Part shown: piece by piece, positions 1 to 64,000 of the stretch | Layout of the letters: every line of letters starts with the position of its first letter | How positions within the stretch are numbered: the stretch's first letter is position 1 | Assembly: GCA_904063045.1 (NCBI GenBank) | Contig: CAJFCJ010000020.1 | Location: forward strand, 1,480,916 to 1,544,915 | Origin: Dimorphilus gyrociliatus | Taxonomy: Eukaryota; Animalia; Annelida | Direction: 5' to 3' | DNA length: 64,000 bases | Program-made: the position numbers and the translations under genes | Notes under the pieces: generated by a model | What the model saw: the letters and a program-made list of their open reading frames with translations, nothing else | Told to the model about the DNA's origin: nothing | Database searches by the model: none

Positions 1-1863
1 AGCTAGGCATATTTTACTATTTTACAAAGGGTAAAGAAGAGAAAAGCGCTGAGAGATGTTGCAAAATATTGGACAAACGGAGTTGTACCATACGAATTAC
101 AACCAGGAACTTTTAGTAAGTTAAAAAACATAGTTTACATAGAAATATACATTATATATTAAAATCAGTAAATGGACATACAAAATATATATTTTGACAG
201 CTTCGAGCGATGCGGCGCAAATTAGAGCAGCGATTGCCGACTACCATAGTCTAACTTGTATAAAATTTCGAAGAGCTAACGGCAACGATAGACGAAAAAT
301 AAGAATAACAAGTGGACAAGGGTAAAAAAACAACATCAACAATATTTTTGTAATATATAACAATCATCTTATTATATTTTAATAGTTGCTGGTCTAATAT
401 AGGGATGTTGAGTCGTGGTCAACAAATTTCTCTAGCGCGAGGATGTAGAAGGGTATTATTCAAAACTGAATCTAGCAGTTTAATATATACTATTATATTA
501 ACGCACACACATATATATATTTACAATAGAAATCTACTATTCTACACGAATTCGGTCATGCTCTTGGTATGTTTCATGAACAATCAAGACCCGATAGAGA
601 TTCATATATTACAATTAGATTTGGTGTAAGTACACCTTATAATATATTCCATATTTTACATTAAAACAATTACAATTCTATACAATATGCGTATTTAATA
701 ACAATATCTCCTGTTGTTCTTTTGAGCAGAATGTTCTCAAATCAATGGCGTACAACTTTAACAAGCACGGTAACGATAGAATCAACACCTACAACGTTCC
801 TTACGATTATCACTCTGTCATGCATTACGGCCAAACCGTAAGTATGAATTGGCAGTAGTATTTTAACATTAGTTGGTCAATAATACGAACTAAATTTTGG
901 ATATTTATAGATACAACATATCAAAATAATTGAATACTTATGAATAGTTATATAGTTATACCTCTAATTTATCATTTTATATCATAAATATAAATTAAAT
1001 TATAATAATTATCCTTTTTTCGCCTCAGGCCTTTTCTATGAATGGAAAGCCTACTATCATAACTAAAGATAAATCCAAACAATATCTGATTGGAACTGCA
1101 AAGGGTCTAAGTTTTAGAGACATTAAAGTTTTAAATCTTATGTATAAATGTGGAGCTAAATGTAACTTGAAAGCAAAAGATTGTCCAGGTGAAGGCTTTG
1201 TTGGTAAAAACTGCAAATGCCTTTGTCCAGGTTCTCCAATAAAAATTTGTGGTGACACGTCCGTAAAGCCTGATAAAAAATGTAATGACATGCACGGAAG
1301 TTGTTCTTATTGGGCAGCCAAAGGACAATGTAATAAATATCCCGGTTTTATGCTTAAAAATTGTAGGAGATCATGTAAAGCGTGCGATTCAGATGGTACA
1401 GGAACAAAACGTAATGTCACAATTTGTTTTTTCTGTTTATATTAGTTAACTATTCACTTTTCCCAAACTTTTTTGTGTATACAGCAAGCCCTATTCCAAT
1501 TCCAAAATGTGTCGATATGAATAAGTATTGTCCTCATTGGGCTAGAAAAAAATATTGTTTTCATTATCGTTACAAGAAATACATGAAGGCAAACTGCAAA
1601 AAATCCTGTAGAATGTGCGTAAGAGGTAAGTTTGATAAATAGAACAATCAAATATATATATATAAAGTCTTTCGGAATAATTGACATGAAATTAATGTAA
1701 TACAGCAAATGTGAACAGTTCCGGAAAGAAACCACAAAAAAAGATTTGCACAGATTTGTCAACCTATTGTTCTAATTGGGCCAGAAGCAACTATTGTCAT
1801 GCAGCTGCCTATGTTTTATATATGAAGAAAAATTGCCAAAGATCATGTGGATTTTGCTCTTAA
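1..1863 (+). CDS. Astacin (M12A) metalloprotease with Cys-rich linker and three C-terminal ShK domains; 5' end outside window
   Basis: Spliced exons give [19 protein letters not shown] / CWSNIG / [21 protein letters not shown] (HExxHxxGxxHE zinc motif, about 545-580) / SVMHY Met-turn (about 808-828). Three ShK units follow ([17 protein letters not shown]..., [17 protein letters not shown]..., [17 protein letters not shown]...CQRSCGFCS). Stop TAA at 1861-1863. All introns GT-AG. Confidence 0.95.
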
Positions 1864-2706
1864 GAAGAGAAAGAGTGAGAGTAGTGCGAGTAAGAAAGAA
1901 AGAAAGAGAGAGATAAAAACTAGTATAAATGAGTAATTCTTTGCTTAAAATCAATTTCGTCTTATATTTGTTTACTATGCTTGAAAATACATAGATTTTG
2001 TTTTATGAAGTACTTAATCAACTAAAACAGATTGAAATTCTCTTGCAATTTTGATTGTAGCTGAAATATAAAATATTCTAATTTGACCAGAATCAAAAAT
2101 ACAGTCTAATTATAATATAAATACGTATTGTTATTGTAATATTATATAATAATTTTAAATTGTTTATAACTTTAAATAGTTGAATGAAGTTGAGAGAATT
2201 TTTTTTTGTAGTTTTCCTCTCAAATCATACTTTCCTCCCCTTCACCTCGTACAGAATAATATTAATATTATCTAATATTGAGAAGGAGATATAAATCCTT
2301 GAAAAAGCGTTACCTAGAAGATGGTACATAAGTGAAATATAATTCTTAATGAAAAAAATGAAAAGCATAATGGGAAAGGAGGAAAACAACTGGAGACAGA
2401 ACATGAAAGATAGTGAAATTTCTTATCAGTAAAGTAATATTTAACTCCACTTATTCATTATGGATGTGCACTTTTCAGTACAAGCCTAGAGCAACCTTCA
2501 CAGGTTGGTCATTAGAAGGCTTTCTAGTCAAATCATTAACGGACGAAATAATCCTCCACTAATCTTCCGTTATGAATGAAGTTTTGACTTGGTTTACCAA
2601 TTTACTGCATCCGAAAAATGGTTATTACTCTTTTTTTTACCTTGTTTATCACTTCTGATTTTTATATAAGCCTATAAAATAGTTGCTTGTTTTAACATTA
2701 ATTGAC

Positions 2707-2720
2707 TTACAGGTGGCGCC
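2707..2720 (+). promoter_or_regulatory. CTCF-like motif upstream of the Ly6 gene
   Basis: TTACAGGTGGCGCC matches the AGRKGGCRS half of the CTCF consensus and lies about 90 nt before the ATG at 2807. Motif match only. Confidence 0.35.
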
Positions 2721-2806
2721 GAGACCGCATATCATTTTTTTGCTGTTGCACATGAAATTTCTTTCGTTGATATCTAACGAAACAGGTTTTTTTCTAAAAT
2801 AAGAAT

Positions 2807-4443
2807 ATGTTTTCGATTGTTAGAATCAATTTCTGCTTCTTCTCTGCAACCTGCTTTTGGCTAGTTGTATTGGCCTTGTTTATCCCTAAATCTGGTAAGT
2901 AACAATGACAAACGAAATCTCTATATAAAAAAATATGTAGTAGATTAAAGCGGAGACGGTTAACGGTCCTAACGCCTTTTTATAGTATGAATGAAAAAGT
3001 AAGAGCTTATTTATTGCGTAAATATACACCATATAGAGTACACTACATGTTTAAGTATATAAAAGGGTAACGCAATATAATGAAAATGAAATACATAGAT
3101 TATATGCGGTATTAAAGATTATTATAGTACGTTAACATTGAAATAATTAATAACTTTTGTAAAACAAAGCATAAATGTTGTTTTTTGTTTTTTTTTTAAT
3201 TTGATAATATTTCATGGAATATTTCATAATACGGTTAGATAGGTTGCATTCTTTTCTCTATAGATTGAAAGGTACATCTGTTCAGACAATTACCTTCATT
3301 TAAGTATAGCTATTTTATGGTAATTAAAAAAATAATCAATTGTAACACAACTAAAGTCAAGTAAGATAATAAAAGCATTAATATTGAAAATAACTGTATT
3401 TTTAAAACTGATTATTAATTTGTTATATTCATTCTTTTAATTAGTAATAGAGAGAATGTGTACAAATATATACTGTATAAATTTATATACATATATATAT
3501 ATATATATGAATGTGTGTGTGTGTGTGTGTGTATGTGCAGAATATCTTTTCTAAAATAGAACAAAATAAATTGAATTATTTAAATAATAAATGAATTAAT
3601 TAATTAGTGATTAGCGGTTTACACAAATACTGACAACAAATTTAACATCAATCTGTTTGCCATATAAGAATAAAATAACAGATGTTTATATATACTATAT
3701 ATTATATATTTCAATACATATACCAATTTATACCGTGTATACTTTATATATTTTAATTTTAAGTTTAGAAAACCTAATTTGCTAATTATTCTGTTGTGCT
3801 ATGCTCTTTTGTGTTTTTTTTTCAAGATTGTACGATAAGACTGTTTTATTGTTATAAATAGAATTTATTATCATAACTATAAGCCATAGTTACTTCTAAA
3901 ACAACTATTGAATTAATTAATTAATTAATTATCAGTTAATTCCACCTTTTTGTTCTGTTTTCATTTTAATTATTTTCAGATGGCTTGAAATGCTACGATT
4001 GCATATCGTCTAACTCTACGAATAGTAGAAATTGCCATTATAGACACAGTTTACCTGAGCCTATAACTTGCAATAGAGAAACATTATGCAATCGTACTAG
4101 CAAATCGAATTGTGAAATCAGGTGCCTTGTCATTAGAAAACTGGGCGAAAATGGTATTTATTTTCACAACTCTTTTGCAAACTTACGTCAACTGATTATT
4201 GAATTTGTTACAGATACACTTCTAGAAACTAGTCGGTCGTGCTCAGTGAGTCTACCTCATAAAGAGGATTGCCGACAATTACATACCGCCAATGTACAGA
4301 TCAAAATGTTGTGTATTTACACTTGTAATACTGATAAATGTAACAGCGCTAATATTTTGACATCACACAACGTCTATAGCACCTTATTCATATTGATATT
4401 CACACTTGTGTTTCTTATTTCTCCCTTTTCCATAATGATGTAA
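2807..4443 (+). CDS. Ly6/uPAR three-finger protein, secreted and probably GPI-anchored (quiver/sleepless-like)
   Basis: Exon 2807-2894 encodes a signal peptide (MFSIVRINFCFFSATCFWLVVLALFIPKS, donor GTAAGT) and joins in phase 1 to exon 3980-4153 (D-GLKCYDC...). After a 60-nt intron (4154-4213) come ...CIYTCNTDKCN (family CxxxxCN end) and a hydrophobic C-terminal tail (STLFILIFTLVFLISPFSIMM*). Confidence 0.85.
3491..3537. repeat. Compound (TA)n(TG)n microsatellite in Ly6 intron 1
   Basis: Directly visible dinucleotide runs. Confidence 0.95.
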
Positions 4444-4876
4444 ATACAACCAACCCTGTACGTTCAGTATTTATCTGTTACTGTCAAGTTGATACCTTAT
4501 AACTTATTGTTTTGTCATATCAGTACGTCTATAAGTTCAAAATAAATTCTTTTCTTTTTTGAATTTACCGCCAGATTAAATGTTTCCGGAAGTTCACAAC
4601 CAGACGCCATTTCACTGTAGAGGATCGAAGTTTGCCCAGTGCACTAGCACGTGTGCTTTCATTTTAACAATCCAAATAGAATTTTTGCTCGTTTAACTGT
4701 TGAACAAATAAATAAATCAAGCTAATCAAGTAAGGGATATATTTCAAAGAGATTTGAACCTTCATCTCCATGTTTATATATATATATATATATATATGTT
4801 GATGTATATGTATACTGTATATAAAAAAGCTATCTTTCTTTTGATTTAAACCATAGATGTTTTTTATCTCTAAGAT

Positions 4877-5182
4877 ATGGGACAGTCAAAAGTAAGATCT
4901 GTTGGCATCTCTATGTTCGCTATGACTTTATTGGTAGCTGTTCCAGCAATTGCCTTGTTTATTTGGTTAAGTACCACAGGTTTTAAAGACATGACAGGAA
5001 TCAGTTTGTCAATTTTGTTGACTATTTTTGCTGTTTTACAGGTGAGATATATTATAGAAATCTAAAACTTTAATATGATTATTATCTTTCATTTAAAGGG
5101 TTTAGCTGGTTTTATATTGTGGAAAAAAACTGGATCGTTTGAAAAACTTCATAACCAACTTTCAAATCCAATTTATAGTTAA
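4877..5182 (+). CDS. Orphan 82-aa membrane microprotein (2-3 hydrophobic segments, C-terminal NPIY)
   Basis: Exon 4877-5041, a 57-nt GT-AG intron, and exon 5099-5182 join in frame: MGQSKVRSVGISMFAMTLLVAVPAIALFIWLSTTGFKDMTGISLSILLTIFAVLQ/GLAGFILWKKTGSFEKLHNQLSNPIYS*. A probable 5'UTR intron lies at 4730-4856. Confidence 0.7.
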
Positions 5183-5547
5183 AAACAAAAGTGACTAACA
5201 AAACCTACTTGTTTATTCTGCCATATTCTAGTTTGTTCCACATTTATAGTAGTTTCAATAAAACAGAGCTGTCTTATCAAACTCTCCAGAAACAATAAAC
5301 AGATATGTAACTAAATCCATGATAAAAGACTATTACGTTAATTAGTGAGTTGATTAGAAGTAAATATACACTGTTATCATTTTCACTTTCGCTTACTCTC
5401 CCTTTATCCTGAATCAGTACGTGTCATCCAATATTCTTTATGTGCTAAACAAACTTAACCCACTTGAGAAACAATAAAATAAATATGCCCAACCAACATC
5501 CCTCTCTTCCTTAGTATTTTAAACTCTTCCAGAATTTTAGTGCGTTT

Positions 5548-5560
5548 CCGATAGGTGGCG
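5548..5560 (+). promoter_or_regulatory. CTCF-like motif upstream of ankyrin
   Basis: CCGATAGGTGGCG is close to CCASYAGRKGGCRS and lies about 160 nt before the candidate first ATG (5722). Motif match only. Confidence 0.4.
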
Positions 5561-5721
5561 TTGTTTTGAGATTACAACGCCAATTCTCTGCATCATCGCT
5601 CATATCCGATTCTTAGATATATTCGAACAAAAATTGGTCGGTAATCTTCGCCTTTGGTAGCTATAATATTTAAGAAATTCAAGGAATATTTGGATGTAGT
5701 ACCTTTTCACAACTTTCAATT

Positions 5722-8700
5722 ATGGAAGCTATAAATGATCATAAACATTTGGTAAATGGCGAATCTGATTCAGGTTCGAGAATGCAGTCGCCTACGGTCA
5801 GGCATTTTATTACAACTATGTTATCTATTTGTGCAAATCGAGAGTGTTTGTTGAATATTAAGGCTTGTTTTCCCTTAAAAGTGTACTTTGATTCAAGTAA
5901 ATTTTGTATGTAGACGATTAGCCGGTTGTTCATATACTCTGTCCATATTCTTTTTATTACCTTAACACATATGTGGTATATTCTTCTATAGCACGTACAT
6001 TTTTCAATCGAACTTTATAATAAATAATTCACGATAGAGCCTACCGTCTAAGGCATTTTTCACGAAGGTCACATGATCAAAGGACCGTTGTTAAACTACT
6101 AAGATAATAATATGTTGTGTAACACACTGTTGAGACAGGATACGCATGAGAGACCTTCGTGTACTTTTTAGGTATTTCCTCATTTAAAAACAGGAAGGTC
6201 TATTGAGAAATTTTGCAGTTTGTGTGTTAAGTCGACATATGTTTACTAATGCGGAATTCAATAAACTATGCAGGGTAAAAAAAGCATCTGCATCTGCTCA
6301 ATGAAATTATATATATACCAAAGCGTATTATATAATTCACCTTTAAAATGATAATTTCATGGCTAACTGCAAAATCGCAAATAATTTGTTCATTTTTTTT
6401 ATAAATGATCGCTATTTGAGTGAATACTTTAAGTGATCAATTAGTGTTAGATGAAACTTACAATTGTGTATTGTTGTCGCATAGTAATTTGGTAAGAAGG
6501 AGACCGCGTATACATTTTCCTTATTTCTCATTTTGATTGTTTGGCTTGGCCGAGATATTTGTTAGTAATTTCAGGATCCTCTGAAAGAATGTGTGGGCGT
6601 GGTGCATGCATTCAAGCACCTACTTAATTTTTTTATCTTTAGCAGGCTGATAGAGTCAGTAGTTTTTTAAAAGCTGCTCGTAACGGTAATTTGGAGAAAG
6701 TAATTGTCTATTTAGACAGTGGAATAGATGTCGACATAAGTAATAACGTTAGTATACATGTCGTATTTCAGGCAAATCATATTCAAGTGATTAAACATTT
6801 AAACAGACCGGATTAAACGCACTTCACCTTGCTTCAAAGGAAGGTTACTCTGCCGTTGTTGAAGAGCTTTTAAACCGCAAGGCTAATCTAGATGCCCCTA
6901 CGAGAGTGAGTAAAAATTGCACAACGCGCCTCACGCATCGATTCACAATGTTCTAATTTGCATTTTGTTTTTTTCCTTGGTCTAAAAAAAGAAAGGAAAT
7001 ACGCCCCTGCATATTGCTTCCCTCGCCGGTAAACATAATATTGTGGAGACACTCCTGCGAAATGGAGCCAAAGTGAATGTTCAATCTCAAAATGGATTTA
7101 CTCCTCTATATATGGCAGCCCAAGAAAATCATGCGGCTGTCGTTGCCCTACTTCTTCAAAATGGGGCCAGTCCTACTCTCACAACAGACGTTTGTAGTTT
7201 TATCCTAAAGTACCGATGTTATCTTATTTCTGTTTTTCTGTATCCAGAATGGCTTTACGCCCCTATCTATTGCTTTGCAACAAGGACATAAAAAAGTGGT
7301 CGAAGAACTCATTCAAACCGACAGATCACGTAAAGTGAAATTGCCATCTTTACACTTGGCGGCAAAGAATAACAACACTAGCGCTGTCCAATTATTCTTG
7401 AATTCTCCAGATGCTGATCCAAACCTAGCGTCAAAGGTAAAATCTCTTTCTGCATGTTAGAATTCCTTTGCATATAAAAACAAACATAGCTGAGTAATCA
7501 TGATAACATGATTAACGACGTTAATGCACATAAAAGAGCAGGTGTTAAAAACTAAATTTGACACATGTGTAGGGTGGATTCACTGCTTTGCATATAGCCT
7601 CCCATTATGGTAGCGAAGATGTCGGACGCATGCTTATTGAGCGAGGAGCTAACCTCGATTACAGAGCAAAGGTAATAAAATATTGCACCAGATGAGTACA
7701 TTGACGATAACCTTTTTAACTTTGCCGTAGAACAATATTTGTCCACTACATGTCGCATCAAAGTGGAACAGAGCAGGCATGGTTAAACTTTTACTTGATA
7801 ATGGAGCGGATATTTCCAGCAGTACTAAGGTTATAAAATCATGATAAACAAGAAGTTCAATTAATTGTAAATATAATTTTAAGATTATCGTTTTTTTATA
7901 GGACCTATTAACCGCTCTGCATTGCTCATCCCGATCCGGCCATTCGTCCGTAGTAGAGCTCTTATTAGAGTTTAATGCACCTGTCGATGCTAGAACTAGG
8001 AATAAATTAACACCCTTACACATGGCTGCCCAAGGAAATCATTATGATACAGGTCGCTTGCTAATTTTTAAAGGGGCACCCATAGAGGAAGTTACTATAG
8101 ACTACTTAACTCCATTGCATGTGGCTTCTCATTGTGGCAGTTATGAGATGGCAAAGCTACTATTAGATAGTAGATGCGTTGTTGATGCTCGAGCCAGGGT
8201 AGGGATGACTTTTTAGTTATCAATCATTTTTTGTATATAAATTGGGATTTTTTTAGAATGGTTTCACACCTCTTCATATCGCTTGTAAAAAGAATAAACC
8301 AAGGATTATAGAACTTTTATTAAAATATGGTTCGATGATTGATAGCACCACTGAGGTACCACGATGAATATTGTTCTCTTAGCTGATATTTCATGTTGTC
8401 AAACTATTTCCCATTAGACCGGATTGACACCTTTGCACGTTGCCTCTTGGTCCGGACATAACCAAATTGTGTCATACCTAATTGAACAGAGAGCCAACCC
8501 GAATCAGAAAACTAACCGGGGAGAAACCTGCTTGCACATGGCCGTTAGAGGAAAACAATTAGAAACGACTAAGCTGCTAATTAAGAGTGGCGCTCAAGTG
8601 AACGCCACAGCTAATGAAAACGAGACAGCCCTTCATATTGCCGCTAAGTTAGGCGATCCAGAGATGACAGAATGTTTACTTTATCATGGAGCTGACGGTA

Positions 8701-11700
8701 TCTATTAATAAATACTAGTCCAATATATTTTTCGTATGGGGATTTAATCTTTAAATACTTAATTTTACTTTTCAGTAAACGCTGTTACAAATGGTAACTA
8801 CACTGCTCTACATATCGCTTCAAGAGAAGGAAACGATCGCGTAGTTGAAGTTTTATTGAATAACAAGGCTGCTATTAATAGTTTTACATCTCAAAAGTTT
8901 ACTGCCTTGCATTTGGCAGCTAAGAAAGGACATACAGATGTAGCAAAAATACTCCTTAAAAAAGGAGCAAAGGTAGACGCCGTTGGAAAAAATAACTTGA
9001 CGCCACTCCATGTAGCCGCCCATTATAATAAAATTGATGTTGCTGTAAGTTAATTCTAGCCATTAGTTGGACTATAGATTGTTTTAGCAAGCCACACAAG
9101 ATCTCTATTAACCTCCTTTTTACTATGTTAGGTTTTATTACTTGAACGTGGAGCATCTCCAAATTCTCAAGCTAAGAACGGTATGACACCTCTTCATATC
9201 GCTGCTAAGAGGAATGAATTGGCGCTGGCAAATATACTTATAAATTACAAAGCAAACACCAATGCTAAAACAAAGAACGGTTTCACCCCGCTGCACGAAG
9301 CTTCCCAGCATGGACATCGAGACATGGCAGCTCTTTTATTAGAAAAAGGTGCTGACGTTAATTTCGCTAGCAACAATGGACTTCGTCCTATGCATCTATG
9401 TGCACAAGAAGATCATGTACCGGTGGCCGAAGTTCTTGTTAAATATCATGCACAGATAGATCCTCAAACCAAAGCTGGATATACTCCTTTGCACACTGCT
9501 TGCCATTTCGGACAGATTAATATGATTAAATTTCTACTTGATCAAAAAGCAAATATTCATTCGACGACGAAGATCGGTTATACTCCGTTGCATCAGGCAG
9601 CTCAACAAGGTCATGTCCTTGTTATTAACTACTTGCTTAAATATAGAGCAAACCCAGACTCAGTTTCGCAAACGGGACACACCCCACTTTCGATAGCGCA
9701 AAAGTTAGGCTATATTTCAGTTATAGAAGCTTTGAAAAGGCAGACGAGCGTTGTGGCAAATCCCGACGACCATTACTATAAACACTATCAGCCAGAGGAA
9801 ATGGCTGAAGATGGTGAAATGTCAGATTCGGACGGCGATGAAGATGGTAAATAATACATATCTAATACAGTAAAGATAATTACATTTTTATGACAATCAC
9901 TTGCAGCTTTCGACACGGGAGTTAAACCACATGAGATGAGCTATATGTATGGAACTATGTCCCCAATTCGGGTTTGTATTGCACGCTTTTACGCATATAT
10001 TATCGTAGTTTTCTATTTTGTGAGTCTGAAACCTGCACGTCTCTGTTGTTTAATCCTTTTTAGGGAGGAACACTTTCAGAGAGATCCCATCCTTCCTCCT
10101 TTTATCATGACGATTCTATTTACTCCCATACGGAGCATGACGAAGTTTTTCCACAGGTAAAGTCTGTTATTATTTTAGCGAAACACTTTATTCCCCTTGT
10201 GTGTAGTATTTTTCACGCATTATCCGTAGAAAAAACATAGCAAATTTCTAGCTGCTTTTATATTTTTTACCTATATTTATCTTCAATATTAGGAAGACCA
10301 TATGGTTTCTGATTTCCAACAAATGGACTATGCAGCAATGAGCGAATCTAGACTGATGTCTAATTCATATTCGCGAATGTCTTTCAATTCTAGTTTCGAC
10401 CCCGATAACGTTGTTACCAAACCACCAAACGTTTCTGGGTAAATGATTAATAAATACAAAAATTACAAGTAAATAGTAACCTAACCGTATTGATTACAGA
10501 TTTCTTATTTCTTTTGTTGTCGATGCTGTGGGGGGCGCAATGACTGGATGTCGTCATTCAGGAATTCGCATTATTATACCTCCCGGGAGAGCATGTTCAC
10601 CAATTAAAATTATATGCAAATTAATCAAAAAAGAAAAACTGAATTTTCCACCACCTTTGATGGAAAATGAAGGCCTGGCTAGCCGAATTTTGGAAATGAG
10701 TCCTAGTGGCTATCAATTTGCTGGGTAAAGCAAAAAACTGTTATCTCTACTACATAATTTATGCATTTCTTTTTTACTTACAGAGATGTTATTATCGAAA
10801 TTCCACACTTTGCTTCACTCAGACAAGGTGAGAGGGAAATAGTCATCTTAAGGAGTGATGATGGAGAGACCTGGAAAGAGCATGGTGTAGATACGACGGC
10901 TGAAGTAATGGAAAAGATAATAGAAGGCAGTTTCGACGGTAATACTTAAATTGCCAATAAATCGTATAATCATAAACAATTCACTTATCCTCTTTTCAAC
11001 AGAGCTTGAAGCCGCTGAAAAAATCTATCAAAAACGAATTAGCAGAATTGTAACAACAAACTTTCCCAAATATTTCGCTCTAGTTTCGCGAATTAAGCAA
11101 GACTCGAAATTAGTTGGAGCAGAAGGAGCCGTTCTAAAATCCCATAGCATACCACAAGTTCAAGTTGCTTTCCCTGCGGGTGAGGAATTAACAACAATTT
11201 TCAACAAATCATATTTTTTTATCGCAAAAAACTTCTTTGACAGGTGCTCTTAATAAACCGACCAAGCTAAAATTACAAGTATACGAGGCGCCAGATGATC
11301 TTGTTAACAAAATTTTTGGTCATGGTCAATTTGCTTCGAGTCCCATCGTTACAATAGAACCACGTAGACGAAAGTTCCATCAATATCTAACTGTAACTTT
11401 ACCACTTCCTAAAGGACAAAGAGATCCATCTCCTTCATTAAGATTGTTATGTAGTATTGCAGGTATATTTGGGTATAAATTCTTTCGATAACAAAATAGA
11501 TCATCATTTTATCTTTTACGCTTAGGAGATATCCAACCAACCCAGTGGGAAGACATAACAGACTCACAGCCCTTACAGTTTAGCCCCAACTCTGTTTCCT
11601 TTGAGTCTAAGGTTTCTGCTCGATTTTGGCTTGTAGATTGCAGAAACAGAGATGCAGTTTTGGGTAAAGCATCTGAACTATACAAGCAAACACTTTCGGT

Positions 11701-14581
11701 GCCGTATATGGCTAATTTCGTTATATTTGCTAAACCCATGGAAGATAATGTGGGTCGAGTTAGAGTTTTCTGTGTGACTGATGATAAAATGGAAAAAACG
11801 CTTGAAACCCAAGAAAATTTCAAAGAAGTAGCTAAGTCGAGAGATGTTGAAGTGGTAGAAGGTAGAACTTACCTTGAATTCCATGGAAATCTTAACCCCG
11901 TGATGAAGTCTGGTGATCAACTTGGATTGACTTTCAGTCCTTTCCGCGAGAATCGGCTTCCTTTTGCTGTTTGCTTAAAAGATAGAAATCAACCAGCTTC
12001 CTCATGCCTCACCTTTATGAGCAAATCACGAGCTGCAGCAAGAAGGGAAGCCCTCAAACCAGTATGCACATTAACTTTCGAATTGCCTGGAGGTGTTTCC
12101 AAGCAAGTGCCCGAAATTTCGATTGATGCTGCCCAAGATGGATTAGATGAAATAGAACCATCTGAGTTAAAACTAACTAGCATAGCCGATCTCTTATCAG
12201 AAGATTGGGAATCCTTAGCCCGAGAGCTATCTGCTGATGATAAAGTTGAAACTATTAAGGCCGATTATCAATTTCCCAGTGAAAGAGCACTTGTTTTCCT
12301 TCATTTATGGTTTAACGGTTCGGAATCTGATCCGAAGAGTAAGAATTAAAGTTTGCTGTTTTCAATCTGTTCAAACAGTTTATTGATTTTCAGTTGAAGA
12401 TTTACGACAAGCCTTAATTAACATTGAAAGAAAGGATATTGTAGACAGCCATTTTCCTACAACAACCGTTCAACGCAGTAAGATCACTTTTTATATTTTT
12501 ATTTTTTAATCAAAACAGTTTGAGTGCATGCCAAGGGTTAAGGAGCAGGTGTAGACTTTTTCATCATTTCTTTCCTTGAACTTAATTAGGGGTGGAATCA
12601 CTAAACTCTGTTCAAGAAGAGGAAATATCACATGCTGGCGATTCAGCAGTGACAGAAGCTGCAGTCTTCGATCCAGAAATTGAGAAAAAGAAAGAAGAAG
12701 CCAGAGACATACTTGCTAGTTTTATGACTGATGTAGAGCTTGACTTGGGGAATGAGGCATTTTCAGGTAGAAGCTATGGTTTGACCCATGATTCCCATAT
12801 CACCCATGTTGTTTTATTTTTATTTAGTCTACCATTGATTAATTTTTTGAATTCCTTCACCTTTGCATGTACCACCTACAAATTATTTTTTGTAAACTGT
12901 AAATTTTTTACCTTTCTTTCCCAATCAATCTCCCTTCTACTTCTTTATCTCTCTCTGTTCTATCTATTTATCTCTCTCTTTCTCTCTCTTTCTCTTTCAC
13001 TCACTCTTTCAGCACTCCAGCTCCGGGATGCTAGAAAAAATTTTCTGTAACAATTTATTTTTTTAAAAAAAAACAATATATATACAGGCGCCATCACTGG
13101 AGAACAAACAGCGTCATCTGTTGTAGAATTCTGTCAAGAGAAAAAAGTTCCAACCTCTGAAAGCATGGATGATAGGGTTTCAATGTCTAGTAATGATGAA
13201 GAAATATTTAAACCTACTTCAGGTAGTTTCACTCACTCCGCTTCGAAATCTCACTCTATGAATATAAACTGACTGTTCACTTTTCAATTTGCTTCACTAT
13301 CGCTAACTTTAGTTTAATCTATAAAAACGATTTAGATGACCAATGGGAAGTATCAGAGGAATGGGACGGATTTAAGTGGATCGTTATTGATAAGGTTTTA
13401 CGAGAATCAGGTAGAAAGATTTAATAAAGGAAATTGAGATGGGAGGGGTACGGCGATAAGATATGACTTTCTATTTATAGTTTTTTTTATTCGTTAAGGC
13501 TTGTTAGCATGCTCTTTTCATGTTTTTCCTTAATTGTATTTATCAAGAAATACTATAAATAGGTTTAATCTTCTATTTTTACATCTTTTAGGAGAGGAAA
13601 TTGTTTCTGAAGCAAAACAGAAGGCTGACCATGCTTCTCCTTTCGATGTTAGAGATGATTCCCAAAATATTACAGGTGGGAGACTTTTAATTATTGCCTT
13701 CGATTTTTTTCCTCCTGGATTTATTTTTATTCTTCCTGACTTGTTTCTTTTTTGTGCGTTCCCTATCGTGCCTCTTTTTCGCACGTGCGCAAGCGATTAA
13801 CTATTTTAAACAGCCTTGTAATGGATTACCCGCTCAGATAGCATTAGAGTCTACACTGAAACCATTGAGGGCGAACCACGAGTGGAAGAGCATATAGAAG
13901 AATTTGATGAAACCCTACCGGATGGTCGAGTTATTAAACGACGAGTAGTAACTCAAAAACAAGAAAAATTAGTTACCACTCACATCCTACTAGATGGCCC
14001 CGAGTCCGATTTGCCTGAAATTGTAGAATCCTATGAAGATGAGTGGTCGAGTGATCAAAATCCTGAAGTAACTGTAAATGTTGAACATCTCCCAGATGGT
14101 GTAACAGTTGAAAGAAGAGTTGAAAAAACTGTTTCTAGAAGCGCTAGGAGGACTGTCCTTGACCATTTACCGAAAGGTGTTCAACTCGTCTATCATCTAA
14201 GCTCTAACCAATTTCTCTTTCCTTTCTCTTATTTTCTTTTTGAGCCGAATTTTTATATATTTGCTTTCATTACACGTATACTATTGTTCTAAATCTATCT
14301 GGAATGTTGCCTATAATAGACCTGCATTTATGATGTTATATATAGTTACTAATTATTTGTGGGATTTTGAAACAGATGAAGGTGTCGAATACGATAACGA
14401 AGAGGAAATGGATCATGCTACAGTCGTTTTGAGGCGAGATGTAACAAAGCAAGTTAGGGATGGTGAAACGATAGTACAAGAAGACGTGAATGTAATACAA
14501 GAAAGCGAATTACCCGATGAATGTTCCCAACAAATTGAAAACGTTATAACCGAATTCACTAAGAAGAGAGATACTAATTAG
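5722..14581 (+). CDS. ANK: Ankyrin (spectrin-binding adaptor): 24 ANK repeats, ZU5-ZU5-UPA, death domain, acidic C-terminal region
   Basis: I counted 24 repeats from [19 protein letters not shown] (6644) to [17 protein letters not shown] (about 9730). ZU5 reads [31 protein letters not shown]5-B/UPA reads [37 protein letters not shown]. The death domain reads [10 protein letters not shown]...[14 protein letters not shown]. The first exon (5722-5796) and the C-terminal exons are less certain. Confidence 0.95.
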
Positions 14582-14743
14582 AACACGTGCATACATTTTT
14601 ATATTTTGACAAATTTTTTTTTCTTTTAGACTTGGCTTGAAAAGAAACGCTTTATCTATATTATTTTACTTTTAAAAGTTGACAATGTGCTGCAAAGTAA
14701 CAAAAAAACTGTACGTAGTTGAGAAAAAGAATACAAATTTAGT

Positions 14744-14756
14744 ACTAGATGGCGCT
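14744..14756 (+). promoter_or_regulatory. CTCF-like motif between the ankyrin 3' end and NDNF
   Basis: ACTAGATGGCGCT matches the CTCF core (CCACTAGATGGCGC type) and sits where the sequence becomes visibly GC/CpG-richer. Confidence 0.45.
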
Positions 14757-15142
14757 ATGAACGCATCGACAATCAGCAATTGTTATTCAAATGGGGGCAT
14801 TTGTCGGGATACGCAGCTAATGAAGTACATTAGAGCGGTAGCACTTATTGGGCGTTTAAGCGTCGGCAGTGGTTTGGACTTCGGCATTTAGTTTCTAAGT
14901 GTATTCATAGATAGTTTATTGTATCTATCTCAATTGCGCATGTTTGCTACAAACTTATAACCACTGACATTAGAGATGCGACTATTGTCGATATAACCGA
15001 GAGTCCCAAAGTAGTAAAGTATCTATTTAGGCCTAAACCCGGCAGCGAACACAGACGAAAATTTCCTGCGCGTACTGCAAACTGCAAACTGCGCCACAAG
15101 CTGCATTCATTCATCGTTGCCCTGGATCGCGAGCCACACACA

Positions 15143-15165
15143 CTCTCTATCTCTCTCTCTGTCTG

Positions 15166-15245
<80 letters not shown>

Positions 15246-15286
15246 GCTCTCTCTCTCTGTCTCTCTCTCTCTTCTTCTTTCTCTCT
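15143..15286. repeat. Long imperfect (CT)n/(GA)n microsatellite upstream of NDNF
   Basis: About 140 nt of CT repeats. It explains the spurious RERE and SLSL ORFs at 14947-15318 and 15117-15350. Confidence 0.95.
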
Positions 15287-15600
15287 TGTCTTGCTATTTG
15301 GCAGAAGATGGATGCCAACTGCTATTACTGTTGGCGGGGCGATAAGATAAATTCATAACTATTTTTAGACTGTCATAAATATAATAGAAGAAAGGTTTTC
15401 CGAGCGGAAATTATAGGAGCGAAGGTAAACGTGTTTGCCATGTGACTATAAAAACAGTAGACAGAATAAATATATAATTGCGAGGGCGTTTAAGAAATAA
15501 AAAACGACGTTGACGTCGCCGCCGGGCTGCCGCTGAATTGCGTGGGCGTCGACGGCGTCAAGCGGCGACGTTGCACAATCGAATACTTGTTTCAGCAGTC

Positions 15601-17132
15601 ATGATTACGCTGCTGGCCGTTTTCTTGCTGCAGTGTCTGCTGTTTAGTTTACAGCAGCCGAACTTATTGGAGGACGGAATAGGAAAGAGGATAGTAATTG
15701 AAGCAAACTATTCATCGCCAATGTAAGTTTTCTTTTTATATCTTTTTCCTTTCTAAGTTTTAAAATTTGAAGAAAATTTTTGGCAACTAATTTTTATCTA
15801 GGTATCACTTACTACTGAAAAAAGGCGACGACAAGAACCGTTACGCATTCATCATGTGGACCTGTGAACAGACTACTCGATGGATAATCGATTGGAGTGA
15901 TGTTAATAACGGTATGTTGTATGTCAATTATATATTATAGATACGAGAAATAATCGATATCGAATCAATTCGCCTACGCAGACGGAAGCGATTATCGCAG
16001 TATCAAGCTCTTGGAAAGTTCGGGAATGGAGGGCAACGATTATGCCATCTTTTACCATTCCCCCCTACCAACTACTTCCAACACAAGCTACTACTCTATA
16101 AGGTTTTTCGCCATTCGACGCTCTGTGGTTCAGTTGCTCGTAACTTCCTCAGAACTAGATGCCACAAATCTTCTCAGACCATTTCCTGCCAACGCTCATC
16201 TTAATGTAATGAACGTGGGAATGCGTTCAGCGACGGCCGTCTGGAAGGTATATAATGTCGATTGGGTAAACGTTACATATTGTCCGACAGTGACGGCAGG
16301 ACGTTCAAACTCATGCGAATTTGCCGTGTCTAACTGCGTCTCTAACGGGAATACCCACACATGGCGCAATCTGGTGGCAGGCGAGACCTATTCAGTCGAC
16401 CTGTTTATCAAGTATAAACCCAGCGGAATAGCTCGCCATCTGGCCGCTTGCCCTTTTCAAACTAAAATGAAAGATGTTGAAAGGCGCGTTCTACTGAGAA
16501 GCGGACAAAGCATAAAAGGGCAGATGAACGGAAGGAATTTACGTAACGCTTATTTAATTTCTGGGGATGTCCTTCAAATACAAGCCTGCAATCGAGTAGA
16601 ATTATACATTGAAATTTACAACGACCGATCGGAGCTTATCGCCAGACGATACGTGACCGGGTTAGACAGAATATTGGGCGCCCGTCTCGTCTACGTCTAC
16701 GGTCCTCCCGGCGCCATCTATCGGCTTGGTGTTGACTCCAAACTTCCAGCAACACCAAAATTAACTATAGCTCGAAGCGTCAAGTGTGAGATTGTTCGAA
16801 AGGACAATATACGTTTAGTCACAGTTATACTTAGTTGGTGGGGAAAGGGCCAAACTCGTTATTGCTTGTATGTTCGTCGCAAGCCTCGGAGGCCCATGCA
16901 CTATAGCCTAAAGACGTTTCAGATAGAAAATGTTTGTCGAGCTCCTAAGTCTGACCAATGGAAGAGAATGAAATGTTGGAGAGCGAAATCGAAAAAGAAG
17001 TTCTTGGCTCTAGTCAATAAGTTAACAGAAGGTGTATCATACGATTTCGTGGTAATGGCCACTCGAAAGAGACGCACATCTGTCTCAAATGTTATTACAG
17101 TTTTCACTAAAAGCTGCCAGAAGTCCACTTGA
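15601..17132 (+). CDS. NDNF: Neuron-derived neurotrophic factor-like secreted protein (NDNF/nord), two FN3-like domains
   Basis: Signal peptide MITLLAVFLLQCLLFS. Exons are 15601-15722, 15802-15911 (RYAFIMWTCEQTTRW) and 15982-17132. Motifs GMEGNDYAIFY, NLVAGETYSVDLFI, IQACNRVELY, QTRYCLY and KLTEGVSYDFVVM...VFTKSC line up with the human NDNF layout as I recall it. Confidence 0.85.
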
Positions 17133-17324
17133 CGCGTCCGACTGCAAATCTTTACAAAAGACGACAACTGATTTCCGTCTATGTGTATTAATACTAATAT
17201 TAGTGAGCGTTTAAGAATTCTCTAGTGTTCATTTTCTCTTTATTGTTTTTGTTTTGTACATATATTTATTTGATGTATAATATCTCTTATCTATATGAGT
17301 TATATATTATGTAAAACTTTTCTT

Positions 17325-17410
17325 AACTCTCTGTCTCTCTCTCTTTCTTTCTCTTTCTTTCTCTCTTTCGCTCTTTCTATCAAGTTATCAAACTATTTCT
17401 CTCGCTTAAT
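17325..17410. repeat. CT/CTTT-rich simple repeat downstream of NDNF
   Basis: Visible pyrimidine repeat tract. Confidence 0.85.
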
Positions 17411-17804
17411 TTTCTTCACTTGTTCTCTCACTCATACTTCTTTCTCTCATATCCAGTTAAATAATATGTAGTACCTTTTTCTGAATCTGTGAAAATATGT
17501 ATCTCTTTCTCTATAACATGATACTATTTATACATTGTATCATTTTGAAACCATTGAACAGCTATAGCCTTAAATTTATCTTTCAATAAAAAGTGCAAAA
17601 GTTTTTAGCCTCAAATTTAGAATTTCGCGCCAAATTTATTTTTACCAGTTTATATATTTTTACACTGCCTGTTGGGATTGAGGCATACCCGTTCCTCTAC
17701 TAGAAATTGTATAGATGTGTGACAAACTGTTTTCATAATTTATAGCCTTATCTCAATTCAAAAAACTAGTCAACTAGAGAAAACAGCTTGTTAGAAACGT
17801 AAAC

Positions 17805-20759
17805 ATGAGTAGGAATAAGTTTAACCTAAAATTACCTCCTACACAAGAATCTGGCGTTGTAGACAGTGATGCTGAAAAGTGAGTAGTGGTTGATTAAAAT
17901 ATTTTAGTTATTTACATGAGATGTACGGATTTATTTTGCAGTAAGTCTAACCCAAATCTAGCAGCTTTAAGGACGAAACTCGATGAGCTGAATTTGGATG
18001 ACAAGCAGAGAAATCGATTAGAACACTTTTTAAGTGACAAAGCAAAAATCGGTGAGGTCCTTAATGCTGAAGATTTTGAGAAAATGGGAGAGTTAGGAGC
18101 TGGAAACGGTGGAGTTGTGTGGAAAGTGAGACACAAGAACAGTAAGCTCGTTATGGCCAGAAAGGTAACATTTGTAAACGGGTAAAAAGTCAGTGTCCCT
18201 ATCTCCAAGTAATCGATTAATTTATTCCCCAGTTAATTCACCTAGAAATAAAACCGGCCATTAGGAACCAAATATTTCGTGAACTGAAAGTGCTGCACGA
18301 GTGTAATTCACCATACATCGTGGGATACTATGGCGCATTCTATAGCGATGGCGAAATTAACATTTGCATGGAGTACATGGTTCGCGGAAGAATTATTGAA
18401 ACTTAATATATAATGGTAACAAGAGACGTTCTTTTCTTTTTTATACAGGATGGCGGTTCTTTGGATTTAATATTGAAGAAAGCCGGAAGAATTCCCGAAC
18501 CCGTCTTAGCAAAAATTAATTTATCTGTACTTAGAGGGTTGATTTATTTGAGAGAAAAACATTCAATCATCCATAGAGGTACGTCATTAGACTTGCTACT
18601 CTCTACTTTGTACTTATATTTTCTTATCCGATGCCTCTTCTGTCAGATGTCAAGCCCTCGAATATTCTCGTTAACTGCGGTGGCGAAATCAAATTGTGTG
18701 ATTTTGGAGTTAGTGGGCAGTTAATCGATTCAATGGCCAATTCATTTGTCGGTACTAGGTCCTACATGTCTCCCGAACGGTTACAGGGCTCAAAATATTC
18801 AGTTCAATCTGATATATGGAGTTTTGGATTGTCTCTGGTCGAGTTGGCCATAGGAAAGTATCCCATACCGCCGCCCTCCGACGAGGAACTTCAACAAATT
18901 TTTGGACAAAAAGCAATCCAGGAACATTTAGAGGCGTCAAAAGAACCAAGAAAACTGGAAGGTAAGAGAGGTGCAGGATTTCCCATTAACAATTTTTTCT
19001 GCGAATTTTCTCCTATGTAAATAATGTGGCTATTCAGCATTGAATTATGAAAATCTCTAAAATGTAGCGGTATACGCAGGCTGTCCAGGTGACGTGGATG
19101 TCATTACGGGGGATGGTCCTCTTCCGATGGCGGTTTTCGAACTGCTAGAGTATATTGTCAATGAGGTTATTCTTGAATGTAGATCTTATATGTAATATAA
19201 TTTTAAAATGCATGCGACTGTACGAATGTTGCAATCGTGGCTTAATCCTCCTTTTTGCGCAGTCAAAAAGCGAATAATTCAAGATTATCTTAATGGAAAT
19301 AAGAGAAACAAACAAACTCCAATCATAGAGAGATGAAATATATTCCAGAACACATTATTATAATTTTCTTTAATTATTATTGTTTTAAGAAAAAGAGCAT
19401 CCATTAGAAAAAAATTGCCCGTTTTATTTGCTGCAGGTGGTGGTAAAAGTGCCTTTGTGGGTGATGGGGCAGATGGGACAAAGCCATTGGCCATTTTTGA
19501 GTTGTTAGATAGAATTGTGAACGAGGTAAAGAAAATGTATATTAATACTAAAACATCTTTTAAAAAAACTATTTACAATAATAGAGATGAAACGAAAACA
19601 ATAATACTATAAAAGTATTCTGTATATATTCATATCTACTGTATTAGGGACATATGTTTATATACAGTGTTTTGAAACATTTATAACATACACACACACA
19701 AACTTATCTATATATATATATACTAATATATAAATTTATATTAGTATATTACATACGCACATATTATACCATTCTCAATGAGCTCAACCTATTGATATTT
19801 TCAGAGTTTATCAACAGAGGCACTAGGCCACTACTTGTTCGCTTTTTTTTCTTTTTTTTTAATTTGTAACTTGTTGTAATGTCGCTTTAGATGTTTGAAT
19901 CTTCAACGAGAAGGAGACACATAATTAGCAATATATGTATATATACATATATGTATATACATATATATATCTACCGTATATATTTTTTATTCACTTACAA
20001 TAGATTATTGTAATATTTATATATATATATATATATATACATATTTATTTATATATAGATTTATATATATATATATATATATATAATTATAAATATTAAA
20101 AGAAAAAAAGCACGCAAATGAAAGCTTTTTGTATTATTATTTTACTTTAATTCAATATAACCATTTCCAAGATGCGCAAAATAGTAAAGAGTAAAATAAG
20201 GCATTTTGTAAATTATAAGAATCGAATAATTAAAAAAAAAAAAGAAAAAAAAGAGAGAAGGATCTGTTCTTTATACGCGACACTTGAGAATGGTTTAATC
20301 CTGTAAGATCAGCCATTGAAAGTAACATTTATTTATATCTACAGCCGGCTCCTCGTCTGTCTAGACAGTACTTTTCAACAGAGTTTATAACTTTCGTCGA
20401 AACCTGTCTGCAAAAGAATCCACAGGAAAGATCAGACTTTCAAACGCTACTGGTAAGGGTTTCTTAATGACATTTCTTTCTTATTTCAACTATGTAAATA
20501 TTGCATAAATGATCTAGATATATAATACTGATTATTTTTACGCCAACAAATATATATATATATATATATGTATGTATTTACATATAAAGTGTATATATGT
20601 GTTTGCGCAGTACCTACAAACGATGTTTGTTAAGCATATAGTTATTTCTATTTTCCTCTCATTTAGAACCATGCATGGTGTAAAAAGACTGAAACTGACT
20701 GGGCGGATATTAATTTCGCTAATTGGGTTGGAGGAATTATTGAGCTGAATGAATCCTAA
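17805..20759 (+). CDS. MAP2K1: Dual-specificity MAP kinase kinase MEK1/2 (Dsor1-like)
   Basis: Motifs [96 protein letters not shown], and AIFELLDxIVNE/PAPRL. Last exons are 20345-20452 and 20667-20759 (stop TAA). Confidence 0.97.
19068..19165 (+). other. MAP2K1: MEK mutually exclusive exon A ([33 protein letters not shown])
   Basis: AG acceptor at 19066-67 and GT donor at 19166. 98 nt, phase 1 in and phase 0 out, open frame ending in the MEK alphaG motif. Confidence 0.85.
19437..19525 (+). other. MAP2K1: MEK mutually exclusive exon B ([30 protein letters not shown])
   Basis: TTTATTTGCTGCAG acceptor and GTAAAG donor. 89 nt, same phases as exon A, homologous 3' half. Confidence 0.85.
19935..20085. 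repeat. Interrupted (TA)n microsatellite cluster in the MEK intron
   Basis: Several TA runs visible. Confidence 0.9.
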
Positions 20760-22104
20760 AAGATGAGACAGACTGTTGCATTCCAACACTGCACTGTTAA
20801 AAAATTATCACCCATTATACTATTGTATAACTTTTACATTATATAACTAATTTTAAAAAGTAAATTTTCTTTTTCCACACCGAAACAATTATTGGGAATG
20901 TTTCGTATGATATACACAAACTTTGTATGTAAGTTTAATATAAATAAAACATATATTTCTATTTACGTTCAATTTATATGTATATATTCTCTAAGACATG
21001 CTAATCATTGATATACTAAACAGTATATATCTTAAACTGTACTACATATAACAAAATGATATATATATATATATATGTATATGTATATATATATATTTAT
21101 ATTTATATTTTTTCCTTAAAAATTGCAAATACAAAATATTGAAAAAGAGAAATATTTCAAGTTTAATAATTTCATTCAAAAAGTTATTGTCCGCCGTTTC
21201 TCTATCGGTATTGAAGATAATTTTGCCAAGGACGATCATATCGTTAGCGAATTTCAATCGATTTGAGAAAAGTACTTCTCTTCAATCCTGTAATTTTTTT
21301 GTTTGTGAATTGATACGATACTATATTAAATTCTGTAACAATTTAGGTTCAATAAGATAGATCTTACAGTTTCTTTAGATGCGGTTAGCGTATAGTATTT
21401 AACAGGCAATAAGTGATTGGATCAAATTTACAAACCAAGAGAAAAATATTAGACCAGCTAGGAAAACGCAAATAACGACTCTTCCCATATAGTAGCTGTA
21501 ATTGTTTTCTTTATTTCTATTTATGAAAAATCTATATTTAACTGAAGGGGGAAAGGTTTTCTGAGAAAGTTAAAAAGAGAAACACGACTATAGAATGAAG
21601 AAAATATCGATTATAATGTTCAATCCTAATTTGATGGATGAACAGAACAAATCGTTTCCAATCTTAAGAAATCTATTACACATTTTTAATTTATCGATGC
21701 AAAACAATAATCTTGTATTTATCTATTTATTATCATAATCATAACTAGCAGCTGAATCCTCCTTTCCCATCCATCAAAGTTTTTTAATTGGTTCATCATT
21801 TAATCTGCTTGTGGTTTTATATTTCCGTTTCTATTTATGCTCTCCTTATATTCCCATTCACTTTCATACTTGACATTGTAAGCTCTCCTAAGGTGTTTAT
21901 TTTTTTTATAATCGTTTTCTGCCCCCCTCTCTCTTATGGTAACTACGAAATGCATAATTTTACCATGGCGAAACTATCTGCAGACGTGTACTAAAATCTG
22001 TTTATCAATTGTATTGGAAGTGAAATAGGACAAAAAAAATATTAATCACGACAGTGACCTCCTTCAAGAACGTTATGTTGCAGCTTAGAATGAAATATAT
22101 ATCA

Positions 22105-22630
22105 ATTCCTTATAAGTAACACATCAAGGTGGTTTAAATCATAAAGCATCATAATATGAAAGTACAATTTATTTATATCTATAGCCGGCTCCTTGTCTGT
22201 CTAGACAATGTTTATAGCCTTCGTCAAAACCCGGCTGCAAAAGAACCCAAAGGAAAGATTAGACTTTCAAAGTCTACTGGTAAAGGTTTCCTAATGACAT
22301 TTTTTTCTTATTTCAAGTATGTAAATTGGGCAGAAATGGTCCAGATATAGATATATGATTATTTTTACGCCAATATATATATATAGATGTATTTACATAC
22401 AGTGAATATACAGTATATCTAAGCTTTGCATTATTCATTCAAATGATATTTATAGTTGTTTCCATATTTTTCTTATATTGTATAGTATCTAAAAGGCTGT
22501 GGAAAAGAACAGAAGCTGTCATAGAGGATAATAATTTCGATAATTGGATGATGGAAGGAACGGTTAAGCAGAATAAATTATAATAGTATAGTCAGACTAC
22601 TCTGGTCCATTATAAATATTGTATATATTG
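22105..22630 (+). pseudogene. Decayed tandem duplicate of the last two MEK exons with their introns and part of the 3'UTR
   Basis: 22185-22279 aligns with exon 20345-20452 but carries a net 13-nt deletion that gives PAPCLSRQCL*. The following intron (GTAAAGGTTTCCTAATGACATTT vs GTAAGGGTTTCTTAATGACATTT) and a diverged last exon (RLWKRTEAVIEDNNFDNW vs [18 protein letters not shown]) are also copied. Confidence 0.85.
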
Positions 22631-23027
22631 TATTTAGCCTATTTAACAGGTTAGGTAATAATTGATCCTACATATATTTCATAGAGAAAACAATTAAGAG
22701 AGTCTCTGTGTATTATGATTGATACTATTCAGGATGACAGAACTAAACTGGACTTTCACCCTACATATATAAATATAACAATATACTGTATATTGCAATA
22801 ATATACTGTATATACTGTATATATAATGTTTATGTTATATTTATTCAAATATATCAAACATATGAAGAATAATTCATATTTTCAGATAATTAACTTTTGT
22901 TGCTTTCTTTAAAAACTTCTAAATACAAAGTATTTGACAGTGAAATGTTAAGATTAAAAATATGGTGTGTAACAGTTAAAGACTTAAAATTATAGATAAG
23001 AAAAATTTAGATCAAGAAGTTGGATGT

Positions 23028-23961
23028 TCAAGCTATTTCTCCATCGTTATCGAAGACTCGTTCTCCAAAGACAACATTATCAACGAGTTTCAAGCGATCA
23101 TCAGAAGTGTTCTTGTTCATTCTTACAACTTTAATCTGTTAATTAATTTTAGATTTTATAAGATTCTATACATCGACATGAATAGTATAAACTTACAGTT
23201 TCCTCATCTTCAGTTGGCGTACAGCAACAGGCAACGAATGAGTGGATCAAATTGACCAACCACGCGAAAAACAATAGCCCAACCATGATAAAACCATTAA
23301 TACATCTTCCTTTGTAGTAGGATCCGTGGAATTCTCTATTTTCAGATCTGAATCCAATAGTTACACCAAGGGAAAAGAGTGCGCATGGGACAAGGTAAAG
23401 AAGATGAATAATGAAAATAACGATAGATGCAATCTTCAATCCCAATTTTCTATGACCAAGGGTTGAACAGTGAAAACCACTTCCCAAAATTCCGACAACA
23501 AAAGTCTGAAAAAAGTAATTTGATTGATATATCGAAAAATTATTCTCTATTTCATTCTATGAACTTACAAGAACTATGCTCGGGGCAACGCTAATCCAAT
23601 GAAGTACATGCTTTTCGATTTGATTTGAGTCGTAACGCGATATAGCGCATTTCTTCATCATCTCTTCAAACCTGTGACGATGTTCAACTAGTTCCTTACC
23701 AAGTCCTTCAAATTTCATTCTTTCATGCATTTTGTTCATCTTATCTCCTTTCAGATGTTTTGCCAAAGGTAATAGAAACTTTCTTTCCAAATGTTCGCCA
23801 TCATTGTCTCTTCTCTCCTCACTTATATCAAAAATATTATCTTCGTGTCTACATTTGCTCTGGTTTCCAGTTATTTGGAATACATTTACCAATAAACATG
23901 TTAACAGGCCTGTAGCAATAACAAAATGTAAAATGCTACCAACGCAAAAACACTTCGCCAT
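23028..23961 (-). CDS. Orphan four-transmembrane protein with large first loop and juxtamembrane Cys cluster
   Basis: Three exons join in frame: MAKCFCVGSILHFVIATGLLTCLLVNVF...VLHWISVAPSIVL/TFVVGILG...KIASIVIFIIHLLYLVPCALFSLGVTIG...INGFIMVGLLFFAWLVNLIHSFVACCCTPTEDEET/IKVVRMN...DGEIA*. Donors are GTAAGT. Confidence 0.8.
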
Positions 23962-24149
23962 GTCGAATCTAAGTGCTTATTTATGTTAAAATATGTTAAG
24001 AAATCAGAGGGGAAATGACGTAGAAATACAGTACTGACCTCTATAAGTCGTTTCACCTGACAATGAATCATCAACTTTTTAATACCACTCTTTGTATGGT
24101 ATATAAAAGATACACATTGAACAAGCATTCTTTATTTATACTATAGTAA

Positions 24150-25930
24150 TTTATTTGTTCGTCTATCTTTATTGTTGAACATTGCAATATAAAATAATGC
24201 TGACACTCTTTTCGTAAGAGGTCTTTTTTTGGTCTCCTCTCTGCTCTCAACTCTACTTAGATAGTTTTTAAAGCAATTTATCGTCTCTATTCCATGTAAT
24301 ACGATTACCTGAAAGTACCTTAAAACCCTCTTGTTTTTCCTAGAATTCTCTTCCAAATATTCGTATTTACATATTGGGTCACTGACGTTGTTACGTTATC
24401 TAGAAAAAAAAACTTGTACAAGCACAACCCTAAAGCAAAACGTATCATTTATAAGAAGCAACTTTCAATAATAGAGTCTCTCCCTTTGTAAAACAATAAC
24501 TTCCTGCAATCTTCTTTGTAAGGTAAATACCTCTTTCCGTTCAACTTGCAATTTATTTGTCTTTGTAGTTTATCCAAAATATATTTTTCTCTTCTAAAAG
24601 TATGTCAACCTCTGAAAAGAAGATAATATAAAAAGTAAATATGCAAATTATCTTGACAGAGAAATAAATTACATGTATATAACTGTTAAATGTCTGTGTG
24701 AACGTGTGGGTTGCCATCAAAATTATTTGAGCAAATAACATTGGAAACCTTTAATAAAATATTTAAACGTTTCTCCTCATCTAAGCTCTTGGCTCTAGTG
24801 TCGTCTCTCAAAACATCGTCAAGTGAACCATTCATCATATATTCTGTTACAATATACACATCATGATTGTCATTGAAAAAGGAATTACCAACAACTATTA
24901 AAAGGAATTTTTCATAACAGTTCATAAAATTTTACTAATCAAGTTTACACTCTCTTTTTGTCTAGCAATTAAAAATAGGTCAGTGAAGTATATTCTGATA
25001 TATTTATTCAAAAAGTCTAACAAGTATATCGTTGCCAAAACCCTCTCTTTTTAATATAGTTCCTTCCCATTGTCCTTGAGTGGTCTTTTATGAATATTTT
25101 TCTTTCTTTTGTTAATTGCAGTACAGTTATAAAACTTAGCACTGGAAAAAATATAAAAGATATCAGTCGTTTTATAATGCATAAAATACCGGTTCGCTTG
25201 ATTTTAGAGCTATTGCAATCTCGTTGCAGTTAGGCTCTACAAAGCTACTTTCCGTTAAGTCATTATTTGAAGGTGCTTCTTCCAATGTTTCTATAATGGA
25301 GGAGTGTCTCCGAAAGCTACAAAAATAGAAGTTTTTTTAGTCTCATTATATATTTTTTATCCTTTTTCTGTTTTGATTAGTTCTCTTTGGCAAAGGTATT
25401 TAATGAGTTGAGCGAACAGGTGCTAGGACTTTCTTTTAAACTTTTGAAGAATTCATTAAACTATTTATTAAGACATGTATCAAATTTTAGTTTAACCTAT
25501 TTAAAAGAAATAGAAAAATCCCCAAGGTAAGTGACAAAATGAATGTGAAACATGAGATTGATCCTACTTAGTTGCTGTTTTGGTGGTGACGAAGAAGAAG
25601 AAGGATTTCGCTATCCGATAAGATTCCAGGATCATTTTTTCGATAAAATCTCTTCTTCTTTCACATTCAAATCGTTAACCTAGCCTCAATAGCTTTTATC
25701 TTTAGAAACCCTAATAAGAAAAACTGTTCATAATTGTATTCTCAACAAGATTCATATTTCATAAAGTTTTCTTCATAATTGTATAAATCTCTTCGTTTTC
25801 CCTATTTTCTCGCAGAGACACAACTTCCTACTCTGCAATTATCCACTAATTTTTGTCGATAATTGCTAAGGAACAGCTCGAAAAGTTTCCTGCTGAGGCT
25901 GAGCTCAGCATTTCCTTATTCCATTTTTTT
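24150..25930 (-). pseudogene. Disrupted IRAK/Pelle-like (TKL) protein kinase
   Basis: Kinase fragments occur in the correct order but in different frames, with several stops: EGFGN (Gly loop), VYIVTEYMMNGSLDDVL...KRLNILLK (hinge/alphaE), DILLEEK, TKKIAGSY, DTFCFRVVLVQV (cf. DIYSFGVVLLEI). No intact VAVK, HRD or DFG found. Confidence 0.65.
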
Positions 25931-26184
25931 TATCTCTCTTGATTGATAAGTAGGATACAGAAGAGGAAAGAAAAAAAAAACAAACAATAGAGTACCATAT
26001 TAAATATCTCATCAGTTGAAATGGAGAAGATAATACATTATCCACGTTTTAAAAAAATTTATATAATAAAAAAAAATTTAAAATGAATTTTAAAAATGAA
26101 TTTTAAAGAAATGTTGATTGTTATTGTTGAGATTTTCTTCCTCTTTTTTTGAAGCAGAGATTAGGCGAAAGAAAGAGATTATTT

Positions 26185-26740
26185 ATGTCGTTATCCGATA
26201 TATCAAACTTTGAAAAAATCAATAAGGGTATAAAGAAATCTATAAGAAGAGAGGGGAATTTTTCTTTAGATTTAGTTAAAAGTAACGATACTGTTAGAAT
26301 TCATTTAACATGTTGGATAGCAAAACCAAAATGTGAAAAACCTTTTTACAAGTAATGTTGTCTAAATGCTTTTTCCTAGTTTTTTTTTCTTAATATACAG
26401 TATATGTATTATTAAATTAGTACAATTCATCATGAACCCTTGACTATACATTTGGACGATAAGCTTATTTTGAAAGGTTTAAAAGAGTCCATATGCAGTA
26501 TGAGAGTAGGTGAGATAGCTACTTTTCTAATAGCATCGGATTACGCTTATGGACAAAGGGGATTCCCTGCTTGGGGGTAAATATCTAAATATAAGTGAAA
26601 AAAAACTACAGTGAATGAAAAGTAACATATTCCACTTGGTATATTTTAATAGGATACCACCTCTAGCACTATTACAGTACGATGTTCATCTCTTAAATAA
26701 CATGACTTCGAAACAATCAGCCATTTTGAGAATGGAATAG
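26185..26740 (+). CDS. Small single-domain FKBP-type protein with degenerate active site
   Basis: Three exons give MSLSDISNFEKINKGIKKSIRREG...TVRIHLT...LILKGLKESICSMRVGEIATFLIASDYAYGQRGFPAWG/IPPLALLQYDVHLL...ME*. The start is uncertain because an acceptor-like site at 26154 suggests an upstream exon. Confidence 0.8.
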
Positions 26741-27179
26741 GAGATTTAACAGAAAAAAAGCTTTGGAAGAGAAATAAAAAACAATTTCGTATATTAAACC
26801 TTGAATAATTTGATTAGTTTTGATAAAATGATAATTAAGTTAGACATTACCGAATTAAAGCAGTTTTTTTTCTCTTATATAAACAAATAAACCAGTTTTA
26901 GATGACTAAATGAAAATAAAATGTGATTAATCATGTTATTGATATTATAATTATTAATGTAATATTTCATATGATAATATTTTATAATTTGCATGTTCGT
27001 AATAAATTGAATGTCAATGATCGATATTCCATACTTGTCTCTGCTTTTCTTTTGTGGTTCATTATTTTAATAATAGAGTAATTGGTAAGAGTTTTCTTTC
27101 ATAAGATTAGGTTTTGTTTACACTTAACCGCTGCAATATGTAACAGATAACTTGTCTAAAGTAACTATTACAACATAGT

Positions 27180-28714
27180 TTATATATAACATTGTAGAAT
27201 ATCCAAAATTTTGCTAATGTCTTCATTGCTACTATTCTGCCCGCTTACCAGATAGGAAAGTACGGAAGCATTTTCGGAGTTCCTCAAGAATATCAGGCAT
27301 CTGAAATTATTTAGGAATTTTTATTCCTTATTTTATTTACAATATAGACTACTAACGAGTATAGGCTGTAGTAATCAAGTTGCGCGGCCTTGAGTAATCG
27401 GTTAAGTTTGTTTAAATCATGAGATAACTTGACTTTGTAATCGTTCACTATCATTTTAACTAGTGAAGGATTGGAAATAACACCATCAAGTATCATCCGG
27501 TTTGCCCATTGTTTACAAAATTTTGTGGAATCGTGACAATTAGTTGTACAGCCTTCTTCATTTAGAGTTATTTCAAAACAGACTTTGTCGTTTGTAGAAG
27601 GGCTTTCGTCATTAGGGAATAAATTTCTTACTGAGATGCTCTTCACGAATCTGTATCATAAAAAACTTTAGATTACACTATAAATAGATTCAGAATTGTA
27701 TTTTTAGCCAAGAAATATTACCTTTCGATATCCTTACACAATTTTTTATCAGCACCAACCACCTTAACGTTATAATCCAAACAAACCTGAAATAGCCATT
27801 TCCTTCTTTAGAGAATATATATGATTTTCAATTTATCACGTAGTTCTTACGGCATAAATCAAACATTGCACATTGTTTTTCAAAGCTCTTAGGCTACGAC
27901 TTATGTAATACAAACAAATATCGGACCAGTTTGCCAATTCGCTACTATAAACATCAGTCTGAAATAGATGGTTTATAAAATGGATAAATTAGCTTCCGGC
28001 CAGCTACCTTTTTTATAGAATAGACATATTCATCGATGTCATCTTGAAACAACTCAAGTTTCATCTCAGAAGCGCCAAGAAAACAAATAACCTTAGTAAG
28101 TCTTTCATCAGTACTTATATCCGCAAAATAGCAACAAAAGTCCCTATCCCTGTTTATATATACAGCATATATATAAACAGTATATACATTATATTCAAAA
28201 ATATATTAGTACTAAATTATTTAATATGATATAATGAAATTATTAAAATACAACCATAATTGTAAGAGAGAAACGTCACTTTTACATTTTCCGTCAAGCG
28301 AACCCTTTGACAAACGTTTGGCAAGAAAATCTTTCAACTTCAATAGGTTGTTGTCATTTTCATCGATATCAGTTTCAATCAATTGTAATCTAGAATTGAA
28401 GTTGATTTTTTTTCTTTTCTCATTACTTCTTTACACTTAATTTAATATTATGAACGTACGAATATTTTAACGTTTTACTTGGTGCTTGCGCAACAGATTG
28501 TCCTAAATTTTCAGACGATTGATTTTGATCAGTATCTCCATTTAGTTTCGACCTTTGAATTTAATACTTATTTATTAAATTTTAAAATTAGGATTCTTAT
28601 TTGTTAAATGGCTTTTTTATTATATTATACATACGCAAAGACTCCGTAATAACACGGATTTGGCGGGTCAATGTGCCCAGAAGAGCTAGATACATTCGTA
28701 AACGTGTCTGCCAT
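27180..28714 (-). CDS. C17orf75: Njmu-R1 / C17orf75 homolog (WDR11-FAM91A1 complex subunit)
   Basis: The spliced product contains LKDFLAKRLSKG, LELFQDDIDEY, VKVVGADKKLCKDIERFV, TKFCKQW and SNPSLVKMIVNDYKVKLSHDLNKLNRLLKAAQLDYYSLYSCLIFLRN. These match my recollection of human Njmu-R1 blocks in order. Confidence 0.8.
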
Positions 28715-28733
28715 CGTTCATCGAACGAATGGT

Positions 28734-28747
28734 GGCGCCATCTCCAG
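28734..28747 (-). promoter_or_regulatory. CTCF-like motif just upstream of the C17orf75 ATG
   Basis: The minus strand reads CTGGAGATGGCGCC, 20 nt before the start codon. Weak motif match. Confidence 0.3.
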
Positions 28748-29143
28748 ATAAAAGTGATGGAAAAGCCAAAAGAGTCTTGGAAAATTTCGATTAATGAGAA
28801 ATCTTAAAAATAAGCTACTTGTCGTTCAAAAACGTTCTTATTTTATTAATAAATGCTTTGTAAAAAAAGTATCAGTAAAGAGACATTCAAGTTTCAATTT
28901 TTCCAAAATTCTCTTTATAAACTGGTGGAGTCATTTTTTGCTAAATTAAGCCACATAAATTTCATTAGTTCTTTGGAAAAAAATTTAGTTGGGGAAAATA
29001 TTTTATGATTAAAATTTCAATTTACGTATTCACAATAATATTTTATTGAAATCTCCATAAAAATATATATACCTCACCGAAGGGAAGTGTATTTTCAAAA
29101 ACAAATATTTGAGGGAATATATGTATATATAAATATATATAAA

Positions 29144-30209
29144 TCAAGTCTTCATCTTCCTCTTAGGTTCTGTCTCCTGCTCATATTCTATTTCAACTCT
29201 GGCTTTCTTACTTAATTTCTTCACAGGTTTCTCCTCCTCAGAACTTTCGTCAGATTCTTCGCCAGGTATTCTAATTGCGGTATCTTCAATATCCTCGTCG
29301 CTCATTTCAAATTCATCTTCACCCACGTATTCAACTTGTTCTTCTTCGTCGGAAGAAGCTTCGTATTCTTGCTCAGCTTGATTATCTTCATCCTCCTCTT
29401 CTTTATCCAAAACTTTATTAAATGCAGCCTGATTGAAATTGTACATATCACCATAAGTTCCTGTTTTCAATCGATCGAGTAATTCTTTTTCTATAGCTGT
29501 GTCTAGTCTAGCTGCAATAAGTGCTTTCTTTTCTCGCCTATCTTCTCGCCGTTCGACTTTTCTGCTCAATGGAACAACTTTTCTTTGACGCTTCAAGGTA
29601 ATTCTTCGAATTCTGGTCAAGTACTGTCTAATTCTTAGTAATCGTTGTTTACACTTATTTTTTACATAGTTCGGCCAATAAGCCAGATGTGTGTTAATTT
29701 GATCAAGAGCTTTTTCAAGGTTTCTGTTAAGTTTAACTTTTTCCCAAAGCTTTCTAGGAAACGCAGCTCGTTCTACGGTTTTCATATACAGAAAAATTTC
29801 ACCTACAAAAAATTATTGCGTAATTAGCCTGATTTAATTATTTCTTTTCATTTTATTTAACCTTTTTCTTCTCTGACAGTTGCATATTGACTGTTCGCTA
29901 ATGGACAAGAATGTCTGTTACACAATCCAGTAAGGCTGTACTCATTTCTACAGAAGTGTTGACTTTTCATACTATCAAAGAAAATAAATTAACGCAATTG
30001 ATCATTTAGACATTAGCCTTACCGTGTCTTGAAAGAACAAAAACTTTTATTGATGATACTCCAGATAACCTGAACGATGAAAAGTTTAAATTACTGTATT
30101 GTCGCTCAAAAATCACATGTGTGATAGTCAATAATTGTCTTGGTTGTTTTGATGAACAAACAATACAAAAGTATAACTACAGCTGATTACTTACATCATC
30201 ATGCTGCAT
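29144..30209 (-). CDS. MAK16: MAK16 ribosome biogenesis protein
   Basis: [19 protein letters not shown].../[27 protein letters not shown].../[21 protein letters not shown]...[17 protein letters not shown], then an acidic tail ending VEIEYEQE. Confidence 0.97.
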
Positions 30210-30632
30210 TTTACAAATGAATTTTGGGTCGAAAGATATTAAATTTTGTGGATTTCAACAAATTAGTTTCAGCGATCACAGCTCTACCTAGGGACGTCTC
30301 AGAGAAATCCTACGCATGCGCACTCATTCCTTGCGTACGAGAATTCGGAATAGATTGTAGAATCGCGATATTCTTGCATTATCGTTTCATTCTAAATTGT
30401 CCTCTTATTTAACAAAAGTTAGATAAAAGTACATAGAAATCTAGATACCTATCTTAACATAAGGCTAGACCATATCATAGTCTGAAAAATATCTTATTTT
30501 TTATAGTATAGCCTTCTCGATAATCTCTATCATATCGATTCCTCGTTCGCGGTTGAAAACCGTCTAAATCGTAAACGTTGATTCTCAAGTAATGTGTTCT
30601 GAATCGGTTTCCATTGTGTAACTTTGACAAAC
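30210..30632. promoter_or_regulatory. Bidirectional promoter MAK16/ACIN1 with NRF1-like site
   Basis: Head-to-head ATGs are about 420 nt apart. TACGCATGCGCA at 30311-30322 is one mismatch from the NRF1 palindrome. Confidence 0.6.
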
Positions 30633-33438
30633 ATGGAAAAAGAAGTGTATATGATTGGTGATAAATCTATAACTGAATTAAGAGTAGTTGATTTAAAAAA
30701 GGAGCTAGAACTTAGGAAATTATCTAAGAGTGGAAGCAAAATAGAATTGGTAAAACGATTGAAAAATGTAAGATATCCTTTTATCACTCTAGCCGCCATT
30801 TTGAGTGTTTTGTCTTTGGTAAACAATTTTGTAATATTTACAGTATATGCGTAATCAGCGATCTCAAAGTGATACGAGTGAAAATGAAAATCAAACCAGT
30901 AAAGTAAGCATATAAATTTTGTGATGAAATGTTTTGTTTTGCATGATATATTCGTATAAAAAATTCGAAAAGAGGCCGAAAACGAAAAAAAAATTTAGAA
31001 GAGAAGCGTGTTTGAACTATTATAATATAGCAACAGTTCAATTATTAAATCTATTTTTATGTATGCAAACGTTTGTTTCCTTTCTTTCAGACAGTTTCTT
31101 GCAAAGAATATTAATTACTCTTGAACAGATATATGATGTCTTATCAATATTATACTAAAATTTGTCATTTTCTGCTTGCATAATATGTTATGCACTCTTT
31201 TAAAGCGATTTTGTTAGTTTCTTTCATAAATTAATTGATTGTTTTTTCAGGCTACTGATTCCGGTGATGGACCAAATGACTTTGTGAAGCAATATCTTGA
31301 AAAGCAACAGCGCACCTACGAGCAAATGTGCCATGAAAAAGAAAAAATTGAAGATAAGCCGACATTACGATCTACAAAATCTCAACCTGCCAATAAAGAT
31401 AAAATTGCAGATGGTAGTATTTCATTTTTGATTGTTCTAAAATTTATTTATATATATCCTATTTGTACTATCAACTTACCACTTAATGAAAAAGAAGCAG
31501 ACAAGCAACCTAGTGAAAATTCGGATCTTGCTGTAGAAAGTAATGTAAAACCTGTATTAGAGTCTAAGGCCTCGAAAATTGATAATACAGCATCAAATCA
31601 AGAGGACGAGAGTAGCTCTCCTGCTAGTAATGAAGATGATCCTAAAGATGACCTAAAAGATAAAGAGGTGAAGTAATTTCATTAAATACAAAAATAGTCC
31701 ATTTAACAGTGTTCGTATTTAGATTGTGAAAGAAAAACAAGTTGATGACGAACCAAAAAAATCTGACAATTGCTCAGTCGAGGGCTCCGAAGTGAGTTAT
31801 TTACTAGATTTTCTAACCAATATGTCTGTTACCCTGGCAAAACTGAAACAATAAAATAGCCAACGACAGGTTAATGTCGTTAGTTGGATGTTTTAACAAA
31901 AAACAATAATTTAGTACAGAAGTGTTGGGCTTCAACGTGTTCATTACAATATAATATTGCTTCACTTCAAGTTATATTTTAAACAACTAGTGTATATTAC
32001 AGTCAGAAGGTAGCAGCAGTAAAGATAATATGGAAGAAGACAAAAAAAGAGAGAAAGATCCAACCGAAGAAAGTTAGCATTTATATTACTAAATTAATTT
32101 TGATTGTAAAGACTATTTACTTGCGCAGGACTGATTTCAAAATCTAGTCAAGCAAAAGATACTCCTGAAGATTTTTTACCATCATCACCTAGTAAAAGTC
32201 CGAGTAATGATCAAGCAAAAGACGATGTTATCTCGAACTCGAACCAAAGTGAACACACAAATGAGGTTTGAATCTAGTTTTATTCTTTTCACTTTTGAGT
32301 AATAAAATTATATTTGATTTAAAAGGAGTCAAAACCCGAGTATCTCTCCGAAGATCAAATTGACAATGATGAAATTTCCATGGAAGTTAATTCAGATGGT
32401 TTAGAATTAAAAAAATCAGAAAAGAATCACACTGAGAAAAATATAATCAATGAATCAAGAGAAGTTCAGCCAACCAAGCGAAAGCTGATTTCACCACCTT
32501 CAACAGAAATAAATGAAAAGAAGCGTGTAATCACAACCACAAGACAGGCATCTAAAATCGATCTGGATGATTCCCTTAGACCAGTAAGAGAGAAGTCAGC
32601 TTCCCCTGCCAGACAGCAACCCTCTCGTGTAATATTGGTGCGAAATTTAGTACGACCCTTTACAATAGGACAGCTAAAATCCGTTCTAAATAGAAACAAT
32701 CCAATTATCAATGATTTATTCTGGATTGATAACATAAAGAGTTTTTGTTATGCTGTTTACGAAACGGAAGAAGCTGCTTCGGATATGCGAAATTTTCTGG
32801 ACAATTCCAAATGGCCATCGTCCAATCCAAAATTACTGAAAGTAGACTTTTCAAGTGAACAAGAAGTCTATAATCATTTAGTTGCTGACAAACCCGATGC
32901 TATTAAATTGCTTAAGATTGATGAATCAAAATTAGAAAAACCAAAGCGTCGAGATAATAGGCAAGTTGAACGAGAGAGGAGAGTTTCAGATAGGGATGCA
33001 AGGGATAGTCTAAGAGATGAAAAGAGGGAGAAAAATAGAGAAGTTGACAGATCCCGAAGAGACCATGTCCGAGAATGGGATAGAGAAAAAATACGGCGAT
33101 CTCCTCAAAGAGATGAAGGAAGATCTCGGTCTCCAAGAAGACGTGAAAGAGAAGAACGCTACGAGAAAATTCATCAGAATGCCCCTGCGAAACTGTTAGA
33201 TGATCTGTTCCACAAAACACAAGCTGTGCCTGCTATCTACTGGCTTCCCTTAACCGATGAAGGAGCTCAATTGAGGGATGAGACGAGAAAGAAAGAAAAA
33301 GAGTCAAGAGAACAGCGACGACGAGAGAGGGAAGAGGAGGAAAAACAAAAGAGAAGGAAGGAACTTTATGAATCCGAACCAAAGCAAAGATATGAGGAGT
33401 TAAGTCGTCGTCGAAGAAATAACTCGAATTCTGACTAG
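30633..33438 (+). CDS. ACIN1: Acinus (SAP domain, RRM, RSB motif; ASAP/EJC component)
   Basis: SAP domain ELRVVDLKKELELRKLSKSGSKIELVKRL. RRM VILVRNLVRPFTIGQLK...IDNIKSFCYAVY...WPSSNPKLLKVDF. RSB motif KLLDDLFHKTQAVPAIYWLPLT. Arg/Glu-rich tail. Confidence 0.95.
30792..30803 (+). promoter_or_regulatory. YY1/pho consensus site in ACIN1 intron 1
   Basis: GCCGCCATTTTG is the exact reverse complement of CAAAATGGCGGC and is promoter-proximal. Confidence 0.55.
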
Positions 33439-34133
33439 GTCTCAATATTACAAATAGTAATGTATTTCTAATTATTTTAAAATCCTATCTAAGCTTGATG
33501 GATAAGTACGTATGCCAGAAAGTAAAATGTAACTGGTCATAAAGTGTTAAATCGTTTATCTTTATACATTTGTATAAATGCGTATGTATTTTTAGATGTA
33601 TGTATGATAAAAACAAATGATAATTTAATGAAGGAATAGGAAAAAGTCAACTTGGTAACTTGGTATATATAGAATTAAAACTGGAAGTTAGCTATCCGTC
33701 TCGGAATACTGTTGTATATTGTTCCTTTGTTACGTTGTGTTATTTTTGTTTAAAAATCCCGTATTGTTAATTTTCAAAATGACAGGGAGTAATACAGGGA
33801 GAGAAAAATCTTCAGAAACTACCATTATTTCATTACTTTCTTTATATTATTTTTTAGTGTAACATCTATTTGGCTATATAATGTTTTTGTATAATTCATG
33901 ATAATTAATGACTTAACATTTTGCATTCAGCAATTACGTGATAATGGCCCTAATGTAAGCTGTAATGAAAGAATAATTTTCTGTATAAATAAAGACTTTA
34001 TTTTCTCAATATTGCATAGATTCAAAATTAGATGGGAAAACGGTTTAATATTATTATAGATATCAATATTTTATCAGAGTAGTTATAAAAATAAAAGGTT
34101 TTAGTTTATTTTTGAAAGAAAGAGAAAAACCGA

Positions 34134-37100
34134 TTACATCTTTGTTACTATAATATCCTGCTGGTTTTCATCCATTAAACTTTCATCCATTAATTCTGAT
34201 TGCTTTTTTAAGGTTCTCTCTTTATTTTCTTGTCTCTTCTGCTTAATTTGAAAAGATGTTACAAGCGATTGCATTTTATATTTATATATATATAAGACAT
34301 GGATAAAAAACCTTAAAATACATTTCCAATTCTGACGGTGGATCCGCTTTATACTTTCTTTGTCCTGTGATAGGAGGCATTGGCCATTCTGTGGGTCTTT
34401 TCTGTCTCTCTTTAAGTGATTGACTCAACGCGTGTCTTTTCTCTGTTAAGTTTTAAATTAAAAAGATGTTTTTCCCTTCCTCGAAACACTTAATCAATAA
34501 AAAATTGTGTTCGAGATAAAGAGAGAGTAGAGTAGAGTATATATAGAGAGAATGAGAGAGTGAGAGAATGGGCCAGAGAGTAGAGGTAGAGATATAGATA
34601 AATAAATAGAGAGGGGTGAAGAAAGAAGGGAAACTGCTAGATTTTACAACCAAAGTACTTAAAAAGAGTATTTTGTTGCAAAATCCATAAGCTCCAAAGC
34701 TTCATATTTATATAATAGAGTAATATTTGATACTTGTAGGTCTATATTAAAGTATGTTTTCTCAGTACCTTCAAACTTTTGGTTAACGGGGCCAACAGAT
34801 GATTCAGTATTTTCCTCGGTTATTTCTTGCAATGAAATTTGTCCTATTCCGACTACACTATTATTACTATTAGAATTGTATTCATTATCGTTGTCATTGT
34901 TGTCATCATCCTCATCATTTGAATCTGAATAATCTGCATCAGAGCCTCTACCTTTGATAGTATAGTTTGGTTTTGGTTTGTTCTGCTCTTTTGTGACAAC
35001 TCTTTGGGCTCTTTCTTGAGCTCTTTTGACAAGTTCTCCTAATAAGTCTGACGAAAATATATTCTTTTCGGCTCTCGATAGTCGTCGTTTTAAAGGAGCT
35101 TTTTCGTTTCTTTCTTTATTAAATAAATGTACCTGATCCTGGATGGATATACTTGGTCGGCGATCCCTTGCTCTATTAAACTGTTCTACGTACGGAGCCA
35201 GCATAGTCGATTGCTGAATATGTTGCGTTATTTCGTCAACTCTTGATGATCGACGACGTTGTATTAATCTATTACTACCGCTGCTTGGAGGTTGAGAATC
35301 TACTGATTTTTTGAAGGGATTAGATATTAGTTTCCCTTTGTTCGATTTAGTAGCCGACGGTAGAGGTGGAGGAGTAGGTGCTCTAGGAATGTTAGATATA
35401 AGCAGTGCATCCTGTTAAAATTATTTCGGTATGATTTAATATGAAGAGGATTGGCGATAGGTACATTGACAGTTTTATACTTACTGGTAGGGGTGGCGGA
35501 GGTGGAATAGGAGCCACATAGTCCGGTGGAGGATGAATTGATTCACAGCTCTCTGATCTAGTCAATTCTGAATGGATAGTTGTTGCGTACAATTGATCAC
35601 CATTATCATCATCATTATCATCATCTATTGTACCATATATATTCTCTTCAACAGGCTCCTCTTTCTTTAAATGTTCCTGATTATTCGACTTTATCTCTTC
35701 TAGATAAGCTTCTTCGTAAATTTGGGCTCCGCTGTCCTCTTCAAAGTCATTTTGGGAATCATATTTTGTTGCTGAACTCTTGTCCTTTGGATTTTCTGTA
35801 TTGTTACAATACTGCTCTTGAGATTTCAAAAAATTCTCAACTTTTGTTTCAATTGGTAATTCCGTAGCATAAATTGGATTTCTATTGGTAATTTCATCCT
35901 CATATATTGGCATATCATTACCGTTTGTATTTTCGTGAATTGTAGTAGGGGGTAGGTTATCAGAAGGAGTGTTTTGAGTCCTTTTTTCATAATGTGTTAC
36001 CTTTTTCGCAGAAGTTTGATTAGGAGGAAGAGGAGCCTTAGACTTTTTCCTCTTAGGTATGGGCGATGAATATACTTCGCTGTAAATATTATTAGTCGAA
36101 TTTGACGCGGAAGTAGCGGCAGACATGCACTCGAATTTTTGCCTTAAAGCGGTCACAACACCAGAAGGGTTTAAATCACCAGACTCACCTCTGTAGATAT
36201 AGAAAATAACTTTTTTGATCTTTTCTTTCGGATATTTCGTTTCGTATTTATATATTAATTAAATAAAAAGTGCTTAATTAATAATATAATAAGTTTGTCT
36301 ATCAAAAATTTACAAACATGTCAAATTGTGTAAGATCAATATTCTCTTCAGATTCATCATAGGAATCTTCACTATTCCGGTGTGTAAAATTTTGTTCGCT
36401 TCCCTCTTTCGGTAGGTAAGGTAGAGTGAATTTACGGGATTCTATTAAAAGATGTCAAATTATTTTATAGGATTATTTATAAAACTGATAATGTTTAATA
36501 AAGATGACAAACTATCTGTAAATAATCTGCTGTGAGCTGTTGATACGACTCTTTGCTCCCTAATACTAATATCTCCACTCTGAGCTTGAACCAGATTCAC
36601 TTCCCGTTTATCGTTGGCATCAAATTTTCCCGATGATTTTCTCTTATGACCCTGAGAAGATTTCCTTTCAAAAAGCTTCATAAGGCCCTGTAATATATAT
36701 GAATGACGTCAAACCCTCTCCTATATTTATTTATATTGTTTCCCGTAATCAGTTTGTTTATTGTTATTAACAAAAAGTAAATATTTTCTGATAGGTCGAG
36801 TTGGACTAAATTCGGATACTTTTCATTAAAAAAAAAGAAAAAGATTGATAAGGAACAAGTAGAGAATTTTTTGTATAAAATCTGCTTATTCCAATTTCTC
36901 TCAACCTTACCGGCTATATAATACATACCTTTCCTTTGCTTTTTGGTTCAACAGAGGACGATCTCTTCATATTATTTATGTCGTGGGTTTCTGTATAGAA
37001 TAAAGGGGTTTTTATTTTTCATTCTTAATTATTCTTACCCTATCTTCGTATTTATTAATTTTATTCCATACCATCAGCAATAATACTTTTTACCGACATT

Positions 37101-38477
37101 ATAAGAGAGGTGACGTCAATAACTTCACCTCCTGTTAGGGATTTAGCATATTTAGCGCATTCTTCATTTGAACATTGTAATGCCAGATCATAGGGAGTTT
37201 GGCCATCCTGTTAAAGGAAAGAAATCCATCTGAATGTATTAGGAGATTAATCAATAAAAATTTACACAATCTCTTAGGTGAATATCTAAGCCGGCATTGA
37301 TGAGAGTTTGTAAACAAGCTACGTGTCCTTGTGCAGCAGCATCGTGGGCTGCACTTCCTCCCCTTTCGTCTCTTAATCTTAATGCTTCGTGCCAACCTTC
37401 CCTGTTAAGTAATATATCCAAAACGTCTATATGGCCATTAGCGGCAGCCAAATGAAATACAGTCGTCCCATCTGAAGATTGATGTTGGAGGTCGCTGGGG
37501 TTTAGTTTGCTTAATAAGAATTCGACAATTTCTTTATGACCCATTTGAACAGCGACCATGAGAGGCGTTGCACCTGAATTTGTTCCTATCCTGATATCTG
37601 AATGAGCAACATTCACCAAGTACTGAAGGCAATAAAGTCTCCTCTCTTGAGCGCAATAAAAGGTGGGCGTTGCTCCAGAATTATCTCGGACGTTTACGCA
37701 TATCTTTCCAACTTTGCATAAAGGAACTAAGCAGTTATAAAATCCTCTAGCAGCAGCGTAATGAAGACCTATTTGACCTGTTTTATTCTTTACCAAGCTA
37801 AGAGTTGTTCCAAAAGCATCGACAAGCCAAGAGACGATCTCGTCGTGGCCATACTTGGAAGCAACGTGAAGAATGGTTAGACCATTCTGATCTTTTTCGC
37901 ATGCAATTGTCAAAGCTTTCAAAGGTCCTGAATAGACAATTAACTTTAGGCACTTTAAATGTTGATATTTAGCGGCTAAATGGGCGCATGTCTCATGACG
38001 AATATTTCTCAATCGAACCGGTATGTGAGAAGTCTTAAGCAACCATCTGTTATAGGAAAGATTCTTATATTTACTAAATTCATAACTGAACAAACTATAT
38101 TCTTACTTTAAACACTTGAGACTGCCTCTCATAGCTGCTAGGTGAAGAGCAGTGTGTAAGTTTGTATCGACGAAACAAACTCTTTGTTTTCGATAAATGT
38201 GTTGCAATTCTTCAAGATGATTTCTAATGATTGCTCTAGCCGCCATTTCACTATATTGATCTAATTTAATTTCGCGATTGTTATATTGTTCCTCCACTCT
38301 CTTGTATTCCCTTACCACACTATCAGCTTCAGAGGCAACATCAACTTCCGTATAAGTAGTTGTACTCGAAGCAATACCCGACGAGGCGCAATCCTCCTTC
38401 GGCATCGGTTTTGCCCAATAGTATCCAACTTCGGAAAAAGGACTATGATTGATAGATGATTCCTGCATTTCCATCAC
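34134..38477 (-). CDS. ESPN: Espin/forked-like protein: about 9-10 N-terminal ankyrin repeats, Tyr-motif and polyproline region, WH2-like helix
   Basis: The repeat order (GLTILHVASKYGH, GQIGLHYAAARG, GATPTFYCAQE, GATPLMVAVQMGH, GTTVFHLAAANGH, GGSAAHDAAAQGH, DGQTPYDLA) follows the espin pattern. Also PIPPPPPLP, PTPPPLP and SDLLGELVKRAQER. The last exons (to TAA 34134-36) are tentative. Confidence 0.7.
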
Positions 38478-39444
38478 TTCTTTTCCTTTCCAGCTTGTTT
38501 AATTTAGTGTTTTTAGCCAAAAAAGTAAAGGAGTAGGGATGCTAGAGTGAAAAATTCCTCAGAAGGAATGAACATTTTATTTTACTGATATAATATTCTT
38601 ATGATCCTGTGCCTTATCACCGATCGTATAAATTCTTACTTAAGTCAAAAAAAACTATGCCTATTTTATTATAGTATACAGTATATATTGTAACTATATG
38701 CAATAAAACCATTTTGTATAAAGACCTATTAGATTAGACCAATGTTCAGTTATGACTTTTTTGCAGCTGCTCTGTAAATTATAAATAAGTTTTTAGAGTT
38801 AAATTAATAAAAAATTGTATAACTTTTTTTATTAGTTTCTTTCAGGAAACACCCTTAATTGCTCTTCTTATCTTATCTATATCTGGTTATAAAAATTGCT
38901 TTAACTAGTTAAGTAAAGCTAGGAATGAATTGTATTATTTAAAACAATATCTATAAAAATAGCTGTTGTTAATGCGCAATCACGTATTATAGAACAGTTC
39001 GTTCATGAAGATTACAAGGAGACTTGTATATTTGATAGAATAGGCCTAAGAAAGCAAGATTTGCTTTTTATCAACATGGAAAACTTTTTAGTTTACTTTC
39101 ATCGACTTTCAACCAATTTATCATCCAAATTTTTCATCTCCATCATCACTTTTTTCTTTTAGTGATGTTGGTAAGTTTCCTTCTTTTCCTCTATCTCTCT
39201 CTTTCTCTTACTCTGTCTATAAAATGACTTTTAAAAGTTAAAAAATGTTGAAATGTCTATTTATGCTTAAATATTATTCCAAGTTTTCATTAGATACGCT
39301 GCTTTGTATCTATTTTTGATATTATCTAAACCTTTTATCACGTGACATTGAGCTATTTTGGATAAGTATTTATTTTTCCTAGCTATTTTTCAGAACCTAA
39401 GTTTAGTGACATCTATCGGTGACCTTCACTTTTCAGAGGTTACT

Positions 39445-40693
39445 ATGGTGCTCAAACAAGTTGCTTCAATAAAGAGTATACTAAACAAGATAAATATAAT
39501 TCGATCTATTTCCACTGTACGTTTTACACGTTTTTGACGTTATATGGTAATTCTATACGTGACAAAGAATCTTTTCAGGGCAAAATGCTACCGGAAGGAA
39601 CTATCTTAGGCCTAGGAAACCCATTATTAGATATTACAGTACAAACAACGCCGGATTTCCTCCGGAAATACGGCCTGAGTGAGAATGATGCTAGGTTAGC
39701 AACGCCTCAGCATGATGCACTCTTTGACGACATTCAAGAGATGAAACCCAGATATTCAGCAGGTGGCGCCACACTAAATTCCATAAGGGTTGCTCAATGG
39801 ATATTAAACCAAAGGGGAGTGACCGGATTCGTTGGAGCTATTGGTAAAGATGCTTCTGGAGGGATAATGAAATCATGCTGTAAAGAGGTCGGAGTTGAAT
39901 GTCATTTTCTAGAGACGGAAGAGGAGAGAACTGGTGTTTGTGCAGCCTTAATTACAGGAGAAAACAGGTAAAAAACAGAAAAAAACCGTAAAAAAGTTTA
40001 TGAGGGAGGACCAGTATATAGAGACATAATATTTAGATAAAATTCTTTCTCCATAGGTCTTTGGTAACCCATCTCGGAGCTTCCCTAAAGTTTGATCATA
40101 GCTTCCTGAATGAGGATTTTTCATTTATCGAAAGAGCGAATTTATATTATATTGGTGGTTTTGCTTTCGATACTTGTAAGGAATCCGTAAAGAGGATTGC
40201 TAAGCATTCAATAGAGAAGAATAAAACTCTAGTTATGAATCTGTCTGCACCATTTTTATGTCATTATTTTGCTGAAGAGGATATATTAAGCTCCATTGAT
40301 GTACTTGTTGGAAATGAGGACGAAGCAAAATCTTTGATGCGCAGTTTGAATTTTGACGAGAGTAAGACTGTAGAGGAAATGGCTGAAATTGTTCAGCGCC
40401 TTCCAAAATCTGGTTCAAAAGAACGAGTAGTTATCTTTACAAGAGGGGCTAATTCGACTGTAATTGCCAATTCCGAGAAGATATTTTATCAACCTCCCAA
40501 ACCCATTAAGAAAGAAGAGATACGTGATACAAATGGCTGTGGAGATGCATTCGTTGGAGGCTTTCTAAGTCAATTAGTTCAGGGTAAATGTCTCGAAGAA
40601 TGCGTAGACTGCGGTGCCTATGCAGCTTCAATTGTTATCAAATATTTTGGATGCGATTATCCGCCAACCTGTTCCTACGAGTATAAACCTTAG
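39445..40693 (+). CDS. ADK: Adenosine kinase (PfkB family) with a basic N-terminal extension
   Basis: LGLGNPLLDI, AGGATLNSIRVAQW, TGVCAALITGENR/SLVTHLGA, MNLSAPF, VGNEDEA, DTNGCGDAFVGGFL. Introns at 39517-39578 and 39968-40056. Confidence 0.97.
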
Positions 40694-40822
40694 AAATGGA
40701 TAAAGAAAGAGTTCTGACTGATTTTTAATCGTCTATAACATTCTACAATTTTTATTTTAATTGTAAAACTGGAAAGAAACTAATGTGATTTTGAAATATA
40801 AAAATAACCTACTGCAAATAAT

Positions 40823-41934
40823 TTATGATTGATTTAAAATCTTTCGAAACTTGCCCTGCACAAATACTCTATCGACGTCTATATCTTCTTTCTTGTTAAT
40901 TGTTTTTCTTAATATATATTCATTTTTAATAATTTCGAAACCAGCGCTTGTGCAGAGGCTTTGCAGTTTATCTAAATTAAATTAAAAGATAGGTTTTATC
41001 CCTTGGCAATAATTATCGAATTAGAATTTTAAGAATACCAGTTGTAAAGAAATACGATCTTGTGCCATCTTGCCTCACGTAAAGATTCTCATCTAGTTTC
41101 TTATTTGGTGCAAAGCGTAACATGGCATGGTCGTAAAGACCATAATCCCGAAAGATTAGTATACCACCGGGTTTTAAAACTTTATATATGTTTTCTATAG
41201 AATAAAGCATCTTTTCAGGATGAATTGCCGATAGAACAAATATCAAAGATGCAATATCGACGCTATTTGGTTGAACGGTTTCCGATAGGCTATCCTTTGT
41301 GACATCGCATTCAAACGTCTTACAACGATCAGACGCTTCGTAAATTGGATTATCCTAAATCGTAATATAAAGTAAATACACAAGGATTCACTTATAGTAT
41401 ATTACTTACTTGGAGAAATTTAACCGCTCTTGGCGAAAAATCGCAAGCGTAAATAAAAGCGTTTTTATTCTTTTCCTAAGGGTAGCAAAGTGAACATATT
41501 ACTTTCAATACAAAAAGAACTTAAGCGAAAACAAGAACCCAACCAATAACGGAAGAACAAAATTTCCAACTCCACATCCAACTTCTAGAAGAGTGATTTC
41601 TTTCTATATACATATTGATTATAGATTGAAATTTTATTTCTTTTAATTTAAACACGGGAGTTCACGTACATTTTCATCTTCTACATCACATAATTCTTCA
41701 AATTCTCTTGTTGTCCACTGCCTATCTTTAAAGAAGTTTGTAGTATTTCTTTTATAGAATATATCCCAATTTTTCTTAGCATCGATTTCTAGTTTGTTCT
41801 TTTTAAAATCTAATTTTAATAGGTTAAGACAGTTTACTAAACCTGATATACTATATATATTTACCAGAAATTTGAACGTTGGCCTCTAATCTTTCTAAAT
41901 CTTCTTCGGTAACTTCTTTTGGTGGTTTTTCCAT
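40823..41934 (-). CDS. METTL6: tRNA m3C methyltransferase METTL6
   Basis: KNWDIFYKRNTTNFFKDRQWTTREFEEL, LLEVGCGVGN, YACDFSPRAV, IFVLSAIHP, LKPGGILIFRDYGLYDHAMLRF, YVRQDGTRSYFF, RVFVQGKF. It lacks the METTL2-type N-terminus. Confidence 0.92.
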
Positions 41935-42395
41935 TTTTTAGCTATTTTAATAATGTTATTATATGAAAGAGAATGTGATTGTAGAGTTAAACTGGAATCA
42001 AATTATTATTTTCACGTGTTGTTCAGTTGTGCAATATTTTTCGTCTTAAAATCGATTATTAAAGTGAATTTTCTTATATTCTTTCAATTTTGAAGATATA
42101 ATTGCTCATAGAAAAAATTCAATGACTATTTTTCGTCTCCTTTTAAACAATTTAATTCATAGAATTGCATTTAATAGTAAAATTTGAATGAATGTCTGTA
42201 AGAGTAATATATACGAAAATAAAAGTGAGCCTTTTCAATAGGAAAAATACTAAAAATTTTATTGAATTGAATTAGTTTTTAATGGAAATTATCTTTTTTA
42301 ATAACAAAATACGAAAATAGATTGTGAAAATTTAGAGAAAGGTCATGGTCACGTTGTCGCGGAAAATGTTCAACTAAGACAATTAAAGCTTTAAA
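41935..42395. promoter_or_regulatory. Bidirectional promoter METTL6/SGSM3
   Basis: Head-to-head ATGs are about 460 nt apart. E2F-like CGCGGAAA at about 42358-42365. Confidence 0.5.
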
Positions 42396-45300
42396 ATGGA
42401 TCTAGCTAAGAGCATTTTAGGCGTTCATGCTCCAGAAGGGTACAGTTCAAAACGTCTACAACGTGAGTTTTAATCATTTATTAGATTAAAATTGATAAGA
42501 TCATTTAAAGTTAAGTGTATATAAATAGAAGTATGACAGCTGTTGTTACCGTCAGCTAAACACATTGAAGCCATGTAATAATCGATCATATTTTAGCCTC
42601 AGCGACTAGCGAATCTTATTAAAAGTGCAATGACTCTAAGATACTTAATTGAAGTGACGAACTGATACAGATCTAGTTCATTTTCAAAACTCAACTTGTT
42701 TACTTTAGAAATTTTCACATTATCCTCTATTTTCTAAAAGAAGAACACGTTATTTTTATTAATGACCGGAAATAAACAAGAATATAATATTCTACAGTGT
42801 AAATATTGTAAATATTCAGCTTTGTGAAAAGGGTTTAAACTATTCGTACGTGGGCGTATAAATAGTTCTTTTTTTATTGTTATCTATTTTATATTAAAAC
42901 TGAATTGCTTTTATATCTAGCCGAAACTTTATCCGAAGACGAAGATGAAGGAACTATAGTGACAGGAGATGGAATAAGTGTGTCTGCTCCTTTACAGTAT
43001 GAGGGCTCCGACGGATTTGTACCAACACCTGGGGGACCATTCTCAGCTCTCACAGCATCTATGTGGCCACAGGATATACTATCTAGATTAAATAATACTG
43101 TATGCTCTTTAAAATCTTTCTAAATTTATTATTTAGGCTCTTTTTCCCCTAAATTTTTTCTATATTTAGCCTGAAGATGCATCGGGTCAACTCGATTATA
43201 GATATGACGAATTTGGATTTAAAGTTGAAGAAGAAGGTTTTTATATAAATCCACCTCTCACGGATAAATATTGATTATTTTATTTACTTTGAAATATTTT
43301 GAATAGACGGTCCTGAGCAGAATTCAAGTAAACTTTTAAGTACACCTTTTATAGAAGATTCTCAACAACGTTTAAAGTGGACGGCCTATTTAGAATTTAC
43401 GCATAATGAAATTGGAGATTTAACTTGGGATAAAGTTGAAAAACGCCTACCTCGCTCTGAAAAGTTAAGGGGTATGGTTAAACAGGGTATACCTCATTCA
43501 ATGAGACCTCAAATATGGATGAGGTTAACTGGAGCCTTAGATAGAAAATTAAAGCCGGAAACTTCCTATAAAGATATGGTCAAAGCCAGTTCAATTGATC
43601 ATTTAGTGACTTCAAAGCAAATTGAAAAGGTGAATCAACCTTTTTTTTTCAACATATTGCTTCTCACACGAATATAATTTGTATTATTCATCTTTATTTA
43701 TAGGATCTTTTAAGGACAATGCCGAATTGTGCCTGTTTCAGCAATATAAATAGTACAGGGATACCTAGATTAAGGCGTATATTACGTTGTATTGCCTGGT
43801 TATATCCAGATATTGGCTATTGCCAAGGCACAGGAATGGTAAGAATTTATAATATTTTTGTTATCTTATCATTATTAACTTGAGCGATCAAAATTTAATT
43901 AAATAGATAGCCGCTTGTTTATTATTGTTTATGGAAGAGGAAGACGCTTTCTGGATGATGTGTTCTATAATTGAAGATTTATTACCCGCTTCATATTTTT
44001 CAAGTTCACTTATTGGCGTTCAAGTAAGAATTATATATTAAATAAACAATAATTAACATATATTATTTATATATTTAATTATCACAATAAAAAAAAAAAG
44101 GCTGATCAAAGAGTTTTGAGGCAATTAATAGTTACATATTTACCCGAAATTGACGAAGCATTCAAAAGTCATGACATAGGTTAAATATAAAATATACTGC
44201 ATTATGGTCTAAATATAGTTCTCTTGTTGTTTTTGCTTTAAATATTTTCTAGAAGTTTCATTAATCTGTTTACATTGGTTCCTAACTGCTTTTGCAAGTG
44301 TTGTACATATTAAAGTTCTTCTACGATTATGGGATTTATTTTTTTACGAAGGATCTACTGTTCTTTTCCAAGCCACTATTGGAATGTTAAAATTAAAGGT
44401 ATTATCGATCATTTAATAAGTTTGCTTCAAAATAATTTTAAATTGTTTCTTAGGAGGATGAATTAATATCTTTCGAAAATTCAGCTCAAATATTCAATTC
44501 GTTATCAGATGCTCCTGGTGACGTTCAAGACGTTGATGAATTATTAGATGTCAGCCTTATTAAGATCTTTTCAATATAAAATAACCTAGTTTTAATGAAT
44601 CGTCCATATTTTAATAGGTTACCTTTAAAATTTCCGGCTCCCTATCAGATGTCATTATTGATACTCATAGAAGGAAACACTTGGCCTATCTTATGGCCGA
44701 TCAAGGTGCCATTGTGAATCCTGAGTCAATGAAGAATCTTCCAAAACAGGTTATACAACAATTCAATATACTATTTCAAAGAACTGGTTAACAATACATC
44801 CTTCTAAATTTCGTGCCATAGAGATTAAATAAAAGACAACTAAAAAGGTCAAGGTCATTAGTTTCGCTTCTACTAGGATCAGGAACTGAAGAAGAAATAC
44901 AGAAAGCGAAGAATATTCAACAAACGGAATTAATGGTCAATCTTCGAGATGCAATTTCACAAGTTGGCCGCCATTTTCAGTCCTTGGATCCGAAAAATGT
45001 GAAATTAGTCTGTGCTTCTTTCATCCCAATTTCAAAGTCGTTTCTCTTAATTTGATTTAATTATTAATAGAACTTGCAAGCCGATTATACAATGGATAGT
45101 CATGCAAAAGATCTTGAAAATTATGCAAATGTAGCACGAAATAGACGGCGTCGAGCAAAAGCTTTATTAGACTTTGAAAGACACGACGATGATGAATTAG
45201 GATTCAGAAAAAATGATATAATTACAGTAAAATAGACAATTTTGGTTTATTAATGAAAAATATAGAATCTTTCTCTCTGATCAATAGATTATCTCCCAAA

Positions 45301-47218
45301 GAGACGAACATTGTTGGATAGGAGAATTAAATGGACTTCGTGGCTGGTTTCCTGCAAAGTTCGTTGAGTTACTAGATGAACGAAGTAAAAGTTATTCTTG
45401 CGCCGGCGACGACACAGTAACAGAGGCAATCACTGATTTAGTTAGAGGAGTGTTAGTACATAAGCCTATTTTCATTCCCTTTAAGTATTATATACTCTGT
45501 AAATTGTTCCTTCTTTTTTATTTTTATAGATTATGTCCTGCTATTAAAGCTATATTTGAGCATGGATTAAAAAAATCGTACATATTAGCCGGTCCAGGTC
45601 ATCCATGGTTATTTGTAGAAGAGGTTAAAATCAACAATTTAAATAGATAATCAATTAATATTAATCGATGTGCAGGCTGCTACTAAAGAAGTTGAAAAAG
45701 ATTTTCAAAGTGTATACTCAAGACTAGTCCTATGCAAAACATATAGATTAGATGAAGATGGAAAAGTTTTAACTCCTGAAGAATTATTATATAAAGCTGT
45801 TCAAGGAGTGAATCTAACTCATGATGTAGCACATGCTCAAATGGACGTAAAATTTCGATCGTTAATCTGCTGCGGATTAAAGTTTGTATTTATATATTAA
45901 ATGAATATAAAATATTTATAGTATTATGTAATTTCCCCCCTTAATCCTCAAAATAATATTAAAATAACAGTGAACAAGTCTTGCATCTCTGGCTGGAGAC
46001 TCTTTGTTCATGTACGGAGATAATAGAAAAATACTATTATCCATGGTCTTTTATGAGAAGTCCTGGATGGGTGCAAATTAAGTGCGAATTACGGTAATTT
46101 ACTAACTGTTCTATAAGTAAGAATAACATATAAACAACTAAACAAAAAAAGGAGCAAAACTATAAATAGCATATATAATTTATATACAAGTATATTATAA
46201 AATTTTTATAGAACTGACATTCTTTTTTTGTTTTTTTGTTCTCTCTATCTTCGTTCTTTTCATCTTTTTTACGTTGTCTCTAGCTATTATATTCTATGAT
46301 CTTTGTGAACAATCTTTCCCCTATATCTTTGGTTATCCGGCATGCTTACCTTCCTTTTTAGGGTGCTGTCCAACTTCGCTTTCAACTTGACGATCAGTTG
46401 GGAACTTTCGAAAAAGAAGAAAATTATTGAAGAAATTCGAGAAAATGTACAAGAAATGCTTATAAAACACCATTTGTTTAGTTGGCTAATCGATAGTTGA
46501 ACATGTTTCTCTTTTTTTTTTTAGTACTTTTGTATTAAGTTGTAAATAACTTTTTTGCTCTAATTTTGTGGAATAATAAGATATATATATATATATATCT
46601 TTATTTACTTTCTTTTTTCTTTAATATGTATGTTTAACGGTTCAATTTTTCAATTTTTTTCGAGAGAGAAAAATTATCATCTTTCTCTTTTCTTAACTCT
46701 AATTTTTTTTTCTTTTTTTTTTTAAAGCACGTTGTAATGTCTGGTTTTTTGTGAACAAATTTTTATTTTAGGGTACTTGCCAACTTACCATTTGCCCTAT
46801 CTGAAGATTGCGAACTTTCGGCACGTAAAAACATCCAAAAACGTATGCGCGAAATCAAGGCGGGAGTTTTTGATATGCTTGTTAAACATCATCTCTTTAG
46901 CTGGGATATTTAGATATTTATTAGATAATTTTTTTTATTTTGTTTGTTTTTCTCTCTTTTTCTCGTTCTTTTTTAAAAACAGCAAGAAAAAACAAAAAAC
47001 AAAAAAAAATTCCAGGATATTGGATAATTTTAGTTTTTTTGAAAAAAGACTTGACTTCCCTTTCTTTTACCTTTTGCAGATTGCTTTCGCTGTTCTCTTT
47101 TAATTTATCTAGAGATTGGGAAATACCAAATCAAAAGCAATCTGATTTGAGTCGGCCTCTTCGTGACAGTGTTAGAGATATGCTTATAAAGCATCATTTG
47201 TTTAGCTGGGATATTTGA
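42396..47218 (+). CDS. SGSM3: Small G protein signalling modulator 3 (TBC-SH3-RUN)
   Basis: [29 protein letters not shown] ([28 protein letters not shown]), SH3 ([21 protein letters not shown]...[17 protein letters not shown]), RUN ([12 protein letters not shown]...[22 protein letters not shown]), and a C-terminal KHHLFSW motif. Confidence 0.96.
46362..46500 (+). other. SGSM3: SGSM3 alternative last exon 1
   Basis: Phase-2 acceptor (TTCCTTTTTAG). Encodes (R)[45 protein letters not shown]. Confidence 0.85.
46772..46913 (+). other. SGSM3: SGSM3 alternative last exon 2
   Basis: Phase-2 acceptor (TTTTATTTTAG). Encodes (R)[46 protein letters not shown]. Confidence 0.85.
47080..47218 (+). other. 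SGSM3: SGSM3 alternative last exon 3
   Basis: Phase-2 acceptor (TTACCTTTTGCAG). Encodes (R)[45 protein letters not shown]. Confidence 0.85.
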
Positions 47219-48473
47219 GTTTGGTTTCTATGGTTTTTTATTTGTTGGAGGTATCTCTATACGTCAATTATTTTAAACAAACGAAACTCCACACGATTTT
47301 AATTAAATGGTATTCTGGGATAATTTATTATAATTTTATGCCTATCTTTCCTCGTATCAATATTATCATCCCGTATTAATTTCGTTCATAATCATTTCTA
47401 TATCTGTGCCTTAGGTTGTCACAGTGTTGTTTGTCATAATGTATACAATCTGCGTGCTTAAATATGGCTAGAGTGAAGAAGTGAATATAGTAGAGTGTTG
47501 TATATGGTCTAATTGTATTGTACTTATATTAATATATATAAATTGAATCGTTACATAGGTACTGAAGATATGCTAATACAGGTAATTTGTTATGCAGATT
47601 TGATGCAATATATTAATATATTAACCATGTTAGTAATACCACTTGTAAAAAAGTATGACTACTAAAGGTTGATTAAAGATTCGCTTAACATAGCCAATTT
47701 GCATGTTATAAATCAGACCCAGATTTGGTAACAATAAACAAAGATTATTATTAACATTCTTTATCAATAAACCTTGTTTCCCTTTTGTCTATAGAAAAGC
47801 TTAGATCTATTAATCAATTTACTCTTATAAACTGCTCTTCGTTGATAAAGTGATACATAGGCAGAAAGAAAAACTTCCATAAAGAAGCTTTAGTGTGAAA
47901 GTAACTTTAAATTTGCTAAATTGGGTCTTGTTTACTTACTTTTCCGGGTTGAGTCAGGTGAGTAATTTATAAAACAAATGTATTTATAAGCAAACCTTTT
48001 AGGTTAGGCGATCAACATTTGCAAATAACAATAAAGTGCTGTTTGAGAAGATGGAGGTGTTAGTTACCTGCACTTATAGGAGAAATAAATCTAGATAACA
48101 ATAAACAAATGTAATTTAATATATTCCTTAATTAAGAATAATTGAAGATAGTGTCTTGGTTTTAATAAATGGAAAATTATTATATTTATTGCAAAATAAG
48201 AAAAAAAAAACTAATCTAACTAGTCATAAAATGTTTCCAGTAGGTCCATCGTATTCATCTTCGTTGTCCAAATTAATACATTCATTTTATGAACAATATT
48301 TAATTAGAATTTTTTTCACTAATTTGAATATTATTGGTAAAAATATGATACTCTTTTTACGATATTGAACAGCTGTTTTCAAAATTGTCAATCTTTAACT
48401 TGATGCGAAGTAAGTCAACGACTTAAAAAAGATTATTACGTTGCAGTTCTAGGAAATGGAATTTTCGATTTGT

Positions 48474-49622
48474 TTAGGCATAGCTGTTTTCTTCCTTTGT
48501 TGCCCTCATATTCATAATTCGAAAATACATAGAAGGGTAGACAGCTCGTAAGATAATTGCTAGTCTGTGATGGAAGGGAGCCAGGATCACTTCTCTCTTT
48601 TCGTCTTTGACCATGCTTAGAATAACTTGAGCTACATACCGAGGGTGCATGCCCTTCGCAGTAGTCGCATCCATCACTGCAATGTGATACAGAATATATA
48701 TTTAATAGGAAAAAGAGCTCCAATATGTTAACGACCTGCATGCTTTTCGCCTGATGATGTGACAGAGTTTACAGATAAATTTGTTCGAATGTAGGCTGGA
48801 GCAATGACCGAAACTTGAATGCCTTTCGAAGATACTTCAGCTCTCAAGGAATCGCTGTACGCATGAAGGGCATGTTTGCTGGCCGCGTCTGCAACATTAA
48901 TTCTTTTAGCTCGAAAGTATAATTAGTTTTCACCGGCGTAAACTCACAAGCTGATCGATAGGGAATAGCAATTTTACCCTGAACCGAGCTAACATTCACG
49001 ATATGACCTGATTCTTTTTCTATCATGTGTTGAAGAACCGAGGTTGTTAACTCTACCGTTCCGAGAACATTAACTTTCAGCAGCTTGGAGAAGACTGAAA
49101 GCTCAGTCTCATGAGCAACTCCTCTATAGCTAACTCCAGCATTATTGATGAGGATATCAATGGTTGAAGTTTTTGAAATAATTCTTTGAACAATAGTATT
49201 TAAATATCCAGACTTTTCTAGATCTAATTCTTGAAGAATTATTCTTTTTGGATCAGCTGTGATCTGAAAAAAATTCTTTCGGCCAACAATAATAAAAATA
49301 GAGTTATACTACCTTTGGATTATCTAACAAAGACTGCCTCACACGTTCTAATTCAGCTTTCCTTCTAGCACAAAGAACAATCACTGCCCCATTCTCGTAA
49401 AATACCTTGGCACACTCTATAAATATTATGTATTTATTATTAACATATAATAAGCGGAATTAACTATTCTAAGCACTGACCTTCTCCTAACCCCGAGCTT
49501 GCACCTGTTATCAATACTACTTTATCCTTAACGCTTTTTACACTTTTTAATAATCGCCTTGATATCAAAAAAAGAGCAACCGGGATACAGGCTATCACTA
49601 AGGTTCCAATGTACAATTCCAT
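48474..49622 (-). CDS. DHRS7B: Short-chain dehydrogenase/reductase 7B-like
   Basis: N-terminal TM anchor, VVLITGASSGLG, LINNAG, IVNVSSVQGKIAIPYRSA/YAASKHA (YxxxK), YIRTNLSVN, MDATTAKGM. Confidence 0.9.
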
Positions 49623-50421
49623 TAAAATTTTTCAGACCAAGTCAAACTGTCAGACAAATCTCTTACTTAGTTTTTCCCATGATATAATAAACAAGTAATA
49701 CATCTTTTACACTATATACATTGAAAGAATAATCATATTTTCTATAGTTGCTAGTAATTTCGCATAAAAGAATATTGAGCGATAATACCATGAAAAATCA
49801 GTTTTAGATATTTTTATCACAATAGATATATAGGAACTATATTAACTTGAAAATTTTAATGCAAAAAAGCATACCTTATTTGTAATATGAACAATTAGTA
49901 GACTTATCTGGCTTTATTCTAGAAAGATATGGCTAAAATGTAAGGAGCTCTTCAAACGTGCAGTCAATCTTATGAACTAAACCAGTTTGCAATATAGTTT
50001 CTATTCTTCCGCATTTATATATTACATTGAAAAAATATTCTGAATAAATTAATTAATTCGGCCAATAATAATTCACTATCTCTTCTGTTACTTTAAATAA
50101 GAAATATACTGAAAAATGCTGAAGAAAACTTTTAAAACATTCTTTCTAGTTATTTTATTAAAGATTTGCATTTTCATATTAAAAGAGATAAAAAATAATA
50201 TTTCTGTCCTTTTCCTCCTTTTTCTAATTAGTTTTGATGTGTCAGAGACTCAGAGAAAAAAAACATTTAAAATTTAATGTTTTATATTGTTAAACCTAAA
50301 ATAATTGAAAATATGTACATTATTGCAGTTATTTATTTTTCAACACTGCAATAAGAGATAAAATCGTTCAAAAATAAAAACAAACAATTGGCACGTGATT
50401 ATATCAATTGGCAACTTCTTT

Positions 50422-51877
50422 TCACCTTTCACTTTCTTCAGCTTTTACACTCTCTTCCCTTTCTTCTGATCTTTCAGTTGAATTCGGCTCGTTGTCGGGT
50501 TTTTGTTCTTCTGTTGGTTCTTTTTGAGGATATGGACTAGGCGGTCCCTGATTTTCTCCTAAAACGGGAGGTTCATGATCCTCCTTTCTTGTAGCTCCTG
50601 TAAGTTCCTTTGTAGGGCTTTCGGGGGCAGGAGTCTCACCTAAAGTTTCGGGGTCCTCATCCTCCTTTCTTGTAGCTCCTGTCAATTCCTTTGTAGGGCT
50701 TTCGGGGGCAGGAGTCTCGCCTAAAGTTTCGGGGTTATCATCCTCCTTTCTTGTAGCTCCTGTTAATTCCTTTGTAGGGCTTTCGGGGGCAGCAGTCTCA
50801 CCTAAAGCTTCGGGGTTATCATCTGCTTTTCTTGTAAAACTTGTCGACTCTTTTTCAGGTTTTTCAGGTTCTTCAGTACTTTCATTTTGCTTTGCACCAT
50901 CTTTCGTATTCATTTCTTGGTTTTCGGCTTCTGTTGGTTCTTTGTCTGGACTTGGTGGTCCTCTATTTCCTCCTAAAGTATCTGGTCCGTGTTCGGATGT
51001 TGTTGTTTGCTCTTTTGTTGGATTTTTTTCACTTTCAGTATCTCTTGCAGATGATTTTGGTTCAGATGTCATATCATCTTTGTTTTCATTTTGGGCTGCA
51101 TCTTCATCCGCTTCGCTAAATATGGTTGGGGTCGGGACTTTTGTAGAACCCTCTGGAGAAGGATTTATTGGACGTCCTTGACTGAGTTTTCGATTGGCAG
51201 GTGGTTGTTTTTGTTCTTTTGCTTCAGGTTCAGTCTCCGTTTCTGTGGCCAATTCAGATTGTTTCTCATTCTCTTTATCGTCTTCTTTCTTCTCTTCTTC
51301 TTCTGTTTTATTTTCCTCAATATCCTCAGAGGAATCTGTTTCGTATTCACTGGAACTTTGCTCTTCTGGCTCTTTTTTCTCTGTTTGCTGATCTTCAGTA
51401 GTTGGTTTTTTTTCAGTTTCCTCTTCAGTTTCCTCCTCAGTTTCCTCCTCAGTTTCCTCTTCCTCTTCCGATTCTGTCTCTGTTTCCTCTTCCTCTTCTT
51501 CTTTTTTCTTTTCTGTTTCTACCGGTTTCGAGTTTTTATTTTCTTCCTCTGACTCAGTCTCTTCCGATTCAGTTACTTCTTCTGATGATGTCTCTTTTTC
51601 CCCTGCCTCCGAAGTCCGCTTTTCTGCCCCACTTACTTCTTTCTGATCTTGGTCGCCACCAGTATCTGACATTTGTTCTGGAGGAGTCGAATTTTTAGGC
51701 CAAGGTTTAACTGGAGATGAAGTTGTTCCTCTGTCCTCATCTGCGTCATCTTCGTTACCCGAGCGTGGGGTTAAAGCTCTACCCCTTTGTATTTGTAGGT
51801 GAAGCGGAAGAGGTGAAGCTTTTGGCGTTATAGGTTTATAAGAAAGTTGCGATTTCGATTGATCGGTAGCTTGTGAT
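50422..51877 (-). CDS. Large acidic, Pro/Thr-rich low-complexity exon (about 484 aa); probable alternative last exon of the dynein-like gene
   Basis: About 1.45 kb stop-free with Glu/Thr-rich composition and no ATG near its 5' end. It is preceded by a pyrimidine-rich acceptor (TTTCTTTTTAG) whose phase matches the dynein donor at 52755. Confidence 0.65.
50578..50836 (-). repeat. 81-bp coding tandem repeat, about 3.2 copies (KEDDNPETLGETPAPESPTKELTGATR)
   Basis: CTCCTTTCTT recurs at 50581, 50662 and 50743, exactly 81 nt apart, with a partial copy at 50824. Confidence 0.95.
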
Positions 51878-52736
51878 CTAAAAAGAAATTTATAAATGAA
51901 AAGGAATGCTACAGACAAAGGAAAAAGTATGTCTTAGCAAATTAAAAAAAAACAATGCTGTAGCTACTGTACGGACAATCGGATTTTGGGATGCTAGTGT
52001 TTTGTCAAACTTTGATTTAATGCCAAAAATTTTGATTTCATTCGACTGTTCTACAGTGAGCAGGCGATAAGATTATTGCACTTTTACAATCTGAAACTCT
52101 TATAACGTTTAACAAATTCATAGATAGAGGATATTTATAGTGCAATAATTTTATCAAAAAATAAACTAATAGGTATAGTTTGTATAAAAATGCCATTACA
52201 TATATTTAAATATTCTTAAGTACAGAATAGATAAATACATATCTTGATTTGCATATTTTGTCTATTGATTGTTACGTAATATGTACCAAAAAACAAAGCT
52301 AAAGCATCCTATAATCTAGATATTTGAAGGTAATCATAGTGAAAAGCTAATTAAGCATGCGTAAAAAAAACAATTGAAACAATCAGGCTTATCTATTCTT
52401 GGATACCTTAATGATCAGCATCATTAAGCTCACTAGCCTCGGCGACACTGAAAGATCGACAGAAATCTATCGCATAATCTAAACACTTTAACGTACTTTG
52501 ATCCAATAAAAAAAATATTTATCCATTTTTTTTTTTGGAACAACATTTAGAAAATCCATAGAAAATATGATAATTTTTTTAATCTTTAATAATTAGATAA
52601 TTAATTAATATGTCAAAAGAATATTTATCTGTAACTATATATACATGTACAGTATATATAGTATATAAATTTATATTTATATATATTAATTTCTATGGAT
52701 CTATTTAAGTAAAAATAAATTTAGGGAAATGATTAA

Positions 52737-55700
52737 TTAACTAGCTTTAAAATACCTATGAGTATCCTCGCTTTCATTTTTAATAAATGGAGGATGCTGT
52801 GCTGTGGATTTGGCTGACTTTGGTCCTAGTACTTGTTGTATTGTTCTAGAACTCTTTGTAAAGCAGTAAGCCGATCTTGAATAGGATATTTCTTCAAAAG
52901 ATGTTCCAACATCAAGAATTACAGCCGCACCAACCGCAATAGCGTCCAGCGATTCGTCAGATTTGACAAAGGCGTTAAAGGATATTTGTTGCCTTGATTC
53001 GTTTACGAATACTGGTACACGAATCCATTCCTTGTTTACGTCGTTTGTTGCTTTTAGATATACTTCAGGAAGAGGATTGATATCTTTTTCCTGACAAATT
53101 TCAACTTTTCCATTATTCCATTGACATCCTTGAAGTTGGAGGCCGTTTACAAGTATTCCTATATCATCTTCTTCTAATTCTTGAACGAAGCATACATCAA
53201 CTTCATCTATTTGACACTTAGACAATACAGCCTTCTCAAGTTTCATGGCTGATATAAAAGCTCGACAGTCATTTAACAAACTTAAATCAATTTTGTTTAA
53301 TTTTGATAAAGCGTCATCGAGGTCTTCCTTGACAATGCCTCGCTTTAACCAACTACTTAATTGGTTATATTTTCTATTTAGCTTATGTTGCCATGATTCC
53401 ATTATATGATTTGATGGATAGTTTCCAATCCATTTCTGTGGAACTTGATTATAAACTAATTGTTGAACAACTGATTGGAGGTATTTAGGCATTCCTTCAA
53501 TTCCTCCAACTAATTCTCGTTCAATTGTAAACAGATCTTCTCGAATTATCATCATTGACGAATTATAATCTAAGCATTCTTTTAATAGAACATGAGCAAG
53601 ACTTTGTGGAAGATTGTCCGAATCCTCAGAAGTTGCCATACTGATAATGCTCTGTCTATGATAGGGGAATGATAATTGAATGTTCTTTAAATTTTCCGGA
53701 GTTGATTCTAATTCTAGCAGGAGTGGAAGCCGATCTGAAATAAGATCCAAAGATGATCTAAGCTTTAGTACATCAACGTTTTCCTCTTCGGGAACTAAAT
53801 CAAGCTCAGTTGTGTTTAGTTTAACCATTTTGTCAAATTTATTCAATAATTTCCTTCCGTTTGCATCATCTACGGAACGTTCGACGTCCGGATGAATAAA
53901 AAGAGCTTGACAAGTGTTTACTTCTATTGTATTTTCTGTCAAAAATATAGTCCATTCACTTGGATCCATGCTAGGGTTTGGAACGGGGAGTTCAGCTCCA
54001 TTCAAGCTTATTTTCTCCTTTTGTTCAACTAAAGTTTGTGCGAGAATTGTTCTGCCTATGTGATTTATTAGTTGAGCATCCTCATACAGCACATTTGCAT
54101 ATACTCCATCAACTACTCTACTACAAACATCATCCAATTCTGGGGGTGATCCTTCTTCCCTTCCATCACTGGAAGCAAGCGACTCAAGAGCATGACTGAG
54201 AACGTTAGAACTCAAAGGGTATTGGAGAGTTAGAGTTCGCTGACCAAAGTAGCGCCTACTCATAATGATTGAATGTAGTACACACAAACCGAAAGCCGCT
54301 AGTCTAACTGGAGGTTGTTTGGGCCTTATTTCATTCCATGATTCGTCAGGGACACTAGACAACGTCTCAATGAGATTGTCCAATAAAAGGTTATCAACGT
54401 TGGTAAATTGCAAAAAGTGTTTTTTATCTGCTTTACTAGGATCAAGCCTAACAAGAGCATCAGGTGCGAAAATGATGGAATTAGAAACAAATTCTGTTGG
54501 GAGATCGAAATCAGTGAGAGATGTATACCAAATACAGAAATTTGATTCTTTCTTTTTCTCTTCACCCAGAGTTTGATGGGTTCTTGCAATTCTTATCACA
54601 TGAGAATAAAGTTTACTAAAATAATTCATGGAAGCTACGTGAAGATCACATACGACACACCAGGCATTATCTCGTTCAGCTGCATCAATCGTATCAAACA
54701 CATCCTGAATGTTTCCATCAGATACTTTGATAGTTTTTAATTCAATACCCATAACTTCAGCTAATTTTTTCAATGTCACGTGAACATCGATATTCATATT
54801 TAATTCAGTTAAAATTAAATTACCACATAAACCTAGATCAATACTTGTAATGGCTTGAACAAGATCCCCTCCTAATACTCCTGAATCGTCCATATGCTCT
54901 TTAATATAACTAGTTAGGGCAACTGGCATTCTATCTGCTCTTAATAACCGTAATATCAAAAGTTTTCGCCACTCGTCCAACTCAATAGGAAATTGTTCTT
55001 CCGGTTTTTGTGCTTCATACCATGCTTTCCAATCTTCGTTTTCTGCAATTTTGGTACAGAAACTGTCAAGTGGCCCGGGGAGTACTGATAGAGCCATAAT
55101 ATCTTGCCACTTAGCATATGGTATGTATTCAGGTGTCTTGTCTGAACTATTGAAATCCGCTAATGTCAATTGTACATCTATTCCCGGATTTCCTTGACGG
55201 AGCAACGAAAATTCTTCCTCGCTTAGCTCCTTTTGCGAGTCATGCCGGACTAGTAGCATTAGCATTGATATCACTGCCAACCGATCTTCCTTAAGGACGC
55301 ATTGCTCCAGTTTACTGATAACATTACCTGTTAAAGTATCAATAGCTTGTTTTATGGCCTCTTCAGATACGGGTTCATAAGTAATTCCTTCAGTTGGTAA
55401 TTCTACTTCTGTTGGAAGTTCGAAAGAAGCCGTTTCCGATTTTCTTGGGGATTCTGGTGGTGCTGTCTCAGATGCTTCTTCTGCTGGCTTTTCTTCTTCT
55501 TCTACATCCGCTTTTGGATTTTCTTCCTCTTCTCCATTTTTAGAGCTTAATTCTTCGTGTGCAGGTGGGGGAGCCAAATTTGAATCTGAACTTGTTGCAA
55601 TCTCACTAATATCATCTAACATGCCAAATTCCGGAGGAAGATCAGTGCCTACTGAAGCATCAAACATTCTCAGAAAAAACGATAGAGTGAATCGATAGTT

Positions 55701-58700
55701 ATGGTTTATAGTCGACAAGGAACGAATAGCGTTGTACAGCAGCAAACTTCGTTGTGCTAATGGCGCTACTGAGATTTGTAAACTACTTAGTTTATCCAAA
55801 ACTTGTCGAATTTTTGCTTCTCTTTCAGCTAAAACTACTTTCTTTTCAGTAAGATCGGCAATAGATGAAACATCTGTTGGCTTGATTGTTTCTTTACCTA
55901 ACCTTTGTCGGAGTTCATTCATTAATTCTCTCATTGATAATCTGTTTTTATACAACTCAGAAAGTGCCTTCCTTCTCTCTCTGTATAACTCAGGCTTTAT
56001 TCTGGCCAATGCTCGTACGGTCAAATCATCCAATAAGGATTGTGAAGTGGGCACAAAGCTTACTGGGAGGGTAAGTGATGCTAGCGTCGGGCAGAGTTTA
56101 AACTGTTTTTCATGTGACGCCATAATTAATTTAAAAGTTGGTTTGGCTAACAATCGTCTCCCTAAGTGTTTAATAACTCTGGGCGAATCTTCTTCTAGTT
56201 TAGTGCTGTTAGAATGCAAAATAGAAGAATAGAGAACAGAGTCCAAGCTACCAGTTCTACAATTGTTAGCAATGAAGGTGTGACCTTTCAGAATGGATTT
56301 TTCAAGATTTTGCCCAACAGATGAATCTCCTCGATGAAACATATCAACAATAGTCATTGGCCTCTCGAATGTTTTCCTTACCAACCAACTAATATAAGTG
56401 ATTCCTTCATCAAAAGGGTCATTTAAAATTGGAGGTCTTTGCCAACTAGTAACAATAATAGCAGCATTTTCCATTAAGGATAGACTTAAATCGTGAGCTT
56501 GCCACTCATGAAGAATTCTCTCCCCGACCAGAAGCTTAACTATGCTATTAATATATTTGCTGTATTCTTCGTCATTCACCACATCAATTTGAATAGCATC
56601 GCGTAACATCTGACCTTCGTCTAATGTGCCTAGGCTTTCTGCCGTTTCATCGTCTTCGAATATATCCTCCTCTTCAGCAAGTCCTTCTTGCTCTTGACTT
56701 TCTTCATCTTGTTCATTTTCATTATGAATTTCTCTCTGAATTTCTTCAGCTTCTTCTTCTTCTTCTTCTTCTTCTTCCTCTTCCTCTTCTTCATCAATTC
56801 TAAGACCTTCTTTCTCTTCGTCATTTTCACTCTCCTCTATATCTTCATCATTATCAGCACCAAGTAAGACTCTCTCGTGCTCTGCAAGTTCATCCAATTC
56901 GTATTCTTCCCTTGGTGGTAGCTGTCCAATTCTCTCTTCATCTGTGCTACTCTCTTCAGTCACGATATCGATTCCTGAACCTCCAGGACCACATTTGAGA
57001 GCTTCAACGGACCAATCAACAACTCTTCCTTTCATCTCATCGATGGAATCTATCACTAATGGAATACCCCTTTCTCTTAAACATATTGGCCAATTTATAG
57101 TTAACATAGATCGTCTGAAAGAGTGGGAGTAGGGAGCTAAATAAGAAGCAAATGCTGAAGCAATACAGCATCCTCCGGTTACCGATGCTTTTCTTGCAAT
57201 AAAGGATTCAACAATTTGTTCAATCCTTCGCCTTTCTCGTTTTAGAACCTTTTTTAGTTCACCTGCGGTTTCCAGTGTAACGCCCATTCCAATTGTTTTA
57301 TTTTGTTGCTCATTTTTATCTACTGTAGATTCCTCAAAACCTTTTGCGAGATCTGTCAAACGTTTCTCTAGTTCTGACCTCTTCTTTTCGAGAGATTTCA
57401 TTTTTAATTGGGCTTCCTCAACAGCTGCAGCAGTTTTTTCAACTCGTTCATGAAGTGGTCGCACTCTTGATATCATAATTCTATGATATCTACAAACCCA
57501 GCTCACCCATTTGGCTAAAGAATAGCAAGCTTCGTTATTAGTTTTGGACCGAACAGCTTCAGGGTCTTGAGTAGGCCTCTTAAGGAAATCCTCAACCTGT
57601 ATTAGAGTCTCCTCCGGTAAGCTTCTTTCATCAAATGTTTGTAGCTCGTCCAAAAATCTGTCAAGGTTGGCCATAAGTCTCTTTGCACCTCTAGACCATG
57701 TTAAATCTGCCGATGGAGATTTTAAAAGGGTTATAATATTGGCTAATAAATCCTCAACTTCCGTTATAGGCTTATTTTGTGACCTGAGCTCTGAAAGTGA
57801 CTCCTTTGAGATGCTTTTAACTAGCTTTTTCGTATCGCTTACAATAGCTACAGCCTTATAAACAGCTCGTTCGTGAGCTACTTGGTATTCAGGTAAAAGT
57901 TTTTTCAGTCTATCCATCTTTCTTATCTGAGCTTTAACTATACGAACTTGTTGCTCAGTAATAGCTGTATCTTGTCCTATTTGAACGAGGAGCCTAATTG
58001 CTCCTGCATTTCTCTCTTGCAAAACATTCTTTTCATGATCCAATTGTTTCCTAATTAATTTTGCTGTAGAATTTTCAGCCTGAACCTGTCTCATAATATC
58101 TAATTGCATCATATGCTCTTTTTCGACACTTTCATGCCTTTCTTTGGCCATAGTTGTGTATCGTTCAACGAATCTTTCAAAAGTTAAATTAGTTAAATTT
58201 CCATGACTTCCTCGGGTTTTCTCAGCACCATCTTGCATTCTTATGCTTAAGTGCATATGTGCCAAAAGGTGAGCAATATTATCCCTTGACTTTTTATCTT
58301 CAAATTCACTCAAGGATTGTAACCAAGTACAAGCATGCTTTACCAAAAGCTTCTTGTTCCAATGAGAAAGCCAAGAGACCTGGAGAGATATTTGCATGTT
58401 ATTTTTAACGGAGAAAAACATTCATCTAAGAAATTCGAATACTTACGTTCATATGTTGTGCCATCAGACTAACATAGTTTGGGTTTATAGATTTCATATC
58501 ATCGAGTACAACACATATCCTAACATTCTTTTGCACAGTTTTCAAAAAATGCTGCCAGGCCACCTGATGGGTATAAGTCAAACCAGCTTGCGTAACGTCC
58601 GTTCTGACAGAATTAATAATTGTGGTCACATGTTCTTTATTAAATAAGTGAGACATTTCTCCATGAACGACTAGTTCGCAAACTAATACAATCATATCCT

Positions 58701-61700
58701 CATCTACTATATCATGCTGATTTAGGATAAGAACCAACTTTTCACCACGAACTCCAGCTCGAGTGTAGAAATCAACAAGATCATTTTTAAACGATTCAAG
58801 AGAATATTTACAAGAGTGAAGAACATTAGATGGCATTATGGTGGTTGTGTTGTAGCCAGCTAAATATGAAGCGAGTTCTATTAAACCATTGGTTCTACCA
58901 GCGCAGCCGTCAGCCAAGACTAGCATGTGCGAGTGTTCAACTGCCAATAATCTGGCCCATCTGCAAACGATTTCAATGGCAACTTTGTATAATCGAAGAG
59001 AAAGTCTTGGCTGATTTTTATTATATTCGTCAATAGCATGTTGGAGTAGATTTCTTACACGGCCAATTTTCTCTATTTTCTTGTAGTAATCTTTTCTAGT
59101 AGGTATTGAAGGTCCTGCCATAACGATTCCTGAATCATGTTCAACTATATTTGAAAATACTGCATTCTCTTCGGTTGTTAATATGCGTAAACTATGAGGA
59201 TCATCAAAATACTTTCTAACTCCAGTTGTCCAAGCCTCAACATAGCGTCCAACATCAACATCATTGATCATTCTCGAAGAATAGGCATTCCAACATTCAT
59301 GACGCCATAACAGTAAAACGTCCTCAAGTGGATCTCCCGACCTAACTGACAAACATACATTCCTGAAAACGTTTGCAAGGTGTCGTAAGTTCCAAATGTA
59401 GTGAATTCTTTCAGCCGTTGGCAAAAACATCTTCGATAGCTTATCTTGAAGTTCACAGCTGACTTTAATCATTTTTTCTATTGATGCTGATAATTTGTCC
59501 TGTTCATCTCTGTTTGCATAATGCTGTTCTTCCTCTAAATTTGGTTTACCGAGCTGAGTAAAGTGAGCATTCAGTAACGTCGAGAAAATGGTTTGTAGCT
59601 CATCTAATTCTGGTGTAGGTACATGTAGCACGGCAAAATGACGTAACAATCTTGGCGACAGGACTTCTCCGGGAGTTAAACAAGCAACATATAAAACGTT
59701 TTTAACATATCTCCAAATCAAATTAGAAGGTTCATAAAAACCTCCATCATCAATATGCTGTCTAATAAGTTCGGCAGCCGATCCAGTAGCATGCAGATCA
59801 TCAACAAATAACATAAGTCGTTTATTGGCCCTGGGAACGTAAGTCCTGCCATGTCGCCATTCAACTCTTTCAGCAAGACGATCGTTAAGAACTGTAGCGT
59901 TCGTTAAACTGTACGAAGGTGAAATAAAAAATAATAAAAATGAACGATTAATACAAATATACAAATAATAATAAACAATAATATTTAACTACTATAATAA
60001 TTTGCCAAATTGTCTAAATAAATAATCATAATTAATAGTTGTAATCAACAAACGTGGAGGGAAAGAAACAAATCGTGCAAAATGTTTAATAAAAATCTAA
60101 AAATAGGTGAGTGGAAGGGAAGGAATGAGGCAAAATTGTTTTGCTTTAATTGCTTTTGCTTATATTAATATAAACCTGTCGGTTCCGTAACCATATATAA
60201 GGTGTTCATATAAGGTTCTTGTTAATATTTCTGAATCGCTCAATCTGGTATAAAGTCATGTAAAAAAAATGCACACTAAAGAAAAGTTTTAGGTTAGATA
60301 GAGTGACTTCTTTTAAAAATAACAATTAATAAATTAATAATATTGTAAATAAATTAGAAAAATCAAAATAAATATTATCACAGCAAAAAAATTATTAAAT
60401 TTCGCTTCTTCTTCTTCCAAATGTTCGTCTTATCGTTTTCTTCTCTGGCTGTAGACCACTTCTTTTCTTTCAGGCTTTCATCGTTATAGTTAGGTTTATT
60501 TTACACACTTAAGGTTTTGACATTAATTAACAGAATTCTCTTTTGCATTATTTAAATTCAATAAGGCTTTTTCTTTTTAGTATATCAAATTAATGGTATT
60601 TTTACATGAGGTTATAAGAAAAGGTTGTCTTACTTACATGTTACAATTTATTGTTAAAGAGGAGAGTTCGGCTACTTCTCCAGAGCACGCTGTTCTTATT
60701 CTTTCATTTACTATTGAAGTTTTTCCGGCGCCATTTGCACCAGTTAGTAATACTGATTTGGATGCATCGCTGAATAAATTTAGTAGATGCAAGACCTGTG
60801 TTGTTCTAATACTTGGAACGAAGGAATCAAACGGGATACCTTCTTGATTCGGTCCACTATAAGCGGATATAAATTGTTTCCAGTGAACCCAATCTCTCGT
60901 TTCACCGTCTATTGTGTAATCAAAAATCGTATCTTCTTCTGGCATATCTGATAATGGAAACGTTTTTCTCCACCAGTAGGATAAAACCTTGCGATTTTCA
61001 ACTGTTCCTCCTACTGCCCAGATTAATGCCCAAATGAAGCATCTTTCAACTTCCGTGTCACTCATTTGACCTAGTCCTCCGAGAGGATTTGCAAGGGCAT
61101 CCAATAGGGTCGTAAAAGTATGAATTACGCCCAAAGTATTCAGGGTGACGCTGGTCTTGAGCCTTGGAACATCATCTGATATTCTCTTTCCTAACATCTC
61201 CGGTCGAGTACCCTCGCGAATGACTTCTAGAACTATAGGGAGGTAGATGTCGCATAGATTGTTCAAAATCCTTCTCTCCGCCCCATCTGAACGTCTATTT
61301 AACCAATTCGTTAGAGGTAAGCGCCATCCAATATCCTCATCACCAACCGATACAATACCTACATGAGCAAGTAGAGCTGGGGTAACAGATTCAAGAGATG
61401 TTGTCTCCCAGACAAAGCGTAAAGTATGAGGTGTTACTATTCTTTCATTATTAGCAAACACGACTGTAGAATCACTTTGAAGAACGTTTGTTATCAATTC
61501 AACTTGATTGGTTGTCATATCTCCGTCCAATTGTACAATTTCAATAGACGCTTCTTTCAAAAGGTCAACTTCTGAGGCTGGAGGTATTTGAGATGAAACT
61601 TTTCGCAATAAAGAGGCTAGTAGACCGTCTTTCCATATCCCTTTGTCAAAATATCCCAATAATTGTCTTGGGTCTGGTAAAGCTTTTGTAAAAACACTTT

Positions 61701-64000
61701 GGATATTAACAATCTTTCCTCTATCTCTTTCAGCCAGCGCCCACGTTTTGATGATTTCTGATTTACCGCAGCCAGCGCTTCCAGTAACAACCAGAGTTCT
61801 TCTACCAATTGATAATTGAGCTAACTGTAGAACTCTAGCTTCGAAAGATGAACCAGACACAAGCCCTAAACCAATGGTGGACAGAGCTATAGCATCTTCA
61901 ATCTTCTCTATTGGGTCTCGATTTTCATTTATTGCTCCAACTATTGGAGTATTTATCTGAATTACGCTACCAGCTGTCGATACCCTTAAAATATCTGCCT
62001 CGGGAGAGGGTTCTCTTGCTCCAGTAAAGATTAAAGGAACTTTGTTATTGGGCCACATGTCATTGATCAATCTGTTGAAGTTATTTGTAAATTAAATGAT
62101 TTATTATAAAGTTTTCATTAAAATATAAACCTACCGTATGAGCATGAGTGTATTCTTTTCATTGTCAATACAAGGCATAAATGAGTTTCTTATTGCAATT
62201 ACTATTGCCTCATCTTCATCTTCTCCGTTAAACTCTTCCAACAAGATACCTGCTTCCATAGCTATTGCTTTCAGAGCTAGCTGTGACGGTCTAATATCAT
62301 CTATTAAGTCTCTTATCAGTTCTAATAGATTGGTTGTCTTTCTCGCCAATTGCGAGGCATTTTCAAAACCCTGAGATGTTAAAAGAACTTCTGTGTATAG
62401 TCGTAGATTTGGCGGAACAAGTGATACCACTCTAAAATGATCCAAAAGCTCAGCTGGAAGTGGAACAACTTTTGGAGCTGAAATATTTTTTCCAGGTGGT
62501 AGACCAAGAACAGATGATTTGTCGAATACTTTTTTTGTGTCCATAAGAGCGAAGCATGCTCCTAGTTTATTAAATGGTACATCCATTGATTCAATGTGGA
62601 CACTTGACTTTTCCTCTTTGTATGCTTCTCTTATAGCATCAAGTAACTGGGCAAACGTTGCTAGAACGGGAACAGGTATAAGATTGATTTTATTCCAAGC
62701 CATCCACGCTCCTGCACCACAAAAACCCTTGAAAACATTATATAACAGAGCAGAAGTGGTGTCTGAACAACAACTCATAACATAAAGAGGTCTGCCAAGA
62801 GATCTTGCCAATTCCGTAACTGTTTCTAGCTTTCCGGACCCCTCTTCACCAATTAACAGTCCACCAAGTTGCCCTGCTATGGCTTGAGCCATATGAAGAA
62901 ACACCCTCTCGGTGTGAGGAGTTAAAATTTGCCTTTGAGCTGAGCCCATGTATTCAAATCCATATTCTAATTCAACATCGTGAACTCTAATGACAACTGA
63001 ACGGTTTCCTTCGTTGAAGGAATACAAGAATTGAGATGTCCAAAGGAAAGAGTTATTTATATTTGAGTTTCCTGCTTTTTGTTCTTCTTTTATTCTTTCA
63101 AGGAGATTTTTATGATGAGTTAATAAAGCAATTATGGACTGAATTTTATGTAACTGAGCTGGCAATAGCATTAATTTAATTTCTTTATCATCAATAACTT
63201 CCTCTTCTTCCTCGTTGTCCTTTTCAGAAATAAGAGGAGGTTCTAATGCTGTAAGAGTCATAGTTGTTTCGCCTTTTTCAGGCGACTTTTTAGACTTTTC
63301 TTCACCTTCTGGATCTTCTTTTTCTTCATTTTCTTCCTGCTTTTCTTCTTGATCTTTAGCCTCTTCCTGCTCCCTTTTAGCTCTCTCTTCTTCACCTTCC
63401 GCTCCCTTAAGCATAAGAACAGTGTGGCGGATATTCTCTTCAACTAAAGTTAAAGATTCATCAATACTATCCGGTTTACCTCCGTCCAAATTCTCCACAG
63501 TTTCGGTGGCTGATTGAGATAATTCTATCAACTTGGAGAGGTATATAATTTCTGTAACATGATTTAGTAACAAAGAACCAGCCTCTTCTACTTCTGGTTC
63601 TTCTTCTTTTTCCTCAATGGCAGGAGTCTTTTGACCAGTTGTTGGAGTTTTTTGACCAGTTGCGGGAGTCTTCCTTCCCGCTGCCGTACTTGCTCTTCCA
63701 GCAGTACTCGATCTGCCAATGGCTGGAGGTGGCACTGTTTGAATTATTTTCTTTTTCTTAGGTCTAATTCGTCTAAATTCTGGAATTGGTTCCAGTTGAA
63801 GAGCTGTAACCATTTGGCCAACAAGACTCTTTCTCATTCCCTTAAATAATTGTAGTAACCAAGTTTCAACTGGAGAATCAGTTAAAACTGGTTTTTCTAT
63901 GGGTAAGCGCTCACCAAGAGCAGATAAAACAGACGTTATTTTCGATCCAAATTTATCTTCATCTGTAAGAATTTCGTGTTCAATTCCACCAATTCCTTCA
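52737..64000 (-). CDS. DNHD1: Degenerate dynein heavy chain (DNHD1-like); 5' end outside window
   Basis: In order: linker (SPVETWLLQL), LEYGFEYMG, AAA1 (GEEGSGKLET), AAA2 (TGSAGCGKSE), AAA3 (TGANGAGKTS, LMLFVDDLH), AAA4 remnant, coiled-coil stalk with MTBD-like insert, Glu-rich insert, AAA5 (WQRPPILNDP), AAA6 and C-terminal block (GLQLQGCQWN). Exons run approximately >64000-62133, 62069-60637, 59909-58446 and 58380-52756. The orthology label is inference from the degeneracy pattern. Confidence 0.75.
56751..56793 (-). repeat. (GAA/GAG)n coding repeat giving a poly-Glu run in the dynein-like protein
   Basis: The TTC/CTC run on the plus strand translates as DEEEEEEEEEEEEEEAEE. Confidence 0.95.
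63616..63718 (-). repeat. 21-bp coding repeat (RASTAAG-RKTPATG-QKTPTTG-QKTPAIE)
   Basis: GGAGTyTTTTGACCAGTT recurs with 21-nt period on the plus strand, plus degenerate copies. Confidence 0.85.

Follow-up and report, generated by a model that had tools for sequence, protein, structure and literature searches.

Two homologous alternative exons in the MEK1/2 gene of Dimorphilus gyrociliatus and the probable one-of-two choice between them

The MEK1/2 locus and its alternative exons

We analysed a window of 64,000 nucleotides from the annelid Dimorphilus gyrociliatus, in which MEK1/2 is a single gene with two homologous, frame-incompatible alternative exons, here called 6a and 6b, sitting between exons 5 and 7. 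The exons and the associated RNA elements, all on the forward strand, are:

17805-17878, 17942-18164, 18233-18379, 18449-18578 and 18647-18961, + strand: MEK1/2 (MAP2K1-like) coding exons 1-5, from spliced translation
19080-19165, + strand: exon 6a, the upstream 'CPG type', 86 nt, with a weak acceptor and a weak donor (GAG/gttatt)
19209-19214, + strand: UGCAUG hexamer (Rbfox-type motif), 44 nt downstream of exon 6a
19437-19525, + strand: exon 6b, the diverged downstream 'canonical type', 89 nt, with a strong polypyrimidine tract and the donor GAG/gtaaag
19807-19833, + strand: island of conserved intron sequence able to pair with 19437-19465, the first 29 nt of exon 6b
20345-20452, + strand: MEK exon 7, phase 0 in and out
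20667-20759, + strand: MEK exon 8, stop codon included

That the gene is a MEK1/2 ortholog, as the initial annotation had it, is confirmed by several features. Exon 5 codes for an activation segment of the MEK1/2 type (S-x-x-x-S), the N-terminal basic ERK-docking motif is present, and the insert before helix alphaG, which is unique to MEK1/2, is found between ...PIPPP and ...FELL. In the tree the protein clusters with annelid MEK1/2 (support 100/99), and the named matches of the protein searches are MEK1/2. The product of exons 1-5 is identical to the N-terminal ~330 residues of the D. gyrociliatus protein DgyrCDS12619 at NCBI, the C-terminal part from exons 7-8 includes ...FQTLL, and spliced translation gives a length of 391 or 392 aa according to the alternative exon used.

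Exon 5 ends at 18961 in phase 1, leaving one spare base (G/gt), and exons 6a and 6b share an entry phase of 1 and an exit phase of 0, with AG/GT sites; exon 7 ends at 20452, not at 20453. The polypyrimidine tract of exon 6a is poor, and two acceptors are in frame. One, at 19079/19080, gives an exon of 86 nt, with the junction reading ...KLE and the exon starting G-C-P-G; the other, at 19068, gives an exon of 98 nt that adds AVYA. An 86-nt exon with the G-C-P-G start is also present in Owenia, Lamellibrachia, Mya and Babylonia, and 19080 is for this reason the conserved acceptor, with 19068 at best an alternative one. The splice sites, the phases and the 19437-19525 boundaries of exon 6b were correctly given before; the start of exon 6a is to be moved from 19068 to 19080.

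Inclusion of both exons brings a stop within exon 6b, and skipping of both brings a stop seven codons into exon 7, so that spliced translation upholds the earlier claim that either outcome shifts the frame and that exactly one of the two exons is needed. The peptides of 6a and 6b, each searched alone, match only MEK1/2 chains in the PDB, where they align with human MEK1 residues ~303-320. The two exons specify the same residue at 10 of the 14 helix codons, with many synonymous differences. Being adjacent and homologous, with equal phases and intact splice sites, they are what the initial annotation took them for, a tandem duplicate. The pair is not a product of chance, given that its peptides match MEK1/2 only and that both exons are kept in a sister species and in three other phyla.

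Constraint and distribution of the pair

Constraint on the two exons was gauged by comparing Dimorphilus with one contig of a sister species (L001). Exons 1-5 show 97 synonymous and 17 non-synonymous codon changes over 296 codons. Exon 6a differs at 3/86 nt, giving 3 synonymous and 0 non-synonymous changes in 29 codons, and exon 6b at 1/89 nt, giving 0 synonymous and 1 non-synonymous change (D to E) in 30 codons; the synonymous deficit of the pair relative to exons 1-5 has a binomial P of 2.8e-7. The introns between are 44-80% identical. Exon 7 is also low in synonymous changes (5 in 36 codons), and part of the synonymous constraint may, given this, be regional. In this comparison both alternative exons are strongly constrained, synonymous sites included, and their near-invariance, together with the intact state of both types in annelids, a nemertean and molluscs, supports the view that purifying selection has kept both.

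A search of other annelid and spiralian MEK loci for both exons, which had been suggested when the locus was first annotated, found the pair in annelids, a nemertean and molluscs. Owenia, Lamellibrachia, Lineus, Mya and Babylonia have both exon types in the same order and with ...IVNE/GT ends; Branchiostoma (amphioxus), Limulus and Schistosoma japonicum have a single exon at this place. The CPG-type and canonical exons measure 86 and 89 nt in Babylonia and 86 and 95 nt in Mya, and the 89-nt canonical exon recurs in Owenia and Lineus. Six other species, from three phyla, keep the CPG-type exon intact, and RefSeq or UniRef isoforms that include it come from many molluscs and from Lingula and Lineus. 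RefSeq isoforms X1 and X2 differ solely at this exon in Mya arenaria (P0268/P0274) and in Babylonia areolata (P0229/P0230), and Arion vulgaris has both types in separate UniRef entries. One or other type is annotated in many other molluscs and in Lingula, with single-type models in Crassostrea, Mytilus and Aplysia.

The X1/X2 MEK1-like models of molluscs and Lingula hold the same cassette in the same genomic order as Dimorphilus, and the Mya and Babylonia pairs set a CPG/GDGPLP...LEY type against an R-x-S...DGPRP...LD(Y/F) type. The mollusc models are automatic annotations, and Dimorphilus differs from them in its diverged canonical exon (L, I, D and R in the helix). The cassette appears to be retained in annelids, nemerteans and molluscs, and probably in brachiopods. 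On the reading of 6a and 6b as a mutually exclusive pair, which as a whole we regard as likely, the tandem exon duplication would date from an early lophotrochozoan, within its single MEK1/2 gene, and would have been kept in Dimorphilus. The novelty that was first claimed for the cassette is largely gone, because the Mya and Babylonia isoform pairs already annotate it, the circumstance that the initial annotation had itself named as removing novelty; what stands is that our literature searches turned up no account of such a pair of mutually exclusive exons in MEK.

Loop and helix in the two exon types

We compared the two types across spiralians, with 19 sequences of the upstream type and 40 of the canonical type. 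They have a near-identical helix alphaG (PMAIFELL-E/D-YIVNE); what differs consistently is the stretch of 12-20 loop residues ahead of it, together with one residue, GPLP versus GPRP. An [RK]x[ST] motif occurs in 35/40 canonical loops and in 0/19 CPG loops, and [ST]P in 17/40 and 0/19, respectively; the CPG loop is acidic and has a Cys in 16 of the 19 sequences. Type-specific signatures, GCPG-F-V-TGDGPLP for the CPG type and R-x-S-F...DGPRP for the canonical type, hold across phyla. The helix changes M/L, V/I, E/D and Y/R were seen in Dimorphilus alone, where it is exon 6b that has diverged; the Dimorphilus canonical exon also reads GKSAF, with the R-x-S consensus lost. The initial annotation had proposed that the exons swap the RAF/KSR-contact helix. 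Across spiralians this is not supported, alphaG being near-identical: the general swap would be where the proline-rich loop ends, and a helix swap is at most a local feature of Dimorphilus.

AlphaFold models of Crassostrea X2 (CPG) and Argopecten X1 (canonical) offered no structural distinction between the loops, both having pLDDT < 50. What alphaG, S298 and T292 do in human MEK1 has been described (PMC9068654, PMC3398258, PMC2172784). We infer that, in general, the isoforms differ in function through the exchange of short motifs within a disordered loop. On this view the R-x-S of the canonical loop may correspond to S298, the PAK site of human MEK1, with S/T-P often present too. One isoform could then accept PAK-type and ERK-feedback inputs, and the other isoform would ignore both. 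With R-x-S lost from its exon 6b, Dimorphilus suits this phosphosite reading less well than other spiralians do.

Exon choice, its alternatives and its parallels

Taking these results together, we think it likely that 6a and 6b form a mutually exclusive exon pair in the single MEK1/2 gene. Each mRNA would take either 6a (CPG type) or 6b (canonical type), and products with both or neither, having an early stop, would be expected to be removed by nonsense-mediated decay. The outcome would be a pair of MEK proteins, 391 and 392 residues long, whose sole differences lie in helix alphaG and where the proline-rich insert ends. Both exons are probably used in D. gyrociliatus itself, for which the isoform pairs of Mya and Babylonia and the two Arion entries, different at this exon alone, are indirect evidence. 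Protein searches with exon 5 alone and, restricted by region, with the Lamellibrachia CPG exon (18 candidates) returned no transcript-derived Dimorphilus isoform, the exon 5 search giving only a genomic read-through ORF of the sister species (P0054) and unrelated taxa. Given the weak sites at both its ends, exon 6a could be rare.

Public gene models give a different picture. DgyrCDS12619 (NCBI protein CAD5124327.1, P0337) fuses both exon peptides in series, as does the Lamellibrachia model P0273, and on the strength of these models a single mRNA might carry both exons and encode a MEK with a duplicated helix alphaG. Direct joining of 6a to 6b breaks the frame, however, and DgyrCDS12619 stays in frame only by reading ~27 nt of intron and by means of an odd internal intron. 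It ends ...IVNER and so loses exons 7 and 8, which code for conserved kinase subdomains found in every other MEK, and the isoform pairs of molluscs take one exon or the other. We regard a both-in-one transcript as exceedingly improbable, and the DgyrCDS12619 and Lamellibrachia MEK models as wrong. The present analysis corrects this reference annelid gene model and flags the same error in Lamellibrachia.

The opposite possibility is that one exon, most likely 6a with its weak sites, is a dead relic of the duplication that is never spliced in, leaving one protein. The poor polypyrimidine tract and GTTATT donor of exon 6a would suit a relic, as would the annotated Owenia model, which takes the canonical exon alone and misses the upstream one. 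A relic of such age would have decayed, though, and exon 6a has not: its three differences from the sister species are all synonymous beside introns that have diverged far more, its type is intact in the six other species, and mollusc, Lingula and Lineus isoforms use it. We therefore consider a relic very unlikely. Alternatively, both exons may be used and yield biochemically equivalent proteins, the pair persisting through divided expression among tissues or stages. The near-identity of helix alphaG between types in most species and the predicted disorder of both loops are compatible with equivalence, and the conservation of the flanks and the strong constraint on synonymous sites suggest that splicing control is under selection. 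Against this, type-specific loop motifs have been kept across phyla for very long, which is hard to account for without selection on the protein, and we judge equivalence unlikely, preferring a mutually exclusive pair whose proteins differ.

Under a mutually exclusive choice, regulation in Dimorphilus would take place at the RNA level, with exon 6a having weak splice sites and conserved flanks and exon 6b possibly being looped out when its opening 29 nt pair with the intronic island. This duplex has a predicted energy of -31 kcal/mol that 0/1000 shuffles reached, its arms are mutual best partners in the region, and the helix, which would extend by one base pair to 19834, is part of the MFE fold of 19400-19833 as well as of the centroid fold (z = -3.7). 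Neither arm differs in the sister species, in an intron otherwise 44-60% identical, and there is no covariation. Among the conserved flanks, RNA duplexes between other blocks reached z no stronger than -2.6, and no competing partner stood out. In MXE clusters controlled by RNA structure (PMC6071210) a long-range stem links an alternative exon with a conserved intronic element, as the predicted MEK stem would. In MEK, however, one helix was found, with no second selector and no covariation, and it uses the 5' end of exon 6b itself where those clusters use intronic docking and selector sites. An inverted repeat (19158-19178/19277-19297) that might mask the exon 6a donor was rejected, since it is not conserved in the sister species. 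The UGCAUG hexamer is kept there, within an intron stretch 78% conserved, and is also found in Lamellibrachia and Mya; it is absent in Owenia, Lineus and Babylonia, so that we rejected it as a pan-spiralian Rbfox element and treat it as a weak regulatory lead.

Phyla that carry the exon pair diverged >500 million years ago. Because ERK signalling specifies the spiralian embryonic organizer, the ratio of isoforms could, on the widest reading, act as a so far overlooked point of control in spiralian development. Taken to its full extent, the proposal would be of a lophotrochozoan exon switch of that age, toggling between phosphosite-bearing and phosphosite-free MEK and set in Dimorphilus by the 6b-looping stem; we put this forward tentatively and consider it possible but doubtful. 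If it were true, one MEK gene with an exon switch would provide the division of labour that vertebrates reached by MEK1/MEK2 duplication. With the cassette retained in annelids, nemerteans, molluscs and probably brachiopods, a large part of animal diversity would run the pathway on two MEK variants of one gene, which differ in the insert that bears regulatory phosphosites of human MEK1. Evo-devo laboratories that use MEK inhibitors in spiralians gain a concrete isoform question.

Mutually exclusive tandem exons are well known in kinases, and the mechanism is not new in kind. Exons 6a/6b of JNK and the CSBP1/CSBP2 forms of p38alpha arise from mutually exclusive, tandem-duplicated kinase exons. 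FYN exons 7A/7B are likewise a tandem duplication in a kinase with a one-of-two choice (PMC9741552). The MEK pair has in common with all three a duplication within the kinase domain, a surface that governs partner or regulator specificity, and an ancient origin; it differs in tier (MAPKK) and in the element affected (proline-rich insert and alphaG). Its exclusivity is enforced by the reading frame, both exons being 2 mod 3 in length.

Alternative MEK isoforms are known from humans too. MEK1b, a splice variant of human MEK1, has a 26-residue deletion in kinase subdomain 5 (PMC8699841). It too is a MEK isoform with altered specificity, but it arises by a deletion elsewhere in the protein, not by exon substitution. 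The vertebrate MEK1/MEK2 paralogs diverge most in the proline-rich insert, which is also what the spiralian exon pair varies, the variation coming from gene duplication in the one case and from exon duplication in the other. T286 and T292 are reported to be phosphorylated in MEK1 but not in MEK2, and S298 is the PAK1 site (PMC3398258). Vertebrates have an intron after the S298-equivalent position, and their exon homologous to 6a/6b is correspondingly shorter.

A probable mutually exclusive exon pair in MEK1/2

The sixth coding position of the Dimorphilus MEK1/2 ortholog is filled by one of two alternatives, here exon 6a (upstream) and exon 6b (downstream), which form a real and ancient exon pair, probably mutually exclusive. 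In a maximum-likelihood tree the encoded protein grouped with annelid sequences (support 100/99).

Coding exons of the MEK1/2 ortholog (window positions)
17805-20759, +, MEK1/2 ortholog, coding exons 1-8, the sixth one of two alternatives
17805-17878, +, exon 1, from spliced translation
17942-18164, +, exon 2, from spliced translation
18233-18379, +, exon 3, from spliced translation
18449-18578, +, exon 4, from spliced translation
18647-18961, +, exon 5, one spare base at its end (phase 1)
19068-19165, +, exon 6a, 98 nt, AG/GT, phase 1 in, phase 0 out
19080-19165, +, exon 6a from a second in-frame acceptor, 86 nt
19437-19525, +, exon 6b, 89 nt, AG/GT, phase 1 in, phase 0 out
20345-20452, +, exon 7
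20667-20759, +, exon 8

The sequence bears out the initial annotation in its description of two homologous exons with AG/GT sites and phases 1 to 0, and also in its claim that exactly one must be used: in spliced translations, joining exons 6a and 6b gives a stop within exon 6b, and skipping both gives a stop 7 codons into exon 7. Frame incompatibility combined with nonsense-mediated decay would enforce the choice of one of the two. Searched alone, each exon peptide matched only MEK1/2 chains in the PDB, aligning to human MEK1 residues ~303-320, where the proline-rich insert ends and helix alphaG follows.

Two versions of this exon recur among the spiralian MEKs of our homolog list: a CPG type containing ...K-G/A-CPGDFQV..., to which exon 6a belongs, and a canonical type, ...N-R-N-S-F-x-F-P-x-P-P-G-S-DGPRPMAIFELLD-Y/F-IVNE, of which exon 6b is a diverged member. 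The annotated RefSeq models X1 and X2 differ solely in this exon in both Mya arenaria and Babylonia areolata; Saccostrea X1 and X3 use different acceptors for the CPG exon, and Arion vulgaris has the two types as separate entries. Seven further genomic loci were obtained and scanned, and in five species the canonical type lies downstream of the CPG type, with a GT after each exon.

Exon pairs in other spiralian loci
Owenia (L005), 16430-16515 (CPG) and 18934-19022 (canonical)
Lamellibrachia (L006), both exons, CPG upstream
Lineus (L007), both exons, 71 nt between them
Mya (L011), both exons, CPG upstream
Babylonia (L012), both exons, CPG upstream

Since both types occur in the same order in annelids, a nemertean and molluscs, the duplication, judged from these sequences, predates the split of the three groups; Lingula X2 suggests that brachiopods also have the pair. 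Pattern scans and tblastn found a single canonical exon, and no second exon, in Branchiostoma, Limulus and Schistosoma japonicum. Exon lengths agree with the window as well: 86 nt for the CPG exon (Owenia, Lamellibrachia, Mya, Babylonia) and 89 nt for the canonical exon (Owenia, Lineus, Babylonia) match 19080-19165 and 19437-19525. The conserved acceptor of exon 6a is therefore 19080; the start first given, 19068, is also in frame. In Lineus longissimus, steric exclusion across the short inter-exon intron (L007 21374-21444) could add to frame-based exclusivity. Mutually exclusive exons are a well-known kind, to which the MEK pair would add one member; it is apparently undescribed in papers, literature searches having found no description of a MEK cassette, and an earlier one may exist.

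What the two isoforms exchange

In our motif comparison of spiralian sequences (CPG type, 19; canonical type, 40), the helix hardly varies across both types, with E or D where human has D315, and the conserved differences sit in the loop, which is acidic in the CPG type.

Loop motifs by exon type
[RK]x[ST], canonical 35/40, CPG 0/19
[ST]P, canonical 17/40, CPG 0/19
Cys, canonical 12/40, CPG 16/19

Aligned by eye, the canonical motif appears to match Branchiostoma and human G-R-P-L-S (human S298). The proline-rich insert of human MEK1 contains a PAK1 site, S298, and an ERK feedback site, T292, and MEK1 and MEK2 are unlike in this region (PMC3398258, PMC2172784). Our reading is that the main effect of the cassette would be to exchange the regulatory motifs of a flexible loop. 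In AlphaFold predictions both loop types are disordered, which is consistent with linear motifs and adds no further evidence. The initial annotation had instead proposed a swap of helix alphaG, the core of the face-to-face contact with RAF and KSR (PMC9068654). The canonical exon of Dimorphilus has itself diverged (GKSAF; helix L, I, D, R), and such a swap may be a local possibility there, but the near-constancy of the helix elsewhere means that it is not the conserved theme.

Constraint and the choice of exon

L001, a Logan contig of a close relative, spans the locus at ~80% nucleotide identity with alignable introns.

Codon changes relative to L001
Exons 1-5, 97 synonymous, 17 non-synonymous, 296 codons
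Exon 6a, 3 synonymous, 0 non-synonymous, 29 codons
Exon 6b, 0 synonymous, 1 non-synonymous (D to E), 30 codons
Exon 7, 5 synonymous, 0 non-synonymous, 36 codons

The deficit of synonymous changes in exons 6a and 6b pooled is marked (binomial P = 2.8e-7). Identity to L001 is 93% over the final 60 nt 5' of exon 6a, 88% over the final 40 nt 5' of exon 6b and 90% over the final 100 nt 5' of exon 7, against 44-61% in the intron stretches between these conserved flanks. Synonymous constraint with conserved flanks is, at the sequence level, what alternative exons under regulation usually show, and together they rule out a decaying relic. From this conservation and from the other species, we infer that Dimorphilus uses both exons. 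Exon 7 with its preceding 100 nt (20245-20452) has 90-95% identity to the sister species, well above exons 1-5 (~85%) and the neighbouring introns, which suggests more splicing control elements beside the cassette.

Acceptor and donor are both weak in exon 6a and both strong in exon 6b. An intronic island at 19807-19833 can base-pair with exon 6b over the exon's first 29 nt (19437-19465), at -31 kcal/mol, an energy reached by 0/1000 shuffles; the arms are reciprocal best partners within the region, and when 19400-19833 is folded their helix closes both the MFE and the centroid structure (z = -3.7). L001 has both arms unchanged, amid poorly conserved intron. By looping out exon 6b, the predicted stem would promote the use of exon 6a. 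We treat stem-controlled exon choice as a hypothesis, because the stem showed no covariation against L001 and no competing partner among conserved-flank duplexes. A UGCAUG 44 nt 3' of exon 6a is kept in L001 but not across phyla. The intron after exon 6b is unusually long (819 nt), and long (TA)n and (TATG)n low-complexity runs occupy it and downstream introns (19900-20110, 20540-20570, 21060-21100).

Public models and neighbourhood

A profile-free search with exon 5 led, by way of full-length MEKs, to the public D. gyrociliatus model DgyrCDS12619 (NCBI CAD5124327.1), whose identity to the window in exons 1-5 assigns the window to this annelid. The model then chains exon 6a, ~27 nt of intron, an odd internal splice and exon 6b, ending ...IVNER without exons 7 and 8; it is wrong at this locus. 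Lamellibrachia P0273 (L006 28971-29821) likewise fuses the alternative exons into one protein, so that public models merge them in two annelid genomes. Automatic annotation has captured the cassette correctly in molluscs and mis-annotated it in annelids.

A 1.83-kb tandem duplication (20294-21495 and 22134-23320), single-copy in L001, takes in MEK exons 7 and 8 together with the 3' end of the neighbouring gene on the minus strand (ORF 23149-23487). In the second copy, exon 7 (from 22185) carries an in-frame stop and a deletion of 13 nt, and exon 8 (ORF ending 22583) is diverged. In Owenia, Lamellibrachia, Lineus and Branchiostoma (L008), the head-to-head neighbour of MEK is a Ribosomal_L22-domain gene, a pairing that is old microsynteny; in the window that place upstream of MEK holds a 373-aa single-exon ORF (16011-17132), conserved in L001.

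What the first reader, a model, noticed from the sequence alone, without database searches (positions are those of the whole stretch)
46362..47218. Three intact tandem-duplicated last exons in SGSM3
Seen: after the donor at 46094 there are three homologous exons. Each has a polypyrimidine AG acceptor in the required phase 2, an open frame of about 45 codons, the conserved ML(I/V)KHHLFSW motif, its own stop and its own T-rich downstream spacer. The middles differ strongly (basic [18 protein letters not shown], and the human-like [16 protein letters not shown]). Established: human SGSM3 ends in a single such segment after the RUN domain. Inference: keeping three open, motif-conserving copies implies selection for a three-way C-terminal switch on a Rab-GAP/RUN adaptor, coupled to different 3'UTRs.
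Basis: partly seen in the sequence, partly recalled or inferred. Interest (0 to 1): 0.82.

Follow-up and report, generated by a model that had tools for sequence, protein, structure and literature searches.

The report
Three alternative endings of SGSM3
One of the two SGSM3 (Rab-GAP) genes of the tiny marine worm Dimorphilus gyrociliatus carries three old, selection-maintained copies of its last coding exon, an arrangement also found in other annelids and in molluscs, where it is annotated as isoforms but I found no paper describing it.

Summary
After the phase-2 donor at 46094 lie three homologous exons: A 46362-46500, B 46772-46913 and C 47080-47218. Each has an AG acceptor, 45-46 open codons ending in ML(I/V)KHHLFSW, and its own stop.

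They are not an assembly artefact or relics:
- The copies are only about 50% identical, with synonymous sites saturated.
- A related dinophilid genome keeps all three in the same order, with dN/dS of 0.02, 0.10 and 0.09, while the spacers have decayed.
- Ridgeia (annelid) and Babylonia (snail) also have three tandem tails with the canonical one last.
- RefSeq lists three tail isoforms in Babylonia, Littorina and Pomacea. An intron-less cDNA contig from an annelid-like relative joins the RUN exon to a basic alternative tail.

The window is D. gyrociliatus scaffold CAJFCJ010000020.1. Its public gene model ends at B's stop. A second SGSM3 gene in the same genome has only the canonical tail.

Separate 3'UTRs look doubtful, since no AATAAA/ATTAAA lies between A's stop and C.

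It is a new member of a known kind (tandem-duplicated alternative last exons). This scan has already noted several similar cases elsewhere in this genome.

The parts
42762..46913 (+). Coding range of the public D. gyrociliatus gene model for this SGSM3-like gene (790 aa); it ends at tail B's stop
   Evidence: One search gives the gene at L008 13178-17329. One search sets the offset at window = L008 + 29584; ATG at 42762, TAG ending at 46913. The length fits exon 15 joined to B: 46+161+2024+142 = 2373 nt.
45971..46093 (+). Last constitutive exon (RUN domain, ...[14 protein letters not shown]...[10 protein letters not shown]); GT donor at 46094, phase 2
   Evidence: Pfam RUN positions 80-117, E 7e-10. 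Junctions derived. Sequence read.
46287..46361 (+). Conserved end of the intron before tail A; contains GCATGC at 46340 and TTTGTGAA at 46302. Candidate splicing-control element.
   Evidence: 85% identical to the related dinophilid, against 37% for the rest of the intron. GCATG is unique in the 1.6-kb region and kept in L001.
46362..46500 (+). Tail exon A (45 codons plus TGA): [15 protein letters not shown] middle without proline, ends ...[10 protein letters not shown]
   Evidence: Orthologue in L001 has 1 aa change in 45, with 15 synonymous and 3 nonsynonymous changes; dN/dS 0.02.
46501..46771 (+). Spacer A-B: T-rich, no AATAAA/ATTAAA; the last ~27 nt before B's acceptor are conserved, including TTTGTGAA at 46748
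   Evidence: signals; 27-47% identity to L001 apart from the 3' end.
46772..46913 (+). Tail exon B (46 codons plus TAG): [19 protein letters not shown] middle without proline; end of the public gene model
   Evidence: Orthologue dN/dS 0.10. Annotation end.
46914..47079 (+). Spacer B-C, with an A-rich block at 46977-47011 and a pyrimidine tract plus cttgac branch-like site before C
   Evidence: 56% identity to L001.
47080..47218 (+). Tail exon C (45 codons plus TGA): the canonical type ([19 protein letters not shown], two prolines)
   Evidence: 85% identical to the single tail of the paralogue DgyrCDS11688. Orthologue dN/dS 0.09.
47302..47307 (+). First ATTAAA after any of the three stops; candidate shared poly(A) signal
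   Evidence: L001 has AATAAA at about the same distance after its C stop (alignment).

Best explanation
The window gene is one of two SGSM3 (TBC-SH3-RUN Rab-GAP) genes of Dimorphilus gyrociliatus.

Mechanism proposed. Its last constitutive exon (donor at 46094) can be spliced to any one of three tandem, homologous acceptors at 46362, 46772 and 47080. Each exon brings its own stop, so acceptor choice alone sets the last 45-46 residues. The exons cannot be used in series.

What the swap changes. The swapped piece is the C-terminal half of the last RUN helix (VLSNFAFNL / VLANLPFAL / LLSLFSFNL), a variable middle, and the invariant ML(I/V)KHHLFSW helix. C is the canonical animal tail, with a proline-bounded loop. 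A and B replace that loop with a proline-free, lysine/arginine-rich stretch.

Shown: the anatomy; purifying selection on all three exons; the same three-exon layout with the canonical copy last in Ridgeia and Babylonia; real mRNA or RefSeq isoforms carrying alternative tails in relatives.

Inferred: that all three junctions are used in this worm. That choice is regulated through the conserved intron ends before A (GCAUGC, UUUGUGAA) and B. That A and B messages run on to the poly(A) signal after C rather than having 3' ends of their own. That the swap retunes what the RUN domain binds (Rap or Rab GTPases, merlin), by analogy with Rab6IP1, whose first and eighth RUN helices contact Rab6.
For: - Anatomy.
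- Gene identity: Pfam TBC, SH3 and RUN on the exons and on the annotated product.
- Genome identity: the neighbouring adenosine-kinase ORF is 100% identical to DgyrCDS12626, and locus L008 equals the window.
- Age of the copies: between copies pS is 0.66-0.79 (saturated) and pN is 0.28-0.39.
- Selection: the orthologous locus L001 has the same neighbours and 95.6% aa identity over 721 constitutive codons with pS 0.65. It keeps A, B and C with dN/dS 0.02, 0.10 and 0.09 (P 3e-9 to 6e-5). Spacers are only 27-57% identical.
- Other taxa, genomic: Ridgeia has three tails with the canonical one last, and so does Babylonia. Clitellate-like contigs L004 and L005 have an alternative tail followed by the canonical one.
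- Other taxa, transcripts: RefSeq isoforms with three different tails after ...KCELR in Babylonia, Littorina and Pomacea, and two or three in Mercenaria, Dreissena and Mytilus. The intron-less contig L010 joins exon 15 to a basic tail.
- This species: the public model ends at B's stop.
- RUN helix role: PMC3676764 and PMC7431699. RUN partners of SGSM3: PMC11725557.
Against:
- The public annotation shows one isoform only.
- The tree of 56 tails is unresolved, so common origin of the three-tail state across phyla is not proven.
- The AlphaFold2 models of RUN plus tail were too poor (mean pLDDT 49 and 45) to say how any tail packs.
- The TTTGTGAA motif is not enriched window-wide: 5 found against 5.95 expected.
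- The only long RNA complementarities are A-rich against T-rich tracts, and they are not positionally conserved.
Confidence: 0.75

Rival explanations
1. Only one tail is really used (B as annotated, or the canonical C). The other copies are decaying relics of exon duplication that happen still to be open.
For: The public model has a single ending. There is no RNA evidence here. The paralogue DgyrCDS11688 manages with one tail.
Against: With synonymous divergence near saturation, all three frames, acceptors and stops are intact in two species. Nonsynonymous change is 10-50 times rarer than synonymous change. Spacers between the exons have decayed to 27-57% identity. Relatives express alternative tails.
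Confidence: 0.1
2. Classical alternative last exons: each tail has its own cleavage and polyadenylation site and so its own 3'UTR. The alternative is three nested acceptors sharing one 3' end.
For: In Babylonia the tails are 2-5 kb apart and each has AATAAA or ATTAAA within 200-900 nt. The cDNA contig L010 has 243 nt of 3'UTR after a basic tail with no second tail in it. L001 has one AATAAA in its A-B spacer (arm I2).
Against: In the window no AATAAA, ATTAAA or common variant lies between A's stop (46500) and C, apart from AAGAAA at 46984 inside an A-rich run. The first good signal is at 47302. The spacers look like pyrimidine tracts.
Confidence: 0.3
3. Assembly artefact or collapsed/expanded repeat: only one copy exists in the real genome.
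For: None found.
Against: The copies differ at about half of their residues. The same three exons stand in an independent assembly of a different species. Three-tail loci also exist in Ridgeia and Babylonia.
Confidence: 0.01
4. The exons are used in series (A then B then C in one message), as the chained gene models of Ridgeia, Lamellibrachia, Paralvinella and Pomacea suggest.
For: Such chained models exist in GenBank.
Against: Each exon ends in an in-frame stop. There is no conserved GT donor at or before the stops in the window or L001. In Ridgeia the genome shows three complete exons, each with its own stop, so the chained model needed invented internal donors. RefSeq models for molluscs use one tail each.
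Confidence: 0.02

Closest known systems
Tandem-duplicated, mutually exclusive or alternative last exons (tandem duplicated exon substitution events; reviewed in PMC9741552, PMC9013439)
   Same: Homologous exons in tandem, in the same phase, with one used per message. The isoforms are identical except for one homologous segment. The duplication is old and each copy is under purifying selection.
   Different: Here the copies are terminal exons with their own stops, so exclusivity needs no special mechanism. There are three copies rather than the usual two. No conserved docking/selector RNA pairing was found.
RefSeq isoforms of molluscan SGSM3 (Babylonia areolata X1/X2/X3, Littorina saxatilis X1/X2/X3, Pomacea canaliculata X2/X3/X4)
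   Same: Same gene family, same junction after ...[10 protein letters not shown], and three alternative 43-46-residue tails ending in HHLFSW. The canonical tail is last in the Babylonia locus.
   Different: Sequence types differ: the snails have one acidic and one basic alternative tail. Whether they are orthologous to A and B is unresolved. Exons are kilobases apart with their own poly(A) signals, against 170-270 nt apart without signals here.
Other duplicated alternative last exons noted by this scan in the same genome (SLC25A32, Rad6/UBE2A, Gs-alpha, FBXL2/20)
   Same: Same genome and the same kind of event: a duplicated last coding exon, old and shared with molluscs (notes; not re-tested here).
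   Different: Those are pairs and this is a triplet. Here the gene itself is also duplicated, and one paralogue has only one tail.
Rab6IP1/DENND5 RUN1-Rab6 complex (PDB 3CWZ)
   Same: RUN fold of eight helices. The first and eighth helices contact the GTPase (PMC3676764). The tail exons here begin inside the last RUN helix, since Pfam RUN positions 118-131 follow exon 15.
   Different: A different protein. No SGSM3 RUN complex is solved; by sequence only Iporin 6IF2 and RUSC1 4GIW match. The analogy is an inference, not a test.

Membership tests
SGSM3 / RUTBC3 (RabGAP-5) family | RabGAP-TBC domain | tested here: met
   Pfam PF00566 on exon 43719-43883, E 2.5e-7. PF00566 and PF23436 on the annotated 790-aa product.
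SGSM3 / RUTBC3 (RabGAP-5) family | SH3 domain between TBC and RUN (absent from SGSM1 and SGSM2) | tested here: met
   PF00018 on exon 45074-45235, E 1.8e-6. The architecture is as described in PMC11725557.
SGSM3 / RUTBC3 (RabGAP-5) family | C-terminal RUN domain followed by the ...DML(V/I)KHHLFSW tail | tested here: met
   PF02759 on three exons. A profile of the three tails finds 124 proteins; the full-length ones that a source names are all called SGSM3 or RUTBC3.
SGSM3 / RUTBC3 (RabGAP-5) family | Catalytic Arg and Gln fingers of the TBC domain; Rab5-GAP activity | not tested
   I did not inspect the finger motifs. Activity needs an assay.
Tandem-duplicated alternative last exons | Adjacent homologous exons in the same phase, each compatible with the upstream donor | tested here: met
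Tandem-duplicated alternative last exons | Each copy maintained by purifying selection | tested here: met
   dN/dS 0.02, 0.10 and 0.09 against the orthologous locus L001.
Tandem-duplicated alternative last exons | One copy per mRNA, each copy seen in RNA | not testable with these tools
The feature is met only in relatives: RefSeq isoforms and cDNA contig L010.
Tandem-duplicated alternative last exons | A separate poly(A) site for each terminal exon | tested here: inconclusive
   No AATAAA or ATTAAA between 46501 and 47301. This points to nested acceptors with a shared 3' end, but non-canonical signals cannot be excluded.
Mutually exclusive exon clusters controlled by competing RNA pairing (docking/selector) | A conserved docking site complementary to a selector next to each variant exon | tested here: not met
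   Only low-complexity A-run against T-run complementarity was found, at different places in the window and L001.

The most novel reading that the evidence does not exclude
The three-tail arrangement (two alternative tails followed by the canonical one) dates back at least to the common ancestor of annelids and molluscs. On this reading it is a conserved switch that changes which GTPase or partner the SGSM3 RUN domain binds. In D. gyrociliatus the job has then been split between a one-tail paralogue and a three-tail paralogue.
Probability: 0.3. Interest if true: 0.6.

Novelty: new member of a known kind. Interest (0 to 1): 0.45.

Why it matters
SGSM3 links Rab and Rap signalling, and loss of its RUN domain is tied to intellectual disability in people (PMC11725557). 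What the extreme C-terminus does is unknown. A natural, selection-maintained set of three interchangeable tails gives ready-made variants for asking what the last RUN helix and the HHLFSW helix bind. The set is present in annelids and molluscs and was reduced to one tail in a duplicate gene.

It also exposes recurrent annotation errors:
- tails chained in series in Ridgeia, Lamellibrachia, Paralvinella and one Pomacea model;
- an orphan 61-aa 'gene' in Nucella that is really an alternative tail;
- a single isoform annotated in D. gyrociliatus.

Tried and rejected
No junction, depth or 3'-end evidence exists for this species.
- Exact look-up of seven window ORFs, to find Logan RNA contigs: none is in the collection.
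- Two contig look-ups (Nucella orphan, Pomacea X2) found nothing on record.
- Tree of 56 tail sequences (44 columns): only shallow groups are supported, so orthology of A and B with the mollusc types cannot be decided.
- AlphaFold2 of RUN plus canonical tail and RUN plus basic tail, with 32- and 37-row alignments: mean pLDDT 48.6 and 44.7. These are unusable, so no fold search was run. The only weak hint is that the C-terminal helix is longer in the basic-tail model.
- Docking/selector RNA pairing: rejected.
- Rfam: no match in 45000-48500.
- I briefly concluded that the window was not D. gyrociliatus. The named protein DgyrCDS11688 is only 75-97% identical per exon and has other neighbours. 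One search settled it: the window is D. gyrociliatus, and DgyrCDS11688 is a paralogue.
Exons were searched separately by reference. Only exon lengths were summed in a script, to compare with the annotated 790 aa.
- I fetched no contig that I took for human. Some short hits look like mammalian genomic ORFs and were not followed up.

Full report
**1.

The last constitutive exon of a plus-strand gene ends at 46093 (GAATTACG|gtaatt), carrying two bases of an Arg codon. Three acceptors follow, at 46362, 46772 and 47080. Each completes that codon and opens 45, 46 or 45 codons ending in ML(I/V)KHHLFSW plus 2-5 residues, then a stop. B and C are 49% and 53% identical to A. At DNA level the similarity is confined to the exons and a few bases of the acceptor. 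A motif scan finds exactly three copies in the 64-kb window. Upstream exons match RabGAP-TBC, SH3 and RUN. I derived 14 introns of 52-89 nt between 43099 and 45971. The intron to A is 268 nt, to B 678 nt and to C 986 nt, all far above this genome's median of 66 nt (bioRxiv 10.1101/2020.05.07.078311).

**2. Which genome and which gene**

The adenosine-kinase ORF next door is 100% identical to DgyrCDS12626 of Dimorphilus gyrociliatus. The fetched locus L008 (GCA_904063045.1, CAJFCJ010000020.1) is the window shifted by 29584. The public model of this gene spans window 42762-46913 and gives 790 aa, so it ends at B's stop. A model running from exon 15 to B reproduces that length exactly: 46+161+2024+142 = 2373 nt. 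I could not retrieve the sequence itself. The annotation pipeline combined AUGUSTUS, Capitella and Helobdella protein alignments and PASA transcripts. Those two proteomes carry the canonical tail, so the choice of B hints at transcript support without proving it.

The same genome holds a second SGSM3 gene, DgyrCDS11688 (scaffold 19, locus L007). Its features are:
- the same exon structure;
- 86.5% aa identity over 726 codons, with saturated synonymous sites;
- different neighbours;
- a single canonical tail after a short intron of roughly 50 nt.

That tail is 85% identical to C but only 46-51% identical to A and B. If rates were similar, the A/B/C triplication is therefore older than the gene duplication, and the paralogue lost A and B.

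**3. Selection**

Between the copies, pS is 0.66-0.79 (saturated) and pN is 0.28-0.39. Contig L001 (Logan SRR23372228, 33.8 kb) comes from a different dinophilid. It has the same neighbours (PfkB upstream, adh_short downstream) and its adenosine kinase is 81% identical. Its SGSM3 is the orthologue of the window gene: 95.6% aa identity, pS 0.65, dN/dS 0.018 over 721 constitutive codons.

L001 has A, B and C in the same order, with intact acceptors and stops. Exon identities are 82-88%, against 27-57% for the spacers. Per exon:

| Exon | Synonymous changes | Nonsynonymous changes | dN/dS |
|---|---|---|---|
| A | 15 | 3 | 0.02 |
| B | 12 | 7 | 0.10 |
| C | 14.5 | 9.5 | 0.09 |

Binomial P is 3e-9, 6e-5 and 3e-5. 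So all three exons are translated and constrained, and A is as constrained as the rest of the protein.

**4. Beyond dinophilids**

A profile of the three tails found 124 representatives in 1.84 billion proteins. Many are genomic ORFs with a non-canonical, lysine/arginine-rich middle.

Genomic loci:
- Ridgeia piscesae: exon 15, then three complete tails at 29205-29489, 32619-32816 and 33874-34032, canonical last.
- Babylonia areolata: tails at 65165-65428 (acidic), 67591-67800 (basic) and 72434-72643 (canonical).
- Clitellate-like contigs L004 and L005: a basic tail followed by the canonical one.
- L002: two tails.

Transcript-level support:
- RefSeq lists three tails in Babylonia, Littorina and Pomacea.
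- RefSeq lists two or three in Mercenaria, Dreissena and Mytilus. Lingula and Tubulanus are listed with non-canonical tails, and the lungfish has two alternative final exons.
- L010 is an intron-less 2783-nt contig that encodes the full 803-aa protein with exon 15 joined to a basic tail, followed by 243 nt of 3'UTR without another tail.

A maximum-likelihood tree of 56 tails resolves only shallow clades. Common ancestry of the three-tail state is suggested by the shared layout but is not shown.

**5. How the choice is made (inference)**

Each tail has its own stop, and no conserved donor follows any stop. Acceptor choice is therefore sufficient to fix the C-terminus.

The 75 nt before A's acceptor are 85% conserved between the two dinophilids, far above the synonymous-site level. 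They hold the only GCATG(C) in the region. About 27 nt before B are conserved, and both introns share TTTGTGAA. That octamer is not enriched window-wide (5 found, 5.95 expected).

No AATAAA or ATTAAA lies between A's stop and C; the first is ATTAAA at 47302. My best guess (about 55-60%) is three nested acceptors in one composite terminal exon with a shared 3' end, rather than three separate 3'UTRs. Babylonia and L010 suggest that separate 3' ends exist in species with larger spacers. A docking/selector mechanism is not supported.

**6. What changes in the protein (inference)**

Exon 15 covers Pfam RUN positions 80-117 of 131. The first 10 or so residues of each tail therefore finish the last RUN helix, and the rest is an SGSM3-specific extension.

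C has two prolines in its middle, while A and B have none and carry KKKK or RK..K.R clusters. The two AlphaFold2 models were poor (pLDDT 49 and 45). Their only, weak, agreement is a longer terminal helix in the basic-tail protein.

RUN domains have eight helices (PMC7431699). In the one cited RUN-GTPase complex the first and eighth helices bind Rab6 (PMC3676764). SGSM3's RUN is reported to bind Rap proteins and merlin (PMC11725557). A partner-binding switch is thus plausible but untested.

**7. Known or new**

I found no paper that links SGSM3 to exon duplication or alternative tails. The isoforms do sit in RefSeq for molluscs. The kind of event is well known (PMC9741552, PMC9013439). This scan has already logged several duplicated alternative last exons in this same genome.

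I file it as a new member of a known kind, with moderate interest. The points of interest are the triplet, its apparent age, and the contrast between the one-tail and three-tail paralogues.

**8. Limits**

- No human contig was fetched.

Noticed in passing
L007 (D. gyrociliatus CAJFCJ010000019.1) 5001-8541: D. gyrociliatus has a second SGSM3 gene, DgyrCDS11688. It has the same exon structure, 86.5% aa identity, different neighbours, and only the canonical tail after a short intron of roughly 50 nt. The three-tail and one-tail genes are paralogues.
   Followed up: partly
window 42396-42467 and 42762: The public model starts its CDS at 42762. Residues 1-24 of the paralogue align at 79% to 42396-42467, so the true first coding exon is probably missed.
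   Followed up: no
L006 (Ridgeia piscesae) 33991-34410: A 42-nt unit is repeated 10.1 times. It reiterates the last 14 codons plus stop of the canonical tail ([13 protein letters not shown]) into the 3'UTR.
   Followed up: partly
L009 (Babylonia areolata) 65712-66094: Three short partial copies of the end of the first tail exon (...PTPSHHLFSWLL*) lie downstream of it. This is a second case of tail-end reiteration.
   Followed up: no
Proteins P0127, P0270, P0277, P0251, P0041: The GenBank models of Ridgeia, Lamellibrachia, Paralvinella and one Pomacea entry chain alternative tails in series. Nucella lapillus KAL8610310.1, a 61-aa 'hypothetical protein', is an orphaned alternative tail exon.
   Followed up: partly
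Proteins P0142, P0201, P0144: Lungfish RefSeq isoforms X1 and X2, and a Logan transcript, differ in the final exon (...[24 protein letters not shown] against ...[22 protein letters not shown]). Some vertebrates therefore also have an alternative SGSM3 ending.
   Followed up: no
window 46977-47011: An A-rich genomic run (AAACAGCAAGAAAAAACAAAAAACAAAAAAAAATT) lies in the B-C spacer. It is complementary to several T tracts nearby and is likely to prime oligo-dT internally, giving false poly(A) sites.
   Followed up: no
window 46302-46309, 46748-46755, 46340-46345: TTTGTGAA stands upstream of both the A and B acceptors, and GCATGC stands 22 nt before A. All three are kept in the related dinophilid L001.
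   Followed up: partly
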